From: Clostridia bacterium
Lineage (GTDB): Bacteria; Bacillota; Clostridia; Christensenellales; UBA1242
Length of the DNA: 64,000 bases
NCBI GenBank assembly: GCA_900767835.1
Contig: CAAGAO010000025.1
Coordinates: forward strand, 15,977-79,976
Direction of reading: 5' to 3'
Shown here: piece by piece, positions 1-64,000 of the stretch
Numbering within the stretch: the first letter of the stretch is position 1
Layout: the number at the start of each line of letters is the position of its first letter
Made by a program: the position numbers and the translations under genes
The notes under the pieces: model-generated
The model's database searches: none
What the model was told of the DNA's origin: nothing
What the model saw: only the letters and a program-made list of their open reading frames with translations

Positions 1-366
1 CCAGACAAAAAAGCAGAACTTGCGTTTATCGGTTGCCCACATCTTTCTTACTCTCAACTAGAAAATTGGGCTAAAGATATTTTAAATAGACTTGAAAATA
101 ACAAATCTAAAAAGGTTAAAGTAAGAACAATATTAACCACAAGTCCACAAGTACGTGAAAAATTTGCTAAAACCGAACTTTTTGAAAAACTCGGCAAAAC
201 TGGTGCAAAAATTTCTTGTATATGTCCATTAATGTACACAAATAACCCAATAGCGGGCAAACATCGTATTGCCACTTGCTCAAATAAACTAAGAACATAC
301 TCGTCTAGCAGATATTATACCAATGCCGAAATGCTAGATTTAGTTTGTGGAAAGGAGAAAAAGTAA
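1..366 (+). CDS. aconitase X (AcnX) catalytic-domain protein, DUF521 family; C-terminal fragment, 5' end outside window
   Basis: Frame 1 is open from base 1 to TAA 364-366 (not in the ORF track because there is no start in the window). ...ELAFIGCPHLSYSQL...ISCICPLMYTN...ATCSNKLRTY resembles DUF521 C-termini. It is followed directly by a DUF126 gene. Confidence 0.65.
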   Translation, partial: PDKKAELAFIGCPHLSYSQLENWAKDILNRLENNKSKKVKVRTILTTSPQVREKFAKTELFEKLGKTGAKISCICPLMYTNNPIAGKHRIATCSNKLRTYSSSRYYTNAEMLDLVCGKEKK

Positions 367-367
367 T

Positions 368-811
368 ATGAAAAAAACTTTTAAAGGCAGAGTAATTGCG
401 GGAGGAAATTTAAAAGGTGAGGCAGTTGTTAGTCTCTCAGGGGTCAACACTCTTGCAACCTTTCAAAAAAGTGCATTAAAAAATGCCAAACAGGTAATAG
501 TTAGTGACCAAAACAACCCCGACATTTACAAGAAAAATATAACAGGCAAAATTTTATGTTTGCCAAAAACTATTGGTTCGACAACAGGTGGCTTGGTTAT
601 TCAAACAATATGTTCAATGGGTATTAACCCTTCAGCAATGCTTTTCAGTGAAGAAATAGACTCACTTGCAGCAAGCGGAATAATTCTTGCCAAAAACTGG
701 GAAAATTCAAAAATCATAGCCATTGACAAACTTGGCAAAAACTTTTTAGAAACCGTAAAAACTGGTGATATAATAGAAATAAAACAAGATGGAACAGTCA
801 CAATTTTGTAA
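368..811 (+). CDS. aconitase X swivel-domain protein (DUF126 small subunit)
   Basis: ATG 368 follows GGAAAGGAG. The pattern GRVIAGGNLKGEAVVS...GKILCLPKTIGSTTGG...GINPSAMLF is typical of DUF126. It is coupled to the upstream DUF521 ORF. Confidence 0.7.
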   Translation: MKKTFKGRVIAGGNLKGEAVVSLSGVNTLATFQKSALKNAKQVIVSDQNNPDIYKKNITGKILCLPKTIGSTTGGLVIQTICSMGINPSAMLFSEEIDSLAASGIILAKNWENSKIIAIDKLGKNFLETVKTGDIIEIKQDGTVTIL

Positions 812-840
812 TTTGTTTCTCAATATTCATAAATTACTTT

Positions 841-877
841 TACCACTCATACATTAAGTTGTATGAGTGGTATTTTT
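841..877 (+). terminator. intrinsic terminator after the AcnX pair
   Basis: 12-bp stem TACCACTCATAC (841-852) / GTATGAGTGGTA (861-872), 8-nt loop, then TTTTT. Confidence 0.6.
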
Positions 878-1147
878 AATAGTATTTTATTGCAAGAAAA
901 TAAAAAAATATTAAACGAAATCAATAAAAAAGATGTTGTAAAGTTTATTGGTTTTTCACAAGATATATCACTAAAAATAAAACGCAGACTGCTTGAACTT
1001 GGTTTTGTGAAGGATACAATAATTACTTTATTACAAAAATCTTTTTTAAATGAAGTTTTGTTGATTGAATTGAATGGTTATTGTTTATCACTCCGGAGTG
1101 ATATTGCAAAATGCATTGTTGTAGAAAAAATATCAAAGGAGAACTAA
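863..1147 (+). CDS. feoA: ferrous iron transport protein A (FeoA)
   Basis: Small ORF overlapping the feoB start. VKFIGFS...RRLLELGF..DTIITLL......IELNGYCLSLRSDIAKCIVV is a FeoA/SH3-like pattern. The start is uncertain: ATG 863 lies inside the terminator stem and has no SD. Confidence 0.65.
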   Translation: MSGIFNSILLQENKKILNEINKKDVVKFIGFSQDISLKIKRRLLELGFVKDTIITLLQKSFLNEVLLIELNGYCLSLRSDIAKCIVVEKISKEN

Positions 1148-1149
1148 CT

Positions 1150-3351
1150 ATGCAAGATAAAAATGTTATTCTTCTAGGGAATCCAAACACAGGCAAAACA
1201 ACACTTTTTAATTCACTTACAAAGTCAAATGAGCATACAGGGAATTGGCATGGTGTAACGGTTGATTCAAAGGATAAAAAATATATATATAACAATCAAA
1301 AATTCAACCTTGTTGACTTGCCGGGGATATATTCATTGACACCATTATCCTATGAAGAAGAAGTCGCGGTTGGTTATCTTTATTCAAATAGAAAAACCCT
1401 AGTTGTGAACATTGTTGATATAAATAACATATATCGCAATTTGTATTTAACACTGGAATTATTAATGCTAAATCAACCAACAATTTTAGTTATAAATGAG
1501 ACCTCAAAACCGCAAAATTGCCTATATAATATTGATGAACAAAAATTACAAAAAATATTAGGAATTAAAGTAATTAAGTTAAATGCAGAAAATATAAAAC
1601 AAGTTGAAATATTAAAAAAAGAAATATTTAATTTTTATAATAATAAAACCGCGAAATTGCTTGAAAAATCAAGTAATTTTAATATTAATTCAAATTTTGA
1701 AATAAATAAAATGTTGCAACAAACGACAAAATTAATTAAAAATAATTTTGATGAAAAATTGGAAATAAATACTAAATATTTAGCATATAAATGTCTAGAA
1801 AATGATGAAAAAATTATTGATATTTTAAAATTATCCAACAAGCAAAAAATTGAACTCTCTTTATATCAAAAACAAATAAAACTAGAAGATTTAGCAAAAG
1901 ATAAATATGAACAAATAGACAACATTTTTAAAAGTGCAAACATAAAAAAGACAAAAAAGGTCTATGGCAAAAGTGTGCTTGATAAAATTGTTTTAAACAA
2001 ATATCTATGCTTGCCAATTTTTCTTTTAGTTTTACTTGCAGTGTTTTATTTAACTTTCTTTTCTCTTGGTTCTTATCTTAGTGATATGCTTTCAAACTTC
2101 ATTCAAGGCACAGTCAAAAATGGCTTTTTGTCACTAGTTAAAAGCATAACAAATAATGCTATAATTTATGACTTTTTTTCAACGGCAATAATTGATGGCT
2201 TGGGGGCAGTTTTATCCTTTTTACCACAGGTTGTAATATTGTTTTTATGTTTAGGCATTTTGGAAGATAGCGGTTATTTGTCAAGAGTCGCATTTTCGCT
2301 TGATGATATTTTTTCTAAAATAGGACTATCTGGTAAAAGTGTATATACTCTTTTAATGGGGTTTGGTTGTTCAACATCTGCATGCTTAACCGCTCGCACA
2401 ATGGACGATAAAAACTCACAAATCAAAACCGCAATGCTAGCACCATATATGAGTTGTAGTGCAAAACTTCCAATTTATGCAGTTATAGGTTCAGCCTTTT
2501 TTGGTGTAAATAATGTATTTGTCGTTTTTGCTATGTATATGTTAGGTGTTGTTGTGGCGTTGCTTTTAAGTGTTTTTTATGAAAAATCCTTTTTAAAAAG
2601 CAAAGCACAGTCCTTTATATTAGAATTTCCACCATATAGACTAACAAAACCAAAAAGACTTTTATATTTAACAATCGATAACATTAAAATGTTTCTAGTT
2701 AGAATTGGCACTCTTTTAATATCTGTAAACATTATAGTTTGGATACTTTCTAACTTTTCTTTTACCTTTACATTTGTAAAATCAACTGGCGAGGCGAGTA
2801 TGTTAGAAACCTTGGGAAAGGTTTTATCTCCAATTTTCATACCATTAGGTTTTGGCTCTTGGGGAGCAACATCGGCACTTCTTGCGGGACTTGTGGCAAA
2901 AGAAATTATTATTTCTAGCATTGCAATGTTTAATGGTGTTTCATTAAGCGATAAAACTTTAAATTCAAAAATATCTCAAAGTTTGAGAATAAGCACCAAC
3001 CCTGTTTGCTTTACTCCAGCCAGTGCTTTATCTTATATGGTCTTTTGTTTGTTGTATTCGCCATGTCTTGCAACAATAATGGTGCTTAGAAAGGAGATAG
3101 GTAAAAAGTGGACTTTTATTTCCATAATTGTTCAATTTGTTGTGGCTTATATAATGGCATTAATTGTCTATGCAAGCACTAGTATAATATTAAATAAAGG
3201 AATAGGTGTGTTTTTAATCTTTGCTTTGGTGTTTGTCTTGTGTTTGTTTGCTATAATTATGATAATCAAAAGATTTAAACACATAAAGTCGTGCAAAAAG
3301 TGTACTTCTTGTAAAAGCAAAAAAACGCATTGTAAAAAATGTAGTGATTAG
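1150..3351 (+). CDS. feoB: ferrous iron transporter FeoB
   Basis: AAGGAG RBS then ATG 1150. N-terminal G domain (GNPNTGKTTLFN, DLPG) plus a polytopic permease domain. Cys-rich C-terminal tail. Confidence 0.95.
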   Translation: MQDKNVILLGNPNTGKTTLFNSLTKSNEHTGNWHGVTVDSKDKKYIYNNQKFNLVDLPGIYSLTPLSYEEEVAVGYLYSNRKTLVVNIVDINNIYRNLYLTLELLMLNQPTILVINETSKPQNCLYNIDEQKLQKILGIKVIKLNAENIKQVEILKKEIFNFYNNKTAKLLEKSSNFNINSNFEINKMLQQTTKLIKNNFDEKLEINTKYLAYKCLENDEKIIDILKLSNKQKIELSLYQKQIKLEDLAKDKYEQIDNIFKSANIKKTKKVYGKSVLDKIVLNKYLCLPIFLLVLLAVFYLTFFSLGSYLSDMLSNFIQGTVKNGFLSLVKSITNNAIIYDFFSTAIIDGLGAVLSFLPQVVILFLCLGILEDSGYLSRVAFSLDDIFSKIGLSGKSVYTLLMGFGCSTSACLTARTMDDKNSQIKTAMLAPYMSCSAKLPIYAVIGSAFFGVNNVFVVFAMYMLGVVVALLLSVFYEKSFLKSKAQSFILEFPPYRLTKPKRLLYLTIDNIKMFLVRIGTLLISVNIIVWILSNFSFTFTFVKSTGEASMLETLGKVLSPIFIPLGFGSWGATSALLAGLVAKEIIISSIAMFNGVSLSDKTLNSKISQSLRISTNPVCFTPASALSYMVFCLLYSPCLATIMVLRKEIGKKWTFISIIVQFVVAYIMALIVYASTSIILNKGIGVFLIFALVFVLCLFAIIMIIKRFKHIKSCKKCTSCKSKKTHCKKCSD

Positions 3352-3422
3352 TTTTTAAATAAGATAAATACAACATAATTCTTTTCTTTAGAGTTATTGT
3401 AGTAACATTAGGCTTGTAAACA

Positions 3423-3513
3423 ACTATAGGAAGCGTTTGCTAACCGCAAACAAAATTATGCTTTTGCATAATTTTAAAAATTTTGCAAACTGCAAAATTT
3501 TGCTTCCTATAGT
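3423..3513. repeat. nested-hairpin element, copy A (outer stem enclosing three hairpins)
   Basis: Outer stem CTATAGGAAGC (3424-3434) / GCTTCCTATAG (3502-3512). Inner hairpins: GTTTGC-taacc-GCAAAC, AAAATTATGC-tttt-GCATAATTTT, AAAATTTTGCA-aac-TGCAAAATTTT. Confidence 0.8.
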
Positions 3514-3645
3514 ATTTTTAATAGGTCATATTTTTACTTTTTACTTTTTACTTTATTTATTGCTAAAAATAAGTAATAAAGTTTAAACAAATTAAGTCGC
3601 ATAATTTATCAAAAATTAGTCATACTAAAACAAAAAGGGGACTGT

Positions 3646-4278
3646 ATGACTTTTTCTATAATTCTTTTAGGAGTTTTGTTTATTTTGGTTTTGTTCAATG
3701 TAGGCGAAAGTATATATAAAAAATTAAATTTAAAAAAACGCGCTCTTATAATTGTTTTACTTATAACTATAGTTTTGTACTTTATTCCAGGCATTAAAAT
3801 AGGTAATTTTACTTTTACCTTGGCGGGCTTTTTTTTGCCACTTGTTTTTACTGCAATAATACTTATTAAAGTTAAAAATTTAAAAATGTATTTCAAAATT
3901 TTTGTAGCAACTCTTATATCATTTTCTTTAAACATTGTCTATAACTTAATAACTTTTGATGTTTACGAAAGTACCATACTTCAACCGTACTTGGTTTTGG
4001 GAATAATTTTAGGTGTTTTGCCCTTAATTTTAACATCAACACCACAAAACTTGTTTGCGTCTAACTTTTTAGGCATAACACTTTCAGAACTGGTTTTCTA
4101 TTACTCACGCTACTCAGTCTATGGCAACTATTATATGACCATAGGAAGCGAAAAGGTTTTTGCCACACTTTTAACATCTTTTGTAATATCCCTTTTGTCG
4201 TACTATTTATCTCGTAAAATAAAAGCACTCCACATAAAACACAAACTCACCAAAGCCGAAAAAGAAAGAACTATATAG
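3646..4278 (+). CDS. polytopic membrane protein, function unknown
   Basis: AAAGGGGA RBS then ATG. About 6 hydrophobic segments and a basic C-terminal tail. No family recognised. Confidence 0.6.
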   Translation: MTFSIILLGVLFILVLFNVGESIYKKLNLKKRALIIVLLITIVLYFIPGIKIGNFTFTLAGFFLPLVFTAIILIKVKNLKMYFKIFVATLISFSLNIVYNLITFDVYESTILQPYLVLGIILGVLPLILTSTPQNLFASNFLGITLSELVFYYSRYSVYGNYYMTIGSEKVFATLLTSFVISLLSYYLSRKIKALHIKHKLTKAEKERTI

Positions 4279-4331
4279 TGAGTTTACTATAAGCAGTGCA
4301 TATGTACAAAAATTTATTTAACCACAAACCT

Positions 4332-4427
4332 ATGCTTTTACAACTCAAATTTAGTTAACCATAAAACCTTTCCTCCCTGTCAGGGGAGGTTGATTTTGTG
4401 AAATCCAGCGCCCCTTAGCAGGGGAGC
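4332..4427 (+). repeat. CTGTCAGGGGAG-core repeat, short copy (E)
   Basis: Shares ATGCTTTTACAACTCAAATTTA, AAACCTTTCCTCCCTGTCAGGGGAG and TTGATTTTGTGA with the copy at 17349-17480. GC-rich hairpins at 4372-4389 and 4408-4427. Confidence 0.65.
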
Positions 4428-4568
4428 AAAAACATAAGTACTTGCCAAATTAATAAAAAAAGCATAGCATTGCTATTAAACAATGCTCTAATTCTTTTGT
4501 TATGATAATTTCCAAGTTTGTGCTCCATTGCCAAGGGGAGTTGTCATTTAGAATTAACATATTAAAAG

Positions 4569-4597
4569 TTCGCACAAAATCGTCGCGGATATATAAT
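4569..4597 (+). promoter_or_regulatory. candidate sigmaA promoter for der
   Basis: TTCGCA (4569-4574), 17-nt spacer, TATAAT (4592-4597). Confidence 0.45.
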
Positions 4598-4686
4598 TTT
4601 AACCTATTGTTTAATTTTTCAATTCTTTTATATCACTTTACAATTAACATCAAATTGTGTTATTCTTTTAAGATAAAGGAGAATGT

Positions 4687-6012
4687 ATGAAAAAGCCATT
4701 AGTTGCAGTAGTTGGTAGGCCAAATGTTGGTAAAAGCACTTTTTTTAATAAGATATGTGGCAAACGCATTAGTATTGTAGATGATACTCCAGGTGTTACT
4801 AGAGATAGAATTTATGCCGATGCTGAATGGTGTGGTTATAACTTTAGAATGGTAGACACTGGTGGTTTAGATGCAAAATCGGGAGATGTCTTTCAAGGCG
4901 ATATAAAACAACAAGCCGACATTGCCATTGACCTTGCTGATGTCATTATTTTTATGGTTGACGGAAAAGATGGAATAACTCAAAATGACCACGAAGTGGC
5001 TGATTATCTTCGTAAATGTAAAAAACCTATTGTTTTAGTTGTTAATAAACTAGATAATTTTGAAGTTGAAAATACCTACGAGTTCTATGATTTAGGCTTA
5101 GGAGAGCCATTTCCAATTTCGTGCGAGCAGTCTAAGGGCTTGGGCGAAGTTTTAGATGCTGTTGTTGCAAATTTTAAAGAGCGTAATTTAGATGACGAGC
5201 AAGATGACCGCATTAAAATTGCAATAGTAGGCAGACCAAATGTTGGTAAAAGTAGTATTACAAACCGAATTTTAGGGGAAGATAGAGTTGTTGTAAGTGA
5301 TGTTGCGGGAACAACTCGTGATGCTATAGAAACTGACTTTAACTTTAACGGACAAAAATACACTTTAATTGACACCGCTGGACTTAGAAGAAAAAGAGCA
5401 ATAGAGAATGAAACTATAGAAAGTTATTCGGTTATTCGCTCAATGGAAGCCATAAAAAGAGCAGATGTGGTTTTAATAGTTTTTGATTCTAGCGAAGAAA
5501 TATCCGAGCAAGATGTCCGAATTGCAGGCTATGTGCATGAAGAAGGCAAGCCATCAGTTGTGGTTATGAACAAGTGGGATAAAATTGATAACAAAGATGG
5601 CGGAACAATAAATAAATATTTAGCTGATTTAAAATTAAAGTTGTCTTTTATGGACTACTTTATTCCAGTGTTTACATCTGCGACAACAGGAAAACGCTTG
5701 TCAGAGGTTATAGAAAAGGTTAATCTTGCGTATAATAATGCAAACAAGAGAATTACCACTGGCAACTTAAACGAACTTTTATCAAGTGCAATTTTATCAA
5801 ATGAGCCACCTTATCGTAATGGCAGAAAATTAAAAATTCAATATATCACACAAGTGCAAGTTGCACCACCAACCTTTATTTTATTTGTAAATGATGCAAC
5901 ACTTATGCATTTTTCATATTTAAGATATTTAGAAAATCGTTTCCGTGATGCTGTAGACTTTTCAGGCACTCCAATAAAATTTATTACTAGAAGTAAAGAA
6001 GATAAAGAGTAG
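4687..6012 (+). CDS. der: ribosome-associated GTPase Der (EngA)
   Basis: Two tandem G domains (GRPNVGKST.., DTGG, NKLD; GRPNVGKSS.., DTAG, NKWD) plus a KH-like C-terminus. AAGGAG RBS. Confidence 0.95.
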   Translation: MKKPLVAVVGRPNVGKSTFFNKICGKRISIVDDTPGVTRDRIYADAEWCGYNFRMVDTGGLDAKSGDVFQGDIKQQADIAIDLADVIIFMVDGKDGITQNDHEVADYLRKCKKPIVLVVNKLDNFEVENTYEFYDLGLGEPFPISCEQSKGLGEVLDAVVANFKERNLDDEQDDRIKIAIVGRPNVGKSSITNRILGEDRVVVSDVAGTTRDAIETDFNFNGQKYTLIDTAGLRRKRAIENETIESYSVIRSMEAIKRADVVLIVFDSSEEISEQDVRIAGYVHEEGKPSVVVMNKWDKIDNKDGGTINKYLADLKLKLSFMDYFIPVFTSATTGKRLSEVIEKVNLAYNNANKRITTGNLNELLSSAILSNEPPYRNGRKLKIQYITQVQVAPPTFILFVNDATLMHFSYLRYLENRFRDAVDFSGTPIKFITRSKEDKE

Positions 6013-6093
6013 AATATATACTACAGGAAATGATAACAGAAAAATGATTAATTAAGGTTAACATATAAAAATAGTTTAAGTTTATACAAAGCA

Positions 6094-6138
6094 ATGCTTA
6101 TGCACTCAAACCAAAGTCACTCTCAAACCTTTGCTCCC
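6094..6138 (+). repeat. CTGTCAGGGGAG-family repeat, left-arm-only copy (F)
   Basis: ATGCTTATGCACTCAAA plus AAAGTCACTCTCAAACCTTTGCTCC matches the 5' flank and left arm of the 17349-17480 copy. No complementary right arm is present. Confidence 0.55.
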
Positions 6139-6289
6139 GAACAAAAAGAACTGGCATTTACAAAAGCAAATGACTGAGGGGTTTCCCTTCATATTAAAAA
6201 TAAATAACAATGACTGACAACAACAGCATTGTCGTTTACACAAATAAGTGTGCCTTTGTGAGCTTACAAATAAAAACAAGAAGGACTTT

Positions 6290-6997
6290 ATGAACATAAC
6301 TGTATTAAAATTTGTTTTATTAATATTAGGTGGCTATTTGCTAGGCAATTTTAGTTCGGCAAAATTTTTGTCACGACTAAAACATGACGATATAACAAAG
6401 CATGGCAGTGGCAATCCAGGAACAATGAATATGGCTAGAACCTATGGTTTTGGCTTAGGAATCTTAACCTTGTTTATGGACGCACTAAAAGGTGCAATTC
6501 CATCTTTTGTTGGCTTTGCTATTTTTGGTGGGCTTACTAATGCAACCGATTTAAGTTATATTGCTTTGTTTGTTGGCGGATTTTCCGCGATTTTAGGGCA
6601 TATTTTCCCAGTCTTTTATAAATTCAAAGGTGGTAAAGGAGTTGCGTGTATTTTTGGCGTTTTTGCTGTTTGCGAACCTCTTTGGACACTTATAATGCTT
6701 GTAGTTTGCTTTTTATATTTGTTAATTTTCAAATATGGAGCAATTGCATCATTTATTTTTATTACAATTTTAACAATAATAGAAGGTTATCGCTTTAGAG
6801 GAAATATTGTAATTTGTTTGCTCCTTTTTGGTATATTCTTTTTAATATGGTTTATGCACCGTCAAAACTTTTTTAGACTTTTAATAGGTAAAGAAAATAA
6901 GGTAAATTTATTCAAAAAGAAAAAGAACAAAGTCAAACTAAACAAACAAGAAAAGAAAGAAATCAAACAAGAAAATAAAAATAAAGAAATAGGTTAA
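6290..6997 (+). CDS. plsY: acyl-phosphate:glycerol-3-phosphate acyltransferase PlsY
   Basis: GSGNPGTMN motif, multi-TM protein, ATG 6290 after AGAAGGA. Lys-rich C-terminal extension. der-plsY adjacency is common in Firmicutes. Confidence 0.9.
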   Translation: MNITVLKFVLLILGGYLLGNFSSAKFLSRLKHDDITKHGSGNPGTMNMARTYGFGLGILTLFMDALKGAIPSFVGFAIFGGLTNATDLSYIALFVGGFSAILGHIFPVFYKFKGGKGVACIFGVFAVCEPLWTLIMLVVCFLYLLIFKYGAIASFIFITILTIIEGYRFRGNIVICLLLFGIFFLIWFMHRQNFFRLLIGKENKVNLFKKKKNKVKLNKQEKKEIKQENKNKEIG

Positions 6998-7001
6998 AAA
7001 T

Positions 7002-9119
7002 ATGGACAAACCTGAATTATTAGCACCAGCAGGTAATTTTGAAAGTTTAAAAATGGCAGTTTTTGCAGGAGCAACTGCCGTTTATTTTGGTGCAAAAAAC
7101 TTTAATGCTAGGGCAAAGGCAGAAAATTTTGGCGAAGATATGGCTAACGCAGTTGCCTTTGCTCATATGTATGGTGTAAAAGTATATTTAACACTTAACA
7201 CTTTGGTAGAAAACGAACAAATTAATGACCTATGCGAAACAATAAAATATGCTTTATCTTGCAAGGTTGATGCTTTTATTGTGCAAGATTTAGGTGTTGT
7301 TAATATCTTAAAAAATTGCTTTCCACAAGCGGTTATTCATGCTAGCACACAAATGGCTATAAATAACTATGAAGGTGCAATTCAAGCAGAAAAAATGGGA
7401 ATTACAAGAGTGGTTTTATCCCGCGAAACATCTTTAAATGATATAAAACTTATAAAAGAGAAAACAAATCTAGAAATCGAATATTTTATTCAAGGTGCAC
7501 TTTGTGTTTGTTTTTCTGGTAATTGCTATTTGTCATCTTGTCTATTTGGTAAAAGTGGAAATAAAGGAGAATGCCTGCAACCTTGCCGACTGCCATACAA
7601 AGCATTTTTAAAAGGTAATCAAATTGCAAGTGGTTATTTGTTTTCGGCAAAAGATTTGAATATGTCTGCACGACTAAAAGAACTTGTGGCTAGTGGTGTC
7701 ACTAGTTTTAAAATAGAAGGCAGACTCCGTAGACCAGCCTATGTATTTGAGACTACAAAGGTATATAGAGAAATTATAGACAATAACTATACAACCAATA
7801 AAAATGAGCAAACTAGACTTAAAAAAGCATTTAATCGTGGCGATTATTGTGAAGGTTATTTTAACGGCAATGCAGAAATAATTGATTCAAAAATTCAGGG
7901 GCATAAAGGCATAAAAATAGGAAACGTTGTATCATTTAAAAAAGGTAACAAGTTCAACATTTTAACCATAAAAGCAAGTAAAATAAGCAAAGGCGATGGT
8001 TTAAAATTTATCTTAAATAACCAAGAAATTGCAACAATAACAGCAATGGATATAAAACAGACAAATGATATATATCAAATAACAACAACAGCAAGCATTC
8101 AAAAAGGTTGTGATGTTTATTTAATTTTAGATAAACAAAGTGAGGACAAAGCACTCTCAATAAAAGTTCGTTTGCCATTATCTTTAGTTGTTGAAGCATA
8201 TATAGGGCAATCATTAAAATTAACATACACTCTTGACTATGGAATTAACTCTCATTTAAAAAAACTATCTGGCAAGGTTTATGGAGAAATATGCGAAAAA
8301 GCAAATACAATAAGTTTGACTTATGAGCAGGCAAAAGATAGTTTGCAAAAATTAAACGACACATATTTTTATTTAAAAAGTTTAGAATTAAAAACGGACA
8401 GTGTGTTTTTATCTAAAAAGCAATTAAACGAAATTCGAAGAAAAATGTTAGAAAATATTAATATTTATTTTTTAACAAAAAATGATGTTATTTTTAATAA
8501 AAACAATATAAATTTTTCTTTAGAAAATAAATATAAAAATAAGCAAAATTATTCGTTAGAAATTACAGAAAATTTCAATTCAAAAGCCGATTTTTTAGTT
8601 GTAAAACCAAAAGATTTTAAAAATTATAACTTTGCGCAAATTACTCATAAAAACGCCTATTTATATGTGCCATCTATTTTATCTAATATTGATTTGCAAC
8701 TAATTAAAAACATATTAAATAAATATCAAAATTTAGGTATTTATGCACAAAATTTAGGAGCATTAAATTTAAGTAATAAGGTAATTTTAGGTGCAAAATT
8801 AAACCTAAAAAATATGTTTGCAATTAATGAAGTTTTATCTTTATGCAAAGATGTAAAATTAATAGAAACAACTCCAGAACTCACAGAAAATAACTATAAC
8901 CTACTAAATGAAAACTATAGTTTACCAATGGTTAAGAGTAGTTTTGAAAACTTTGAATTAATGACTTTTGTGCATTGTCCTATTAAAACTATATTTAATA
9001 ATTCTTGTACTAATTGTAAATATGAAGATGGCATAGAATATAAAATGCAAAATGGCACAACCTTAAAACTTAACAGATACAAACTTTATAACTGTTATTT
9101 TTATTTGACAAAAGATTAA
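7002..9119 (+). CDS. peptidase U32 family protein, long form (Fe-S dependent RNA/quinone hydroxylase-like)
   Basis: U32 signature region EYFIQGALCVCFSGNCYLSSC...GECLQPCRLPY and FKIEGRLRRP. About 300-aa C-terminal extension. Confidence 0.85.
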   Translation: MDKPELLAPAGNFESLKMAVFAGATAVYFGAKNFNARAKAENFGEDMANAVAFAHMYGVKVYLTLNTLVENEQINDLCETIKYALSCKVDAFIVQDLGVVNILKNCFPQAVIHASTQMAINNYEGAIQAEKMGITRVVLSRETSLNDIKLIKEKTNLEIEYFIQGALCVCFSGNCYLSSCLFGKSGNKGECLQPCRLPYKAFLKGNQIASGYLFSAKDLNMSARLKELVASGVTSFKIEGRLRRPAYVFETTKVYREIIDNNYTTNKNEQTRLKKAFNRGDYCEGYFNGNAEIIDSKIQGHKGIKIGNVVSFKKGNKFNILTIKASKISKGDGLKFILNNQEIATITAMDIKQTNDIYQITTTASIQKGCDVYLILDKQSEDKALSIKVRLPLSLVVEAYIGQSLKLTYTLDYGINSHLKKLSGKVYGEICEKANTISLTYEQAKDSLQKLNDTYFYLKSLELKTDSVFLSKKQLNEIRRKMLENINIYFLTKNDVIFNKNNINFSLENKYKNKQNYSLEITENFNSKADFLVVKPKDFKNYNFAQITHKNAYLYVPSILSNIDLQLIKNILNKYQNLGIYAQNLGALNLSNKVILGAKLNLKNMFAINEVLSLCKDVKLIETTPELTENNYNLLNENYSLPMVKSSFENFELMTFVHCPIKTIFNNSCTNCKYEDGIEYKMQNGTTLKLNRYKLYNCYFYLTKD

Positions 9120-9126
9120 AAAATAA

Positions 9127-9155
9127 TTTACAACAACCGCTAAATGTGGTATATT
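9127..9155 (+). promoter_or_regulatory. candidate sigmaA promoter for nrdR (extended -10)
   Basis: TTTACA (9127-9132), 17-nt spacer, TGgTATATT (9147-9155). Confidence 0.5.
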
Positions 9156-9173
9156 AACAAAGCGAGGTTACAA

Positions 9174-9617
9174 ATGAAGTGTATATATTGTGGTTATGAA
9201 GAATCTAAAGTAGTAGACTCCCGTTCGACTGTTGAAACAAATTCTATCCGTAGAAGAAGGGAATGTTTAAATTGTGGCAAACGTTGGACAACCTATGAAA
9301 CAGTGGAAAGCACACCAATTTTAGTAGTAAAAAAGAATGGTTCAATTCAACCATTTGATAAAAGTAAAATAATCAACGGTATAATAAAAGCATGTGAAAA
9401 AAGGCCAGTTACTTTAACACAAATAGAAAACATTGCGGAAGATATTGAAAAAGAACTTAAAGACAATATGGTAAAAGAAGTTAATTCTATTTCAATAGGC
9501 GATTTGGTTATGGAAAGATTAAAACCATTAGATGATGTTGCATATGTTCGCTTTGCATCAGTTTATCGCCATTTTACTGATATAGACAACTTTAAAAATT
9601 TTATAAAAGATATTTAA
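9174..9617 (+). CDS. nrdR: transcriptional repressor NrdR
   Basis: MKCIYCGY...DSR...RRRRECLNCGKRWTTYE zinc ribbon plus ATP-cone. Confidence 0.95.
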   Translation: MKCIYCGYEESKVVDSRSTVETNSIRRRRECLNCGKRWTTYETVESTPILVVKKNGSIQPFDKSKIINGIIKACEKRPVTLTQIENIAEDIEKELKDNMVKEVNSISIGDLVMERLKPLDDVAYVRFASVYRHFTDIDNFKNFIKDI

Positions 9618-9628
9618 TTTATGGCAAT

Positions 9629-9656
9629 AAGGCAACCAAAGTTGCCTTTTGTTTTT
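9629..9656 (+). terminator. intrinsic terminator after nrdR
   Basis: AAGGCAAC-caaa-GTTGCCTT followed by TTGTTTTT. Confidence 0.75.
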
Positions 9657-9736
9657 AAGTGCTATTTGACAAAATGTTTTTTTAATTAAAACTTAATTTA
9701 GATATAACTTTTACTAAAAAGGGAAAAATATAAAAT

Positions 9737-10735
9737 ATGGAAAAAAGAAACTTTTATACCCAAACAGATGCTTGCAAAACTTTTTTGTGGGCATTGTTAG
9801 TACCACAAGCATTGGCACTTTTGATAGCCATAATTTTTTCATATTTTTATAAAACATCAGCGGAATTATCGGCATCTCTAGTTTATTTGTTTGTTGCGAC
9901 TATTGTTGCTCAACTTGCTTTTGCTTTGGTTATTTTTTTGTATAATAAAAAAAATAATATTAATTTTATAAAAGCAACAAATTTAAAAACAAAAAATTTA
10001 AGTGCAAAGAACATATTAATTTGCGTTTGCATATCTATGATTGCGGTATTTGGACTTTATAATTTTATCAATATGTTTGGTAAAGTTTTTATAAAATTAG
10101 GTTTTCCTTCTTTAGGAGTATCCTTGCCAAATAACACAATATATTGGTTTATAATAAATGTAGTTCTACTTGCTATTGTGCCTGCTTTTTTTGAAGAGTT
10201 GATTTTTAGAGGTATGATATTTAATGGGTTAAGAAAAAGCGGTTTTTGGTTTGCAAGTTTAATTTCAGCACTAATGTTTACACTTGTCCATATGTCTATA
10301 CATCAAATGATTTTTCCATTTATTATGGGTGTTGTGTTTGCTTTAATTTTAGAGAAAACAGGTTCGCTTTTTTACACAATTATAACGCATTTTTGTAATA
10401 ATTTTATAGTGCTTTTAATAACATATATTAGCAATATTTCTGGTAAAGATTTTTTATATATTGATGTAAAAACATTTCCAATGGCATTACTTGTCACATT
10501 TATTGCACTTGTTGCTCTTGCTATAATATGGCTACTAATAAAATTTGTTTTAACAAACAAAAACAAGCAAGAAACTAATAAAAAAACAGAAAATTTAAAC
10601 ATATTACAAGAAGATGACGCAAATGATTTGACAAATGCTGACAAAAAAAGACAATATTATAAATATCTGATTGGAGCGATTGCTTCAGGGGTAATCATTT
10701 GGTTAGTGTATGTTATAAGTGAATTTGTAGCATAA
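9737..10735 (+). CDS. CPBP family intramembrane glutamic endopeptidase (CAAX/Abi-like)
   Basis: FFEELIFRG, FTLVHM and HFCNNF motifs in a polytopic protein. Confidence 0.8.
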   Translation: MEKRNFYTQTDACKTFLWALLVPQALALLIAIIFSYFYKTSAELSASLVYLFVATIVAQLAFALVIFLYNKKNNINFIKATNLKTKNLSAKNILICVCISMIAVFGLYNFINMFGKVFIKLGFPSLGVSLPNNTIYWFIINVVLLAIVPAFFEELIFRGMIFNGLRKSGFWFASLISALMFTLVHMSIHQMIFPFIMGVVFALILEKTGSLFYTIITHFCNNFIVLLITYISNISGKDFLYIDVKTFPMALLVTFIALVALAIIWLLIKFVLTNKNKQETNKKTENLNILQEDDANDLTNADKKRQYYKYLIGAIASGVIIWLVYVISEFVA

Positions 10736-10746
10736 ATAGGAGATAT

Positions 10747-11901
10747 ATGGATAAAAAGCGCAGTTTATTTTTTGATACGAGTTTAATATATTTTATAGTA
10801 ATTATTTTATTTGTAGGCTTAAGAATTTTTACTAATCTTGTACCTATAAATGATGGTGTAAGTGTACTTTTGAATTTTTTAATTCAGATTGGTTTTATGT
10901 TTTTAGTTCCGCTTGTATTATACAAGTTGCTACGTAAAAGAAAGACCAAAGAAGTATTCAAAGAATTCAATGTTAAAAAAATCAACTTTAAAGCAATTCT
11001 AATAACAATATTAATTGGTTTTATTGTGTATTTTTTAAACTTAGCAATAGCATCATTCTTTAATATTTTTATTTATGGAACAGGCTATGACCCAAGTTTT
11101 GGTATGTCATCAGCTACCACAAGTTATCCAACAATAAACTTTATACGAGATATAATAATTACCGCAATATTACCAGGAATTTGCGAGGAGTTTTGTCATA
11201 GAGGACTTTTAGTAAATGGATATAAGCAACTAGGTATGAAAAAAACTATTATATTAGTTGGTTTCTTATTTGGCTTAATGCATTTAAATATTGAACAGTT
11301 TTTCTATGCAAGTGTTATAGGTATGTTTTTAACATTCCTTGTGTATGTAACAGGTTCAATAATTCCATCAATGATTGTGCATTTTATGAACAATTTTATG
11401 GGGCTATATTTAACTTTTGCTAGTTTCCACAATTTGCCACTTGGCAAGTTTTCAGAAAAATTAGGAAGCGCTCTTGTTAATAGTGATGCATTTTTAGCAT
11501 TTGTAGCAATTATATTTTTTGTGATACTTTTCTTAGGTCTACTTGCATTTTTAGTATATGTACTGATGAAAAATACAAGAGTAAAACAATTTGAAAAATT
11601 GGCACAAAAAGCAATAGAGAAAAAACAACGCGAAGAATTGTTTAACGAATTTAACCTTGATGCAAATGAAATTGATAAAGCAGAAGGCAAAACCGAAGAT
11701 GAAAAAATGCCAGAAGTTGTATTCAAAAACAGACCAAACGGTTTGCGAGGAGTTATTGTTGATATTAATTTTACTAACAATATGCTAGAAGGAGAGTATT
11801 TTATAAAAAAACCAAGTTTAAAGGATAAAATATTCCTATATGGCACAATCTTTATCGGTGTTGTTATCACAATTTCAACTCTAATTTGGGGACTACTTTA
11901 A
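10747..11901 (+). CDS. CPBP family intramembrane glutamic endopeptidase, paralog with charged C-terminal extension
   Basis: ICEEFCHRG, GLMHLN and VHFMNNF motifs. Extra charged linker plus a terminal TM segment. Confidence 0.8.
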   Translation: MDKKRSLFFDTSLIYFIVIILFVGLRIFTNLVPINDGVSVLLNFLIQIGFMFLVPLVLYKLLRKRKTKEVFKEFNVKKINFKAILITILIGFIVYFLNLAIASFFNIFIYGTGYDPSFGMSSATTSYPTINFIRDIIITAILPGICEEFCHRGLLVNGYKQLGMKKTIILVGFLFGLMHLNIEQFFYASVIGMFLTFLVYVTGSIIPSMIVHFMNNFMGLYLTFASFHNLPLGKFSEKLGSALVNSDAFLAFVAIIFFVILFLGLLAFLVYVLMKNTRVKQFEKLAQKAIEKKQREELFNEFNLDANEIDKAEGKTEDEKMPEVVFKNRPNGLRGVIVDINFTNNMLEGEYFIKKPSLKDKIFLYGTIFIGVVITISTLIWGLL

Positions 11902-11917
11902 TTTGAATATTAAGACT

Positions 11918-11962
11918 AAAAACAAGACAATAGTTTATTGTTACAATTTGTCTTGTTTTTTT
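11918..11962 (+). terminator. intrinsic terminator after the CPBP pair
   Basis: AAAAACAAGACAA / TTGTCTTGTTTTT stem, 17-nt loop, T-run. Confidence 0.7.
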
Positions 11963-11981
11963 AGATAAAAAAAGGATATTT

Positions 11982-12440
11982 ATGATAAAAATAAACATTT
12001 TATGTGTGGGGAATTTAAAGGATAAGTTTTTTATAGATGCTAGCGGGGAGTATTTAAAAAGGCTATCTCGTTTTTGTCAATGCAATGTTAAAGAATTAAA
12101 AGAATATACAAATTTAGAAAATATTGAGCAAATTAAACAAGCTGAAGGTCAAGAAATAATGAACAACCTAAGAGGTTATACCGTACTTCTTGATGTTAAA
12201 GGTAAAGAGATGTCCAGTGAACAGTTTGCAACTTTAATTAAAGATATCTCTTTAACGAGTAGCGAAATTACATTTGTTATAGGTGGTTCATATGGCGTAA
12301 GTGAACAAGTAAAACAAAAAGTAAATTTTAAACTTAGTGTATCTCCAATGACATTTCCGCACAGGTTATTTAGAGTAATGCTTTTGGAACAAATATATAG
12401 AGCTTTTACAATTTTAAATAACATTAATTACCATAAATAA
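11982..12440 (+). CDS. rlmH: 23S rRNA (pseudouridine1915-N3)-methyltransferase RlmH
   Basis: SPOUT/DUF163 size and pattern (ITFVIGGSYG, FPHRLFRVMLLEQIYRAF, C-terminal YHK). Confidence 0.9.
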   Translation: MIKINILCVGNLKDKFFIDASGEYLKRLSRFCQCNVKELKEYTNLENIEQIKQAEGQEIMNNLRGYTVLLDVKGKEMSSEQFATLIKDISLTSSEITFVIGGSYGVSEQVKQKVNFKLSVSPMTFPHRLFRVMLLEQIYRAFTILNNINYHK

Positions 12441-12480
12441 AAATTTTGTTTAATAAAGATATAATCAATTTGGAGTTTAT

Positions 12481-12924
12481 ATGAATGAAAAATATATGCA
12501 AATAGCATTAAGAGAGGCAAAAAGTAGTTTTAATTTAAATGAAGTCCCAATAGGTGCAGTTATTGTAAAAGACGACATAATAATTGCAAAGGCACACAAT
12601 ACTCGAAATAAAACACAAAACGCAATTAATCACGCTGAAATATTAGCCATATCAAAAGCGTGTAAAAAATTAAAATCTTGGAGATTAGAAGATTGCGATA
12701 TATATGTCACACTTGAACCTTGCCCAATGTGTGCAGGAGCAATTTTAAATGCAAGAATAAAAAATTTATATTTTGGAGCATACGACAAAACAAGTAAAAC
12801 GAACATATTAAATCTAATAATGCAAGATGATAGGTTAAATCATAAAACTTATGTTAAAGGCGGAATTTTAGAGCAGACTTGTAGCGAACTTTTAACCAAC
12901 TTTTTTAAAGCAAAAAGGAAATAG
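12481..12924 (+). CDS. tadA: tRNA adenosine(34) deaminase TadA
   Basis: CDA zinc motifs HAEILAI and PCPMCAGA. 147 aa. Confidence 0.9.
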   Translation: MNEKYMQIALREAKSSFNLNEVPIGAVIVKDDIIIAKAHNTRNKTQNAINHAEILAISKACKKLKSWRLEDCDIYVTLEPCPMCAGAILNARIKNLYFGAYDKTSKTNILNLIMQDDRLNHKTYVKGGILEQTCSELLTNFFKAKRK

Positions 12925-12958
12925 TGCTTTATTTATAGTTCGGTTTGTGATGTTGTAT

Positions 12959-13045
12959 ACCCATAGGAAGTAAAATTTTGTATTCAATAAAATTTTGAAA
13001 TTGTTAGCACAATTTCGTTTGCTAATGCAAACACTTCCTATGGGT
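12959..13045. repeat. nested-hairpin element, copy B
   Basis: 13-bp outer stem ACCCATAGGAAGT / ACTTCCTATGGGT encloses three abutting hairpins: 12972-12996, GAAATTGT-tagc-ACAATTTC (12997-13016), GTTTGC-taat-GCAAAC (13017-13032). Confidence 0.8.
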
Positions 13046-13195
13046 TTATAAGACTTTAATGTGAAAACGGAAATTTATAAACAATGTTAAAATTTTTCAA
13101 TAAGATATATTGAGTTCCATATACTTTCTTAAAAATAACCCTGTTTAAATGATTTGTTAAATCATTAATGTAAAGGATTAAGCATATTATAGAAT

Positions 13196-13456
13196 ATGTT
13201 TAATTTTTTTAACGAAATTAAAAGCAAATTTAAGGGTATGCAAGATGTGGTATTGCCTTACCAAAGCGTAATGCTTGGTAATTTTTTGCTATATGTAGAG
13301 GGTTTTTCATCGCTTATAACTTATACAAAAGAAACAATAGTATTTAAAGTTAAAAGTGGAGTTCTTACCATCTTTGGCAAAGACTTACAAATAAAAGAGA
13401 TGTCGCCATCAACAATAACCATAACAGGAACTATTTCACAGGTGGAGTATATATGA
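13196..13456 (+). CDS. yqfC: sporulation protein YqfC (YabP/YqfC family)
   Basis: 86 aa with an alternating beta-strand pattern (LYVEGFSSLITYTKETIVFKV...LTIFGKDLQIKEM). Overlaps yqfD. Conserved position upstream of ybeY-era. Confidence 0.8.
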   Translation: MFNFFNEIKSKFKGMQDVVLPYQSVMLGNFLLYVEGFSSLITYTKETIVFKVKSGVLTIFGKDLQIKEMSPSTITITGTISQVEYI

Positions 13457-14574
13457 TAAATTGTATTGAATATACTTTAAAAAATTTTAACAGAGAAAGA
13501 ACTTTAGCAAAAATTTTACAAGTATGTGAAGTAAAAAATGTAAAGATTTTTGATGATACATACAGTTTTCAAGTTAATAAAAAAAACAAAAAAAAAGTAA
13601 ATAAGATATTAGATAAATTTGATATTAAGGTGCTAAATACTAAATACAAAGGAGTGATTCCTTTTTTAAATAACACAATTTTTAGAATAGGCATTATCAT
13701 TCCAATAGTTTTATTTTTGATTTTTCTATGTGTTAGCAATGCCTTTGTTTTTGATTATAAAGTTTTTGGTAATGAATTAGTTTCTTACGAAGAAATAGAA
13801 AATGTATTAACAAATCAAGACATAACTGGCATAACAAAAAAATCTAACATAGACACAACAAAACTAACAAATGCTCTGCAAGAAATAGACAAGGTAAGTT
13901 TAGTAAGTGTTGTAATTAAAGGCAACACACTTATAATTAATATAAAAGAAAAGGTGTACAATTCAGAGTATGAAGATAAAGGGGAGTTTGTTCCGCTAGT
14001 AAGCGGTTTTAATGGTATTGTTACAGAAATAAGTTTAATTCAAGGTACACCTCTTGTTAAAGTTGGACAAACAGTAAAAGTAGGGCAAAAATTAGTTGCT
14101 CCATATGTGACCGATACACAAGGACAAATATTATCAGTAAGACCAATGGCAGATATTAAAGCAGATGTGTTTTTAACGACAATAACACAAGTGCCAGACA
14201 CTTTAAATAAAATGATAGATACAGGAAATACAATAAAGAATAAAACAATATCACTTTTCAACATAGATATTTTTTCAAGATGTAACACAAACACCTTTAA
14301 ATGTTATAGAAAAGAAGAAAAAACAATCAGTATGTCAAACAATATAATTCTGCCAATTAAAATAAAAGAAACTGTATTTTATGAACAAACCGAACAAATA
14401 ATAGAAGACTATTACAACTCCAACAAAGACGAAATTTTGCAAGATTGCCAGCAAAAAACTAGACAATTAGTAGAGAGTTGTGAGATAATAAAAGAAGAAT
14501 ACAAAACTATAACCAAAGTTGCAAATATAAATCAAATTAGTTATACTGTAGTTGTTAACAAATCTATATGCTAG
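13453..14574 (+). CDS. yqfD: sporulation protein YqfD
   Basis: About 370 aa with a single central TM segment. 4-nt overlap with yqfC. Conserved yqfC-yqfD-ybeY synteny. Confidence 0.75.
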   Translation: MINCIEYTLKNFNRERTLAKILQVCEVKNVKIFDDTYSFQVNKKNKKKVNKILDKFDIKVLNTKYKGVIPFLNNTIFRIGIIIPIVLFLIFLCVSNAFVFDYKVFGNELVSYEEIENVLTNQDITGITKKSNIDTTKLTNALQEIDKVSLVSVVIKGNTLIINIKEKVYNSEYEDKGEFVPLVSGFNGIVTEISLIQGTPLVKVGQTVKVGQKLVAPYVTDTQGQILSVRPMADIKADVFLTTITQVPDTLNKMIDTGNTIKNKTISLFNIDIFSRCNTNTFKCYRKEEKTISMSNNIILPIKIKETVFYEQTEQIIEDYYNSNKDEILQDCQQKTRQLVESCEIIKEEYKTITKVANINQISYTVVVNKSIC

Positions 14575-14615
14575 TTAATCTTTTAAATTTTGTATTCACA
14601 AATAAAGGATAAAAA

Positions 14616-15074
14616 ATGATTATTAACTTTAATGACTTTACAAACGAAGAAATGAAGAACATACAAAAAGTTTATTCTGTAGCAGAAAAAGAACTTTTGC
14701 TTTCTAAAGAAATGGAAGTAAACCTAGTCATTGTATCTCCAGAAACTATAAAAGAAATGAACAATGAATATAGGCAGGTTGATAGAGTAACAGATGTATT
14801 GTCGTTTCCAATGCTAGATAATATTGACGATTTAAACAAGGAGTGTGATGCTATTTTGGGAGAAGTTAACATTGGCGATATATACATTTGTCGTGAAAGA
14901 GCAACTGAGCAAGCGATTGAGTATAAGCATAGTTTAAAACGCGAAATATGTTTTCTAGCATTGCATGGGTTGTTACATCTTTTGGGGTATGATCATATAA
15001 AAAAAGAAGACGAGCAAGTTATGTTTCAACTCCAAGATAAAATTTTGCAGATGGCGAAAATTACAAGAGATTAG
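14616..15074 (+). CDS. ybeY: rRNA maturation endoribonuclease YbeY
   Basis: HGLLHLLGYDH zinc motif. 152 aa. Confidence 0.9.
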   Translation: MIINFNDFTNEEMKNIQKVYSVAEKELLLSKEMEVNLVIVSPETIKEMNNEYRQVDRVTDVLSFPMLDNIDDLNKECDAILGEVNIGDIYICRERATEQAIEYKHSLKREICFLALHGLLHLLGYDHIKKEDEQVMFQLQDKILQMAKITRD

Positions 15075-15212
15075 TTTTTATTATAAAGTATTATTTTAAC
15101 ATTAATTTTTAATCAATCTAAGTCATTTTGATTTATTAAAAACTATACAATTATTATTAATTATCATTTTTTATTAAATTATTGCTAAAGCAATAACTAT
15201 CAAAAGGAGTAT

Positions 15213-16118
15213 ATGATGACATACAAAAGCGGATATGTAAGTTTAGTGGGAAAAGCAAACGCGGGCAAAAGCACCCTAATTAATGCATTAATTGGTGAAA
15301 AGGTTGCCATTGTTTCTCCTAAGCCACAAACTACAAGAAATAATATTATGGGCATTTTAACAAAGGATAATTATCAACTTGTCTTTGTTGACACCCCGGG
15401 CATTCATACATCAAAAAATGCATTAGATAAATATATGATGAAAAATGTTCGTTCGGCAATAGGCGGAAGTGATATAGTCGTTTATTTATTAGACGGAAGC
15501 AAAAAGCTTTTAGATGACGAAATAAAATACATTGAAAACTTAACAAATAAAGAAAATCCAGTAATAGTGGCTATCACAAAAGTAGATATTTTAAAATATG
15601 AAAAAGTATATCCAATACTTGCAAGACTTTCGGAAATTAAAGGAATAAAAGAAATTGTACCATTATCGTCTTTAAAAAAACGCAACTTAGACGTCTTGGA
15701 AAATGCAATATTAAAACTATTGCCAGAAAGTGAAACAAAAAACTTTTTATTCAATGAAGATGAGTACACCGACAAATCTGTCCGCTTTTTAGTAGCAGAA
15801 ATAATTAGAGAAAAAGCATTATACTTGTATGATGAAGAAATACCTCATGGCTTAGCCATAGAAGTTGTAAAATTTGATGAAGAAGAAAGTATAGCAAATA
15901 TTGACATAGATATAATATGCGAACGAGATAGCCATAAGGCAATTATCATAGGCAAAAAAGGCTATAAATTAAAAGAACTGGGCGAGCAGTCAAGAAAAGC
16001 CATAGAAGAACTTTTGCAAAAAAAAGTTATGCTTAAACTATTTGTAAAAACTAAAAAGAATTGGCGAAATAATCAAAACGAATTAAATGATTTTGGTTAT
16101 AACGAAAATATTGACTGA
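15213..16118 (+). CDS. era: GTPase Era
   Basis: GKANAGKSTLINAL, DTPG and TKVD motifs plus a KH domain C-terminus. Confidence 0.95.
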   Translation: MMTYKSGYVSLVGKANAGKSTLINALIGEKVAIVSPKPQTTRNNIMGILTKDNYQLVFVDTPGIHTSKNALDKYMMKNVRSAIGGSDIVVYLLDGSKKLLDDEIKYIENLTNKENPVIVAITKVDILKYEKVYPILARLSEIKGIKEIVPLSSLKKRNLDVLENAILKLLPESETKNFLFNEDEYTDKSVRFLVAEIIREKALYLYDEEIPHGLAIEVVKFDEEESIANIDIDIICERDSHKAIIIGKKGYKLKELGEQSRKAIEELLQKKVMLKLFVKTKKNWRNNQNELNDFGYNENID

Positions 16119-16370
16119 TAACTAAATTTATTAACATATGCAAGTATGAACAAATGCATCAATATTTAATAAATTTGCTTATTAAGGTTACTTTTAATGT
16201 ATTTTTTACTAAATTAATTGATTGGTTAAAATAACAAGTTTTAATGCTTGTTTAAATTTACAAAACAGCAAAAATAAAAAATTTTTAATAAAAGTTAAAA
16301 ATTGTTTTCATTTTTTTGAAAAAATGCATACAATAAATATATGATAAAATTACAAGGGAGGTAATTAATT

Positions 16371-16535
16371 ATGAACGAAAAATTTTCTTGCAAAGCATCA
16401 AGGTTGTCTTGGGAACTTTTTAAACGCACAGGTAAAATTAATTATTATCTTTTGTATAAAAATATAGAATTGTCACCAAATCCAACAAAGGCTGATTTTA
16501 TTGATGACGAAAAAGATAACGGAATGGAAAGATAG
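16371..16535 (+). CDS. yqzL: YqzL-like small protein (54 aa)
   Basis: Not in the ORF track (below the size cutoff). AAGGGAGG RBS 6 nt before ATG 16371. SWELFKRTGKINYYLLYKNIE resembles the YqzL family. Same era-yqzL-recO position as in B. subtilis. Confidence 0.6.
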   Translation: MNEKFSCKASRLSWELFKRTGKINYYLLYKNIELSPNPTKADFIDDEKDNGMER

Positions 16536-16555
16536 TTTTTTTGTTTATATAATAA

Positions 16556-17278
16556 TTGGAGCATACCAACTTGGAAACAAAAGTAAAAGCAATAGTCATA
16601 GATAGTAGAGATTATAAAGAAAAAGATATGTTAGTCACCTTGTTTACACTAGAAGAAGGTATAATTACGGTGACTTTTAAAGGTGTTAAAAACACAAATG
16701 CAAAATTAAAAAGCGCCAAGGAATTATTTTCTTTTGGCGATTTTATATATGTGAAAGGTAAAACAAATGTGGTAATATCAGCCGATATTATCAATTCATT
16801 TTATGATATAACTAAAAATTTGAATAATTTTTATACCGCTTGTAATATATTAAAGATTATAAAAACAGTTTTGCCACAAGGAGAGATAAGTTCTAGCCTT
16901 TTTGTAGACACTTTAAAAGCACTAAATTTGCTATCAGAAAATAAAATAGATAGTTTATATGTTATAAATAAGTATTTGATACGAATTTTTGAAGGCTTTG
17001 GTTATAGATTTAACTTAAACAAATGCTCAACTTGTGGTTGTGAGTTTATTTCACACCGTTTTATGAACCTAAGATATGGCGATATAACTTGCTATAATTG
17101 TAGAGTAGGCGAAGTGGAAGAAATTTCCCCAGCAACTTATCAAGCATTAAGAATATTATCTCAAACTGATTATTCTTCATTGTCAACATTAAAACTATCA
17201 AAAAATATCTTGCAAGACACATTTGCTATTTTACATAAGAATTATATGTTTCGATTTAATCAAAAATTAGACATGTAA
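16556..17278 (+). CDS. recO: DNA repair protein RecO
   Basis: OB-fold N-terminus plus CSTCGC...CYNC zinc finger. TTG start, exact start uncertain. Confidence 0.9.
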   Translation: MEHTNLETKVKAIVIDSRDYKEKDMLVTLFTLEEGIITVTFKGVKNTNAKLKSAKELFSFGDFIYVKGKTNVVISADIINSFYDITKNLNNFYTACNILKIIKTVLPQGEISSSLFVDTLKALNLLSENKIDSLYVINKYLIRIFEGFGYRFNLNKCSTCGCEFISHRFMNLRYGDITCYNCRVGEVEEISPATYQALRILSQTDYSSLSTLKLSKNILQDTFAILHKNYMFRFNQKLDM

Positions 17279-17348
17279 TTAAAATGTCGACCTGCTTTAG
17301 CATATTAAGAAATAAATAATTTAAATTAATGACTAACAAAAATGACCG

Positions 17349-17480
17349 ATGTTATGTCCTCAAATTTAAACGATTCGCAAACCTTCGCTCACACAACTAA
17401 CACTAAAGTCACTCACAAACCTTTGCTCTTCTGTCAGGGGAGCAAAGGTTTGTGAGTGACTTGATTTTTTTGTGATTAAA
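17349..17480 (+). repeat. CTGTCAGGGGAG-core repeat, full-length copy (G)
   Basis: 5' flank ATGTTATGTCCTCAAATTTA, long arms, loop with CTGTCAGGG, 3' flank TTGATTTTTTTGTGA. Related copies lie at 4332-4427 and 6094-6138. Confidence 0.7.
17406..17471 (+). terminator. strong intrinsic terminator after recO (built from the repeat)
   Basis: 23-bp perfect stem AAGTCACTCACAAACCTTTGCTC / GAGCAAAGGTTTGTGAGTGACTT, 11-nt loop, then GATTTTTTT. Confidence 0.8.
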
Positions 17481-17512
17481 TCAAAAGTTTGTTGCTTTAA
17501 AAATAAATATTC

Positions 17513-17705
17513 AACCTATTTCTTCGAAGATACCGCTTCGCAAGAGAGTTCGCACTGCGAACGAAAGAAACATCATTATACTAAATATACGCACTTCGAA
17601 GAGTTAAATTCGCTAGGAGAGAACCGACCACGAATGAGTGAAATTATATAATAAACCTATTTCTCCGAAGGACAACTTCGCAAGAGAGTTCGCACTGCGA
17701 ACGAA
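17513..17705 (+). repeat. two dispersed direct repeats of 52-53 nt
   Basis: Copies at 17513-17565 and 17654-17705. The last 30 nt are identical (CTTCGCAAGAGAGTTCGCACTGCGAACGAA) and contain the hairpin GTTCGC-act-GCGAAC. Confidence 0.8.
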
Positions 17706-17756
17706 TGTAGTGAGTGAGCATGTTTGGTGCGAAAGAAAAAAATTACACTCGTCAAG

Positions 17757-17869
17757 ACGAAATTTTGCGTTAGCAAAATGAGTCCCAAAAGAGTGATAAT
17801 TTTTTCAGTGCCCGTTAAAACGAAATTTTGCGTTAGCAAAATGAGTTCCAATAGGGCAACAATTTTTTC
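17757..17869. repeat. tandem repeat, two units of about 50 nt (period 63)
   Basis: The first 27 nt are identical in both units (ACGAAATTTTGCGTTAGCAAAATGAGT at 17757 and 17820). Each unit has the hairpin ATTTTGC-gtta-GCAAAAT. Confidence 0.8.
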
Positions 17870-18132
17870 TATCTTATAATTACAAACACAATTACCAAAA
17901 CTAATGCAACGGTGTAGCCAATATACCACCATACATTGCGTTTTGTTCTTACATAAAAGAAAGCGGAAATTGCGGTTATAGTGTATGCTATGCTTTCGCC
18001 AATTGTTCTAAGTGCAGAAATAAATGAACCGTCACCAGAAAAAATCTTTTGTAAAACTAAAACAATAGCAACCAAACACAAACCAATGAATGCAATGCAA
18101 TCAATTACTTTGCCAAAATTATTTTTTGCCAT
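17869..18132 (-). CDS. small 3-TM membrane protein, function unknown
   Basis: Good RBS on the minus strand (AAGGAG 7 nt before ATG). 87 aa with three hydrophobic segments. Confidence 0.6.
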   Translation of the reverse strand: MAKNNFGKVIDCIAFIGLCLVAIVLVLQKIFSGDGSFISALRTIGESIAYTITAISAFFYVRTKRNVWWYIGYTVALVLVIVFVIIR

Positions 18133-18217
18133 AATATTATCTCCTTAATACACTAATATAATATAGTTTGTAGGCAAATAATGTCAACTTTTTTGTAAAA
18201 ATTACCCAGTTTGTGTA

Positions 18218-18246
18218 TTGACATCACAAATTAACTATTGTATAAT
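18218..18246 (+). promoter_or_regulatory. consensus sigmaA promoter for the GLUG-repeat protein gene
   Basis: TTGACA (18218-18223), 17-nt spacer, TATAAT (18241-18246). Confidence 0.7.
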
Positions 18247-18273
18247 TGAAACGATATTAATTAAGAGGTGAGT

Positions 18274-21093
18274 ATGAAAAAGTTTTTAATGTATGTGATA
18301 ATTGTTATAACTTGCTTATTCTTAGGTTTTACAATTTACTATTTAACTCAAAACAATGAAAACATTTATATGACAATTTCCAAAGAAGAAACTATTTATA
18401 AAAACAAGGGTGAGTCAATTTTGTTAGACGACTTACTTACTTGGACAAAACCATACAAAACAACTACCATCGCAATTTCTTCAGCAGATGAAAATGTTGT
18501 AATGTATGATGAAAACACAAAAAGATTTGATTGCTTAAGTGGTGGTTTTAGTTCAATAACTATTACTCCATCTAATGACAAATTTGGTCCTTTTGTATTT
18601 GATATCCATGTTGGTGATGGTACTATGGCTAATCCTTACATAATTGATAGTGTTGAAGATTTAGCATTAATAGGCAATGATCCACAATTAAGATTTAACT
18701 TAACAAATAGTTATATCTTAACAAAAGATATTGATTTGCAATCATATAACAATGGAGTTTGGGCTCCACTTGGAGAATTGGTTGGCTCATTCAATGGTGA
18801 CGGACATACTATTTATAACCTAAATGTAACAACGGGTTCTTCCGCTGGTTTATTTGCAAGCATTGCAAGAACTGGTATGGTTGAAAATGTTAAATTCAGC
18901 AATGCAGTTATTAATGGTGCTTTTGATAATGTCGGTGTTGTTGCTGGTGTTAACAAAGGTACAGTTGGTAAAATTCAAGTTTTATCTGCTGATATTACAA
19001 ACACATCTTTAACTGGTAACACAGGTGTCATTGTAGGCTCAAACGAATGGGACACAACTGCTGGTTTAGTTAATATGTGCTCTGCAACTGCAGTTATTAC
19101 CGCAAACGGTAATGTAGGTGGCTTGGTTGGTTATAACAAATCAAGCATTGTGTTAAACTCATATGCCGTTGTTAATAAATTTACAACAAATAATACAACC
19201 GCTTTCTTTGGTGGTTTAGTTGGCGTTAATTCTTCAACATATAATGCAGAAGGAGAAGTTTATTACGCATCTGCAATTAAAAATAGTTATGTTGTTATCA
19301 ACGCAGTTGAGGGCAATGCAAATATTGGTGCTATCTTAGGCAAAAATGAAGAAGCAACTTATGCGGGTCAAATGTACTTTAATAAATACATTGGCTGTAT
19401 ATATGCTTTAAACACTGGTGTAACAGCAAATAGTGTCGCAGTTGAAGATACAACAATTAAAGCGGAAGATAAAGCAAACTTTATTAATAAATCTAAAGAA
19501 CAATTACTTGAAAAAGCAACATATGCTGGTTATAATTTTGATACAGTATGGCAAATAAAAGATGCTGAAACTGCAAGTTTAAATTACAATGGTGCTTATG
19601 AAGTATATAACATTATTGCAGTTGGTAAGGAAATTACTCCAGATGTAACACCACTTATAGATTTCTTAAGAGGTCTTGTTGGTCATACTTCAGAAAACAC
19701 AGCAACATATAAAGTAAATAAAGACACAGTAATTGATTTAAACGGCGAATATTGGGAAACAATAGCACCAAGAGAATCTGAACCATTACTTGCATCTATT
19801 TATGTAGAAGATGGCTTTACTTGTGTAATTAAAAACTTTAAATTAAGAAACGCAAACTCAAGTTTCTTTGGTTATATTTCTGGTAACACATTAATTTCTG
19901 GTATTACTTTTGAAAATGTGACAGTTGAATCTTGCTCGGCTGAAAATTCCGCTATTGTTGCAACTGGTTTGTTAAAAGGTGCAACTTTAGATAAAATTAC
20001 GATAAAAGATTATAAAGAAATTGATACTCAAGCAAAAAATGCTGGTATAATTTGTGGTTTAAATAAAGGTACAATCAGTAATTGCTCAGTTATTTGTTCT
20101 GAACTTAAAGGATTTAAAGTAAGTCTTTCAGAAAACTTAACTAATGCTGGTGCTATCGTTGGTAATAACGATGGTTATGTAGATAATTGTAAAGTTGATA
20201 TGGTGCAATTAAATGTTAATGTAAACACCAAGAGAGATGGTAGTTTGAACTATGGCGGTATTGCTGGTATAAGTTCAAATACGATATCAAATTGTAAAGT
20301 TGTAGGTTTCTATAGTGAAACAACAGCAACTGGTACAGTTTATGCTGGCGGTATAGTTGGTTATATGTCAACTACTGGTGCAAGTGTTGTAAACAAATCA
20401 TATTCAATGGCTACATTAAAGGTTATAGATTCTAACTCTAAAGCATATGTTGCTGGTATTGCAGGTTATGTTGCTGGAGGGGCAAACATTAAAGGTAGTT
20501 TCCATAGTGCTGGCGAATTATGGGCAAGCAATGTTGGTGGAATTGCTGGTATTAATGATGGTACAATTTATTCATCTTATGTTGGCGAATGTCAACTTAA
20601 AGGTTACAAAGTTGGTGGTTTAGCAACTTTAATCAATGGTAAAGTTACAGATTGCTATGTTTTAGCAGACATTACAACTCCTGGTAACAGTGGTAAACTT
20701 TGCGGAATTGCTTTCTATATTGGACCTAATTGCTATGTTGAACATAACTTTAGTAATGCAACATTCTCTGGTAATGCAGAATACTTTGCAGAAACAACAG
20801 CAGAATTTAGAGCAAACAAATATGTTAGAGGACTTGCTGATTTGTTCGGTAAAGATAAATTTGGTAAATTTACAAATAATATTATTTTAGTTAACAACAA
20901 TGCAAAAATTCAACCTTCTTCAGAGTTATTTAACAAAAAAACAGGTTGGATAGATTGTTCACTTGATCAATGTAACGGAACAACTGGTAACTATTCAGTA
21001 TTCAAAGACAAAGCAGGTTTTGATACTAATGTTTGGAATTTTGATGTTGAAAGCGGATTCCCAACTTTAAAAGAAGTTGCTATTGCAGATTAA
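18274..21093 (+). CDS. large secreted/surface protein with GLUG-motif repeats
   Basis: AAGAGG RBS then ATG 18274. N-terminal signal-anchor. More than 12 repeats of G(G/A)(L/I)(V/A)G (GGLVG, GGIAG, GGIVG, AGIAG). No LPXTG motif. Confidence 0.75.
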   Translation: MKKFLMYVIIVITCLFLGFTIYYLTQNNENIYMTISKEETIYKNKGESILLDDLLTWTKPYKTTTIAISSADENVVMYDENTKRFDCLSGGFSSITITPSNDKFGPFVFDIHVGDGTMANPYIIDSVEDLALIGNDPQLRFNLTNSYILTKDIDLQSYNNGVWAPLGELVGSFNGDGHTIYNLNVTTGSSAGLFASIARTGMVENVKFSNAVINGAFDNVGVVAGVNKGTVGKIQVLSADITNTSLTGNTGVIVGSNEWDTTAGLVNMCSATAVITANGNVGGLVGYNKSSIVLNSYAVVNKFTTNNTTAFFGGLVGVNSSTYNAEGEVYYASAIKNSYVVINAVEGNANIGAILGKNEEATYAGQMYFNKYIGCIYALNTGVTANSVAVEDTTIKAEDKANFINKSKEQLLEKATYAGYNFDTVWQIKDAETASLNYNGAYEVYNIIAVGKEITPDVTPLIDFLRGLVGHTSENTATYKVNKDTVIDLNGEYWETIAPRESEPLLASIYVEDGFTCVIKNFKLRNANSSFFGYISGNTLISGITFENVTVESCSAENSAIVATGLLKGATLDKITIKDYKEIDTQAKNAGIICGLNKGTISNCSVICSELKGFKVSLSENLTNAGAIVGNNDGYVDNCKVDMVQLNVNVNTKRDGSLNYGGIAGISSNTISNCKVVGFYSETTATGTVYAGGIVGYMSTTGASVVNKSYSMATLKVIDSNSKAYVAGIAGYVAGGANIKGSFHSAGELWASNVGGIAGINDGTIYSSYVGECQLKGYKVGGLATLINGKVTDCYVLADITTPGNSGKLCGIAFYIGPNCYVEHNFSNATFSGNAEYFAETTAEFRANKYVRGLADLFGKDKFGKFTNNIILVNNNAKIQPSSELFNKKTGWIDCSLDQCNGTTGNYSVFKDKAGFDTNVWNFDVESGFPTLKEVAIAD

Positions 21094-21109
21094 TAATAGT
21101 TAAAAATTA

Positions 21110-21153
21110 AAAATAAGGTAAGTATTTGATTTAAAGTACTACCTTATTTTTTT
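21110..21153 (+). terminator. intrinsic terminator after the GLUG protein gene
   Basis: AAAATAAGGTA(a)GTA / TACTACCTTATTTT stem followed by a T-run. Confidence 0.7.
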
Positions 21154-21563
21154 GGTTCTTTGTCAACAATGGGGGGCAAAATATTTTAGTATTGTTTTAG
21201 TATTGTTGTGTGTCTCTTTAAAAGCCTAGACTTTTGGCGAAATTTTATTTATTAAAGTATTTTTTAATAGGTTGAAACCATATTAAAATTAATAATAATT
21301 TTTTTGCAAAAAAATAGAACAAATGTTTGTATTTTTTTAAAAAGTATGTTAATATAATAAAAAGCGAAAAAAGAGTCGGCATATTGTTTAACGCAAATTA
21401 TACTTTAACTCGTGATTCAATTATGTGAGAAGTGTAGTAATATTGTTATATGTGTTTTAGTGTTCAATAGCTCAAAGTAAATTTTGATAGTTATAAAGAA
21501 TAAATTTTATGCATAAAATGAATAATATATGCCTATATTTTAACTAATGCTAAAAGGAAAGTT

Positions 21564-21869
21564 ATGAAAGATTATTTAATTTTTGCGATATTAATGTTTT
21601 TAATTAAAAATAGACATACAACTGCAAAAGATATAGCACAAAATTTTGAAATAAGTCCAAGAAGTGTTTATAGATATATAGATGCATTAAGTTTACTAGG
21701 AATGCCAATAATAACAAAACTAGGCAATGGTGGTGGTGTTGAATTAATTGGTGATGTATGTTTGGAAAATTTGCTTTTGTCAAAAATTGAAAAACAATCG
21801 TTATTTGAGTTTATGCAAAGGGCAGATTTACCAGAAAATATTAAAAACATCTTAAAAAAACTTATTTAG
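21564..21869 (+). CDS. stand-alone HTH domain protein (HTH_11 / YafY N-terminal-like)
   Basis: TTAKDIAQNFEISPRSVYRYIDALSLLGMPI is a winged-helix pattern. Only 101 aa, with no WYL or effector domain. Confidence 0.65.
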   Translation: MKDYLIFAILMFLIKNRHTTAKDIAQNFEISPRSVYRYIDALSLLGMPIITKLGNGGGVELIGDVCLENLLLSKIEKQSLFEFMQRADLPENIKNILKKLI

Positions 21870-21954
21870 ATATTTTTACTTAATTGTTTTGTATAAATGT
21901 AAAAAACAATGTATCAAAAACTATTTAAAATATTGATTTTATAAACGTCAAAAA

Positions 21955-23097
21955 TTAACTATATTGTCTTGCAATTTTTTTAATTACTTTAATAAAATTT
22001 TCACACTCCGTAAAAGTATTAAAATAACTTAAAGAAATTCTAACTATACCTTGGTTAACAGTATTTAATTGTTTATGTTTTAGGCTGGCACAATGCAAAC
22101 CACCTCTAACACAAATACCATATTTAGATGAAAGTTCGGTTGCAATATCATTACTGTCAATATTTGCAACATTAAATCCAATAACACCAAAGCAGGCATT
22201 GTTAGATAGTGTATATGTCTTAATATTTTCTATTTTAGATAGTTCAAAAAGCAGATAAGTAGACAAATCGTCTATTTTTTTATTGATTTTGTTAAAATTC
22301 TCTTGCACAAACTTTATTCCTTCACCCAATGCTAAAATATTTGGAGTTGCAAGAGTTCCACTTTCTAAACACTCTGGATATTCACTCGGTTGATACACAT
22401 CTAAAGACGCGGTGCCAGTCCCGCCAAAACGAATAGGTTTGACATTTGCTCTAACACCAAAGGCAAAGACTCCTATTCCTTGCGGAGCATACAAAGCCTT
22501 GTGTGGAGCAAGAGCGAGCATATCAATATGTTCGCGTTGCATATCAATTTTGATATGCCCAGCGCTTTGTGCACAGTCAACTAAAAATAGTATGCAATGT
22601 TTTAAACACAATTCGCCAATTTCCTTAATTAAAGCAGTATCGCCATTGACATTGCTTACATGATTAACCGCAACTAGATATGTGTTTGGTTTAATAAGTG
22701 GCGATATATCACTGGCTGTTAATGTTCCACGAATCTTTGGGGTCGCAATCGAAACCTCTACAAGTCCTTGTTTTTCTAGCTCAAAAATAGGGCGGGAAAG
22801 TGAATTATGAGCATCACATGATAAAATAATATGTCCGCCTTTAACAGCAGTTCCAAGAACACCTAAATTTAAAGCATCTGTGCAGTTTTGTGTAAATATT
22901 ATGTGCTCAGGTTTGTCACTACCTAAAAAGTCGCATAATTGTTGCCTAACATTAAACACCTTTTCTCCAGCAAGCATACTCAAACTGTGCCCGCTTCGTC
23001 CGGGATTTGCCGAATATGTTGTCATTCCATCTAAAAAAGCCTTAACAACTTCTTTTGGTTTTGTGTAGGTTGTAGCACTATTATCAAAATATATCAT
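21955..23097 (-). CDS. cysteine desulfurase family protein (aminotransferase class V)
   Basis: PLP-lysine context LALAPHKALYAPQGIG, Cys loop GGLHCAS. About 380 aa. AAAGGTG RBS. Confidence 0.85.
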   Translation of the reverse strand: MIYFDNSATTYTKPKEVVKAFLDGMTTYSANPGRSGHSLSMLAGEKVFNVRQQLCDFLGSDKPEHIIFTQNCTDALNLGVLGTAVKGGHIILSCDAHNSLSRPIFELEKQGLVEVSIATPKIRGTLTASDISPLIKPNTYLVAVNHVSNVNGDTALIKEIGELCLKHCILFLVDCAQSAGHIKIDMQREHIDMLALAPHKALYAPQGIGVFAFGVRANVKPIRFGGTGTASLDVYQPSEYPECLESGTLATPNILALGEGIKFVQENFNKINKKIDDLSTYLLFELSKIENIKTYTLSNNACFGVIGFNVANIDSNDIATELSSKYGICVRGGLHCASLKHKQLNTVNQGIVRISLSYFNTFTECENFIKVIKKIARQYS

Positions 23098-23333
23098 ATT
23101 TCACCTTTTTATGTTTCTCTTAATACAATGATATGATTAAACAATAGTTTTTGTTTAATTATTACAATAAAAAAAGCAGTTAAATTAAATGGTAAAATAG
23201 ATTTAATTTAAAAAATTTTAAATTAATAAATTTAATAATAATTAAAATTAATTGTATTGTTAAATAAATAAATTTAAGCAATAAAATTTAAAGAATTAAA
23301 TCTAACAATTTAAAATATCAAGGAGGTGTTAAA

Positions 23334-23540
23334 ATGTTGGCAGTCTTTCGTTCTAGAACCGAGACATTAAATTTTGCGTCATTGCTTCGTTCCTATGGTG
23401 TGAATTGTACTGTGGTGAATACACCACGAAAAATCAATGTTTCTTGTGGAATTTCAGTGCAATTTTCCACTCGCGACCTACCAATAGTAAAACAAATATT
23501 ATCTAGAAGACATTTTGACACTTTTGCAGGAATTTATTAA
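23334..23540 (+). CDS. DUF3343 (putative Se/S carrier-like) small protein
   Basis: AAGGAGG RBS. 68 aa. FRSRTETLNFASLLRSYGV...TPRKI..SCGISV fits the DUF3343 pattern. Divergent from the desulfurase gene. Confidence 0.6.
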   Translation: MLAVFRSRTETLNFASLLRSYGVNCTVVNTPRKINVSCGISVQFSTRDLPIVKQILSRRHFDTFAGIY

Positions 23541-23727
23541 TATATATTTAATTTTTTATAAAAAATTATTTAAAATTATTTGTTTTGAGACAAAAGATAT
23601 AAACTAGCATTTTTCTTGCGATTTTTTATTAATATATATAAACTAAACTTGAGCCAAAAACATAAATATTTGACAAATTATTATATGTGTGATAACATAT
23701 ATATAATAAATAAGGGGAGAAATATTT

Positions 23728-24066
23728 ATGAAACAAATATATAATGTGATTTTAACAGCCTTGACTATTGCAATGTTGGCTCTTTTAACCTTTGCAAAAT
23801 TAAATGAAATTGGCGGTTGGGTAGATTTAACAAAATATAAAGATGTAATTAATATTGTTAGTTCATATGGACCTATGGTGCTTGTGTGCTTGTTTGCCTT
23901 TGGTAGTTTGTTTGGTAGGGTTTTGTCTAAAGTTTTCTTTGTTATAATTTTATTACTTTTGATAGTATTTACTATTACAATGTTCTTCCCTGAATGGGTT
24001 GGTTCATTATTTAAAAAAGCAGATGATGCTGGTGCTGTTATTTCAATGTTAAAATATATGATTTAA
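23728..24066 (+). CDS. small 3-TM membrane protein, function unknown
   Basis: AAGGGGAG RBS. 112 aa and hydrophobic. Confidence 0.5.
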   Translation: MKQIYNVILTALTIAMLALLTFAKLNEIGGWVDLTKYKDVINIVSSYGPMVLVCLFAFGSLFGRVLSKVFFVIILLLLIVFTITMFFPEWVGSLFKKADDAGAVISMLKYMI

Positions 24067-24283
24067 TCTTCAATCATAAAAAAGTCCATTTTAAAAATAT
24101 CAAAATTTGTTATGTAAAATTGTTAACTTTATGCATGCAGTTTGGTGTTAAAATATGGTCTTTTTTATTTTAATATATTAGTTATTTTAAATATTTAATT
24201 TTTAAAAAATAATTGCTTTTTAAATTAAAAAACTTTAGAATGAATAATAAGTTATTAGTACAGACTATAATTAAAGGTGAAAT

Positions 24284-26782
24284 ATGAAAAAGATATTTAT
24301 AATTGATGGCAATAGTTTAGTTAATAGAGCATTTTATGCCTTGCCTTTGCTTGCGAATTCGGAAGGTGTATACTCAAATGCAGTGTTTGGTTTTGTAAAT
24401 TGTTTGGTAAAATTAATTTCCGAAAATAATCCAGATTTTTTAGTGGTTGCCTTTGACCATGCTCGCAAAACTTTTAGAAATGAAATTTTCGCAGATTATA
24501 AAGGAACACGCAAAGAAACACCAACCGAATTAAGACCTCAATTTGCAATTTTGAAAGATATGCTTTTGTCAATGGGCATAAAATGTATCGAACAAGAAGG
24601 CATAGAAGCCGATGATATTATTGGCACAATTACGAGAAAGTCTGGCATAGAAAACTACATAATTACGGGTGATAGAGATTCTTTGCAACTAATCAACAAA
24701 ACAACCAAAGTGTGGCTTACTCAAAAAGGTATAACCGACATTAAAGAAGTAAATTTAGACAACATTCAGGAACTATATTCACTTTCTCCAGAGCAAATTA
24801 TAGAGTTCAAAGCTTTGGCTGGTGACTCATCTGACAATATTCCAGGAATCTTAGGCATAGGCGAAAAAACGGCAATAAATCTTTTAACTGAGTATAAAAA
24901 TGTTGACAATATATATAATAATCTTGACAAACTAAAAGGTAAACAACTAGAAAAAATTGAACAAGGCAAAGAGTCGTGCTATATGTCAAAAGCCTTGGCA
25001 ACAATTAAAACCGATTGCGATATAGACTTTAATTTAGATGATTGCATTTATGATTTTCCATTTAGTTTAAATGTTAAAGAGCAGTTTGTAAAATATAATT
25101 TTAAAAGCCTTTTAAATAGAAATATATTTAAACAAGAAGAAATGGCAACTGCTAACCAAACAGAAGAAATTCTTTTAAATGATAAGCAGTTTAAAGATTT
25201 GATGAAAACCAAATTTAATACTTTTTCTTTCAATTTTGATGAGAACTTTAAGTTTTGCATAAATGGAAACCTTTATGTTGTGAAAAAACTTGAGATGGGA
25301 TTTGCAGATGAACATTTCTTTATTGAATACATATTCAGCATAATAGAAACAATATTAAAGGACAAAAACATATTAAAAATTGTCGCAGACTTAAAAGCAA
25401 ATATGCACAAATTTAAAACTGTACAAATTTTGAATGTGTTTGATATAAGTCTTGCAAATTATTTAATAAGCGGTGGAAATAAACCAGAGATATATGATGA
25501 TTGCTCAAGGTTTGTTGAAATATATAAAGAGCAAGAAAATAGGTTAAATGTTGATGGTATGTCAAACTTGTACTATAACATAGAACTACCATTAGAGTAT
25601 GTTTTATATAATATGGAACAAGAAGGTTTTGCTATGGATAAACAAGCCCTTTATAGCCTAAAAGATAGTTATAAAGTCGAAATGGAAAGTTTGGAACAGC
25701 AAATAAGAGCATATTCATTAAACCTAGACTTTAACCCAAAATCTCCTAAACAAATAGGTCAACTTTTGTTTGAAGATTTAGGGCTTTCTGATAGATATAA
25801 TAAAAAACACTCAACCAATATAGATGCATTAACTGGTTTATATGATTTGCATCCAGTTGTACCTTTAATTATAAGACACCGCAAGGTTACAAAATTATAT
25901 ACTACATATATCGAACCATATATTCAAATGGTAAATAATAATGACAAATCAATTATATATACAATTTTTAATCAAACACTAACATCAACTGGTAGACTTT
26001 CATCTAGCGAACCAAATCTTCAAAACATTCCAGTTAGAGATGAAGAAGGTAAAGCACTTAGAAAAATGTTTATTTCGCGTTTTGATGGAGGGAAATTAAT
26101 ATCTGCCGATTACAATCAAATTGAATTAAGGTTGCTTGCAAATTTTTCTAATGATGACAAACTAATTAGTGATTATAACAAAGGTACAGACATTCATCGT
26201 TTAACCGCGTCACAAATTTTTGGTATTGCACCAGAAAATGTAACCGACCAAGAACGAAGAATGGCAAAAGCGGTTAATTTTGGCATTATTTATGGAATTT
26301 CAGGGTACGGACTTGCAAAAAATATAGATATGCCAGTAAAAGATGCTAAAATGTATATAGAATTATATTTTGAAAAATATCCCGGTGTAAAAGCATATTT
26401 AGATGGACTTATAAATTTTGCAAAAGAGCAAGGTTATGCTAAAACTTTACATGGTAGACGCAGATATATTCCAGAATTAAAAAGCAATAATGGACTTCAA
26501 AGACAATTAGGCGAACGCATAGCAATGAATATGCCACTTCAAGGCTCAGCAAGTGATATAATTAAAATTGCAATGATTAATGTGTATAATCGCTTTAAAA
26601 AAGATAATATTAAAAGTAAGTTAATTCTTCAAATACATGACGAGTTAATTGTTGATGTCTACCCAAATGAAGAACAAATTGTTAAAGATATTTTAACTCA
26701 AGAAATGCAAAAAGCCTACATATATAAAGTACCACTTATTGTTGGAGTTGGTGAAGGCAAAACATGGTACGATTGCAAATAG
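24284..26782 (+). CDS. polA: DNA polymerase I
   Basis: 5'-nuclease N-terminus, pol motifs ADYNQIELRLLA, RRMAKAVNFGIIYG and QIHDELI. Confidence 0.95.
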   Translation: MKKIFIIDGNSLVNRAFYALPLLANSEGVYSNAVFGFVNCLVKLISENNPDFLVVAFDHARKTFRNEIFADYKGTRKETPTELRPQFAILKDMLLSMGIKCIEQEGIEADDIIGTITRKSGIENYIITGDRDSLQLINKTTKVWLTQKGITDIKEVNLDNIQELYSLSPEQIIEFKALAGDSSDNIPGILGIGEKTAINLLTEYKNVDNIYNNLDKLKGKQLEKIEQGKESCYMSKALATIKTDCDIDFNLDDCIYDFPFSLNVKEQFVKYNFKSLLNRNIFKQEEMATANQTEEILLNDKQFKDLMKTKFNTFSFNFDENFKFCINGNLYVVKKLEMGFADEHFFIEYIFSIIETILKDKNILKIVADLKANMHKFKTVQILNVFDISLANYLISGGNKPEIYDDCSRFVEIYKEQENRLNVDGMSNLYYNIELPLEYVLYNMEQEGFAMDKQALYSLKDSYKVEMESLEQQIRAYSLNLDFNPKSPKQIGQLLFEDLGLSDRYNKKHSTNIDALTGLYDLHPVVPLIIRHRKVTKLYTTYIEPYIQMVNNNDKSIIYTIFNQTLTSTGRLSSSEPNLQNIPVRDEEGKALRKMFISRFDGGKLISADYNQIELRLLANFSNDDKLISDYNKGTDIHRLTASQIFGIAPENVTDQERRMAKAVNFGIIYGISGYGLAKNIDMPVKDAKMYIELYFEKYPGVKAYLDGLINFAKEQGYAKTLHGRRRYIPELKSNNGLQRQLGERIAMNMPLQGSASDIIKIAMINVYNRFKKDNIKSKLILQIHDELIVDVYPNEEQIVKDILTQEMQKAYIYKVPLIVGVGEGKTWYDCK

Positions 26783-26788
26783 CCTCTA

Positions 26789-26867
26789 GCGGAAGTAACA
26801 TTTTGCAGTCCGCAAAATGTTTGAAATTGCTTTTGCGATTTTGTTTGCCTTCGGCAAACACTTCCGC
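26789..26867. repeat. nested-hairpin element, copy C
   Basis: Outer stem GCGGAAGT / ACTTCCGC. Inner hairpins: AACATTTTGC-agtcc-GCAAAATGTT, GAAATTGC-tttt-GCGATTTT (2 G-U pairs on the + strand), GTTTGC-cttcg-GCAAAC. Confidence 0.8.
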
Positions 26868-26940
26868 CATTTAGTTACATAAGCAAACTATGGAGATTAC
26901 TAAGCATTAATAAAATAGGATATATTTAAAATATCACAAA

Positions 26941-28215
26941 ATGGAGCAAACAATGAAAATAAAACAATATAAAAGCGGGCTAAGATTAGTTGTAAACAAC
27001 AAAGATGATTCAGAAATAATATCTTTTAGAATCTTTGTAAATGTTGCATCAAAAGATGAAACAAAAGAAGAATACGGCATTGCACACTTTTTGGAACATA
27101 TGTTTTTTAAAAGCACTGACAAACATTCATATCAAGAACTTGCAAATTTGTTTGACGAACTAGGCATACAAAAAAATGCTTACACTGGGACATATAACAC
27201 ATGCTATTATTTTAAATGTTTAAAAAATGTATACGAACAAAGTATGCAATTGTTTTCAGAAATGTTTTTTAATTGCACCTATAACAAAAAAGAAATAGAG
27301 AATGAAAAACTAGTCATTTTGGAAGAATACAAAATGGGGAATGATGACTCTCAAAAAAAATGTATATTAAATGCTTATAGTTCACTTTTTAATGGTACTT
27401 GCCTAGAACATGATGTTATAGGGACACCAAAACATATAAAGAGTTTTACGGCAGATATGTTAAAAGACTTTAAACAAAAACATTATTTGCCACACAAAAT
27501 AGTAATATCAGTGTCCGGTAATGTAACTTTAAAAGAAGTGGAAACTTTACTGAAAATATACTTTGCTCCACTTTTTGATGGCGAATATAAAGAGAAATAT
27601 AAAAAAGCGGACTTAATAGAAGTAAAACCAAAAAATAAGTTTATCTTACAAAATAAGGATAACGAGCAGTCTATAGTGTATATCTTAACCGACCTTGGCA
27701 AAAAAACTAACAAACAAATGTACGCCTTTGACCTTTTGTTCGCAATTTTAGGCTACGGAATGAGCAGTAAGTTTTATAACATCATTCGTGGAGAAAAAGC
27801 CCTTGTATATAATATTGATGCTGACACTTCATCAGTTGGCGGTAATAACTTTGCAGAAATAATGTTTGCAACATCTAACGATAAAGTATGTGTCGCACTA
27901 AATACAGTGTTAGATATTTTAAAATCTTGTAAAGATGGTGACATAACTAACGAAGAACTTGAAAAATCAAAAAATAAATATATTGCGGGAATTATATATT
28001 CCAACGAAACAAATGGCGGAATCTCAATGCGTAATGGTGCTGATTTAATAAACGATAATAAAATTGACTCTCAAGCACAAATTGTGCAAGATATAAGAGC
28101 GGTAACCTTAAAACAAGTAGTAAATTGTGCAAATGAGTTTTTTGCTCAACAAAACTATGTAGTATCAGCAATAGGTAAATGCAATAAAAAAGACTTGCAA
28201 TGCTATAAACATTAA
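26941..28215 (+). CDS. M16 family (pitrilysin-like) zinc peptidase
   Basis: HxxEH motif in GIAHFLEHMFFKST. About 420 aa, two-domain size. Confidence 0.8.
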   Translation: MEQTMKIKQYKSGLRLVVNNKDDSEIISFRIFVNVASKDETKEEYGIAHFLEHMFFKSTDKHSYQELANLFDELGIQKNAYTGTYNTCYYFKCLKNVYEQSMQLFSEMFFNCTYNKKEIENEKLVILEEYKMGNDDSQKKCILNAYSSLFNGTCLEHDVIGTPKHIKSFTADMLKDFKQKHYLPHKIVISVSGNVTLKEVETLLKIYFAPLFDGEYKEKYKKADLIEVKPKNKFILQNKDNEQSIVYILTDLGKKTNKQMYAFDLLFAILGYGMSSKFYNIIRGEKALVYNIDADTSSVGGNNFAEIMFATSNDKVCVALNTVLDILKSCKDGDITNEELEKSKNKYIAGIIYSNETNGGISMRNGADLINDNKIDSQAQIVQDIRAVTLKQVVNCANEFFAQQNYVVSAIGKCNKKDLQCYKH

Positions 28216-28312
28216 TTTTAAAATTGAAAAATTTTTAATGAATATCAGTTTTGCTTGAATATACCTTCGGTGCATTCAGACAAAACTTCCGATAATATAA
28301 ACTAAATTTAAA

Positions 28313-28349
28313 AAATAAACGAAAAAGTCAAACCTTTTCGTTTATTTTT
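28313..28349 (+). terminator. intrinsic terminator after the M16 peptidase gene
   Basis: AAATAAACGAAAA / TTTTCGTTTATTT 13-bp stem, 9-nt loop, T-rich 3' side. Confidence 0.6.
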
Positions 28350-28391
28350 ATTGCCATTTGAAACGACATAATGAGATAATAATTCAATAAT

Positions 28392-28421
28392 TTGACAAAG
28401 TTTGCTTCTCTTTGCTAAAAT
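28392..28421 (+). promoter_or_regulatory. candidate sigmaA promoter immediately upstream of engB
   Basis: TTGACA (28392-28397), 18-nt spacer, TGcTAAAAT (28413-28421). The -10 ends 6 nt before the engB ATG. Confidence 0.5.
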
Positions 28422-28427
28422 GCGAAT

Positions 28428-29009
28428 ATGATAATTAAAAGTGCAACATATTTAACCAGTGTGGTTAATAAAGAAAATATTTTAAATGACGGTATAGATT
28501 TCGCTTTTGTTGGCAGAAGTAATGTAGGCAAAAGTAGTTTAATTAATAGTTTAGTTAATCAAAAAAAATTGTGTAAAACAAGTTCTACTCCTGGCAGAAC
28601 AAGAATGATTAATTATTTTTTAATCAATAACGAGTTTAGATTTGTAGATTTGCCGGGCTATGGTTATGCACAAGCAGGTAAGGAACATAAACTTATTTGG
28701 GCAAACATTATGGAAGATTATTTAGTTAACACAAAAGCATTAAAACGAGTATTTATGTTGGTTGATGGCAGAATTGCCCCCACAGAACTTGATGTAAGAA
28801 TGTTAAAGTTTTTATTTTACTATCAAATTCCAACAACCATAATTGCCACCAAATGCGACAAGTTGCCAAAAAGCAAAATTACTACATATATGCAAGACAT
28901 TGCAAAAAAATTGAATGTTGGTAAAGATAATATTTTGCCTTATAGTAGTGAAAATGGTTTCAATAAAGATAAGGTCTTATCCATAATTGAGCAAGACTTA
29001 AAAGACTGA
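28428..29009 (+). CDS. engB: ribosome biogenesis GTPase EngB (YsxC/YihA)
   Basis: FVGRSNVGKSSLINSL, DLPGYG and TKCDK motifs. 193 aa. Confidence 0.9.
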   Translation: MIIKSATYLTSVVNKENILNDGIDFAFVGRSNVGKSSLINSLVNQKKLCKTSSTPGRTRMINYFLINNEFRFVDLPGYGYAQAGKEHKLIWANIMEDYLVNTKALKRVFMLVDGRIAPTELDVRMLKFLFYYQIPTTIIATKCDKLPKSKITTYMQDIAKKLNVGKDNILPYSSENGFNKDKVLSIIEQDLKD

Positions 29010-29044
29010 CTAAAAATTGTATATATATTCATGATATATATGAC

Positions 29045-29109
29045 AAAAAGTCTAAATTCAAGAAAAAGACAAATATTGTTGTCTTGTCGCTTAAATTTAG
29101 ACTTTTTTT
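29045..29109 (+). terminator. intrinsic terminator after engB
   Basis: 14-bp stem AAAAAGTCTAAATT / AATTTAGACTTTTT with an internal hairpin, then a T-run. Confidence 0.65.
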
Positions 29110-29274
29110 GTGTTTAAAGTTGAGAAAGCAAACAAAATATCTTACAAATTATCTTTATAATTATTCTAATATATCTTTTGTAATTAAATAAGCAATCTAG
29201 TTTTAAATTTTATTTGCCTAAATTGGTTTACATAGTGTATACTTGTATAGTAAAAACTAAAAATAGGAGATTTT

Positions 29275-29847
29275 ATGCAAAACGAAGAACAAATTGAAGA
29301 GTTAGAGTTGGTTTATGCTGATGATTTAGAAAAGGCTTATAACCACCTTTTAGATGAATATCAAGTAATTAGAGCGGGCAGAGCCAATCCACACATTTTG
29401 GATAAAGTTATGGTTGAGTACTATGGAGTTATGACACCAATCAATCAAATGGCAAACATTCAAGTGCCAGAGGCAAGAATGATTGTTATTAGCGTTTGGG
29501 ATAGTTCACAACTTAAAAATGTGTCTAAAGCAATTTCTATGGCGGACTTAGGTGTTAATCCAACTGATGACGGCAAGGTTATTAGACTGGTATTCCCACC
29601 ACTAACTGAAGAACGCCGTAAAGATTTGGCAAAACAAGTCAAAAAACTTTTAGAAGAAACAAAAGTTGTTATGCGTAATGCAAGACGCGATATTTTAGAA
29701 AAGTTTAAAGCACTTAAAAAAGACGGCAAAATTTCTGAAGATGAATATGCAGGGCTAGAGGCTAATGTTCAAAAGAATTTAGACAATATGTGTGCTAAGG
29801 CAGACAAAGCATCTGTTGACAAAGAAAAAGAGATAATGGAAATATAA
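29275..29847 (+). CDS. frr: ribosome recycling factor
   Basis: RAGRANPHILD...V.YYG..TP..Q.A.I.VPE...LVI pattern. 190 aa. Confidence 0.95.
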   Translation: MQNEEQIEELELVYADDLEKAYNHLLDEYQVIRAGRANPHILDKVMVEYYGVMTPINQMANIQVPEARMIVISVWDSSQLKNVSKAISMADLGVNPTDDGKVIRLVFPPLTEERRKDLAKQVKKLLEETKVVMRNARRDILEKFKALKKDGKISEDEYAGLEANVQKNLDNMCAKADKASVDKEKEIMEI

Positions 29848-30053
29848 TGCAAGAGTATATTGGTGAAAAATTAAGCATTGTTATTAATAATTTGTCTAAA
29901 TTAGGCATTAAATATAAAGTAGTGGACAATAATTTTAGTGTTTTAGGTGATGAGAAACTTGTCACAAACATATATACACAAGATGATACTGTTGTAATAG
30001 TTACAGGCGATTTTATTTTTGATGTAAGGAATAAAAGCAATGAAAGTAAATAA
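29847..30053 (+). CDS. small hypothetical protein (68 aa) with a PASTA-like sequence pattern
   Basis: Its ATG overlaps the frr TAA by 1 nt and its 3' end overlaps the uppS start by 14 nt. IGEKLSIVINNLSKLGIKYKVVDN...DEKLVTNIYTQDDTVVIVTG resembles a PASTA-type fold pattern. Confidence 0.4.
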   Translation: MQEYIGEKLSIVINNLSKLGIKYKVVDNNFSVLGDEKLVTNIYTQDDTVVIVTGDFIFDVRNKSNESK

Positions 30054-30738
30054 AAAGTTAAATCATCTTGCTATAATAATGGACGGCAATGGTCGTTGGG
30101 CAATAAAAAGAGGTAAACCAAGACTTTTTGGACATAAAGCGGGCATTGAGAGCTTTAAAAGAGTAATTAAAGCGTGTGGCGAGTTAGGAATTAAAGTGCT
30201 ATCCGTTTTTGCGTTTTCAACCGAAAACTGGACAAGACCAAAAGAAGAAGTTGACGGCATAATGAATCTTATTACAGAATTTTGTGAGCAAGACTTAGAT
30301 AATGCAATCACAAATGGTGTTAAAGTTGTGACAATGGGTGATTTGTCAAAATTACCACAAAGGCTACAAGATACATTAAATAATGTCATTGAAAAAACTA
30401 AAAATAACGACAAATTAACATTAAATATTGGCATAAACTATGGTGCAAGGGCAGAGATTTTAAGAGCGGTTAATAATATAATAAAAGACGGCATAATTGA
30501 TTGTGATGAAAAAACTTTTAATAGTTATTTATATACAGCAAATCTCCCTGACCCAGATTTGATAATTCGAGCAAGTGGCGAAAAAAGATTATCTAATTTT
30601 ATGCTTTATCAATGTGCATATAGCGAATTTTATTTCCCTAAAGTTCATTGGCCAGATTTTAACAAAAAGGTTATAGAAAAAGCAATAAAAGTTTACCAAA
30701 AACGCAATAGGCGTTTTGGTGGACTAAAAAACAACTAG
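30040..30738 (+). CDS. uppS: undecaprenyl diphosphate synthase
   Basis: HLAIIMDGNGRWA and RLSNFMLYQCAYSEFYF motifs. Confidence 0.95.
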   Translation: MKVNKKLNHLAIIMDGNGRWAIKRGKPRLFGHKAGIESFKRVIKACGELGIKVLSVFAFSTENWTRPKEEVDGIMNLITEFCEQDLDNAITNGVKVVTMGDLSKLPQRLQDTLNNVIEKTKNNDKLTLNIGINYGARAEILRAVNNIIKDGIIDCDEKTFNSYLYTANLPDPDLIIRASGEKRLSNFMLYQCAYSEFYFPKVHWPDFNKKVIEKAIKVYQKRNRRFGGLKNN

Positions 30739-30746
30739 GAGAAAAA

Positions 30747-31697
30747 ATGAAAACAAGAGTTTTAACAGGTTCAGCATTATTAGCATTTATGGTTTTGCTT
30801 TTTTTTACAAAATCAGTAACAACATATGTTTTTGATGCATTTATTATTTATATTTCAGTTGTAGGCGGGTTAGAAATGTCTAACTTACTTACAAAAATTG
30901 GTTTTTATAATAGTAAATTAGCAATAGGAATTTATCCTTTGCTTTCTTACGGTTTATTTAAACTTTGTGCATATTTGCAATTATCTTTATATTTAATTTT
31001 CGTGTTACAAGTTGCACTTTTAATCTTGACTGCAGGTGTGGTATCTTTCATTTGCTTAGTATCTAAAAAACGCAGTGACAACGAAATAAAAACAAGAAAA
31101 ATTAATTGCTCGGTTGAACAATTTTCAATGTTTAAAGGTGTTCAAACGCTTTTTGCTTTAATTTATCCTGCATTTATAATCAATCTCTTATTGTATGTAA
31201 ACAATATCGAAGGTTTAAAATATGTGTTCCAAAGTGCAGGAGATTATGCATATTTAGTTTCATTCTTCTTACTTGCATATGTGTTTATTATTCCTATTTT
31301 TGTGGATACTTTTGCAATGCTAACAGGTTCACTTTTAAAGGGTAAAAAACTATGCGAAAAAATAAGTCCAAACAAAACAATTTCTGGTGCTATAGGTGGT
31401 CTTGTTTGGGGAATTATGGCATCTGTTGCAATGTTCTTTATATTCAATTCAATAGATAAATTCCGCGTTATGTTTATCGCAATTAATCTAACTTGGTGGA
31501 AAATGCTTATTGTTGGCATTATATCATCAGTTCTATGTCAATTAGGTGACATATTTGAAAGTTTCTTAAAACGCAAAGCAAATGTCAAGGATAGTGGTGA
31601 TTTATTGCCTGGTCATGGCGGTATTTTAGATAGAATTGATAGTCATATAGCAAATGTCTTGGTTACTTTTGTATTTACTTTAATTATCTTACTATAA
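30747..31697 (+). CDS. cdsA: phosphatidate cytidylyltransferase
   Basis: Signature SFLKRKANVKDSGDLLPGHGGILDRIDS. Polytopic protein. Confidence 0.85.
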   Translation: MKTRVLTGSALLAFMVLLFFTKSVTTYVFDAFIIYISVVGGLEMSNLLTKIGFYNSKLAIGIYPLLSYGLFKLCAYLQLSLYLIFVLQVALLILTAGVVSFICLVSKKRSDNEIKTRKINCSVEQFSMFKGVQTLFALIYPAFIINLLLYVNNIEGLKYVFQSAGDYAYLVSFFLLAYVFIIPIFVDTFAMLTGSLLKGKKLCEKISPNKTISGAIGGLVWGIMASVAMFFIFNSIDKFRVMFIAINLTWWKMLIVGIISSVLCQLGDIFESFLKRKANVKDSGDLLPGHGGILDRIDSHIANVLVTFVFTLIILL

Positions 31698-31718
31698 AAA
31701 ATTAAAAGGAGAGTTATA

Positions 31719-33044
31719 ATGCTACTTGCAACCTTTGGTTCAGTAATGATGAATATTTTGTATATTGTTATTGCCATTGTGGTTCTATTAACAATGGTCT
31801 TAATTCATGAACTTGGTCACTATATTGCCGGTAGAATATTAGGTTTTACCATTACAGAATTTTCTATCGGTTTTGGTAAAGTTTTGTGGCAAAAAACAAA
31901 TAAAAGGGGTGAAAAAATCTCTTTAAGATTATTTCCGCTTGGTGGCTTTTGTGCTTTCTTGGGCGAAAACGATGATGAACCTAAAGATGATGAGAATGTA
32001 AAAAAAGACAATGAAGCCCAAAATAATGACAACGATATAAATATTGTAGATACCGAACTTGTAAAAAAAGAGTCAACAACTTGTGATAATTGCGGTTTTA
32101 CTTTTGAAGGAAAACAAACGGTTTGTCCTAATTGTAATTCGGCCATTGAAAACAAAAATATAAATGAAGTCAAAACCAAAAATTTAAAAGAAGAAACACC
32201 AACTTTAACCGCAAATATCAACAGCCAAGAACAAAATGGTGTAATGTTTACCGACCAAAAACCTTGGAAACGCATAATTGTATTTTTAGCAGGTGTTACT
32301 TTTAACTTTTTGTCTGCCTTTATCTTTGCGATAATTTTCCTTTGTGTAGGGGCATATGATGGTTATAAAATGTCACCAACTGAGAGTTATAACATTAATT
32401 TATATAATGCTAATACTGGTAATATTGAACGACAATTAACTGAAAATACAATAGTTTACGCAATTAACGGAACAGAAATCAATTATGCACGCGGTAAAGT
32501 CTTTGCTTCTCTTGTTCCTAATGATGCCGAATATATAATATTGACAATAGATGGCTCTGATGGTCAAAAAGTAGATGTTAAACTTGTTCGTGAACAATTA
32601 GACAAAGATGGAAATAAGATATTTGGAATAAACTATTCCACTTGTCGTATATCATACAACTTTGGTGATGTTTTAAGAGATTTTATACCATTTACACTTA
32701 ATATCTCAGTATTGATTTTACAAGCGTTTTGGCAAATATTAACAGGGCAAATTGCTTTAAAAGAATTAGGTGGTCCTATATCAACCATAACTCAAATGAC
32801 GCAAGTTGCATCTTATGGTGTTGCTAATTTCTTATATTTGTTACCATTACTTGCAGCCAATTTGGCAATATTCAATATTTTGCCAATACCGGGTTTAGAT
32901 GGAGCCCATGTGGTATTTACTACAATAGAATGGATACGTGGCAAACCTATCAAACGAAGTGTTGAAAATGCTATACATGGTTGGGGTATCATATGTTTAT
33001 TTGCTTTTGTTATTATAATAGATATAATACATCTCATCGCCTAA
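31719..33044 (+). CDS. rseP: RIP (site-2) zinc metalloprotease RseP/RasP family
   Basis: HELGHY in TM1, a PDZ-like middle region, NILPIPGLDG near the C-terminus. Contains an unusual acidic/zinc-ribbon insertion. Confidence 0.85.
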   Translation: MLLATFGSVMMNILYIVIAIVVLLTMVLIHELGHYIAGRILGFTITEFSIGFGKVLWQKTNKRGEKISLRLFPLGGFCAFLGENDDEPKDDENVKKDNEAQNNDNDINIVDTELVKKESTTCDNCGFTFEGKQTVCPNCNSAIENKNINEVKTKNLKEETPTLTANINSQEQNGVMFTDQKPWKRIIVFLAGVTFNFLSAFIFAIIFLCVGAYDGYKMSPTESYNINLYNANTGNIERQLTENTIVYAINGTEINYARGKVFASLVPNDAEYIILTIDGSDGQKVDVKLVREQLDKDGNKIFGINYSTCRISYNFGDVLRDFIPFTLNISVLILQAFWQILTGQIALKELGGPISTITQMTQVASYGVANFLYLLPLLAANLAIFNILPIPGLDGAHVVFTTIEWIRGKPIKRSVENAIHGWGIICLFAFVIIIDIIHLIA

Positions 33045-33133
33045 ATAATGTAGTTTACAACCCCAAAATTTGAATTGCTATTCTGAATCTTATGTATTAG
33101 ATATTATTAAGTGCACTGGCAAACGGAGAAAAA

Positions 33134-34690
33134 ATGGATTTTTTAAGTTTACTTTCGAAAAAACTAAATAATAAATACAATTTTTTAAAAATTGTTAAAG
33201 TGGTATACAATACCACTTTTTCAATATGTCATATCAATTTTATTTACCCAGAAGATAAACCTACTTTGCAAGAGTCACAAAAGGACGAAATTAAGCAATC
33301 ATGTCAAGAAGTGTTAGGTTTAAATGGAAAACTCGAATGCAAATTTAATAAAAGCTATTTAGATGAAAATATTATTAAGAATAAGATAGAAGAATATTTT
33401 AAAACAGATTTTGATAGTATTAGTTCATGCGTTGATATATCCAAGGTTAAATATCAACGAAATGTATTAGTGGTAAGTTTAGAGTTTTATGTTAATTACA
33501 CATTATATAAATATTTCCAAGATAACGAAGTGTGTGAAAAACTTAAAAAATATCTTCAAGATAATTTTTGCGGTGAATTTTTCATAACCGCAAGTATAGA
33601 TAATAGTGATGACTTTAACGAAGAAGAACTTGAAAAAAGGGCTGTTTTGATTCAGTCTCAAATTGAAACAAAAGCAAGAACTCCGAGATATAAAGTTGAA
33701 AATGTAAATGTGGTTTTTGGTTCGGAAATTATGCCTATGCCAGAATATATTGAAAACTTGAAAACAGAAAAAATATCTTTAATTTTAGCGGGAACTGTTG
33801 AAAATTTAGAACAAAAAGAGTTTTTACCTAGAAGAAATAAAGTCAAAGGTATTGACGAAAAAAGGAAAATGTACAAATTTAAGTTAAATGATGGGACAGG
33901 TAAAGTTAACTGCATACATTTTTGTACTAAGAATTCTGAAAAACATTTCGTTTTGGTAGAAGAAGGTACATACATTTTATGTCTTGGTGACTATGTAAAA
34001 CGCGATAATGGTGAAATGCAATATATGATTAAGTCAATTTCACTTTGTAAAAAATCTGAAGAAGAAGTTGAACAAAAGACTGAAGAATTAGAACCTGAAA
34101 CCGCTTCATACAAATTTGTTAAACCAAAACCATACACAAGAATGATACAAGACAATTTGTTTGTTGTAAAAAAAGAGTATCCCGAATATATAATGAATAA
34201 TATATTTGTTGTTTTTGATGTTGAAACAACTGGGTTGATTCCAGATAAAAATGAAATAACCGAAATAGGTGCTGTAAAAATTGTTAAGGGTGAGATTGTT
34301 GAAAGTTTTCAATCACTTTGCAAACCACATCAAAGTATTCCTGCAGAGATAACCAAAATAACTGGTATTGATGATAAACTGGTTGAAAATGAACAATCAC
34401 CAGAAGAAATTATTGGAGATTTCTTGTTGTTCTGCCAAAACTGCATTATGGTTGGCTATAATGTTAATTTTGACTATCAATTTATACAAATTACAGCACA
34501 AAAGGTCAACAAAAATTTTGATAACGAATTTAGAGATTGTATGGGTGATGCAAAAGCAAAATTATTTTTGCCAAACTATAGATTAGGTACGGTGGTTGAC
34601 CATTTAGGTGTTAATTTAAATAATGCACATAGAGCATTACATGATGCAACTGCCACTGCTGAAGCATTTTTAAAATTAAGTTTGCTTTAA
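33134..34690 (+). CDS. PolC-like N-terminal/OB-fold plus DEDDh 3'-5' exonuclease protein (no polymerase core)
   Basis: Exo I VVFDVETTGL, Exo II GYNVNFDYQFI, Exo III HRALHDATATAEAF. The exonuclease segment is very similar in pattern to the PolC proofreading domain. Sits in the rseP-(polC)-rimP slot. Confidence 0.75.
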   Translation: MDFLSLLSKKLNNKYNFLKIVKVVYNTTFSICHINFIYPEDKPTLQESQKDEIKQSCQEVLGLNGKLECKFNKSYLDENIIKNKIEEYFKTDFDSISSCVDISKVKYQRNVLVVSLEFYVNYTLYKYFQDNEVCEKLKKYLQDNFCGEFFITASIDNSDDFNEEELEKRAVLIQSQIETKARTPRYKVENVNVVFGSEIMPMPEYIENLKTEKISLILAGTVENLEQKEFLPRRNKVKGIDEKRKMYKFKLNDGTGKVNCIHFCTKNSEKHFVLVEEGTYILCLGDYVKRDNGEMQYMIKSISLCKKSEEEVEQKTEELEPETASYKFVKPKPYTRMIQDNLFVVKKEYPEYIMNNIFVVFDVETTGLIPDKNEITEIGAVKIVKGEIVESFQSLCKPHQSIPAEITKITGIDDKLVENEQSPEEIIGDFLLFCQNCIMVGYNVNFDYQFIQITAQKVNKNFDNEFRDCMGDAKAKLFLPNYRLGTVVDHLGVNLNNAHRALHDATATAEAFLKLSLL

Positions 34691-34868
34691 ATTATTTTAG
34701 TAATTTAGTTAATTTATAGAGTAAACAAAAATGCAATAATATTTCGTTATATTTTTTACTAGACTTGGAACAATTAGGTTAAACTCAAAAGCAAACAAAA
34801 ATTTATTTAAATTTTTTCGTTAAATTTTGGAATTATATGGTAATTGTTGAAAAAAATGATTAAAACTA

Positions 34869-34897
34869 TTGCTTTATTTTGTTGGAAGTGGTAATAT
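34869..34897 (+). promoter_or_regulatory. candidate sigmaA promoter of the rimP-nusA-infB operon
   Basis: TTGCTT (34869-34874), 17-nt spacer, TGgTAATAT (34889-34897). Confidence 0.5.
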
Positions 34898-34917
34898 ATG
34901 TATACATACTAGGTTAG

Positions 34918-34942
34918 GCGTGGGCAAAAAATTTGCCCACGC
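34918..34942 (+). promoter_or_regulatory. leader hairpin / weak terminator upstream of rimP
   Basis: GCGTGGGCAAA-aaa-TTTGCCCACGC (11 bp, GC-rich) followed by TTAATTTA. Lies between the candidate promoter and the rimP RBS. Confidence 0.5.
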
Positions 34943-34974
34943 TTAATTTAAGGAATGAATAAATAGGAGATTTT

Positions 34975-35439
34975 ATGGCCAGTAAAGCAATAGAAAAATG
35001 CAATCAAAGCATTGTACCAATAATAGAAAAACTTGGTTATGATGTTTTAGAGGTTGAATATGCTAAAAAGGTTGATGGAATGAACTTAACTTTCTTTATA
35101 GATAAACCAGAAGGCATAACACTTGATGATTGCGAAAAAGTTAATAATGCAATAACTGATTTGCTAGATGAAATTAATGTCTCAGATGATGCTCCTTACA
35201 TTCTAAATGTAAGTTCTGCAGGACTTGATAGACCAATTAAAAATCAAAAAGACTTTAATAGAAATAAAGGCAAAATAGTTGAAATTAAATTATATGTACC
35301 TTTAAATAATCAAAAAATGTATGAAGGTATTTTAATTGATTTTAACGAAAATGGATATACTATAAAAAATAATAAAGGTGAGGAATTGTTCTTTGAAAAA
35401 GACAAAGTAGCCATTTGCTCACCAAAAATAGAATTATAA
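34975..35439 (+). CDS. rimP: ribosome maturation factor RimP
   Basis: 154 aa. The pattern LGYDVLEVEY...L.FFIDKPEGITLDDCEKV and the position before nusA fit RimP. Confidence 0.9.
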   Translation: MASKAIEKCNQSIVPIIEKLGYDVLEVEYAKKVDGMNLTFFIDKPEGITLDDCEKVNNAITDLLDEINVSDDAPYILNVSSAGLDRPIKNQKDFNRNKGKIVEIKLYVPLNNQKMYEGILIDFNENGYTIKNNKGEELFFEKDKVAICSPKIEL

Positions 35440-35451
35440 GGAGAAATTTAA

Positions 35452-36585
35452 ATGACTAATAAAGATTTTTTTCAAGCATTAGAAGATCTTGAACGCGAAA
35501 AAAACATCAATTCACAACAATTTATTGAATCTTTAGAGACTGCACTTACTTCAGCATATAAAAAGGTATATGGCGAGGCTAAATCGGCTCTTGTTAAACT
35601 CAATCCAGAAAAGGCAACTATTAAAATTTATAGTTACAAAACTGTAGTTGAAAATGTTACTGATGCCGATAAAGAAATTAGTCTTGAAGATGCAAGACAA
35701 ATCAAAAAATCATACGCAATTGGCGATGAGGTCGCAGAAGAAGTAAGTCCTAAAGATTTTGGTAGGATTGCTGCACAAACCGCAAAACAAGTTGTAATGC
35801 AAAAATTAAAAGAGTTAGAAAGGGAACAAGCATTAAGTGAAATTGCTGAAAAAGAAGATGAACTTATTACTACCATTATTAAGAGAGTAGAAAATGGAAC
35901 AGTTTATGTTCAACTTGCAGGCTCTAATATGGAAGGAGTTATGCTCGAAAACGACCAAATTCCAGGCGAAAAATATAATGTCGGTGATAGAATTAAAGTT
36001 TATGTTAAAAAAATTAAAGATTCTTTCAAAGGCCCACAAGTTCAAGTATCAAGAGCAAATAACGGCTTTGTAAAAAAACTGTTTGAAATTGAAATTCCAG
36101 AAGTGGCAAGTGGTGATGTTGAAATTAAAAACATTGCCAGAGATCCTGGAAATCGTTGTAAGGTTGCCATCTTTAGTACAAAAGCTCACATAGATGCGTT
36201 AGGTGCTTGTGTTGGTAACCGAGGAGTTAGAATTAACACAATAATGGGAGAATTGAATGGCGAAAAAATTGACCTAGTTTTATATTCAGATGACCCACTT
36301 GAATATATTGCAAAAGCATTAGCACCAGCCGAGGTATTATCTGTTGAAATTAACGAAAGTTTAAAAGCTTCACAAGTTATTGTTGCGGATGATAAATTAT
36401 CATTAGCGATTGGTAAAAAAGGGCAAAATGTAAGACTTGCAGCAAGGCTTACTGGCTGGAAAATTGATGTTAAACCAAAGAGTAAAGTTGATGGTGGAGT
36501 AGAAGAAACTCCAGATTATGTTATTACTAACATTGATGATGATGACGATACATTTGCAAATCTAGAAGACATTACAGAAGAATAA
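35452..36585 (+). CDS. nusA: transcription termination/antitermination factor NusA
   Basis: N-terminal domain, S1 and two KH domains (GACVGNRGVRI, AIGKKGQNVRLA). Confidence 0.95.
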   Translation: MTNKDFFQALEDLEREKNINSQQFIESLETALTSAYKKVYGEAKSALVKLNPEKATIKIYSYKTVVENVTDADKEISLEDARQIKKSYAIGDEVAEEVSPKDFGRIAAQTAKQVVMQKLKELEREQALSEIAEKEDELITTIIKRVENGTVYVQLAGSNMEGVMLENDQIPGEKYNVGDRIKVYVKKIKDSFKGPQVQVSRANNGFVKKLFEIEIPEVASGDVEIKNIARDPGNRCKVAIFSTKAHIDALGACVGNRGVRINTIMGELNGEKIDLVLYSDDPLEYIAKALAPAEVLSVEINESLKASQVIVADDKLSLAIGKKGQNVRLAARLTGWKIDVKPKSKVDGGVEETPDYVITNIDDDDDTFANLEDITEE

Positions 36586-36596
36586 AGGAGTCTATT

Positions 36597-36860
36597 TTGA
36601 AAAAAGAAATAACTCGTATGTGTTTTATTTGTAGAAAAATACATAATAAAGATGATATGTTAAGATTAGTAAAAAATTCGAGTGGCGAAATTTTTATTGA
36701 TAAAACCGGTAAGGCAAATGGTAGAGGTGCATATATTTGTAACGATACTAATTGTATTGAACAAATAAAAAAGCAAAAGGTATTATCTAAGGCTTTTAAG
36801 TGTGAAGTGCCTTTAGATGTATATCAAAAATTATGTGAGGAATTAATTGATAAAAAATAA
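36597..36860 (+). CDS. ylxR: YlxR/RnpM family RNA-binding protein (DUF448)
   Basis: TTG start. RMCFICRK...LRLV...GKANGRGAYIC pattern. Confidence 0.85.
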   Translation: MKKEITRMCFICRKIHNKDDMLRLVKNSSGEIFIDKTGKANGRGAYICNDTNCIEQIKKQKVLSKAFKCEVPLDVYQKLCEELIDKK

Positions 36861-37164
36861 TTTAGATAAAATCAAAGGATATGTAGGAATTGCTACTAGA
36901 GCAAACTATATTGTATTTGGTTCGGATAATTTAAAAGGTTACACACATAAACTATTTATAGCCCTATATAGGCAGGACTATGGTAAAACTATTCAAAAAA
37001 CTTTAAACGAACTAAGGCAAAGGAATATTCCTTGTATCCAACTAGATGAAGAGGAATTTAACTATATTTCAGGATTAACTAATTGCAAATTGCTTGCAAT
37101 CAAGAATAAAGGTATTTCAGAACAGTTATTAAAAATTTTAAGGAGTGAACAGGTTAGTGGCTAA
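36847..37164 (+). CDS. ylxQ: L7Ae-family protein YlxQ
   Basis: About 100 aa between ylxR and infB. GIATRANYIVFGSDN pattern. Confidence 0.75.
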   Translation: MIKNNLDKIKGYVGIATRANYIVFGSDNLKGYTHKLFIALYRQDYGKTIQKTLNELRQRNIPCIQLDEEEFNYISGLTNCKLLAIKNKGISEQLLKILRSEQVSG

Positions 37165-39769
37165 CGAAAAAACAAACGGATTAAATAATTTAAAAATGAT
37201 TAATAAAATTCAAAAAGATGGGGTTTTGCAAGAATTGTTGAGAGATTTGCATTCTACAAAAAACCAATTAGAGATGTTAATGAAAAACACCTCTAAATTT
37301 ATTGCGTCCAAAAAAGAGCAAAATGTTGATAAGGAAAATACTAGCAATCAAACAGAGCCAAACCCAACTGAAGTATCAAAACCTCTTGTTGTAGAGGAAG
37401 TGGTAGAAAAAGTTGAACCTAAAAAAGAAGAAAAACCTCAAGCACAAATAAAAGTTAATCGTTTTACCAACTTTAATCGTGACCAAAGACAAAACCAAAA
37501 CAATAATGATAAACGCCAATTTGTTAATAGAGAAAATGGTAGACAAAATGGTAATTATAATAATCAAAATGGTAATTATAATAATCAAAATGGTGGTTAT
37601 AATAAGCAATATAACAACCAACGCCAATTTGGTAATTTTAATAATGGCCTAAGACAACAAAATAATTATGGAAATAATGAAAGACGCCCATATTATAATC
37701 AAAATGGTAATAGACCATATAATAATGGACCAAGATCTCAAAATGGCTTTGCTCAAAGCAAGGCGAATGCTTTTAAAAGTTTTGTACCTTTAGAGAGTTC
37801 AAAAGTTTTGGCTGGTCCAGAAAAAACATTTGCTGGGAAAAAAGCACCTACAAAATCTCAATATGATGAAAAGAAACAAATGAGTAAAAAATCTCTAATG
37901 AAAAGGGGTTTTATTGTTGATGATTCATACAGCGAGGATTTAGATGGTGTAAGAATGGGGTCTAGAAAACTTGTAAAATCAAAGAAAAAGGAAACCCAAA
38001 CATTTGTGGCACCAGCGGTAGAAAATGCTGTTATTACAACTGAAAATGTTACTGTTAAAACATTATCTGAAAAAACTGGCAAACCTGTTACAGAAATTAT
38101 TAAGCAATTAATGATCCTAGGTATTATGGCAACCATTAATAGTTCTATTGATTTTACAACTGCAGAACTCGTCGCTGAAGAACTAGGTGTAAAATTAGAA
38201 CAAAAACTAGAAAAATCTTATGAAGAAAAATTAGAAGAACAATCTAAAGAATTGGGAGAACATGCAATTAAACGCCCACCAGTAGTAACTGTTATGGGAC
38301 ATGTTGATCATGGTAAAACATCTCTTCTTGATGCCATTAGGAAAACAAATGTTGTTAGTGGAGAAGCGGGTGGAATAACTCAAAAAATAGGTGCATATCA
38401 AGTAACTTGGAATGGAGAAAAAATCACATTTATTGATACTCCAGGTCATGCTGCTTTTACCGCAATGCGTGCAAGAGGTGCTAAGGTTACAGATATTGCA
38501 ATATTAGTTGTTGCTGCCGATGATGGTATTATGCCTCAAACTATTGAGGCAATTAACCATATAAAAGCCGCTGCTTGTCCTATGATTGTAGCTATTAATA
38601 AAATGGATAAGCCAGAAGCAAATCCTGAAAGGGTAAAACAACAACTTGCTGAAAATGGTGTGTTGCCAGAAGAATGGGGTGGTGATACTATTTTAGTTCC
38701 TATTTCAGCAAAACAAGGTGTTGGTATTGATAAATTGTTAGAAACCGTACTTTTGGTCGCTGAAATGCAAGAATTAAAAGCGGACCCAACCCAAATGGCT
38801 GTCGGTGCGGTTATTGAGGCTGAGCTCGATAAGAATCGAGGACCTATTGCTACCATATTAATTCAAAATGGAACATTACATGTTGGTGATAGTGTTATGA
38901 GTGGTATCACTTATGGTAAGGTAAGGGCTATGTTTGATGAATATGGGAAGCAATTAAAATCAGCCCCACCTAGCACTCCAGTTGCAATTTTAGGTTTAGA
39001 TTCTGTTCCTAATGCTGGTGATCAAGTATATGCCATAGATGAAAAACTATCAAAACAAGTAATACAAGAAAGAATTAATAAAATTAAAGAAGAAAGAGCA
39101 AACTCTACATCTGGCGTGTCTCTTGATGACTTTATGGATAGAGTAAACGAAGGCAAATTAAAGACATTGAATATTATAATCAAAGCTGATGTTCAAGGTT
39201 CTGTTGAAGCGTTAAAACAAACATTAACTGTTATAAAAAATGAAGAAGCAAAGGTTGTTTGTATCCATAGTGGAGCAGGTCCTGTTACTGAATCTGACGT
39301 CATTTTGGCTGGTGCAAGTGATGCTGTAATAATTAACTTTAATTTAAAAGTATCTGGAAAGATTGAGCAATTTGCTGAAAATCAAAAAGTTCAAATAAAA
39401 TCATACAAAGTTATTTATGAATGCGTAGATGAAATAACAAAAGCCTTAAATGGTATGCTTTCTGTTAAATATGAAGACAAAATCATTGGACATACTGAAG
39501 TTAGGGCTATGTTTAAACTTTCTAGTGCAGGCATTATTTGTGGTTCATATGTAAAAGATGGTAAGGTGACTCGTAATTCTTATGTTAATGTATATCGTGG
39601 AGATGAAAAGATTTTACAAACACAAATTGAAGCATTAAAAATACAAAAAGATGATAAAGCAGAAGTTAACTTTGGTTATGAATGTGGTATCAAACTAAAG
39701 GATAGCACAGGTGTACAAGTTGGTGATACGTTTGAAGTATACGAAAAAGTAGAAATTAAAAGGGGATAA
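37157..39769 (+). CDS. infB: translation initiation factor IF-2
   Basis: GHVDHGKTSLLD, DTPGH and NKMD motifs. GTG 37157 lies 11 nt after AGGAG (the track start 37145 is an alternative). N/Q/G-rich N-terminal region. Confidence 0.95.
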   Translation: MANEKTNGLNNLKMINKIQKDGVLQELLRDLHSTKNQLEMLMKNTSKFIASKKEQNVDKENTSNQTEPNPTEVSKPLVVEEVVEKVEPKKEEKPQAQIKVNRFTNFNRDQRQNQNNNDKRQFVNRENGRQNGNYNNQNGNYNNQNGGYNKQYNNQRQFGNFNNGLRQQNNYGNNERRPYYNQNGNRPYNNGPRSQNGFAQSKANAFKSFVPLESSKVLAGPEKTFAGKKAPTKSQYDEKKQMSKKSLMKRGFIVDDSYSEDLDGVRMGSRKLVKSKKKETQTFVAPAVENAVITTENVTVKTLSEKTGKPVTEIIKQLMILGIMATINSSIDFTTAELVAEELGVKLEQKLEKSYEEKLEEQSKELGEHAIKRPPVVTVMGHVDHGKTSLLDAIRKTNVVSGEAGGITQKIGAYQVTWNGEKITFIDTPGHAAFTAMRARGAKVTDIAILVVAADDGIMPQTIEAINHIKAAACPMIVAINKMDKPEANPERVKQQLAENGVLPEEWGGDTILVPISAKQGVGIDKLLETVLLVAEMQELKADPTQMAVGAVIEAELDKNRGPIATILIQNGTLHVGDSVMSGITYGKVRAMFDEYGKQLKSAPPSTPVAILGLDSVPNAGDQVYAIDEKLSKQVIQERINKIKEERANSTSGVSLDDFMDRVNEGKLKTLNIIIKADVQGSVEALKQTLTVIKNEEAKVVCIHSGAGPVTESDVILAGASDAVIINFNLKVSGKIEQFAENQKVQIKSYKVIYECVDEITKALNGMLSVKYEDKIIGHTEVRAMFKLSSAGIICGSYVKDGKVTRNSYVNVYRGDEKILQTQIEALKIQKDDKAEVNFGYECGIKLKDSTGVQVGDTFEVYEKVEIKRG
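37547..37609 (+). repeat. 3 x 21-bp in-frame tandem repeat inside infB
   Basis: AATGGTAATTATAATAATCAA occurs twice exactly (37547, 37568) plus a 17/21 copy (37589). It encodes (NGNYNNQ)n. Confidence 0.85.
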
Positions 39770-39776
39770 AATTAAA

Positions 39777-40151
39777 TTGGAAAATGTTAGACAAGAACGA
39801 GCAAATGCGGAAATATCAAAAGCACTAGACATTATAATGCGTGAAAAAATTAATGACCCTAGGATTAAAAGACTATTTATTACTATTACTTATGTAAAAA
39901 CTTCTGCAGATTTTAGACATGCAAAGGTAGGTTTTAGTGTATTAAACGGAAATAAAAACAATGCACAAAAACTATTGCAAAATATGGAAGGGTTTATAAA
40001 AAAAGAATTATTACAAATGGTTAAATTGCCTTATGCACCAGAACTAGTATTTATTGCTGATTTAGGCGAAGAGAATAGTGAAAGGATAAATGATATTCTA
40101 AAATCTTTGGATATACCAAAAGAAGATGGGGAAGATGGTGATTTGATATAA
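39777..40151 (+). CDS. rbfA: ribosome-binding factor A
   Basis: TTG start. R.ER....I...L..I.....DPR pattern. Position after infB. Confidence 0.9.
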   Translation: MENVRQERANAEISKALDIIMREKINDPRIKRLFITITYVKTSADFRHAKVGFSVLNGNKNNAQKLLQNMEGFIKKELLQMVKLPYAPELVFIADLGEENSERINDILKSLDIPKEDGEDGDLI

Positions 40152-40167
40152 TTACAAAAGGTATAAA

Positions 40168-41121
40168 ATGAAGAATATATTAAAAATAATAAAAAAAAGC
40201 AAAAGAGTAGGAATAATTGCACATATATCACCAGACCCTGATTGTATGAGCAGTATGACTGCTCTTTCTTGCTTGCTTGAAAGTATGGGTAAACAAACAC
40301 ATATGTTTGTAGATTGTAATAAATTTAGAGATAATATGAGTTATTATAATTTACCAGATAACATTAATGAAGATTTGAATTTAGACGATTTTGATACATT
40401 AATAGCGGTAGATTTGCCACAATTATCTTTAATGGGTAAATATGGTGAAGCATTTACAAAACATAACAACACGATAGTAATCGATCACCATGAGTCAAGA
40501 AATCTTGAAGCAAAGGAAATATTTGTTGATTCTTCAAGGTCCAGTTGCAGTGAAATTATATTTGATTTAGCAAAACAATTAAATTTAGAAATAACTCCAA
40601 GGATTGCAAGTATTATTTATGCTGGTATTTTGGGGGATACAAATTGTTTTGAAAATGACAACATTAATGAGCAAACTTTTTTAACAGCATCTGGTTGCGT
40701 TGCTTGTGGTGCAGATATACAGAATGTCACTTTTATTTTTCAAAAACATCAAACTTTAGCCGAGTTAAAGTTAAAAGAATATGGTTATAAAAATATGGTT
40801 ATGAAAAATAAAATTGCTTATTGTATTTTTACAAAAAAAATGTTTAAACATTCTGGCGTTGACGATTGCCCGACATTCGTGAATGAAATATTAAATACGG
40901 AAGATAATGTTTTTGCTTATGTAATCAAGCAAAAAGATAAAAATACATATACTGTATCTTTTAGATGTAAAAATGGTTATAATGTTGCAAATATTGCAAA
41001 AAAATTTGGTGGAGGTGGACACGTTCAGGCATCTGGAACAATGTTTGTTGGTTCACCAACTAAATATGCAAAATTAATATATGATGAATGTTTAAAACAA
41101 TTGGAAGGTAATAATGTTTGA
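40168..41121 (+). CDS. nrnA: DHH/DHHA1 phosphoesterase (NrnA-like nanoRNase/pAp phosphatase)
   Basis: HISPDPDC, DHH and GGGH motifs. 317 aa. Confidence 0.8.
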   Translation: MKNILKIIKKSKRVGIIAHISPDPDCMSSMTALSCLLESMGKQTHMFVDCNKFRDNMSYYNLPDNINEDLNLDDFDTLIAVDLPQLSLMGKYGEAFTKHNNTIVIDHHESRNLEAKEIFVDSSRSSCSEIIFDLAKQLNLEITPRIASIIYAGILGDTNCFENDNINEQTFLTASGCVACGADIQNVTFIFQKHQTLAELKLKEYGYKNMVMKNKIAYCIFTKKMFKHSGVDDCPTFVNEILNTEDNVFAYVIKQKDKNTYTVSFRCKNGYNVANIAKKFGGGGHVQASGTMFVGSPTKYAKLIYDECLKQLEGNNV

Positions 41122-41785
41122 TAAAAACGCAATAATCAATTTTAATAAACCAACAGGTATGTCATCATTTTTAGCGGTTAAAAAAGTTGCTAAGGCATTA
41201 GGTGTCAAAAAGGCTGGTCATATGGGGACATTAGACCCATATGGTACAGGAGTATTATTAATAGGCGTTAACAAAGGCACCAAATTGTTTGATGAATACT
41301 TAAAAAAAATTAAAACATATATTGCTGTGTTTCATTTTGGTTACGAAACAAACACTTTAGACAGCGAAGGTGAAATTATAAATGAAAATAATATTATTGT
41401 AACAAAAAATGAAATTGAAAGTGTCCTGGTTGGATTTATTGGAAAACAAAATCAAATACCTCCTCAATTTTCGGCAAAAAAAATTGGAGGAAGAAAAGCA
41501 TGTGATGTTGCTAGAGCAGGCGGAAGTGTAGAACTTAAACCAAAAGAAATTAATATATACAATATTAAACTTTTAAGAGAATTTGGAGAAAATAATTTTC
41601 AGTTTGAAATTAGTTGCTCGGCGGGAACTTATATTAGAAGTATTTGTAGAGATTTGGCATATAAATTGTCTACATATGGTACTATGTTAAGTATTATACG
41701 CACAAAATGTGGTGTATTCTCTATTGAAAATTCTTGTACTCTTGATGATATAACTTTTGGCAAAATAAACTATTTAGAGGTTTAA
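41114..41785 (+). CDS. truB: tRNA pseudouridine(55) synthase TruB (short, no PUA domain)
   Basis: GHMGTLDP catalytic Asp motif. 223 aa. Confidence 0.9.
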   Translation: MFDKNAIINFNKPTGMSSFLAVKKVAKALGVKKAGHMGTLDPYGTGVLLIGVNKGTKLFDEYLKKIKTYIAVFHFGYETNTLDSEGEIINENNIIVTKNEIESVLVGFIGKQNQIPPQFSAKKIGGRKACDVARAGGSVELKPKEINIYNIKLLREFGENNFQFEISCSAGTYIRSICRDLAYKLSTYGTMLSIIRTKCGVFSIENSCTLDDITFGKINYLEV

Positions 41786-41801
41786 TATTAAAAGGAATAA
41801 T

Positions 41802-42668
41802 ATGGAAAATAAATTAAGATTCGGTCCTTCGGGTAATAGTAAGATTTTTTATGAAGCAGGTTATAAACATAGTGTTGATGCTCCAAAATTTTGTAAAGAA
41901 ATTGGTTTATCGGCTTATGAGTATTCTTTTGGAAGAGGTTTTACTATGTCTCTTGATACCGCAAAAATGCTTGGCGAAAACGCAAAAAATAATGATATTC
42001 TTATTAGTATTCATGCCCCTTATTATATTAATCTAGCCAATGAGAGTGATGAAATGGCACTGAAATCTTATGAGTATATTAAAAAAGGTATGGAATATAT
42101 CAAATTTACGTGCGGGCGAGATTTAGTTGTACATTTGGCATCTTGTGGAAAATTAGATAGAAAAACTGCACTTTATCTTACAGATAAAAGGTTAGATAAT
42201 TGTCTTAAAATTATATATGATAATGGACTTAATACTTGTGGGAAGATATGTCCAGAAACTATGGGTAAATATTTACAAATTGGCTCGTATCAAGAGATTA
42301 TAGATTTTTGCTCTAAAGATGAGATATTAGTGCCTACTTTTGATTTTGGACATATAAATTGCATAATGCAAGGTGGTTTAAAAACAAGTGATGATTTTAA
42401 AAAAATATTTGATTATTCTTTCGAGAAAATTGGTAATGATAAAACTAAAAATTGCCATATTCATTTTAGCAAAATTGAGTATAGCGAAAAGGGTGAAATT
42501 AAGCATTTAAATTTAGATGATAATATTTATGGACCAGAATTTGAACCGCTTGTAAAAGTAATTGATGAATATAAATTAACGCCAACAATTATTTCTGAGT
42601 CAAAAGAAAAAATGATGGAAGATGCTTTAAAACTAAAGGAAATCTATGATACTTGTACAAAAAATTAA
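41802..42668 (+). CDS. TIM-barrel protein of the AP endonuclease 2 / endonuclease IV-like family
   Basis: RFGPSGNS N-terminus. Metal-ligand-like positions SIHAPYYINL, VVHL, CPETMG, FDFGH and HIHFS. Confidence 0.55.
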   Translation: MENKLRFGPSGNSKIFYEAGYKHSVDAPKFCKEIGLSAYEYSFGRGFTMSLDTAKMLGENAKNNDILISIHAPYYINLANESDEMALKSYEYIKKGMEYIKFTCGRDLVVHLASCGKLDRKTALYLTDKRLDNCLKIIYDNGLNTCGKICPETMGKYLQIGSYQEIIDFCSKDEILVPTFDFGHINCIMQGGLKTSDDFKKIFDYSFEKIGNDKTKNCHIHFSKIEYSEKGEIKHLNLDDNIYGPEFEPLVKVIDEYKLTPTIISESKEKMMEDALKLKEIYDTCTKN

Positions 42669-43221
42669 GTGTGATTTGATAAATGAAAATTGCTATGTAG
42701 TCTATGATAATGCTAGTTTAGATGCTATAATCATTGACCCAGGTTTAAACTATGACGACATAGTTGCGTTCGTTAAAAATAATAGTTTAAATGTAAAGGC
42801 AATACTTTTAACACATGGGCATTTCGATCACACTATGTCTTGTAATAAATTGCAAAAAAATGGTTATAAGGTCTATATATCAAAAGATGATGCATATATG
42901 TGTGATAGTGCTGAGTTTAATTTCGCAAAAGACAACAACATTGATTTTCCAAATTATACTCCAGACTATTTAATTAATGACGAAAACGAATTGAATTTAG
43001 GAACAATACATGTAAAAATACTTAAAACTCCGGGGCATTCAAAAGGTGGGTTATCTTATGTAATTGGCGATAATTTATTTACTGGAGATACTCTTTTCGA
43101 ACATGGGTATGGTCGAACAGATTTAAATGGTGGAAACTTTAGAGATATATTATCAAGCATTAAAAAACTGAGAACTCTTGTTAAGCAGGGATATAAATTA
43201 TATTGTGGACATGATTATTAA
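42646..43221 (+). CDS. MBL-fold metallo-hydrolase
   Basis: LTHGHFDH motif, TPGHS and GDTLF. Confidence 0.8.
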   Translation: MILVQKIKCDLINENCYVVYDNASLDAIIIDPGLNYDDIVAFVKNNSLNVKAILLTHGHFDHTMSCNKLQKNGYKVYISKDDAYMCDSAEFNFAKDNNIDFPNYTPDYLINDENELNLGTIHVKILKTPGHSKGGLSYVIGDNLFTGDTLFEHGYGRTDLNGGNFRDILSSIKKLRTLVKQGYKLYCGHDY

Positions 43222-43290
43222 AAAAGTAGTAGACAACTTTTGATTTGTGTGCTAAACTTATATAGTAATTTTAAATATTAGGAGAAAAAA

Positions 43291-43851
43291 ATGATAACAG
43301 CAGGCGATTTTAGAAAAGGCGTAACTTTTGAATATGAAGGCAATGTGTTTGTTGTAGTAGAATTTTTGCATGTTAAACCAGGTAAAGGTTCACCATTTGT
43401 TAGAACAACAATCAAAAACGTTGTTACTGGACAAGTTTTGGAAAGAACTTTCAACCCAACTGATAAGTTCCAATCAGCAGTAATTGAAAGAAAAGAAATG
43501 CAATATTTATACAATGAAGGCGATTTGTACTATTTTATGGATATGGAATCTTATGACCAAATTCCTCTTAACAAATCTCAAGTTGAAGGTGCAATGAACT
43601 TTATGAAAGAGAATATGAATGCAACTATTCAATTTTATAAAGGTAATGCTTTCAGTGTAGTTCCCCCAACTTTTGTTGAATTAGAAGTTACAGAAACAGA
43701 ACCTGGTATTCAAGGAGATACATCTAAAGCAGGTTATAAGCCAGCAAAACTTGAAACTGGTTACGAAATCAAAGTTCCTCTATTTGTTAACCAAGGCGAA
43801 ATTATTCGTGTTGATACTCGTGATGGTTCTTATATGGAAAGAGTTAAATAA
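43291..43851 (+). CDS. efp: elongation factor P
   Basis: FRKG...[14 protein letters not shown]; 186 aa. Confidence 0.95.
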
Positions 43852-43866
43852 TTATCTCATAAAATT

Positions 43867-43902
43867 AAAACTATAAGCGGTTTTTGCTTATAGTTTTTTT
43901 TT
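43867..43902 (+). terminator. intrinsic terminator after efp
   Basis: AAAACTATAAGC-ggttttt-GCTTATAGTTTT followed by a T-run. Confidence 0.8.
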
Positions 43903-44074
43903 ATGAAAACAAGAATAATACGAAGGAAATGAGTACTTTCTTATGCTCTAAAAGTGGATGTGAATAAATAAAGGTGACTTCTTATATTAAAATTAGTGTA
44001 ACTAAATGACCTTTTTTGTCAAATATGAATTTACAAAATAATGCATTATATAAATATACAAAGAGAGGTGTGCA

Positions 44075-44989
44075 ATGCTAAAAGATATATTGCCAAACCA
44101 TATTTATAAAGCATTAATTTCTAAATGTAATGAACAAGAGGTAAATGAAATTAGGTTAAGACAAGATAAACCAATAACGGTTATATGTAATACTAAAAGC
44201 TATTTTTTAAGCGAAAATGGTTTTTGTAGTGGACCTAATCAAGCAATTGTGGCAAATAAAGAAATGATTAATGATATTGTTTTTAAAGCTTGTGATTATT
44301 CAATATATTCGGTTAATGAACAATTAAAACAAGGGTACTTGATGGTAGATGGTGGAATTAGACTGGGTGTTTGTGGTGAGGTTGTTCAAGACGGTGGAAT
44401 AAAGACTATTAAAAATTTTACATCTTTATGCATAAGAGTGCCACATCTTATAAAAAATGTTTCTTTGCCAATATTTCACCATATACTAAATAATGGAAAT
44501 TTGAACAATACCTTAATAATATCTCCTCCAGGAGCGGGTAAAACAACAATGCTAAGGGATATTGTATTCCAGTTTTCTTATCATAATTATCCATACAATA
44601 TATTCATAGCTGATGAAAGGGGGGAGGTGACTTGTGGAAATAAAAGCAACTATTTAAATAGTAATTTTTATGATGCATTATGTTTTTTGAGTAAAAAAGA
44701 AGCAATAATGATGGGTATTAGAAGTATGTCGCCTGATGTGGTTATTGTAGATGAATTAGGAACAAAAGATGATTTCCTCGCTTTAGAGTATGCTATGACT
44801 TGCGGTGTTAAAATTATTGCTACATTGCATGCAAGTTCCATAAATGATTTAAAAAATAAAGAGATATTTAGTAACATTGCAGACAAAAAGATGTTTCGGC
44901 GAGTTATTGTCTTATCTAAAGAAAATGGCGTAGGAACAATAGAAGGAGTATATAAAGAAGACCTAACAAAAATATATGGCGGTGTTTAA
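44075..44989 (+). CDS. spoIIIAA: stage III sporulation protein AA (AAA+ ATPase)
   Basis: Walker A ISPPGAGKTTMLRD, Walker B VVIVDELG. First gene of an 8-gene spoIIIA-type cluster. Confidence 0.9.
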   Translation: MLKDILPNHIYKALISKCNEQEVNEIRLRQDKPITVICNTKSYFLSENGFCSGPNQAIVANKEMINDIVFKACDYSIYSVNEQLKQGYLMVDGGIRLGVCGEVVQDGGIKTIKNFTSLCIRVPHLIKNVSLPIFHHILNNGNLNNTLIISPPGAGKTTMLRDIVFQFSYHNYPYNIFIADERGEVTCGNKSNYLNSNFYDALCFLSKKEAIMMGIRSMSPDVVIVDELGTKDDFLALEYAMTCGVKIIATLHASSINDLKNKEIFSNIADKKMFRRVIVLSKENGVGTIEGVYKEDLTKIYGGV

Positions 44990-45486
44990 TGAAAATTGTG
45001 TTAATACTAATATTGATTTTTATGTGTGGGGCTATTGGCTATGGTTTAAGTGGGGTGTATAAACAGAAGAAGAAATTTTACGATTCATATCTTATTTTTT
45101 TACAAGATTTACTTTCAGATATAGGTTTTTCTGCCAGCAAACTAACTTGTATTATTCAAGAAGAAAAAAACATCTTATCAAATAAAGATTTTAATACTCT
45201 TTTGGAAAATTATCAAAAAATTATAAAAGGTAACGATGAGTTAACAAAAGAAAATTTATTTAAAAATTTAAAACTACTAAATGAACAAGAACAAAATGAC
45301 ATATATTTATTCTTTAAAACACTCGGGAAAACAGATGTTTTTAATCAGGTCGAGTCAATAAAAAACAAGTGTGAGTCAACAAAAAAGTATTGTGAAAAAC
45401 TTACAAAAGAGTGTGAAAAATACTGTCCATTATATACTAAATTAAGCATTTTGATAGGTTTATTTTTGGCATTGATTATTATTTAA
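44989..45486 (+). CDS. spoIIIAB: stage III sporulation protein AB
   Basis: 165 aa with N- and C-terminal TM segments. Overlaps the spoIIIAA stop. Assigned by position. Confidence 0.75.
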   Translation: MKIVLILILIFMCGAIGYGLSGVYKQKKKFYDSYLIFLQDLLSDIGFSASKLTCIIQEEKNILSNKDFNTLLENYQKIIKGNDELTKENLFKNLKLLNEQEQNDIYLFFKTLGKTDVFNQVESIKNKCESTKKYCEKLTKECEKYCPLYTKLSILIGLFLALIII

Positions 45487-45649
45487 TAATAACATACTTG
45501 GTTTTATTAAGTATATTGTGTTGAGATAATAACGAGTAAATGCTGTAGATATACAATCTTAATGTCGGAATAAAAATTGCAATTTTATTTTGCTTTATAC
45601 ACTTATCAACAAAATGATTCGTAAAACAAATTAAAAGGTTTTGGTGCTT

Positions 45650-45844
45650 ATGGGGGTTGATTTAATTATTAAAATAGCAGGTATTGGTCTTTTAACCGCG
45701 GTTATATCTCAAGTATTAAAGCATTCTGGTAAAGATGATATGGCAACCTTTGCAACACTTGCTGGAGTGGTTGTTGTGTTAATGATGGTACTAGATATTG
45801 TATCTGAACTCTTTAACACTGTAAAAACAATGTTTGGGCTTTAA
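45650..45844 (+). CDS. spoIIIAC: stage III sporulation protein AC
   Basis: 64-aa two-TM protein. IIKIAGIGLLTAV...GKDD pattern. Confidence 0.85.
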   Translation: MGVDLIIKIAGIGLLTAVISQVLKHSGKDDMATFATLAGVVVVLMMVLDIVSELFNTVKTMFGL

Positions 45845-45856
45845 GGAGAAATTGAT

Positions 45857-46246
45857 GTGGTTGAACTATTTAAAGTTATAGGTATAGGACTATTAACCTT
45901 AATTGCATATTTGATTATAAAACCATTAAAGCCAGAACTTGCGATTTTTGTTAGTATGGTTGGAGCAGTTGTAATTATTCTATCTTGTATAGATGGTCTT
46001 ATGCAAATTGTTGAAACTATGACAAGTTTTGTAGAAAAGACGGGTATAAATACTGGACTATTTGGTTGTATTTTAAAAATTATAGGTGTTGGTTATGTTG
46101 TCGAATTTGCTTCATCTATTTGCAATGGTGCTGGCAATTCAAACATTGCTGATGTTATAACACTTGCTGGGAAGATTACTATTTTAGTTATTAGTTTGCC
46201 AATATTGAATAGTTTAATAAGTTTAATTATTGAAATATTGCCTTAA
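45857..46246 (+). CDS. spoIIIAD: stage III sporulation protein AD
   Basis: GTG start after AAGGAG. 129 aa, 4 TM segments. FKVIGIGLLT pattern. Confidence 0.85.
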   Translation: MVELFKVIGIGLLTLIAYLIIKPLKPELAIFVSMVGAVVIILSCIDGLMQIVETMTSFVEKTGINTGLFGCILKIIGVGYVVEFASSICNGAGNSNIADVITLAGKITILVISLPILNSLISLIIEILP

Positions 46247-46260
46247 AGGAAAAACAAGTT

Positions 46261-47448
46261 TTGAAAAAATATCTTTGTTTTATTATTATTTTTTTTATTA
46301 TTGTTTTCAGTCCCATTATATCTAATAGGACATATGTTTTTGCTGATTCAATATCTAGCGAGATTAATCAAGAGTTGGAAGAAAATATAAACAATCAAAT
46401 TAACAGTTTAGATATGGGGGAGCTAAACGATATATTAAAACAAATCACAAACAGTCCTGAAATTTTTGGTGGTAATTCTTTTTCTCAAAAAGTTAAAGAT
46501 ATAATTAGTGGTAAATTATCAATCGATGCATCTACATTTATTGAATATCTTGTTGGTTTATTCTTAGATGATGTTGTGCTGTTTTTGCCGTACATATGTA
46601 TGATAATATCTATAGCTATTATATATAGTATGGTTAGTGTATCGCATAGTGGCAAAAATAAAACTTTAAATGATGTAATTCATTTTGTATGTTTTAGTGC
46701 GGTTGTGGTTATGGTTATTGTTTGGGTGTCAAAACTACTTTTATTGACAACAAATACTTTATCTGGAGTTAAAAGGCAAATGGATATTATTTTCCCTTTG
46801 CTATTAACTGTAATGACAGCATTAGGGGGAAGTGTTTCAGTTGGTGTGTATCAACCGGCTATGGCGATACTGTCTGGAACTGTTATATCTTTTTTTATTA
46901 GTATTCTAATGCCTATTTTTACATTTGGAATAATTTTCACAATAGTATCAAATTTGGCAAGGAATGTGAAATTTAATAAGTTTGCAGACTTTTTTAATTC
47001 GTCTTTTAAATGGTTAATGGGAATAGTTTTAATGCTTTTTTCTTCCTTTATTTCAATACAGGGGTTGATGGCAGGAAGTGTAGATTCAATATCCTTAAAA
47101 ACAGCAAAATACACAATAAAAAGTGCAGTGCCTATAATAGGCGGGTTTTTGTCTGATGGTATTAGTTTAATAATGGTGTCTGGTGTTCTTATTAAAAATG
47201 CTGTAGGTGTTGGTGGGCTTTTATTATTGTTTTGTACTATGTTGTTGCCTATAATAAAAATTATTGTATTTTCTTTTTTGATGAAATTGGCTAGTGCTAT
47301 ATTAGAACCTATTGCGGATAATAGAATTACAAGTTTTGTTTCAAGTGTGGCAAAATCTCTGCAATTACTTATAGCGTTATTAATTGGTGTTGGCTTTATG
47401 TATTTTTTAATTATTAGTTTAGTGATGTGTAGTACAAACATATTTTAG
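46261..47448 (+). CDS. spoIIIAE: stage III sporulation protein AE
   Basis: TTG start. Signal peptide plus a polytopic protein of about 395 aa. Assigned by position. Confidence 0.85.
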   Translation: MKKYLCFIIIFFIIVFSPIISNRTYVFADSISSEINQELEENINNQINSLDMGELNDILKQITNSPEIFGGNSFSQKVKDIISGKLSIDASTFIEYLVGLFLDDVVLFLPYICMIISIAIIYSMVSVSHSGKNKTLNDVIHFVCFSAVVVMVIVWVSKLLLLTTNTLSGVKRQMDIIFPLLLTVMTALGGSVSVGVYQPAMAILSGTVISFFISILMPIFTFGIIFTIVSNLARNVKFNKFADFFNSSFKWLMGIVLMLFSSFISIQGLMAGSVDSISLKTAKYTIKSAVPIIGGFLSDGISLIMVSGVLIKNAVGVGGLLLLFCTMLLPIIKIIVFSFLMKLASAILEPIADNRITSFVSSVAKSLQLLIALLIGVGFMYFLIISLVMCSTNIF

Positions 47449-47571
47449 ATATAAGATTAGATATTTCTTATTTTGAATACGAAACTGCGACATTGAAAAA
47501 TAAAGATATTATTTGTATTTATCTATATTTAAGGTGATTAAATAATAAAGTAAATTTAAAGGAGAGAAAAG

Positions 47572-48060
47572 GTGGAAAGTATATCTTCATGGGTGTTATC
47601 TATCGCTGGAGTGTGTATTTTGTCTGTAGTGATTGATTTAGTTGTTCCAGACGGTAAAACAAATGGTGTTATTAAAAATGTATTTTCTTATGCTATTGTT
47701 TTAGTGGTGGTTATGCCTTTACCTAAACTATTGAAAGTCGATAATGATTTTGAAAAACTTTTTTCTCAAGTTGATTTTACTATTCAAGATGATTACATTT
47801 ATAACATTAATCAGTCAAAACTAGATAAATGGACAGAGTGTATTACTTCAGATTTAGAGTCTGACGGAATAAATGGTGTTGTAGTATCTATTTCGGCTAA
47901 CATTTTTGAAAGGAATATGCAAATTAATGCGGTTTATGTAGATTTATACAATGTGGTTATATCTGATAAAAACAAGAATATTAATATAAAAACGGAGGTG
48001 GTTTGTGTAGTGTTAAATTATTTAGATATCGATAGAGATAAGGTGGTATTTTATGAGTGA
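47572..48060 (+). CDS. spoIIIAF: stage III sporulation protein AF
   Basis: GTG start after AAGGAGAG. Two N-terminal TM segments. Assigned by position. Confidence 0.7.
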   Translation: MESISSWVLSIAGVCILSVVIDLVVPDGKTNGVIKNVFSYAIVLVVVMPLPKLLKVDNDFEKLFSQVDFTIQDDYIYNINQSKLDKWTECITSDLESDGINGVVVSISANIFERNMQINAVYVDLYNVVISDKNKNINIKTEVVCVVLNYLDIDRDKVVFYE

Positions 48061-48619
48061 CAAAAAGGAAAAACAATCTGTTTGGGAAAGAATTCCATTT
48101 TTGCAAAAACTTAAAAATATAAAACATATAGAAATATATTTACTTTGTATTTTTGCGATTGTTTTGGTTATCATTTACTCTACTTCAATCAAGAGTAAAA
48201 ATGTGAATAAAGAAACACAAGATAGTTTTACCGCTCAAGAATATTCTGAATACTTAGAAAGAAAACTATCTAATATTTTATCCAATATTTCTGGCGCTGG
48301 GGCAGTTAAAGTTATGATAACTCTAGATGGCGGAATGAAATATGAGTATGAAAAACAAAGTGAAGAAATCACAACATCAAATGAAATAGGTGGCAATACT
48401 AATAAAAAAACAACAAAAAATGAGGAAGTTGTTATTGTGACTATAAACGGAAAGTCAACACCACTTATAATCAAAGAAAGTTATCCAGATGTGTGTGGTG
48501 TTGTAGTTGTTGCATCAGGTGCAACCAATGTTCAAGTTAAGTTAAATATAATGAAAGCAATTAAAACATTGTTAGGAATTGAAGAGGATAACGTGCAAAT
48601 TTTAGTGGGAAATGATTAG
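48053..48619 (+). CDS. spoIIIAG: stage III sporulation protein AG
   Basis: Single TM segment plus a ring-building-type C-terminal domain (GAGAVKVMITL...VCGVVVVASGA). Confidence 0.8.
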   Translation: MSDKKEKQSVWERIPFLQKLKNIKHIEIYLLCIFAIVLVIIYSTSIKSKNVNKETQDSFTAQEYSEYLERKLSNILSNISGAGAVKVMITLDGGMKYEYEKQSEEITTSNEIGGNTNKKTTKNEEVVIVTINGKSTPLIIKESYPDVCGVVVVASGATNVQVKLNIMKAIKTLLGIEEDNVQILVGND

Positions 48620-48756
48620 GTCTATAAATTACTATTAATTGATAGTTGTTTGGTAATTTTTTAACTAATATTTATTGTTAAAAATATTATATGATATTAG
48701 TCATAATTTCGATACAAAGTTAATATATTATGTTAATAATTAAAAAGGAGTGATTT

Positions 48757-49233
48757 ATGAAAAAGAAGACAAAAGTATTTATTTTGGTAGGTATGGTTTT
48801 GTTGTTGGGAGTAACTGGTTATTTGAATCTTGCTTTAAACAATAAAGTTAAACAAACATCAACGACAACTGTTACAACTGCAAACTATTTTGTAACTTAT
48901 AGGGAAGATAGGCAATCTACAAGAGATCAAGAACTATTATATTATGATGCTATTATTACTAGTGAATCTTCTACGGCGGAAGCGATAAAAAATGCGGAAA
49001 CAAAAAAACTGTCACTTGTGGCACAAATGGAAAGTGAACTCGTAATTGAAGGTTTGATAAAAGCAAAGGGGTTTTCTGATTGTATAGTTACTAATATTGA
49101 TCCAAATGTTAAAATTGTAGTCAAATGCAATCAAGCGACATTAACAGCAAATGAAGTTGCACAAATAGTCTCAATAGTAAAAGAACAAACAAAAGCCGAT
49201 ATAGACAATATACAAATAACACCAGTTGAGTAA
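48757..49233 (+). CDS. spoIIIAH: stage III sporulation protein AH
   Basis: Single N-terminal TM segment. 158 aa. Last gene of the cluster. Assigned by position. Confidence 0.7.
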   Translation: MKKKTKVFILVGMVLLLGVTGYLNLALNNKVKQTSTTTVTTANYFVTYREDRQSTRDQELLYYDAIITSESSTAEAIKNAETKKLSLVAQMESELVIEGLIKAKGFSDCIVTNIDPNVKIVVKCNQATLTANEVAQIVSIVKEQTKADIDNIQITPVE

Positions 49234-49350
49234 ACCTGTTGAGTTATAAGTATAATTTTAAATTGTAAAAATTTTAAAATATATAAATAGGTATCTATAA
49301 TATAAGTGAGTGTGGTATTTAAATATCTTTGTTTATATATAAAAAAATAA

Positions 49351-49379
49351 TTGCAAATAACCTTGCTATATGATATAAT
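49351..49379 (+). promoter_or_regulatory. candidate sigmaA promoter (asp23-nusB-xseAB-proS unit)
   Basis: TTGCAA (49351-49356), 17-nt spacer, TGaTATAAT (49371-49379). Confidence 0.6.
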
Positions 49380-49405
49380 AGTTGTCATATAAGTGAGGTT
49401 TTTTT

Positions 49406-49789
49406 ATGGTTGAATACGATGAAAATAATATTTCTAACAAAGGTAAAACAACATGTAATAGAAGCATTCTTCTTTCTATTATTAGTTTAGCAACCAAAGA
49501 AATTAGCGGTGTGAGTGAGCTTGTGGATACCCCATCTATTGTATTAAAAAGAATGTTTAAAAATAGAGATAGCAAAGGTGTAAAGGTTAGTATATCTCCA
49601 AATGGAAAAATTACAGTAGATGTTTACATTAAAGTATATTTAGGCGTTAATGTTCCAGATATTAGTTTTAGAGTACAAGAAAATATTAAAAACAATATTG
49701 CGTCTATGGTTGATTTAAAAACTGGGAAAATCAATGTCCATGTTGTTGGCGTAAGTTTTGTTAAAGAACAAGAAGAAGGAGCAATATAA
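49406..49789 (+). CDS. Asp23/Gls24 family envelope stress protein (YqhY-like)
   Basis: LSIISLATKEISGV..L, KGVKV and VDVYI patterns. Same position before nusB as B. subtilis yqhY. Confidence 0.85.
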   Translation: MVEYDENNISNKGKTTCNRSILLSIISLATKEISGVSELVDTPSIVLKRMFKNRDSKGVKVSISPNGKITVDVYIKVYLGVNVPDISFRVQENIKNNIASMVDLKTGKINVHVVGVSFVKEQEEGAI

Positions 49790-50208
49790 TGCGTAGTTTA
49801 GCAAGAGAAACGGCATTTAAAATTATATATAAAAGTCTTTTTTTAGATGGCGACTTATCGTGTGATGAGATATTGGAAGAGGATAAAATTACTGAAGAGT
49901 TAGATAAAGACTTTTTAGAAGACAATAAATTTATAAGGGATATAGTTTCTTTATATGGCGAGAATAAAGATATTGTGAATAACTTAATTGACTCGCATTT
50001 GAAAGGTTATACTCCTGAACGAGTGTACAAGATTGATAGAGCAATCTTGGCAACTGCAATTACTGAATTAAACTTTTTCAAATTAACACCTTATAAAGTT
50101 GTTGTAAATGAAGCGGTTGAAATGGCTAAAAAGTACTCTACTGAAAAAAGTTATTCTTTTGTTAATGGCGTTTTAAAAACTATAATAGGAGAACAAAATG
50201 CCAAGTAA
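49789..50208 (+). CDS. nusB: transcription antitermination factor NusB
   Basis: RSLARETAFKIIY N-terminus. 139 aa. Confidence 0.9.
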   Translation: MRSLARETAFKIIYKSLFLDGDLSCDEILEEDKITEELDKDFLEDNKFIRDIVSLYGENKDIVNNLIDSHLKGYTPERVYKIDRAILATAITELNFFKLTPYKVVVNEAVEMAKKYSTEKSYSFVNGVLKTIIGEQNAK

Positions 50209-51376
50209 ACCAGTAACAGTTACTCAACTTAGCACATATTTAAAACAGATTTTTGATGCTGAAGAATTATTACATAATATTAGTGTTGTTGGCGAAATCT
50301 CAGGTTTATCAAATGTTAGGGGTACTGCGTATTTTACATTAAAAGATGAAAGCAGTGCCCTTTCTTGTGTCTGCTTTTTGGCTAATGACTTTCAAGATTT
50401 TAAAAATGGTGACAGTGTTGTTGTTATAGGTTCTCCAAAATATTACATAAAAGGTGGAAAACTTAATTTTAATGTTGCAAAAATTGAACATTATGGTGAA
50501 AATGTTTTGTATCAAAAGTTTTTAGAATTGAAAGCAAAATTAGAATTAAAAGGTTATTTTGATGAATCGCATAAGATAGCAATACCCAACAATATAAAAA
50601 GGATAGGTGTCGTTTCAAGTGAGGGTGGTGCTGTTATACAAGATATTATCAATGTTAGGACGAGGAGAAACCCTAACATTGATATAGTTCTGTATCCCGT
50701 TAAAGTCCAAGGAGAAAATGCTGAAAACGAAATTGCTAGGGGAATTAAAATCTTAGATAATTATAATGTTGATGTGATAGTTGTTGCGCGTGGTGGTGGA
50801 AGTATGGAAGATTTACAGCCATTCAATACTGAAATTGTCGCACAAGCGACATATGATTGTAAGAAATTTATTATGTCCGCAGTTGGGCATGAAACCGACT
50901 ATACTATAATAGATTTTTGTAGTGATATGAGAGCACCAACTCCGAGTGCTGCCGCAGAATTGCTTTGTGAAAATTTACAAGATAAAAAGTATAAAGTTTA
51001 TAATTTAATTGAAGATTTGTTAGTGACATATTCTAGATATGAAGTTGGTCAAAAACAATTAATAATGAATAATATTAAGTCGTTACAAAAAGAATACAAC
51101 TATGTTGAACAAGATTCAAAGAATCAATTTAACAACAATTTGGTTATATTTAAAAAATTATTAAATGAGTACTATGAGAAAAAAGAGATTGAGTTGAACC
51201 ATAATCAAAAACTATTGTATAAACTTAATCCTAAAGAAATTTTAAAATTAGGTTATGCTAGTTTAAAATTAGAGAATGAATATATTATATCTAAAAAACA
51301 AGTAAAAAAAGACGACAAGGTTATTATTGGTTTAAAAGATGGAAATATTTACGCAAAAGTATTGGAGGTTGAATAA
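50198..51376 (+). CDS. xseA: exodeoxyribonuclease VII large subunit
   Basis: N-terminal OB-fold (TVTQLSTYLK...GEISG), RIGVVSS..GA.IQD, ARGGGS.EDL. Confidence 0.9.
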   Translation: MPSKPVTVTQLSTYLKQIFDAEELLHNISVVGEISGLSNVRGTAYFTLKDESSALSCVCFLANDFQDFKNGDSVVVIGSPKYYIKGGKLNFNVAKIEHYGENVLYQKFLELKAKLELKGYFDESHKIAIPNNIKRIGVVSSEGGAVIQDIINVRTRRNPNIDIVLYPVKVQGENAENEIARGIKILDNYNVDVIVVARGGGSMEDLQPFNTEIVAQATYDCKKFIMSAVGHETDYTIIDFCSDMRAPTPSAAAELLCENLQDKKYKVYNLIEDLLVTYSRYEVGQKQLIMNNIKSLQKEYNYVEQDSKNQFNNNLVIFKKLLNEYYEKKEIELNHNQKLLYKLNPKEILKLGYASLKLENEYIISKKQVKKDDKVIIGLKDGNIYAKVLEVE

Positions 51377-51378
51377 AA

Positions 51379-51588
51379 ATGGATTACGAACAGAAAATGA
51401 AAGAATTGGAAAGTATTATACAAAAACTTGAAAGTGGAGATGTTAAGTTTGACGAGGCTACAAAGTTGTTTGAGACTGGTGCTAATATTTGTAAAGAGTT
51501 ATCCAAAACATTTGATGATGCAAAAGGGAAAGTTACAGTCTTGCGTGAAGAGTTGATGGGAATTTTAAAAGAGGAAGAGTTAAATTAA
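51379..51588 (+). CDS. xseB: exodeoxyribonuclease VII small subunit
   Basis: 69 aa. LE.I...LE.G...LDE....FE.G pattern. Confidence 0.9.
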   Translation: MDYEQKMKELESIIQKLESGDVKFDEATKLFETGANICKELSKTFDDAKGKVTVLREELMGILKEEELN

Positions 51589-51600
51589 GAGGATATAAGT

Positions 51601-53022
51601 ATGAAAAATAAAAGTATAACAAGTAGAGATGAAGATTTTGCACAATGGTATACTGACGTTGTTAAGTCAGCAAAATTAGCCGATTACAGTAGTGTAAAAG
51701 GTTGTGTTGTATTTGAGCCAAATGGTTATTCACTTTGGGAAAAAATGAAAGAAGTGCTTGATAAAAAATTTAAAGAAACTGGGCACGAAAATGTGTATAT
51801 GCCTGTATTAATTCCAGAATCACTATTAAAGAAAGAAGGTGAACTTATTGAAGGTTTTGCCCCTGAGTGTGCTTGGGTAACAAAAGGTGGTAGCGGAGAC
51901 TTAGAAGAAAATTTGGCGTTTAGACCAACGTCAGAGACTTTGTTTTCAGATTACTATTCAAAAAAAGTTAAATCTTATAGAGATTTGCCAAAATTATATA
52001 ATCAATGGGCAAATGTTATAAGGTGGGAAAAAGAAACTAGACCATTTTTAAGAACTAGGGAATTTTTATGGCAAGAAGGTCATACTATACATGAGACCGA
52101 AAAAGAAGCTATTGAAGAAACATTGAGAATGTTAAATGTGTATAAAGATTTCTTTGTAAATTATTTAGCAATACCTGTAATATGTGGTAAAAAGACTGAA
52201 AAAGAAAAATTTGCTGGGGCTGAAAGCACATACACCATTGAGGCATTAATGTATAATGGTGTCGCTCTGCAAAGTGCTACAAGTCATTATTTCGGGCAAA
52301 AGTTTGCAAAAGCTTATGATATTAAATTTTTAAGCAGAGAAGAAAAGTGGGAGTATGTTTACCAAACATCATGGGGTGCAACAACTAGAATGATAGGTGC
52401 ATTAATTATGGTTCATAGTGATGATAAAGGTTTGGTTTTACCACCAAAAATTGCTCCAAAACAAGTTGCAATAATTCCTATAGGTAAAGATGATTGTGTA
52501 AATACTATTGCTGAAAATTATAAAGAGATATTAAATAAATCTGGAATAACTGCATATGTTGATAAAACAGAAAAATCACCTGGCTTTAAATTTGCCGAAG
52601 CAGAGGTTAATGGTGTGCCAGTGAGATTAGAGGTTGGTGTGCGCGATTTAGATGCTGGAATGATAACGCTTGTGCGTCGTGATACTGGCGATAAAATTCA
52701 AGTATCAAAAGATTGTGATTTGGTTGATGTTGTTAATGTTTTGATGGATAAAATTCAAAATAACCTATTAGAAAAAGCGACCAAAAGGAGAGATGAGTTA
52801 ACATTTGAATGTAAAAACTTAGATGAAGTAATTGAACAAATCAATAAACAACCAGGTTTTATTAAGGCTGAGTGGTGTGGCTGTCAAGAATGTGAGTTAA
52901 AAATGAAAGAATATCGAGGAATAAAATCTAGATGCATTATTGATGATAATGTACAAAATGGTAAATGTGTTGTTTGTGGCAAACCTTCGAAATTTAATGT
53001 TATGTGGGGTATCCAATATTAA
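51601..53022 (+). CDS. proS: proline--tRNA ligase, archaeal/eukaryote-like type (no INS editing domain)
   Basis: 473 aa. Class II motifs (FRPTSE, TREFLWQEGHT), C-terminal Cys cluster and terminal Tyr (..MWGIQY). Confidence 0.95.
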   Translation: MKNKSITSRDEDFAQWYTDVVKSAKLADYSSVKGCVVFEPNGYSLWEKMKEVLDKKFKETGHENVYMPVLIPESLLKKEGELIEGFAPECAWVTKGGSGDLEENLAFRPTSETLFSDYYSKKVKSYRDLPKLYNQWANVIRWEKETRPFLRTREFLWQEGHTIHETEKEAIEETLRMLNVYKDFFVNYLAIPVICGKKTEKEKFAGAESTYTIEALMYNGVALQSATSHYFGQKFAKAYDIKFLSREEKWEYVYQTSWGATTRMIGALIMVHSDDKGLVLPPKIAPKQVAIIPIGKDDCVNTIAENYKEILNKSGITAYVDKTEKSPGFKFAEAEVNGVPVRLEVGVRDLDAGMITLVRRDTGDKIQVSKDCDLVDVVNVLMDKIQNNLLEKATKRRDELTFECKNLDEVIEQINKQPGFIKAEWCGCQECELKMKEYRGIKSRCIIDDNVQNGKCVVCGKPSKFNVMWGIQY

Positions 53023-53104
53023 TAGCACATATTGTATATACAATTACACTATATGTGCTAAATATTGTGGTGTTATGTGTTTTATTTTTCAATGTTTAAA
53101 CTAC

Positions 53105-53133
53105 TTGATTTAATTTATATTTTATGATATAAT
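53105..53133 (+). promoter_or_regulatory. near-consensus sigmaA promoter driving the large ncRNA
   Basis: TTGATT (53105-53110), 17-nt spacer, TGaTATAAT (53125-53133). The predicted start lies near 53139-53141. Confidence 0.65.
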
Positions 53134-53137
53134 AAAA

Positions 53138-53711
53138 AAGAAGGTGCAGTATCCTAGTCATCAAAGTTATACTGGAAGGTGATTTATAAAGCATCGACGG
53201 GCATATCTGTGAAGTTCTTTGTGTTTGCTTTGGTTGCCCAAACTGGGGCAGATGCTGAGAGTTAAGATTTTTGGGCGGGTTATAATGGCATATAGTCTTT
53301 ACCCCATTAATCGTGGAGACCTATTTTGGTGAAAACAATTGTTTTTACTATTTAGGCGTGAACCTGCATATGACAAACATTGTGTGCAGTGTAGCCTGCC
53401 TTGAGTGAATGTTTGGGAATATAGCGATTAAAACATACTTAAATTTTAAGCGCTTAATATAAGTATTGTTGTGTTATTGAAACAGCATTTGCAAAATTGG
53501 CTAAGGTGTAATGATGGTGTTTGGGAAAACCTCTAGGCTGTTGATATAAAATATATGTCAGGCATATTAAGGATTATAGTGCGCTCTTAGTGGCGATTCG
53601 GTGAAAGGTTTGTAGTTAAAAGGAAACTGCTTTTTTGGTGACAAAAAGTCTTATAAATGGGAAATCCAACCGAACCTATGTCGCAAGGTTTACTTAGTAT
53701 ACCGCCTTCTT
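53138..53711 (+). ncRNA. ole: candidate OLE (ornate, large, extremophilic) RNA, about 575 nt
   Basis: No ORF. G+C is clearly above that of flanking spacers. Terminal helix AAGAAGGUG (53138-53146) / CGCCUUCUU (53703-53711). Many internal hairpins. Lies upstream of an OapA-like gene in the xseAB...argR-recN neighbourhood. Confidence 0.7.
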
Positions 53712-53799
53712 AATTTGCAATTTCAAAGTCATTTTTATAATGGCTTTTTAATATATATAGATTAGATTATTTTTGTAAGAAATTCAAAAGGGTTTATTG

Positions 53800-54399
53800 A
53801 TGGAAGAGGTACCGAAACGGAATAATAAAAAAATAAAAAAACAAAGTATAAATTTGTGGCCTTTAAAAATATTGATTTTAGCGGTGGCATTATCTTTGTG
53901 TTTTAGTCTTTTGTCTGAATATGTAATGGGGGCAACTGGGGTTTTTGTTGCAATTATAGTAATAATTGTGTTTGTTTCACTTGCTATAATTACTGATATG
54001 ATTGGTGTGGCTGTAACTGCTTGTTCAAAAGAGCCATTTATTGCTATGTGTTCTAAGAAGGTGAGGGGTGCTAAAGAAGGTTTGATGTTGATAAGAAATG
54101 CTGACAAGGTTGCATCTTTATGTAATGATGTTATTGGTGATGTTTGCGGGATATTGAGTGGTGCTGCTGGTGCAAGTATTGTTGCAAGAATAACTGTTGA
54201 TTTTCAAAATGCAAATTTGTCAATACTTGTTGCTTCTTTGATAACTGCTTTTATTGCTGGTGTTACTATATTTGGTAAGGCGTTGGGAAAACGCACTGCT
54301 ATTGATAATTGCAATTCGGTTGTGCTTAAAGTGGGGAAGTTCTTAAGTTTGTTTACGAAACAAAATAAAACTAAAAAGAGTAAAGATAAGAAAAACTAA
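53800..54399 (+). CDS. oapA: OLE-associated protein A-like small 4-TM membrane protein
   Basis: About 199 aa (roughly 21 kDa) with 4 predicted TM segments. DxxxD in NDVIGDVCGILSGAAG. Basic N- and C-termini. Immediately downstream of the candidate OLE RNA. Confidence 0.65.
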   Translation: MEEVPKRNNKKIKKQSINLWPLKILILAVALSLCFSLLSEYVMGATGVFVAIIVIIVFVSLAIITDMIGVAVTACSKEPFIAMCSKKVRGAKEGLMLIRNADKVASLCNDVIGDVCGILSGAAGASIVARITVDFQNANLSILVASLITAFIAGVTIFGKALGKRTAIDNCNSVVLKVGKFLSLFTKQNKTKKSKDKKN

Positions 54400-54731
54400 G
54401 AGAACTGGTGTGTAAATATTAAATACTGGATAAACCATAACTGCTTTTTGATTGGCTTTATATAAATGGTGTGGGGTAGAGTATAATTCTCTTCCTATTT
54501 TTTTAATGTTATGAAAAGTTGTTATACAAATAATGTTTGTAGTGTTTTGTGTTAATAATAAGTTTGAACCATGTTTTGTTGTTGGGTTATGGTTAATTTT
54601 TATTTGTCGTTAGTTTGTTTTGTTGTTGTTTTTGTAAACAGTTGTGTTTTTTTTGTAATGTATAATGCGTTAATAAATATTAATTATGTTTTTATAAAAA
54701 TACGGTTAAGTAAATTTTAATAAAAAATGCT

Positions 54732-54823
54732 TGCATAAATATACATAAAATGCTTGCATAATTATAAATTGTATTGTATAATAATCAAAAATGAATGAAT
54801 AAACATAAATTTATATTTATGCA
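54732..54823. promoter_or_regulatory. cluster of ARG-box-like operators around the argR promoter
   Basis: TGCATAAATATA (54732), TGCATAATTATA (54755), TGAATAAACATA (54796) and the exact inverted copy TATATTTATGCA (54812-54823). Compare the ARG box half TGAATAAAAATTCA. Confidence 0.5.
54754..54782 (+). promoter_or_regulatory. candidate sigmaA promoter for argR-recN
   Basis: TTGCAT (54754-54759), 17-nt spacer, TATAAT (54777-54782). Confidence 0.6.
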
Positions 54824-54881
54824 TAAAGTGCCTCAATGCTTTTAAAATAAAGGCATTGAGGGGAGTTATAAGGAGGCAAAT

Positions 54882-55334
54882 TTGGCACGCTCATTAAGAC
54901 AGTCTAAAATTTTAGAAATTATTTCAACAAAGGAAGTTGAAACCCAGGACGATTTAGTTGCTCAATTAAAAGCAGCCAATTTTGATATAACTCAAGCAAC
55001 TATTTCTAGGGACATTAAAGAATTAGGACTTATAAAAGTATTAGGAAGTGAAGGTCGTTACAAGTATGCTCTTGTTGAATCTGGCGAGCAAGGTGTAAGC
55101 AATAAGAATGTTAACTTATTTAAGATGTGTGTAATTTCTGTTAAAGCAATTCAAAATGTATGCATTATCAGAACAGTTAAGCAATTTGCTATGGGGGTAT
55201 GTTCATTAATTGATAAGTTGAATCTTATTGATGTGTTAGGCTCGTCTTGTGGTGATGATTCTGTAGCTGTTTATTTCCCAGATAGTATCAAAGCAAACAA
55301 TGCAATGAATACAATAGTTGAAATTTTAGGATAG
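54882..55334 (+). CDS. argR: arginine repressor ArgR/AhrC
   Basis: TTG start 5 nt after AAGGAGG. Winged-helix N-terminus (RQSKILEII....TQDDLV..L....ATISRDIKEL). GDDS in the C-terminal domain. Confidence 0.9.
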   Translation: MARSLRQSKILEIISTKEVETQDDLVAQLKAANFDITQATISRDIKELGLIKVLGSEGRYKYALVESGEQGVSNKNVNLFKMCVISVKAIQNVCIIRTVKQFAMGVCSLIDKLNLIDVLGSSCGDDSVAVYFPDSIKANNAMNTIVEILG

Positions 55335-55342
55335 ATATAAAA

Positions 55343-57028
55343 ATGTTACAAAGTTTAATAATTAAAAATTTTGCACTTATTGCAAATCAAACAATTGATT
55401 TTAAAGATGGTTTTAATGTTCTAGTTGGTGAAACTGGTGCGGGGAAAAGCCTTATTTTAGATGCTTTAGGTTTTGTTCTAGGTGACAAGGCAAATAAACT
55501 TAATATAAGAAATGGCGAAAATAAAATGTTCGTTCAGGCTGTTTTTAGTGATGTGTCAAAAGATGTCGCTTTGGCATTAAGTGAGTATGGGGTTGATGTT
55601 ACTGATGATAATTTAATTTTTTCTCGTACATACACAATCGATGGTAAAAACGATTGTAGGATAAATGGTGTTGTTGTTACAACGAATATTGTTAAGTCGA
55701 TTTCATCATTATTTGTTGATGTATATGCTCAGAATGAAAATGTTGAGTTGTTAAAAATTAAAAATCACTTAACAATTTTGGATAATTATTCTTCAGAAGA
55801 TACTTTGCCTTTAAAAAAAGATATCTCTACTTGTTTAACTAAATTAAATTATATTAAAGATTCTATGCAAAAAATAGGTGGGGATAGACAGAATAGGGAA
55901 CGCGAACTTGAACTTTTAAATTATCAAATAAAAGATATAGAAGATGCAAATCTTGTTGTTGGAGAAGATGATGAGATTAAGGAAAAGATAAATCTTTTAA
56001 ATAATTATGAAAAAATTTTTGATGCATTAAAAAATGCTAATATTGAATTGGATAATGTCGACTTGGGTTTATATAATGCAAAAACTGTATTAGAATCGGC
56101 AGTGATTTATGATTCTTCTTTACAAGAACTTTTGTCTAGAGTTGACTCTGCAAAAATAGAATTAAAAGATGTAAATGATTCTCTGTCTGATAAGTTGTCG
56201 TCTTTGGAGTTTGATGAGGGGGAACTTGAAAAACTTGATGCAAGGCTAGAAACTATAAAAAGATTAAAAAAGAAGTATGGTGCAACTATTGAGGATGTGT
56301 TGTCTTATTTAGATAAAATCAAAATAGATTATGATAATTTACTTTTTGGTGAAGAAAAATTACTGAAACTAAGTAAAGAGTATGAATCTATAAAAAATGA
56401 TTTATATATTAAATGTGAAGAACTTTCAAAAGTTAGGAAGTCGTGTGCTTTGAAGGTTGAAGAAAAAGTAATGCGAGAGTTAAAACTTTTAGGTTTTAAA
56501 AATGCACGATTCAAAATTAATTTTGCGAATTTTCCGAGTGTAGATAATGCTACATTTACAGCAAACGGTCTTGACAGTGTTGAATTTTTATTATCGGCTA
56601 ATGCTGGGCAAGATTTGAAAAGTTTATCAAAAACAATTTCAGGTGGTGAAATGAGTAGGTTTATGTTAGCATTGAAAAATGTTTTTGCTGACTCATTTAA
56701 TACATCTGTGTTGATTTTTGATGAAGTGGATACTGGTATCAGTGGCGAAATTGGACAAAGGGTTGCAGAGCGTTTGGCTATTCTTTCTAAAAAATATCAA
56801 TTAATTTGCATAACACATTTATGTCAAGTTACAGCGATGGCTGATAACTATATATATGTGAAAAAAGAAGTACTAAACGGTCAAACATTTACAGTTGTCT
56901 CTTATTTGTGTGGTGAAGATTTGATAAAATATATAGCAGTTGTTTCTGGTGCTGAGCCTACTGATGTTGTATTAAGGTTTGCGACAGAGTTGAAATGTAA
57001 AGCGGAAGAATTTAAGAAAACTGTTTAG
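55343..57028 (+). CDS. recN: DNA repair protein RecN
   Basis: SMC-like. Walker A GETGAGKS, long coiled coil, signature SGGEMSR, Walker B LIFDEVD. Confidence 0.95.
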   Translation: MLQSLIIKNFALIANQTIDFKDGFNVLVGETGAGKSLILDALGFVLGDKANKLNIRNGENKMFVQAVFSDVSKDVALALSEYGVDVTDDNLIFSRTYTIDGKNDCRINGVVVTTNIVKSISSLFVDVYAQNENVELLKIKNHLTILDNYSSEDTLPLKKDISTCLTKLNYIKDSMQKIGGDRQNRERELELLNYQIKDIEDANLVVGEDDEIKEKINLLNNYEKIFDALKNANIELDNVDLGLYNAKTVLESAVIYDSSLQELLSRVDSAKIELKDVNDSLSDKLSSLEFDEGELEKLDARLETIKRLKKKYGATIEDVLSYLDKIKIDYDNLLFGEEKLLKLSKEYESIKNDLYIKCEELSKVRKSCALKVEEKVMRELKLLGFKNARFKINFANFPSVDNATFTANGLDSVEFLLSANAGQDLKSLSKTISGGEMSRFMLALKNVFADSFNTSVLIFDEVDTGISGEIGQRVAERLAILSKKYQLICITHLCQVTAMADNYIYVKKEVLNGQTFTVVSYLCGEDLIKYIAVVSGAEPTDVVLRFATELKCKAEEFKKTV

Positions 57029-57048
57029 AATATTTTAATAAATATTGC

Positions 57049-57091
57049 AAAGACTAAAATTAATCTTATTGACTAATTTTGGTCTTTTTTT
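57049..57091 (+). terminator. intrinsic terminator after recN
   Basis: 14-bp stem AAAGACTAAAATTA / TAATTTTGGTCTTT (one G-U), then TTTT. Confidence 0.75.
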
Positions 57092-57100
57092 AGGTGGTTT

Positions 57101-58306
57101 ATGGTTAAAAAAATTTGTACGAAATTTATTGGTGTAATATTTGCTGTTGTGTTTGTTTTGTTGTGTGTTAACATAAATTTTGTTGCTATATTAGATTTAC
57201 CGAACAGTATACATATGACATTAAGTGATTTAAATGAGATTAATAAAGAGTCGACTTTTGGGGCATATGCATCAGCTCAGTTAAATGAAAATATTTTTAC
57301 TGTAGGTGGGGAAAGAAAGCATAATACTAGTTTGCTTGTTAAATTGTTTGGTTTTATTCCAATTAAAAAAGTTGATGTTGTAATTGAAGATTCTAGAGAA
57401 GTATTTTTGGGTGGTATTCCTTTAGGATTTTCTATTAATACAAAAGGGTTGATTGTTGTTGGTGATAATTGTAATTCAAATAACAAAACCAAGTCGCCGT
57501 TCCGTACTGGGGACATTATAACAAAAATTAATGGTGTGCCTGTAAGTACTCCAAAAGACATAGCAGAGATTTTGACAGATGCTAAAAATGAACCATTAAC
57601 GGTTGTGTTTAATAGAAATGATGAGGAAAAGGAAATGGTTATTTTTTCTCATTATGATGAAGGTGCTAATGATTATAAACTTGGATTATGGGTGCGTAAT
57701 GATGCTCAGGGTGTTGGAACATTGACCTTTGTTACAAAAGATGGTAAATTTGGTGCTCTTGGACATAATATATGTGATTATGAGACTGGTGTGGAGATTC
57801 CTGTTAAAGATGGTGGGATATATTTATGTAATTTAGTTGGTATAAATAAGGCACATAAGGGGCAAACTGGAGAATTAAGATGCCTGTTTTCTCAAACTAA
57901 AAAAGCATATGGTGATATATTAAAAAATTCTAAATGTGGTGTGTTTGGTGAAACTGATTCTATGTCAGAATTAATTGATGAGAATATTTATGCTCAAGTT
58001 GGGAATAGAATGTTAGTTAAATTGGGTAAGGCAAGCTTGATTAGCTCTGTGAGCGGTATTAGGGAAGAGTATGATATTGAAATAATAAAGGCAAAATTTC
58101 AACCAGAATCAAGTGATAAAAGTTTTGTTTTTAGGGTTATAGATAAAAGGTTGATTGGTCTTACTGGAGGTATAGTACAAGGAATGAGTGGTTCTCCAAT
58201 ATTGCAAAATGGTAAAATTATTGGTGCTGTAACTCATGTGTTTTTAAATGATGCAACAAAAGGATATGGTGTTTATATTGACTGGATGATGGAGAATATT
58301 GTGTAA
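57101..58306 (+). CDS. spoIVB: SpoIVB peptidase (S55)
   Basis: Signal-anchor, PDZ (GDIITKINGVPV), S55 catalytic region (GTLTFV...GALGH, QGMSGSPI). Conserved position after recN. Confidence 0.9.
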   Translation: MVKKICTKFIGVIFAVVFVLLCVNINFVAILDLPNSIHMTLSDLNEINKESTFGAYASAQLNENIFTVGGERKHNTSLLVKLFGFIPIKKVDVVIEDSREVFLGGIPLGFSINTKGLIVVGDNCNSNNKTKSPFRTGDIITKINGVPVSTPKDIAEILTDAKNEPLTVVFNRNDEEKEMVIFSHYDEGANDYKLGLWVRNDAQGVGTLTFVTKDGKFGALGHNICDYETGVEIPVKDGGIYLCNLVGINKAHKGQTGELRCLFSQTKKAYGDILKNSKCGVFGETDSMSELIDENIYAQVGNRMLVKLGKASLISSVSGIREEYDIEIIKAKFQPESSDKSFVFRVIDKRLIGLTGGIVQGMSGSPILQNGKIIGAVTHVFLNDATKGYGVYIDWMMENIV

Positions 58307-58343
58307 TGAAATAAATTGTTAAATTGTAACATATATTATTTGT

Positions 58344-58958
58344 ATGAAAAACTATAATAGTCAAGCAAAGTGGATTACCTTTAAGTATTCAGTTATTGAA
58401 TTTTTGCGTAAATACAAGTTTTGGTTTATATTTTTGGGAAGTTTAATTTTGATTGCAATGCTTACTGGTGTTTTTACTTCGATAAAATTATTTAATTTAG
58501 ATAATGATATAGATTTTACCGAATATAGTATAAAAACAATGATGGGTGGAGAGATTTACTCTTTTGGCTATTTTTTACTTAGGTTGGTGTCTTGTTTAAT
58601 AGTTGTTGGATTGTTGTTATTGTTTGCAATGAATAAGTTTATGTACTTTTTAGGTGTATCATTGCTTGTTTATAGGGCATATTTAATTACATTAAATTGT
58701 ACATTTATTATAATAAAGTGTGGCGTTGGTGGGATATTAAATGTGTTTTTAATTCTTTTACCATGTCAGTTGTTGTTTTTGTCTATACTGACGATTCTAT
58801 TTATATTATTTATTGGAGTGTTTAAACAAAAGAAAATTGGTGGTTGCGGAGAGTATAATAATCTAATTTTATGGTTGCTTATATTGTTGTTGGTTATTGA
58901 TATTGTTGAAATACTACTTTTGATAGTGTTTAAGTCAACAACTATATTAATTATTTGA
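58344..58958 (+). CDS. polytopic membrane protein, possibly SpoIIM-like
   Basis: 204 aa with about 5 TM segments. Loose resemblance to SpoIIM architecture (GGILNVFLILLPCQLLFL vs the MPQNILLIP region). No recognisable RBS. Confidence 0.4.
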   Translation: MKNYNSQAKWITFKYSVIEFLRKYKFWFIFLGSLILIAMLTGVFTSIKLFNLDNDIDFTEYSIKTMMGGEIYSFGYFLLRLVSCLIVVGLLLLFAMNKFMYFLGVSLLVYRAYLITLNCTFIIIKCGVGGILNVFLILLPCQLLFLSILTILFILFIGVFKQKKIGGCGEYNNLILWLLILLLVIDIVEILLLIVFKSTTILII

Positions 58959-59020
58959 CAAAATATATTAAATTTGTAATAATTTGAATATAATTTGATA
59001 ATTTTGTTGGAGGTAAAATT

Positions 59021-59797
59021 ATGGTTGATTATGCTGTAAAAGTTCTAAAAAATAAATATAATATTGATAATGTAGATTTGGCAATTGTTTGTGGTTCAGG
59101 TTTGGGTGATGCTTTACCTGATTTAAATAATGAGATTGTAGTTAGTTATGATGAACTTGGCTTGCCTAAATCAAAGGTTAAAGGTCATAGTGGTAATTTT
59201 GTGTTTGGGGAATATAATAAAATTAAGATAGTTTTGGTGTCTAGAATTCATTACTATGAAAGTGGTAAAGTTGAAAATGTAAGATTGCCATATGAAATAA
59301 TCTCAAAACTTGGTGTAAAAAGGGTGATATTATTAACATCATCTGGTGGTTTAAATAAAACGTATAATGTTGGTGACTTGATTTTAATTAAAGATCATAT
59401 AAACTTTGCTGGAGTAAATCCGTTAATTGGTGTTGAAGATATGAGATTTACAAATATGGGAGATTGTTATAACCTAGATTGGAGAAATGAAGCAAAAAAT
59501 GTGGCACTAAAAGAGGGGGTCGAATTAAAGGAAGGAGTGTTCGTACAGATGAGTGGTCCAAGTTATGAAACATTAGCTGAAGTTGAAATGTTGCGAATGA
59601 TTGGTGCTGATGTTGTTAGTATGAGTACTGCATTTGATTGTATTATAGCAAATTATTTAGGTATGAAAGTAATTGGTTTTTCAGTTGTTGTTAATGTGTT
59701 TTCTGGTGGAGATGATAACTTGAACCATCAAGAAGTGTTAGATAATGCGAAAAAATCGAGTATTAATTTAAAAAAGATACTGACAAATATTGTTTAA
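59021..59797 (+). CDS. punA: purine nucleoside phosphorylase (PNP-I, inosine/guanosine type)
   Basis: CGSGLG, GHSGNFVFG, RIHYYE and MSGPSYETLAEVEMLR..GADVVSMS motifs. Confidence 0.9.
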   Translation: MVDYAVKVLKNKYNIDNVDLAIVCGSGLGDALPDLNNEIVVSYDELGLPKSKVKGHSGNFVFGEYNKIKIVLVSRIHYYESGKVENVRLPYEIISKLGVKRVILLTSSGGLNKTYNVGDLILIKDHINFAGVNPLIGVEDMRFTNMGDCYNLDWRNEAKNVALKEGVELKEGVFVQMSGPSYETLAEVEMLRMIGADVVSMSTAFDCIIANYLGMKVIGFSVVVNVFSGGDDNLNHQEVLDNAKKSSINLKKILTNIV

Positions 59798-59822
59798 TAA
59801 GTATTGTATAATTATTTTAGGT

Positions 59823-59857
59823 AAAAAGATTGTTTGTTTTATAACAATCTTTTTTTT
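59823..59857 (+). terminator. intrinsic terminator after punA
   Basis: AAAAAGATTGTT-tgttttat-AACAATCTTTTT plus a T-run. Confidence 0.8.
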
Positions 59858-60044
59858 AAGTATGTAAGGATATATTGGAAAAAGTAAGGGTGTGAGGTTC
59901 TTTATTTATTATGAAAGGAATAAATAAAGAGTTTATTGTTTTTTGTAGTTTGGAATGGTAAATAAATAACATATTTCTAGTTTAAATAAAATAGTAAATA
60001 ATTTTTTTATAATTGTAAATACTAAAATTAATAAAGGAGTATTT

Positions 60045-61202
60045 ATGAAAATTAATAAGTTATATAGTGTAATATTTGCATTTATACTTACTATATGTTG
60101 TGGTATTATGCAAAATTATGGTTTTGTGTTTGCGGATGAAAAATTTGATTTAACTGCGAAATCAGCAATTTTAATGGATTATAATTCACAGACAATTATT
60201 TACGAAAAAGATAAAGATAAAAAATTACCTATTGCCAGTATGGTTAAATTGATGACAATTTATATTACTTTTCAAAATCTAGAAAGTGGTAAAATAACAT
60301 ACGAACAAGAATTCACATCTTCTGAGCATGCTTCAAGTATGGGTGGTTCTCAAGTGTTTATTGCCCCATATGTAAATTATTCAGTTAAAGATTTATTGCG
60401 TAGTGTTATTATGGCTTCAGCGAACGATGCAAGTGTTGTTTTGGCTGAGGGTATTTGTGGTACTGAAAGTGAATTTGTTAATTTAATGAATGATACTGCT
60501 AAAAATCTTGGAATGGAAAATACATTATATGTAAATTCTACTGGTTTGCCCGCTCCAGAACAGTATTCAACCGCGTATGATTGTGCGTTGTTGTTAAATA
60601 ATTTACTAAGATATGATGATTACCATAAGTTTAGTACTGTTTGGATGGATTCTTTTACTCATCCGTCTGGTCGTAAAACCGAACTAGTTAACACTAATAA
60701 ACTTATTCGATATTATGATGGTTGTGATAGTGGCAAAACTGGTTCAACTAGCGAAGCAGGTTATTGCTTAACTTCTTCGGCTAAAAGAAATAATATGCGT
60801 TTAATCTCTGTTGTAATTGGTGCTAAAACTGGTAAGGATAGATTTAAAGAATCAACAAGTTTATTAAATTTTGGTTTTGCCAACTATGAAAATAAGCAAC
60901 TTGTAAGTAAAGACAAAATTTTTAAAGAAATTGAAACAAAAAGATGTAAGGAGAAAGTTGCAAATGTTGTTCCTGTTGAAGATTTCTATGCTTTTGACAA
61001 AAAAGGAAATAAATCAAGTTATGATATTTCGGTCGAATTGCCAGAAATACTTAATTCAACAAAGGTTGGGGATATAATTGGTAAAATCATTATATCTAAA
61101 GAGGGAAATGTTATTAAAACGATTGGTTTAACCGTTCAAGAAGATATAAATTCGTTATCGTTTGTAGACAACTTTAAATATATAATTTCTAACATGTATT
61201 AA
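60045..61202 (+). CDS. D-alanyl-D-alanine carboxypeptidase (S11; DacB/DacF-like)
   Basis: Signal peptide. SxxK (ASMVKLMT), SxN (ASANDA), KTG (GKTGST). Confidence 0.9.
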   Translation: MKINKLYSVIFAFILTICCGIMQNYGFVFADEKFDLTAKSAILMDYNSQTIIYEKDKDKKLPIASMVKLMTIYITFQNLESGKITYEQEFTSSEHASSMGGSQVFIAPYVNYSVKDLLRSVIMASANDASVVLAEGICGTESEFVNLMNDTAKNLGMENTLYVNSTGLPAPEQYSTAYDCALLLNNLLRYDDYHKFSTVWMDSFTHPSGRKTELVNTNKLIRYYDGCDSGKTGSTSEAGYCLTSSAKRNNMRLISVVIGAKTGKDRFKESTSLLNFGFANYENKQLVSKDKIFKEIETKRCKEKVANVVPVEDFYAFDKKGNKSSYDISVELPEILNSTKVGDIIGKIIISKEGNVIKTIGLTVQEDINSLSFVDNFKYIISNMY

Positions 61203-61216
61203 TAATTAAAGTATCA

Positions 61217-61256
61217 CTAAGCAAATCAATAAATTTTTGATTTGCTTAGTTTTTTA
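61217..61256 (+). terminator. intrinsic terminator after the carboxypeptidase gene
   Basis: 14-bp stem ACTAAGCAAATCAA / TTGATTTGCTTAGT, 7-nt loop, TTTTT. Confidence 0.85.
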
Positions 61257-61421
61257 ATGCTCACAGATAAGACAAATGATGCGTATCTATATATACCCAA
61301 TAACGCTTATTAAATATTTCAATTAGTCGATTATTTTTATTATTGTCATTTTTATATATTGTATGTTTTATTTTTTTATTTTATGGTTGATTAAATTCAA
61401 AATGTTTGTTATAATGACTCT

Positions 61422-62120
61422 ATGTTTTATATTATTACTAGTTTAAGTCAAAATGGCTTGTCTTTTTCAAGAATACTTGCGTTTATTGTAGGGTATATTT
61501 TTGCCATTGTTATTGGTTTTAGTTTGCATGAGTACGCTCATGCATTATCTGCATATAAACTTGGAGATCCTACGCCAAAAGCAATGGGAAGATTAACAAT
61601 CAATCCGTTTAAACATATTGATGCCTATGGACTTATCGGCTTTTTAGTTGTAGGTTTTGGTTGGGCTAAACCTGTAGAGGTTAATCCTTTGAATTTTAAG
61701 AAATATCGTAGGGATATGTTTTTGGTTAGCATAGCAGGTGTTTTAACTAATCTTGTTTTGGCTTTTGTATTTAGTGGTTTATTTTATTTCTTTTATTACT
61801 TTGTTGCAAAAGTTGATTCTACTGGTGCGGTTTACTATTCAAATGATTTGTTGTATTTAATACATTACTTTTTGCAATATTCAATTGTTTTAAATGTTGC
61901 ATTGTTCTGTTTTAATCTTATACCAATTTATCCTTTAGACGGTTTTAATGCAATAAAATCTTTGTTTAGGTTGAATAATAAGTTTTTGAACTTTATGTAT
62001 CGTTGGGGAAATTTAATTTTAATTGTAATAATTATTACGCCATTTTTTGATTATTTTTATAATCTAGTTACTGGTTTTATTACAAACACATTCTTTAGTT
62101 TTTGGGGGCTGTTTGTATAA
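61422..62120 (+). CDS. site-2 protease family (M50) membrane metalloprotease
   Basis: HEYAHALSAYKLGD (HExxH) and NLIPIYPLDG motifs. Polytopic protein. Confidence 0.8.
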   Translation: MFYIITSLSQNGLSFSRILAFIVGYIFAIVIGFSLHEYAHALSAYKLGDPTPKAMGRLTINPFKHIDAYGLIGFLVVGFGWAKPVEVNPLNFKKYRRDMFLVSIAGVLTNLVLAFVFSGLFYFFYYFVAKVDSTGAVYYSNDLLYLIHYFLQYSIVLNVALFCFNLIPIYPLDGFNAIKSLFRLNNKFLNFMYRWGNLILIVIIITPFFDYFYNLVTGFITNTFFSFWGLFV

Positions 62121-62881
62121 TGAAAGAAGAAAATTTAGAAGATATTTATGCCGATAGTTATGGTGTAAAGTTAGAAAATTTTGAAGGACCTATTGCTTTA
62201 TTGCTACATTTGGTAAAAGAGTCAAAAATGGATATAGATGAAATTCATTTGGCTGATATTACTGAACAATATTTAGACTATATTAAAGACGTAGAAAATC
62301 TTGACCTTGAAAGTGCGAGCGAATTTATACAAGTTGCATCTATGCTTATTGAGATTAAATCTAAAGCGATTTTACCAGTAGAAGTTCCAGATGATTTAGA
62401 CGAAGAAATTGACCCTGAAACATATTTAAAACAAAAAATGAAGGAGTATGCCGTATTCCAAGATGCCAGCGTTGCTTTGCAACAAATTGAAGATATTAAT
62501 AAGTTATATAAAGACCCAGATAAAATGGCTGGCAATGTGAAGATAATTTTAAAAGATATGGTTCTAGAAAACCTTTTAGATGCTTTTGCAAATTTATTAT
62601 GTAGAGTTGAAAGGAAACAAGAAGATAAAGAACCTAAAAAGATTGTTAAAGATAGATTTACTGTTGCTGAAAAAATTGTTGCAATTAAAAGTATTATAAG
62701 AGAGCGAAAACATATTAAATTCACCGATTTGTTTGAGGCTGACCATACTAAAAGTGAAATGTTGAATATATTTTTAGCACTATTAGAACTTTTAAAATTA
62801 CAATTCGTTAAAGCAAAACAATCTGAACTGTTTGGCGAAATAGATATATATGAAAACGAGGAAAAAGCAATAAATGAATAA
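62120..62881 (+). CDS. scpA: segregation and condensation protein A
   Basis: ATG 62120 overlaps the M50 stop by 1 nt. FEGPIALLLHLVKE..MDI..I.LA.IT.QYL pattern. Confidence 0.9.
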   Translation: MKEENLEDIYADSYGVKLENFEGPIALLLHLVKESKMDIDEIHLADITEQYLDYIKDVENLDLESASEFIQVASMLIEIKSKAILPVEVPDDLDEEIDPETYLKQKMKEYAVFQDASVALQQIEDINKLYKDPDKMAGNVKIILKDMVLENLLDAFANLLCRVERKQEDKEPKKIVKDRFTVAEKIVAIKSIIRERKHIKFTDLFEADHTKSEMLNIFLALLELLKLQFVKAKQSELFGEIDIYENEEKAINE

Positions 62882-63566
62882 TAATAAAGAAATATTAAAA
62901 GCAACGCTCTTTGTTGCTGGTGAAGGTGTAGAAAAGAGTGTTATTAAAGATAAACTAGAATTAAATGAAAAACAATTTAATAGTGTAGTTGATGAATTAA
63001 AAAAAGAACTATCTGGCGATAGTGGCATTATTCTTATTGAATATAAAAATAAGTTACAACTTTGTACAAATCAAGAGTATGTTGATATTGTAAGTGAAAT
63101 TTTAAATCCAATAAGAGAAAAAGCACTAACTAAAGCGACTTTAGAAACTGTGGCAATTATAGCATATAAACAACCAATAACTAAATTGGAAATTGAAGAA
63201 ATAAGAAATACTCGTTCGGCAGATTATGCTGTTCAAATGTTGTTGGATAATAAATTAATTGAAGTTGTTGGAAGAAAAGACGCCGTAGGCAAGCCTTTTT
63301 TATATGGAACCACTGATGAGTTTTTAAAGAGATTCAACTTAAAAGATATTAAAGATTTGCCATCATATGAAGACTTGTTGGAACGTATTAAATTAATTAG
63401 AGCAGAAACTGAAGTTCAACAAACAACAGACAGTTTATATCGTGACCATGAAATATCTCAAGAAGAAATTGTTCCAGAGTTTTTAAAAGGTGAGGATATT
63501 CAAACTATTGAAAGTGATGAACCTTTACCTGATGTGATTAATATTGATGATGCAAATCAAGAGTAA
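62874..63566 (+). CDS. scpB: segregation and condensation protein B
   Basis: LETVAIIAYKQPITK.EIEEIR and GRKD.VGKPFLYGTT patterns. Overlaps scpA. Confidence 0.9.
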   Translation: MNNNKEILKATLFVAGEGVEKSVIKDKLELNEKQFNSVVDELKKELSGDSGIILIEYKNKLQLCTNQEYVDIVSEILNPIREKALTKATLETVAIIAYKQPITKLEIEEIRNTRSADYAVQMLLDNKLIEVVGRKDAVGKPFLYGTTDEFLKRFNLKDIKDLPSYEDLLERIKLIRAETEVQQTTDSLYRDHEISQEEIVPEFLKGEDIQTIESDEPLPDVINIDDANQE

Positions 63567-63615
63567 ATAATTATAGAACAAGAATATATTTTTAATTTTT
63601 ATACACAATAATAAT

Positions 63616-64000
63616 ATGCAGAGTTTATGGCTTATTATTATTGTGTTTTTTTTGATATTACTAATAGTGCCGATTTTTTCGAATGTTTATGTATATTTTG
63701 ATTTTTTTAACAATTCTGGTAAGGTGTCACTGTCTTTATTTTGCTTTAAAATGTTAAATTATAAAATAAAATTTGAAGACTATAGGTTGATTGTATATAC
63801 AAGTAAAGACCAAAAAGATGTTGAATTACAAGTATCAAAAAAGCAAATGCGATTTCTAAAACAAATGTCAATTCAATTAAAAGAAAAAGTCGTATTAAAA
63901 AACATAAATTTTTTTTCTAGAATCGGTTTGAATGATGCTTTTAACACCGCAGTAGTTTCTGGTAGTATAATCTCGCTAATTTCAGCAATATTTGGCTATA
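63616..64000 (+). CDS. DUF2953-like (YtfI-like) sporulation-associated membrane protein; 3' end outside window
   Basis: ATG 63616 opens a frame that runs to the window end. N-terminal TM segment then ...YVYFDFFNNSGKVSLSLFCFKMLNYKIKF. This position after scpB is typical in Clostridia. Confidence 0.45.
   Translation, partial: MQSLWLIIIVFFLILLIVPIFSNVYVYFDFFNNSGKVSLSLFCFKMLNYKIKFEDYRLIVYTSKDQKDVELQVSKKQMRFLKQMSIQLKEKVVLKNINFFSRIGLNDAFNTAVVSGSIISLISAIFGY

Follow-up and report, generated by a model that had tools for sequence, protein, structure and literature searches.

A lineage-restricted family of intergenic repeats in human-gut Clostridia that preserves a closed four-way fold through base pairing

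We analysed a stretch of 64 kb of DNA from a Clostridia bacterium (the window), which has 29% GC and carries nearly all of its genes on the + strand, and in which three copies (A, B and C) of an element made of four helices lie between genes (Table 1). Copy B begins 34 nt past the stop codon of a gene for a TadA-type deaminase (12481-12924) and lies upstream of yabP (13196) and yqfD. Copy A is located 71 nt past the end of feoB (stop at 3351), in antisense orientation relative to its + strand neighbour genes, and on the + strand ATTTTTAAT comes after it. Copy C starts 2 nt past the polA stop codon (26780-26782) and ends up 69 nt before a gene for an M16 peptidase. An earlier note on this DNA had placed all three elements, one of them in opposite orientation, within about 75 nt downstream of tadA, feoB and polA; the coordinates, the folds and the distances to the stop codons were all borne out. 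The ORFs adjoining the three copies encode FeoB, a YphA-like membrane protein, the deaminase, YabP, PolA and the M16 peptidase, with no transposase among them. With respect to the origin of the DNA, proteins identical to those of the window are present on a contig of GCA_902486095.1 and in several human-gut metagenome assemblies, and the nearest named relatives of PolA come from MAGs labelled 'Clostridiales/Clostridia bacterium'. The sporulation genes and an OLE RNA at 53125-53724, the only Rfam match in the window at the gathering threshold, assign the organism to Clostridia.

Table 1 Copies of the element in the window and in related sequence, and lengths of the intergenic spacers compared between species (species are labelled by protein identity; H1 to H3, hairpins 1 to 3).
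Feature	Position	Strand	Details
Copy B, complete closed cloverleaf	12959..13045	+	91 bits with the covariance model
Copy B, outer stem, 5' arm ACCCATAGGAAGT	12959..12971	+	partner is 13033-13045
Copy B, H1, AAAATTTTGT / ATAAAATTTT, loop ATTCA	12972..12996	+	10 bp including one G.T
Copy B, H2, GAAATTGT / ACAATTTC, loop TAGC	12997..13016	+	8 bp
Copy B, H3, GTTTGC / GCAAAC, loop TAAT	13017..13032	+	6 bp
Copy B, outer stem, 3' arm ACTTCCTATGGGT	13033..13045	+	partner is 12959-12971
Copy A, 12-bp outer stem, then hairpins of 11, 10 and 6 bp	3423..3513	-	96 bits
Copy C, core 26789-26867 (8-bp outer stem)	26785..26871 (model match)	+	98 bits
Strong copy	L090:552-632		29%-GC MAG; architecture as in the window, different H1 and H2 sequences
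Strong copy	L098:1032-1115		same 29%-GC MAG as L090; architecture as in the window, different H1 and H2 sequences
Strong copies	L120, L121, L122		one metagenome sample; specific sequence pattern
Strong copy	L127:12502-12586		polA locus of a relative
Strong copies	L123:12499-12584 and L123:12737-12822		polA locus of a relative
Strong copy	L133:12301-12386		68% species, after an Rce1-like gene
Diverged variant	L123:18653-18731		fold kept, other stem sequences
Diverged variant	L123:8948-9029		neighbour near 8797-8872; fold kept, other stem sequences
Diverged variant	L129:13922-14006		fold kept, other stem sequences
Diverged variant	L133:6638-6718		fold kept, other stem sequences
Diverged variant	L139:4754-4850		GC-rich; only H1 recognisably the same sequence
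polA-to-M16 spacer	window		158 nt, one copy
polA-to-M16 spacer	86% species		177 nt, one copy
polA-to-M16 spacer	89% species		410 nt, two near-identical copies with another repeat between them
polA-to-M16 spacer	74% species (L139)		197 nt, GC-rich copy
polA-to-M16 spacer	69% species (L129)		11 nt, empty
tadA-to-yabP spacer	window		272 nt
tadA-to-yabP spacer	86% species (L131)		~65 nt, element absent
tadA-to-yabP spacer	62% species (L137)		27 nt
feoB-to-next-gene spacer	window		294 nt
feoB-to-next-gene spacer	62% species (L137)		41 nt

In copy B, 13 perfect outer-stem pairs close three abutting hairpins with zero nucleotides at the junction, as had been described before. The same description had been extended to the other copies, where it holds in part: the three abutting hairpins are found in all of them, but in copies A and C a single unpaired T separates H1 from H2, and copy B is the only one that is strictly junction-free. 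The general layout of the unit is an outer stem (8-13 bp), H1 of the AAAATTTT type (10-11 bp), one unpaired T, H2 (8-10 bp) and H3 of the GTTTGC/GCAAAC type (6-7 bp), together spanning 79-91 nt. The three copies are only 66-71% identical to one another, each being nearer to a copy from another genome, and the compensatory stem differences that had been quoted between them are correct. Despite this divergence, pairing is close to complete, with 35 of 35 model pairs formed in copy A (all Watson-Crick), 34 of 34 in copy B (33 Watson-Crick and one G.T, one further pair falling on an alignment gap) and 33 of 35 in copy C, which carries two G.U pairs in H2 (its closing pairs) and, distally in the outer stem, two mismatches.

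RNAfold returned the four-helix structure as both the MFE structure and the centroid for A, B and C, with minimum free energies of -37.6 to -42.4 kcal/mol (z -6.8 to -10.6) and none of 200 shuffled sequences being equally stable, and the same folds were obtained with DNA parameters (z -8.1 to -10.6). The H3 motif GTTTGC-N3-6-GCAAAC was observed three times against 0.03 expected. Moreover, a scan blind to sequence, defined solely by an outer stem and three abutting hairpins, picks up all copies of the family, compared with two weak matches in 745 kb of shuffled sequence and three in 820 kb of unrelated loci. From A, B and C we derived a covariance model (R1) and ran it over the whole 64-kb window with filters off; it scored the three copies at 91-98 bits and the best unrelated match at 17 bits, and revealed no fourth copy. 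The weak matches in the window (17405-17463, 49996-50099 and others, all at 17 bits or less) are ordinary hairpins or coding sequence and were not counted as family.

Related sequence (~300 kb) was sampled via the polA and U32-peptidase neighbourhoods of relatives, graded by protein identity. Overall, 14 more copies were obtained, from relatives with 68-89% protein identity, one GTDB MAG and one metagenome sample, and the three-copy covariance model identified nine further strong copies (56-98 bits) beyond the window, along with the diverged variants of Table 1. The earlier note had named such a model and a scan of the genome and its relatives as a check, and further copies together with strong covariation are what emerged. 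In one subfamily the outer stem reads GTGATG/CATCAC and the H1-like and H3-like hairpins are reordered and accompanied by a new third hairpin. Scanning a genome collection with the loose pattern GTTTGC-N3-6-GCAAAC-RCTTCC gave 115 matches, mostly due to chance, the real ones being L090 and L098 only. Sequence-pattern scans of viral contigs gave no matches, and BLAST searches of plasmids and phages with copy A as query gave partial AT-rich chance matches only. No copy of the family was present in 34 kb from the 62% and 66% species, and a match of 25 bits at L137:11285 was dropped as it lies inside the U32 peptidase gene. Across the ~300 kb sampled, the density is approximately one copy per 20-25 kb. 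Together, these copies constitute a family of intergenic repeats, ~85-90 bases long, that had not been described before and is restricted to a lineage of uncultured human-gut Clostridia.

Covariation was evaluated with 12 strong copies from at least six genomes, aligned to the model. In this alignment 95.4% of the cells are paired and 18 of 35 pairs are altered on both sides; the covariation score was 0.319 compared with 0.106 after shuffling, a value attained in none of 500 shuffles, and sliding the 3' partner by 1-3 columns as a control left pairing at only 37-51%. Since the first alignment had been fitted to the model, the analysis was redone on a plain MAFFT alignment, from which RNAalifold predicted the four helices once more, and here 16 of 34 pairs are compensated. 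What is preserved in this family is the four-way fold, via base pairing, rather than the primary sequence, which is also what the earlier note had proposed.

These data bear directly on the possibility that the elements are double-stranded palindromes, bound by dimeric nucleoid or regulatory proteins, whose hairpins never form. Each helix is indeed a palindrome with half-sites of 6-11 bp, and AAAATTTT as well as GTTTGC..GCAAAC are well conserved. However, half-sites turn into unrelated yet complementary sequences, as seen for GTTTGC/GCAAAC, which becomes GTTTAAT/ATTAAAC or GCCCGCAG/CTGCGGGC, and for H2, which becomes GGCTTGCC/GGCAAGCC, and a sequence-specific binder would not tolerate such replacements. 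Considering in addition that covariation by itself argues against this explanation, and that it gives the enclosing outer inverted repeat no role, we regard it as very improbable.

Inspecting the conserved bases, we observed that all of them lie within stems (GGAAG/CTTCC, AAAATTTT, GAAATT and GTTT..AAAC), that the loops vary freely and that no unpaired nucleotide is conserved except one T, a distribution which is typical of repeat hairpins and not of ligand-binding RNAs. The GGAAG/CTTCC core of the outer stem is invariant in the main subfamily, and the distal outer stem covaries between copies. Non-canonical cells comprise seven G.U against five A.C overall (5:2 in the core helices), which amounts to no significant strand asymmetry and hence gives no significant support for one sense strand.

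In agreement with the earlier note, which could match the elements neither to a tRNA nor to a riboswitch, ARAGORN called no tRNA or tmRNA gene in the window and Rfam 15 gave no match to any copy (window at the gathering threshold; L123 and L133 at E <= 1). The literature on cloverleaf-type intergenic repeats likewise yielded nothing comparable. The four-helix cloverleaf topology, which is shared with tRNA, and the very stable fold could hint at a tRNA-like gene or at a small RNA with a transcript of its own, a small RNA being one of three roles suggested before. Nevertheless, the helix lengths and the free loops are unlike tRNA, conserved features of the D, T and anticodon loops are missing, there are almost no junction nucleotides and there is no CCA context; furthermore, many copies begin 0-2 nt past a stop codon, and different copies have unrelated flanks, meaning that they share no promoter, which argues against a small-RNA gene. 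We therefore consider this role extremely improbable.

The genomic context of the copies differs between species. Gene order is conserved at four loci that are occupied by an element in some species and empty in others (Table 1), demonstrating that the elements are insertions, gained and lost at single intergenic sites between related species. In the other direction, the 68% species (L133) has a high-scoring copy whose first base directly adjoins the stop of the Rce1-like gene, and the window has a plain terminator hairpin there. The presence of an element at a given locus is not conserved past close relatives. Flanks of different copies show no mutual similarity, and the repeated unit is consequently the cloverleaf alone, so that a larger repeat unit was rejected, although the spacers around A, B and C contain extra DNA besides it. 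Comparing filled polA junctions with the empty one of L129, which is the sole site with an empty comparator, no target-site duplication was detected, and short direct repeats occur only sporadically (TGTAG in L098, GTAG in L133, TAG in copy C). The earlier note had considered that the copies could turn out to be the ends of an annotated IS or MITE; in the ~300 kb of related loci, with flanks that are unrelated, no Y1_Tnp or DDE transposase was present among the genes called, and no parent element bearing terminal repeats was found. The bases before the 5' foot are often TAR- or GTAG-like (TGTAG in L133 and L098, GTAA or ATAG at the polA locus), a signal that is confounded with stop codons and comes from very few loci. 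TGTAG is also located 5 nt upstream of the copy at L123:18653, and other copies are preceded by GTAA, ATAG, GTAT, AAAT and similar sequences.

Structured MITEs and other small repeats, such as bcr1 of the Bacillus cereus group, BOX and RUP of pneumococcus, Correia and ERIC, have been reviewed (PMC3184786, PMC10969869). The present elements resemble MITEs in their length of around 100 nt, their terminal inverted repeats (here the outer stem), their stable predicted RNA fold, their intergenic location and their insertion polymorphism. They differ from them in that a target-site duplication and a parent IS were not found, in that the copies within one genome are old (66-71% identical) with no recent burst, in that the distal outer stem covaries, unlike the conserved TIR that a transposase binds, and in that the fold is a closed four-way junction.

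The polA locus allowed us to follow the fold over longer distances, as it is present there in four species (window, L127, L123 and L139). Copy C and the L127 copy are mutual nearest neighbours (80%) with a common 5' sequence, CCTC(T/A)AGCGGAAGT, and a common 3' tail, ..AGCAAACT, and on these grounds we take the two to be orthologous; orthology among the polA-locus copies is well supported for this pair (window and L127) only. In three species, four-fold sites of polA differ by 40-52% and unpaired columns of the element by 41-72%, compared with just 14-24% for the stem bases, whose changes are mostly two-sided with the pair kept. In pairwise comparisons of these copies, kept double changes numbered 3, 5 and 5 versus one-sided changes of 4, 3 and 0. 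Between L127 and L123, for instance, six pairs have both partners substituted and five of these six still pair, whereas no pair has a change in one partner only. Pairing is thus preserved over a span in which neutral sites are near saturation. This implies either that pairing is selected at fixed loci or that a repair-like process, e.g., template switching between the arms, keeps the arms complementary; replication template switching can create as well as maintain hairpins, and pairing could persist through such switching between hairpin arms even without selection (PMC8794818).

The elements could, on the other hand, be purely selfish, with the cloverleaf being the single-stranded DNA form that is read by a transposase acting in trans, be it HUH/Y1 (IS200/IS605- or RAYT-like) or another, and with pairing kept because only foldable copies transpose and because template switching repairs the arms. 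Gain and loss at four loci, the polA site with an empty comparator and no target duplication, a single-stranded DNA fold that stands out as much as that of the RNA (z = -8 to -10.6), the lack of a clear G.U strand bias and the two or three copies in antisense or non-3' positions are all in keeping with this explanation, as is the fact that hairpins can be made and kept by template switching (PMC8794818). The TAR- or GTAG-like bases before the 5' foot also loosely recall the GTAG tag of REPs (PMC2817692, PMC3733652), although their confounding with stop codons and the very few loci involved count against reading them in this way. Selection for transposability works on master copies and not on fixed ones, yet old copies within one genome are near-perfectly paired at 66-71% identity, which is not what a recent selfish burst followed by decay would leave, and the polA-locus copies stay paired while neutral sites differ by 40-52%. 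In addition, neither a Y1 nor a DDE transposase is encoded among the genes called across ~300 kb of related sequence. We consider a purely selfish element a serious possibility, albeit on balance an unlikely one.

Investigating position and orientation, we found that, where the context could be interpreted, about nine copies lie in sense downstream of a gene and two to three are antisense to the upstream gene. Three independent loci (polA, the Rce1-like gene of L133 and the gene in L098) have elements that start 0-2 nt past the stop codon, and at a fourth this distance is 11 nt. Copy A and the copy at L133:6638 are antisense to their flanking genes, L121 lies between divergent genes, and the genes flanking the copies are functionally unrelated. 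A T-run follows approximately 4-5 of 11 independent copies, an unconvincing enrichment over a background of 12-18% per window in this AT-rich DNA; L090, L123, L098 and A (in + strand reading) have such a run behind the outer stem, and L122 arguably does as well. A consensus terminator scan of the 64-kb window called ordinary terminators but not A, B or C. Given the inconsistent T-run and the missing terminator calls, the elements are not canonical intrinsic terminators, even though some copies may act as terminators. They share with intrinsic terminators the position right after stop codons, an outer stem GC-richer than its surroundings and, in some copies, the T-run that follows; they are distinguished from them by a branched 'loop' of 57-65 nt with three hairpins, by most copies having no T-run, by the antisense copies and by their insertion into formerly tight operon junctions, such as the 11-nt polA-M16 spacer.

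The same features have to be weighed for a host cis-acting RNA module of a new class, which would act after stop codons as a terminator or insulator of branched form, or as a signal for RNase processing or protein docking, and which would have spread by useful duplication and not be transposable. Such a module would fit the strong structural constraint at a fixed locus in four species, including the GC-rich L139 copy that shares the H1 sequence only, the prevalence of sense copies starting 0-11 nt past a stop codon, the GC-rich outer stem followed by a T-run in L090, L123, L098 and A (+ strand), and the L133 element sitting where the window has an ordinary terminator. Against it stand the loops, which are free to vary and leave one T as the sole conserved unpaired base, the inconsistency of the T-run, the occurrence of antisense and promoter-region copies, the lack of a functional relation between flanking genes, the occupancy of loci that is not conserved beyond close relatives, and mosaics with another repeat that are typical of repeat DNA. 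To us, a module of this kind, never mobile, appears decidedly unlikely.

The repeat found in these mosaics, F2, has a length of ~60-70 nt (GCGTCAY..TTTCRAGTGT..TGCAAGCA..CACTYTCTC..TTCCTWA), its own hairpin and its own compensatory change. It is absent from the 64-kb window and forms cloverleaf-F2-cloverleaf arrays in L123 and L133, an alternation that has the same organisation as the BIMEs of enterobacteria (PMC2817692). REPs, which along with structured MITEs are the nearest known kinds to this family, are single hairpins of 20-40 nt, often tagged with GTAG or CGTC and sometimes moved by RAYT transposases; they are found chiefly downstream of ORFs, are probably transcribed and occur in composite clusters (PMC3733652, PMC2817692). 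Neither of these two sources reports tagged REPs from Firmicutes, which are unmentioned in one of them (PMC3733652). Like REPs and BIMEs, the present elements are short, non-coding, palindromic and intergenic, lie mostly 3' of ORFs or between co-directional genes, are plausibly transcribed, vary in presence across related species, are heterogeneous within a genome and form mosaics with other motifs. The individual hairpins of the cloverleaf are within the REP size range and never occur alone in our data. In contrast to a REP, which is a single hairpin (stem of 5-13 bp, loop of 2-20) or a head-to-head dimer, the unit here is a four-helix junction with its own outer stem, its copy density is low, an unpaired GTAG or CGTC tag is not established for it, and no RAYT was found in the ~300 kb of related loci.

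The attC site of integrons is a further system in which an imperfect palindrome directly 3' of an ORF is recognised as a folded single strand, with structure being kept over sequence. The family elements are similarly palindromic, lie directly 3' of ORFs, keep structure over sequence and would presumably be read in folded, single-stranded form. Unlike attC sites, however, they neighbour housekeeping genes in conserved synteny and not cassettes, no integrase is present, and they possess neither the R''/L''-L'/R' box arrangement nor the extrahelical bases that define attC.

Taken together, we favour, with moderate confidence, a REP/BIME-like family of structured repeats whose unit would act in folded, single-stranded form, most plausibly as RNA located at the 3' ends of transcripts, and whose copies would arise by a DNA-level mechanism. 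Among the roles proposed in the earlier note, it is thus the REP-like 3' element that we retain, with the data fitting RNA-level function and ssDNA-level mobility alike. Counting against the favoured reading are the G.U counts with no significant strand asymmetry, the T-run behind a minority of copies, the antisense copies and the one between divergent genes, the low copy density, the transposase, parent element and consistent target duplication that were looked for and not found, the chance that template switching keeps the pairing, and an orthology of polA-locus copies that is well supported for one pair. We infer action at the RNA level, in which the element would most likely be transcribed as the 3' end or as an inter-cistronic part of the upstream mRNA. 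By analogy to enterobacterial REPs, the compact junction may then block 3'-to-5' exonucleases and/or provide partial termination or insulation, and a host-level effect of this sort would account for the upkeep of pairing at fixed loci. The making of new copies would take place at the DNA level, where the hairpin-rich single strand and the lack of a visible target duplication fit a trans-acting transposase of the HUH/Y1 type.

Beyond this REP/BIME-like reading, the elements might represent a new functional class of nucleic acid, an idea that we consider unlikely and that takes two forms. In one, an RNA four-way junction placed after stop codons and under purifying selection would recruit a protein (e.g., a nuclease) or serve as a terminator-independent insulator of transcription or translation. 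In the other, the fold would be a Holliday-junction-like single-stranded DNA substrate of an undescribed transposase or recombinase. If either version were true, the REP/RAYT concept would come to include Clostridia, with recognition relying on another geometry.

In conclusion, structured intergenic repeats such as REPs, BIMEs and MITEs shape mRNA stability, termination and genome plasticity, and they have been described almost wholly from Proteobacteria and a few cultured Firmicutes, with a closed four-way junction being a geometry not reported for such repeats. The covariance model can be used to annotate these elements in gut MAGs, where one might otherwise take them for new regulatory RNAs. 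By combining gain and loss at the species level with long compensatory maintenance at a fixed locus, the family offers a clean natural system in which one can ask what preserves repeat hairpins (host selection, transposability or template-switch repair) and which protein reads the junction.

The ancestral 11-nt polA-M16 spacer, ATGGAGATTAA, present in a relative in which this site is empty of the cloverleaf (L129:12488-12498), is retained in the window as ATGGAGATTA (compared with window 26872-26940). Between ATGGAGATTA and the start codon of M16 the window has 41 additional nt and another copy of the ribosome-binding motif ATGGAG, which suggests another small insertion or duplication, later than the arrival of the cloverleaf. 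The same spacer holds a GC-rich closed cloverleaf in L139, a relative with a PolA identity of 74%, with outer stem GGGCATCGG/CCGATGCCC, H2 GGCTTGCC/GGCAAGCC and H3 GCCCGCAG/CTGCGGGC; only hairpin 1 (AAAAATTTTAT/ATAAAATTTTT) is common to this element and the AT-rich family.

Copies of a separate repeat family, F2, adjoin cloverleaf copies in every case, forming cloverleaf-F2-cloverleaf mosaics. The F2 unit of ~60-70 nt (consensus GCGTCAY..TTTCRAGTGT..TGCAAGCA..CACTYTCTC..TTCCTWA) has a hairpin of its own with a compensatory change (GTGC/GCAC to ATGC/GCAT), is unmatched in Rfam, and has no copy in the window. The spacer around copy A (after feoB) is ~250 nt longer than in the outgroup species, and that around copy B (tadA-yabP) is longer by a similar amount; this additional sequence has no recognisable origin. 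Two terminator-like hairpins of the window share an identical loop-proximal CTGTCAGGGGAG (2 matches vs 0.01 expected) and may be members of yet another small hairpin family.

Features of the window and of loci in other genomes
Feature	Location	Strand	Remark
OLE RNA	window 53125-53724	+	full-length; Rfam RF01071, 346 bits
200-aa ORF	window 53797-54399		3' of OLE RNA
F2 copy	L123:12672-12743	+	
F2 copy	L123:8870-8941	-	
F2 copy	L133:6409-6479	-	plus tandem neighbour
GC-rich closed cloverleaf	L139:4754-4850	+	inside polA-M16 spacer
TTTTTAC x3, short tandem repeat	window 3533-3556	+	directly 3' of copy A
Terminator-like hairpin	window 4365-4391	+	
Terminator-like hairpin	window 17411-17457	+	
L052 element	L052:1444-1511		near-identical to next
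L052 element	L052:5543-5611		near-identical to previous

The window, from a human-gut Clostridia MAG of 29% GC, also encodes an OLE (ornate large extremophilic) RNA in its usual nusB/xseA/ispA/dxs-type neighbourhood, followed by a 200-aa ORF unmatched in Pfam.

An element unrelated to the cloverleaf family, with the same topology of an outer stem and three hairpins, was observed in a Candidatus Kaiserbacteria MAG (L052), a locus which was a chance match of a loose pattern scan and whose two copies were detected by a sequence-blind architecture scan. Given these copies, closed multi-hairpin repeats may also be present in other phyla.

Follow-up and report, generated by a model that had tools for sequence, protein, structure and literature searches.

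Positions 53138-53711 of the 64,000-nt stretch of DNA analysed here (the window) very probably encode an OLE (ornate, large, extremophilic) RNA, and positions 53800-54399 its membrane partner OapA. [quoted passage not shown] The biology of OLE and OapA and the variant classes of the RNA have been described elsewhere (PMC11332333, PMC12265935, PMC7936274, PMC9723947, PMC12286853). The pair in the window is a fresh representative of an already known class, worth annotating but unsurprising.

Identification of the OLE RNA

When the window was scanned with 4227 Rfam families, the OLE model RF01071 was the only one to exceed its threshold. It matches 53125-53724 on the plus strand at 346.3 bits (E 4.4e-98, gathering threshold 50), with an alignment that spans model positions 1-616 of 616 and is not truncated. 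An earlier sequence-only reading of this DNA had proposed an OLE-class RNA of about 575 nt with its partner gene, to be checked by running the OLE covariance model on the gap. The search was positive over the full model, the RNA measures 574 nt (~53138 to 53711), and the adjoining ORF carries the hallmarks of OapA. The conserved OLE sequence blocks GCAGUAU, GUGUAGCCUGCCUUGAG, GGAUUAUAGUG and GGGAAAUCC are found in the RNA.

Helix order and conserved blocks are the same as in full-length OLE RNAs (RF01071; H. halodurans, Clostridium acetobutylicum, C. botulinum and Ammonifex), and the closing helix P1 and a long-range CCUAG/CUAGG helix are likewise shared. The window copy scores ~200 bits below canonical OLE RNAs, which reach 513-551 bits with RF01071. 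It also differs in its first hairpin after P2, probably P4a, which has 4 bp compared with 6 in the model. The coordinates of all features are collected in Table 1.

Table 1. Features of the OLE-oapA locus (positions in the window).
Feature	Position	Strand	Basis
Sigma-A-type promoter: TTGATT (-35), 17-nt spacer, TG-extended TATAAT (-10)	53105-53133	+	10/12 consensus positions
OLE RNA, P1 5' strand to P1 3' strand, 574 nt	53138-53711	+	RF01071 envelope 53125-53724
P1 5' strand, closes whole RNA	53138-53146	+	Pairs with 53703-53711; sequence, MFE fold, covariation
Long-range helix, 5' strand CCUAG	53153-53157	+	Pairs with 53533-53537; encloses domain 1
Candidate kink-turn, bulged strand: AUC (C helix)/UGU (bulge)/GA/AG	53205-53214	+	Sequence compared with Rfam consensus, PMC9723947
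Long-range helix, 3' strand CUAGG	53533-53537	+	Covariation
GAAAG linker replacing 22-nt P13 hairpin	53603-53607	+	Rfam alignment, comparison with relatives
Hairpin with GUGA tetraloop (53638-53641), corresponds to P14.1	53629-53650	+	8/9 model pairs
P1 3' strand	53703-53711	+	Covariation
9-bp hairpin followed by U-run	53725-53749	+	-7.5 kcal/mol, z -4.6
oapA, 199-aa membrane protein, ATG at 53800	53800-54399	+	Homologues, motif, fold
DxxxD motif codons (D110-V-I-G-D114), in CNDVIGDVCGI block	54127-54141	+	Conservation

Fold and covariation

The window RNA forms 134 of the 151 RF01071 model base pairs canonically. Across 15 P13-less relatives, pairing is kept in 87.4% of cells, compared with 42-44% in slid controls, and 72 pairs have changed on both sides, compared with 28-36 in the controls; none of 500 shuffles reached the observed pairing or covariation values. 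Nucleotide identity between the window OLE and those of four related loci (L001-L004) is 93, 82, 82 and 80%, while the same comparison gives 72-86% for the flanking coding sequences and 38-62% for the spacers.

That the ends of the RNA pair with each other (53138-53146 with 53703-53711, 9 bp with one G-U) had been pointed out from the sequence. This helix, P1, is recovered in the minimum-free-energy fold, and it covaries: across 71 OLE RNAs its core pairs alternate between GC, AU, UA and CG and are canonical in 60-68, and within the clade six of the eight scored pairs (53138-53145 with 53704-53711) change on both sides. The long-range CCUAG/CUAGG helix is canonical in 70 of 70 sequences, with a covarying first pair (UA 34, CG 30, UG 6); going by the text of PMC12265935, it is probably P2 of the published model. 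Two local hairpins noted earlier, 53329-53348 and 53435-53466, turned out to be the tips of the Rfam-model helices 53320-53356 and 53432-53470. P8 contains mismatches, with 9 of 13 pairs formed, and covariation counts are uninformative for the long-range P3 (53158-53166 with 53506-53514), a variable segment that MAFFT misaligns, and we make no assignment of that helix.

P1 does not appear in the structure line of RF01071.

Two further elements resemble published protein-binding sites. By inspection of the sequence, the candidate kink-turn would be made up of an AUC/GAU C helix, a bulge of three nucleotides (UGU), and G.A and A.A pairs; its opposite strand (53262-53268) reads UU AA GAU, and the flanking consensus is conserved. 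It would match the type of site published for OapC/YbxF (PMC9723947). The hairpin equivalent to P14.1, reported for the H. halodurans OLE as a weak second OapB site (PMC7936274), shows covariation within the clade, with 96.6% pairing in helix 20.

Loss of P13 and relation to variant 1

The window RNA lacks the P13 hairpin, GNRA loop and single-nucleotide bulge included. In the Rfam alignment, the P13 slot holds 4 nt in the window RNA compared with a 21-nt insert in the consensus; among the sequences compared, it is 4-5 nt long in the window and 14 relatives, and most of the remaining 56 have a 22-nt slot with a GNRA loop. In the clade, the linker at this slot is a GNRA-type tetranucleotide (GAAA, GCAA or GUAA) that joins P12.2 directly to P14. 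P13 of full-length OLE is the GNRA hairpin that OapB binds with high affinity (PMC7936274). It is a trait of the full-length subclass and not of the whole class, since it is lacking in variant 1 (PMC11332333).

Variant 1, described by Fernando and Breaker (2024), scores 310-390 bits, is missing the OapB-site nucleotides of P13 and has shortened P7, P8 and P9; it belongs to gut Clostridia with reduced genomes, is commonest in TANB77, and its host genomes are largely without oapB and oapC (PMC11332333). The window OLE fits this variant by its loss of P13 and probably by its bit score. It likewise lacks the OapB-binding P13 nucleotides, its relatives are uncultured gut Clostridia, and its 346.3 bits lie inside the 310-390 band, although that band was set with the authors' own model and the window was scored with Rfam's. 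With helix numbering mapped from the text of the paper, P7 (37 nt vs. 44) and P8 (26 vs. 29) fall just 7 and 3 nt short of the model, and P9 is full length (104 vs. 104). This type of divergence is not new, having already been published (PMC11332333).

Neither OapB nor YbxF was found among the 16 small ORFs of the window, 64 kb being a small part of the genome, when these were searched as a joined query against PDB sequences; the only matches were to YlxR, RbfA and a FeoA-like protein. Pfam gave no match for the ORF that occupies the ylxQ position (36847-37164). A published anticorrelation would make mpfA unexpected in this genome.

The partner protein OapA

ORF 53800-54399 is OapA and is distantly related to the CNNM transmembrane domain. 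The sequence-only reading had described a 199-aa four-TM protein with an NDVIGD motif. An AlphaFold2 model (mean pLDDT 77.7) indeed has four long helices (residues 20-45, 48-74, 101-132 and 138-169), in agreement with hydropathy, and DVIGD occupies residues 110-114. Among 45 homologues D110 is invariant and D114 at least 90% conserved, and the CNDVIGDVCGI block is kept in the OapA of Ammonifex and C. lundense. The protein resembles the H. halodurans BH2780 family in its length (~200 aa), its four TM helices, its DxxxD motif, its distant CNNM-like fold and the position of its gene just after ole. Homology to OapA had been singled out for checking in the earlier reading; over 116 residues the protein is 48% identical (E 1e-16) to the product of the ORF that follows the 551-bit OLE of C. 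lundense, and it has the DxxxD motif and a CorB-like fold as well. We found 797 homologues, and contigs of up to 405 kb carry an oapA that is 99% identical; OLE lies directly upstream on the same strand in 77 of 80 species-representative loci with an OapA homologue.

At default thresholds the ORF has no match in Pfam or NCBIfam, because no curated OapA model exists there, and a search of PDB sequences returned nothing at E up to 1. In a relaxed Pfam scan, OapA aligned with CNNM (PF01595) at 17.3 bits (E 0.004; cut-off 28.4 bits), and this sub-threshold match recurs in 38 of the 45 homologues; by the curated Pfam threshold, window OapA is outside the CNNM family. The top Foldseek matches of the model were MtCorB (7M1T, 7M1U) and CorC (7CFG), with probability 1.0, a TM-score of 0.55 and an rmsd of ~3 Å over ~139 columns. 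CorB is the top structural match of H. halodurans OapA too (PMC11332333). With the MpfA/CorB/CorC Mg2+ transporters (PF01595), window OapA has the transmembrane-domain fold and a weak sequence similarity in common. It differs from them in lacking the CBS-pair and CorC cytosolic domains, in having four long helices rather than three, and in its DxxxD motif, which CNNM domains lack (PMC11332333).

Locus and transcription signals

The inter-ORF gap between proS and oapA, given earlier as 775 bp, measures 774 nt (53023-53796) and is the largest in the window, the next being 482 and 470 nt. It had also been described as richer in G+C than the AT-rich spacers around it. This is borne out by a G+C content of 37.6% in 53138-53711, compared with 19.1% and 19.3% in the two spacers flanking the RNA, 24.1% in the oapA-argR spacer, a mean of 22.6% (maximum 34.1%) in 18 other gaps and 29.4% in the whole window.

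The gene order read from the sequence, xseA-xseB-proS-[RNA]-[ORF]-argR-recN, agrees with gene identification in the window. The canonical OLE neighbourhood, which the earlier reading had given as background, was found as such in C. lundense, where direct inspection gave xseA-xseB-ispA-OLE-oapA-dxs-tlyA-nadK-argR-recN. The window locus shares with full-length OLE loci the xseA-xseB...argR-recN-spoIVB setting and the placement of OLE directly upstream of oapA. By comparison with the canonical neighbourhood it is compressed: proS takes the usual place of ispA, and ispA, dxs, tlyA and nadK are missing at the locus. In two relatives, L006 and L016, no OLE lies within 10 kb of the OapA homologue.

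The window encodes spoIIIAH, spoIVB and other Firmicute sporulation genes, and the nearest relatives, identified via OapA homologues, are uncultured Clostridia gut MAGs from human, chicken and ruminant samples. The host falls among the anaerobic or extremophilic Bacillota expected of OLE carriers, its anaerobic way of life being presumed.

In five RF39-like loci an ORF of ~190 aa stands between OLE and oapA, as it does in L086 and L087. We considered it as a new OLE-associated protein and rejected it: distant members lie in glycosyltransferase clusters, and because they have no OLE or oapA nearby, the family is not OLE-specific.

The near-consensus promoter reported earlier (TTGATT, 17 nt, TG-TATAAT) is present at 53105-53133 with 10 of 12 consensus matches, and the predicted transcription start, ~53138-53140, coincides with the first bases of P1. 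Such a match alone proves little, since a promoter scan of the window returned 16 sites vs. 12.2 expected by chance. Relatives nevertheless preserve it: L001-L004, almost all close relatives and many Clostridium loci have a -35/extended -10 pair that ends 6-12 nt before P1.

Downstream of the RNA, the hairpin at 53725-53749 was overlooked by the terminator scan, which requires three G-C pairs. The hairpin is weak, with two G-C pairs and one G-U, and none of 200 shuffles folds as well. A hairpin of varying sequence, often with a U-tract, follows OLE in nearly all clade members. The window hairpin probably serves OLE as an intrinsic terminator, if a weak or leaky one, or else stabilises its 3' end. 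A hairpin after the proS stop (53023-53060) has a z of -1.6, not separable from shuffled sequence, and we make no terminator claim for it.

Alternative explanations

Rather than a stand-alone RNA, the structured region could in principle be no more than a cis-acting 5' leader through which the oapA mRNA controls its expression, or a proS 3' UTR. OLE and oapA share a strand with 88 nt between them, the weakness of the terminator makes read-through into oapA likely, and transcription of the H. halodurans cluster yields a single polycistronic RNA (PMC12265935); these points speak for such a leader. Yet the intervening ~190-aa ORF of the RF39-like loci, L086 and L087 separates the two elements, and a terminator-like hairpin stands between them in most clade members. 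The size of the element, 574 nt with ~20 helices, is far above that of known leaders, and riboswitch, T-box and leader families had no match in the window in the Rfam scan. In model species, moreover, OLE is an abundant processed RNA that binds the OapA protein in trans (PMC12265935, PMC9723947). We therefore regard a role as leader alone as very unlikely.

A decaying OLE pseudogene in a reduced genome, no longer functional, would account for the score of 346 bits vs. 513-551 for canonical OLEs, for the missing P13 hairpin, for the mismatches in P8 and for the two relatives that keep oapA and may have lost OLE. Decay is hard to reconcile with an RNA conserved beyond the flanking protein-coding DNA, and far beyond the spacers, whose 72 doubly changed pairs are compensatory in the clade; on these grounds we reject this reading, which we consider extremely improbable. 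The promoter and the 3' hairpin are conserved as well, oapA is intact with invariant motif residues, and the P13-less architecture is common to at least 15 species-level lineages. As for a chance likeness to OLE in some other large RNA, such as ROOL, GOLLD, raiA or a group I or II intron, we found no point in its support. It is refuted by the Rfam scan, in which RF01071 gave the only threshold match and a full-length one, and the four conserved blocks are all in the RNA; the chance that it is correct is next to nil.

Proposed mechanism and significance

Taking the locus as an OLE RNA with its OapA partner, we carry its functional steps over by analogy from distant model species (H. halodurans, Clostridium). 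By that analogy, the ~0.57-kb RNA would fold into two domains and dimerise, and OapA dimers would bind it and hold it at the cell membrane. OapA may be regarded as a CNNM-type transmembrane module minus the cytosolic CBS/CorC domains of the MpfA/CorB Mg2+ transporters. OLE would then probably take the regulatory role in a device for divalent cations and stress responses, one that acts on Mg2+, alcohol, cold and carbon-source stress, with oapA probably read via partial read-through of the weak terminator. In the window lineage, the particle probably works without OapB at the P13 site.

The locus does not bear on the central question of OLE's role, and its variant type was published before. This OLE is compact, lacks P13, has its own promoter, sits in a compressed neighbourhood and has at least 15 covarying relatives, which makes it a natural deletion experiment: OLE RNA and OapA can be kept in the absence of the main OapB site and of linkage to ispA and dxs. 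L006 and L016, where no OLE lies near the OapA homologue, suggest that OapA may not always depend on OLE RNA.

In the OapB co-crystal, the tetraloop contacts the P12.2 minor groove. A speculative reading, to which we give a rather low probability, is that P13 of this clade collapsed to a bare GNRA-type linker that on its own keeps the P12.2 minor-groove contact without hairpin or protein. These RNAs would be natural, OapB-independent OLEs with a minimal domain 2, in loci from which the isoprenoid genes ispA and dxs have gone too. Should a whole-genome search confirm the loss of OLE from L006 and L016, these sister lineages may mark a further step, an RNA-free OapA.

The locus is at present unannotated, gene callers leaving a 774-nt hole and oapA being called "hypothetical" in public records, and correct annotation is of practical value.

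An OLE RNA between proS and oapA

When the whole 64-kb window was scanned against all 4227 Rfam families, the OLE family (RF01071) was the sole match, at 53125–53724 on the + strand (346.3 bits, gathering score 50, E 4.4e-98); nothing else in positions 1–64000 reached threshold, be it a tRNA, rRNA, riboswitch or any further family. The match spans model positions 1–616 without truncation. After transfer of the RF01071 structure line to the window, 134 of 151 base pairs are canonical and all 17 model helices are represented. A sequence-only reading had proposed an OLE-class RNA here with its partner membrane-protein gene, and the covariance model supports that interpretation; the sequence features it described are confirmed, and the local hairpins it named are the tips of model helices 53320–53356 and 53432–53470. 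The promoter-like site that it described as near-consensus is also present (see the table), as is the ORF-free gap. From the proS stop at 53022 to the next ORF at 53797/53800 the gap measures 774 nt, the largest between ORFs in the window, with no ORF of at least 40 aa across 53114–53761. As that reading had noted, the RNA is richer in G+C than its surroundings: 37.6% in the core (53138–53711), versus 19% in the two spacers flanking it, 24% in the oapA-argR spacer, 29.4% in the whole window and a mean of 22.6% (maximum 34%) in 18 other intergenic gaps. The locus adds a new, unannotated example to a known RNA class, and its variant type has been published before. Its value lies in annotation and in serving as a natural minimal OLE variant; a specialist would not find it surprising.

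Features of the OLE locus and of related loci (L handles, loci holding OapA homologues)
Feature	Position	Strand	Remarks
Promoter-like site	53105–53133	+	TTGATT, 17-nt spacer, TG-extended TATAAT
GUGA-loop hairpin	53629–53650	+	kept in window; adjoins P13 slot; reported weaker second OapB site
3′ hairpin	53725–53747	+	9 bp, then U-run; −7.5 kcal/mol, z −4.6
oapA	53800–54399	+	199 aa; same ATG start in 99%-identical database proteins
~190-aa ORF between OLE and oapA	L065:9369–9950, L045:4213–4791, L086:3001–3576; also L032, L066, L072		

The downstream gene encodes OapA

At normal thresholds the ORF downstream of the RNA matched nothing in Pfam, NCBIfam or the PDB sequences, and its 797 homologues are nearly all unnamed. 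In the DVIGD motif, D110 is invariant and D114 nearly so, and its CNDVIGDVCGI block recurs in the proteins that follow OLE in Ammonifex and C. lundense (48% identity to the latter, E 1e-16). A relaxed Pfam scan gave CNNM (PF01595) at E 0.004, under the curated cut-off; 38 of 45 family members match CNNM, the best at E 3e-10. AlphaFold2 predicts four long helices (mean pLDDT 77.7), in keeping with the four-TM protein first proposed. Among PDB structures the model most resembles the archaeal CNNM CorB (7M1T, 7M1U) and the transmembrane domain of the bacterial CorC (7CFG), with probability 1.0 and TM-score 0.55. An equivalent picture, including 7M1U as top structure, was published for H. halodurans OapA (PMC11332333). 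Because of the motif, the C. lundense homology, the CNNM match, the four helices and the CorB-like structure, we identify the ORF as OapA, and the combined OLE and OapA interpretation is supported.

Searching with this protein, one genome per GTDB species, gave 80 loci, in which nhmmer looked for OLE in two rounds, starting from the window RNA and continuing with a profile of the matches. OLE lies directly upstream of the homologue on the same strand in 77. In L011 only 91 nt of contig precede the gene, so the presence of OLE cannot be judged. Neither nhmmer nor Rfam detects OLE in L006 or L016 across 10 kb on either side; here the RNA may have been lost and its protein partner retained. The OapA homologues of these two (L006:8190–10546, L016:8629–10558) show 51% and 45% identity and keep the CNDVIGDVCGI motif in full. 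The L006 order is that of the window, xseA-xseB-proS-oapA-argR-recN, with proS and oapA just 60 nt apart; in L016 tyrS precedes the oapA homologue.

RF39-like "Bacilli/Mollicutes" MAGs encode a conserved ~190-aa protein between OLE and oapA, the whole unit lying inside a cell-envelope glycosyltransferase cluster (PF00953, GT1, GT2). The protein belongs to no Pfam family and has about 95 database clusters, all hypothetical. It is not OLE-specific: distant members occur in similar clusters without OLE or oapA.

RNA structure and transcription

The RF01071 structure line leaves both RNA ends unpaired. The sequence-only reading had these ends closing the domain, and 53138–53146 is indeed complementary to 53703–53711 over 9 bp, including one G-U. 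In 71 OLE RNAs the 3′ tail is complementary to the 5′ segment preceding the invariant GCAGUAU, with many compensatory changes, so the pairing is real. The strands are GAAGGUG/CGCCUUC in the window, CGGUGGUG/CACCACCG in Guopingia, GGGUAAGUGACG/UGUCACUUACCC in Ammonifex and GAAUUGGC/GCCAAUUC in an RF39-like MAG. This helix is most likely P1 of the published model, in which P1, P2 and P10–P15 make up "domain 2" (PMC12265935). Another long-range helix joins CCUAG (53153–53157) to CUAGG (53533–53537); it is paired in 70 of 70 sequences, its outer pair covaries, and it is probably P2.

Could the RNA be a decayed OLE remnant? Sequence conservation and covariation rule this out. Compared with the four closest species (L001–L004), the window OLE is 93, 82, 82 and 80% identical, versus 72–86% for flanking coding sequences and 38–62% for spacers. 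Covariation was scored over the window and 14 relatives of the same architecture, using the Rfam-derived structure and the two extra helices. Standard pairs fill 87.4% of cells, versus 42–44% with partners slid 1–3 columns, and 72 pairs change on both sides, versus 28–36 in the slid controls; none of 500 shuffles did as well. Pairing is low in this test for the helices P7, P9 tip and P14, which are length-variable and visibly misaligned by MAFFT. Identity above that of the coding flanks, together with compensatory pairs, indicates purifying selection for RNA structure.

A TTGACA-like −35 and TG-extended −10, 6–12 nt 5′ of P1, occur in nearly all members of the clade (the window and close relatives with P13-less OLE) and in several Clostridium loci, a sequence pattern that argues for a dedicated OLE promoter whose transcription start is the first base of P1. 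At the position of the 3′ hairpin, relatives carry hairpins of differing sequence, often with clearer U-tracts. With only two G-C pairs, the window hairpin probably leaks as a terminator, and oapA, which lies 50 nt beyond, is probably transcribed by read-through.

A variant OLE lacking P13

The Rfam score of the window and its nearest relative (346–347 bits) is well below those of the canonical OLEs of C. lundense (551) and Ammonifex (513), mainly because of a change in domain 2. Most of the other 56 sequences have a 22-nt GNRA-loop hairpin between the 5′ strands of P12.2 (AUYNRG) and P14. In the window and 14 relatives (L001–L005, L007–L010, L012–L015, L023) this slot holds just 4–5 nt (GAAAG, GAAAA, GCAA or GUAA). 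What is missing is P13, which OapB binds with high affinity and whose GNRA loop, in addition, docks in the minor groove of P12.2 (PMC7936274). Compared with the model, the first hairpin has 4 bp rather than 6, and P7 and P8 are shorter by 7 and 3 nt. Fernando and Breaker sorted 2,822 OLE RNAs in GTDB Bacillota by bit score into full-length (at least 390), "variant 1" (310–390) and "variant 2" (235–310) (PMC11332333). Variant 1 is commonest in the uncultured gut order TANB77, often misses the P13 OapB-site nucleotides, and occurs in genomes largely without OapB and OapC (PMC11332333); a shortened P9 is also reported for it. The window OLE fits variant 1 in P13 loss, and its score with the Rfam model lies within the 310–390 band, which the authors set with their own model.

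In five OLE RNAs (L039, L042, L049, L052, L057) P13 is intermediate, a hairpin cut down to 13–17 nt and lacking a GNRA loop. With such forms in other lineages, P13 erosion probably happened more than once. OLE RNAs of termite-gut Oscillospiraceae MAGs (L025, L028, L029, L041, L047) are much longer; those at full length inside the contig (L025, L029, L047) measure 680–800 nt, with large insertions in P7 and P8 and, in L025, also in P13 (74 nt).

Proposed role

The facts presented here are at the sequence level, and the following mechanism draws on published work. OLE RNA has a two-domain fold and dimerises (PMC12286853), OapA dimers tether it to the membrane (PMC12265935), and the distributions of mpfA and ole among genomes are anticorrelated (PMC11332333). 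By analogy, the window RNA would fold in two domains, dimerise and be held at the membrane by OapA dimers, with OapA acting as a CNNM-type transmembrane module without the cytosolic regulatory domains of MpfA. RNA and protein would most likely act together as a device for stress adaptation and divalent-cation homeostasis, with regulation and scaffolding supplied by the RNA. OapB is probably absent from the P13 position of the particle in this lineage.

Gene neighbourhood

In C. lundense we find the canonical order that the sequence-only reading had given as typical, xseA-xseB-ispA-OLE-oapA-dxs-tlyA-nadK-argR-recN-spoIVB. The window and L001–L004 have spoIIIAH-asp23-nusB-xseA-xseB-proS-OLE-oapA-argR-recN-spoIVB, which includes the order read from the window itself. 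As ispA, dxs, tlyA and nadK are absent from the 64 kb and from within 10 kb of OLE in the 14 P13-less loci, the locus is a compressed canonical form, with an archaeal-type proS (TIGR00408) at the usual ispA place. The oapA-argR spacer (54400–54881; 482 nt, about 20% G+C at its centre) stands in place of the Clostridium dxs-tlyA-nadK block (about 3.5 kb); it has promoter-like sites on both strands and no Rfam match.

The ylxQ product is an L7Ae-type kink-turn binder, a paralogue of OapC/YbxF. At the ylxQ position of the operon nusA-ylxR-[105-aa ORF]-infB-rbfA (36597–37164), the 105-aa ORF has no Pfam or PDB sequence match.

The window proS (51601–53022) encodes a 473-aa archaeal/eukaryote-like form with a ProRS-C_1 domain, and its counterpart at the same xseB/oapA position in L006 (L006:8190–9896) is of the bacterial form, with 568 aa and an editing domain; this looks like non-orthologous gene replacement at one position.
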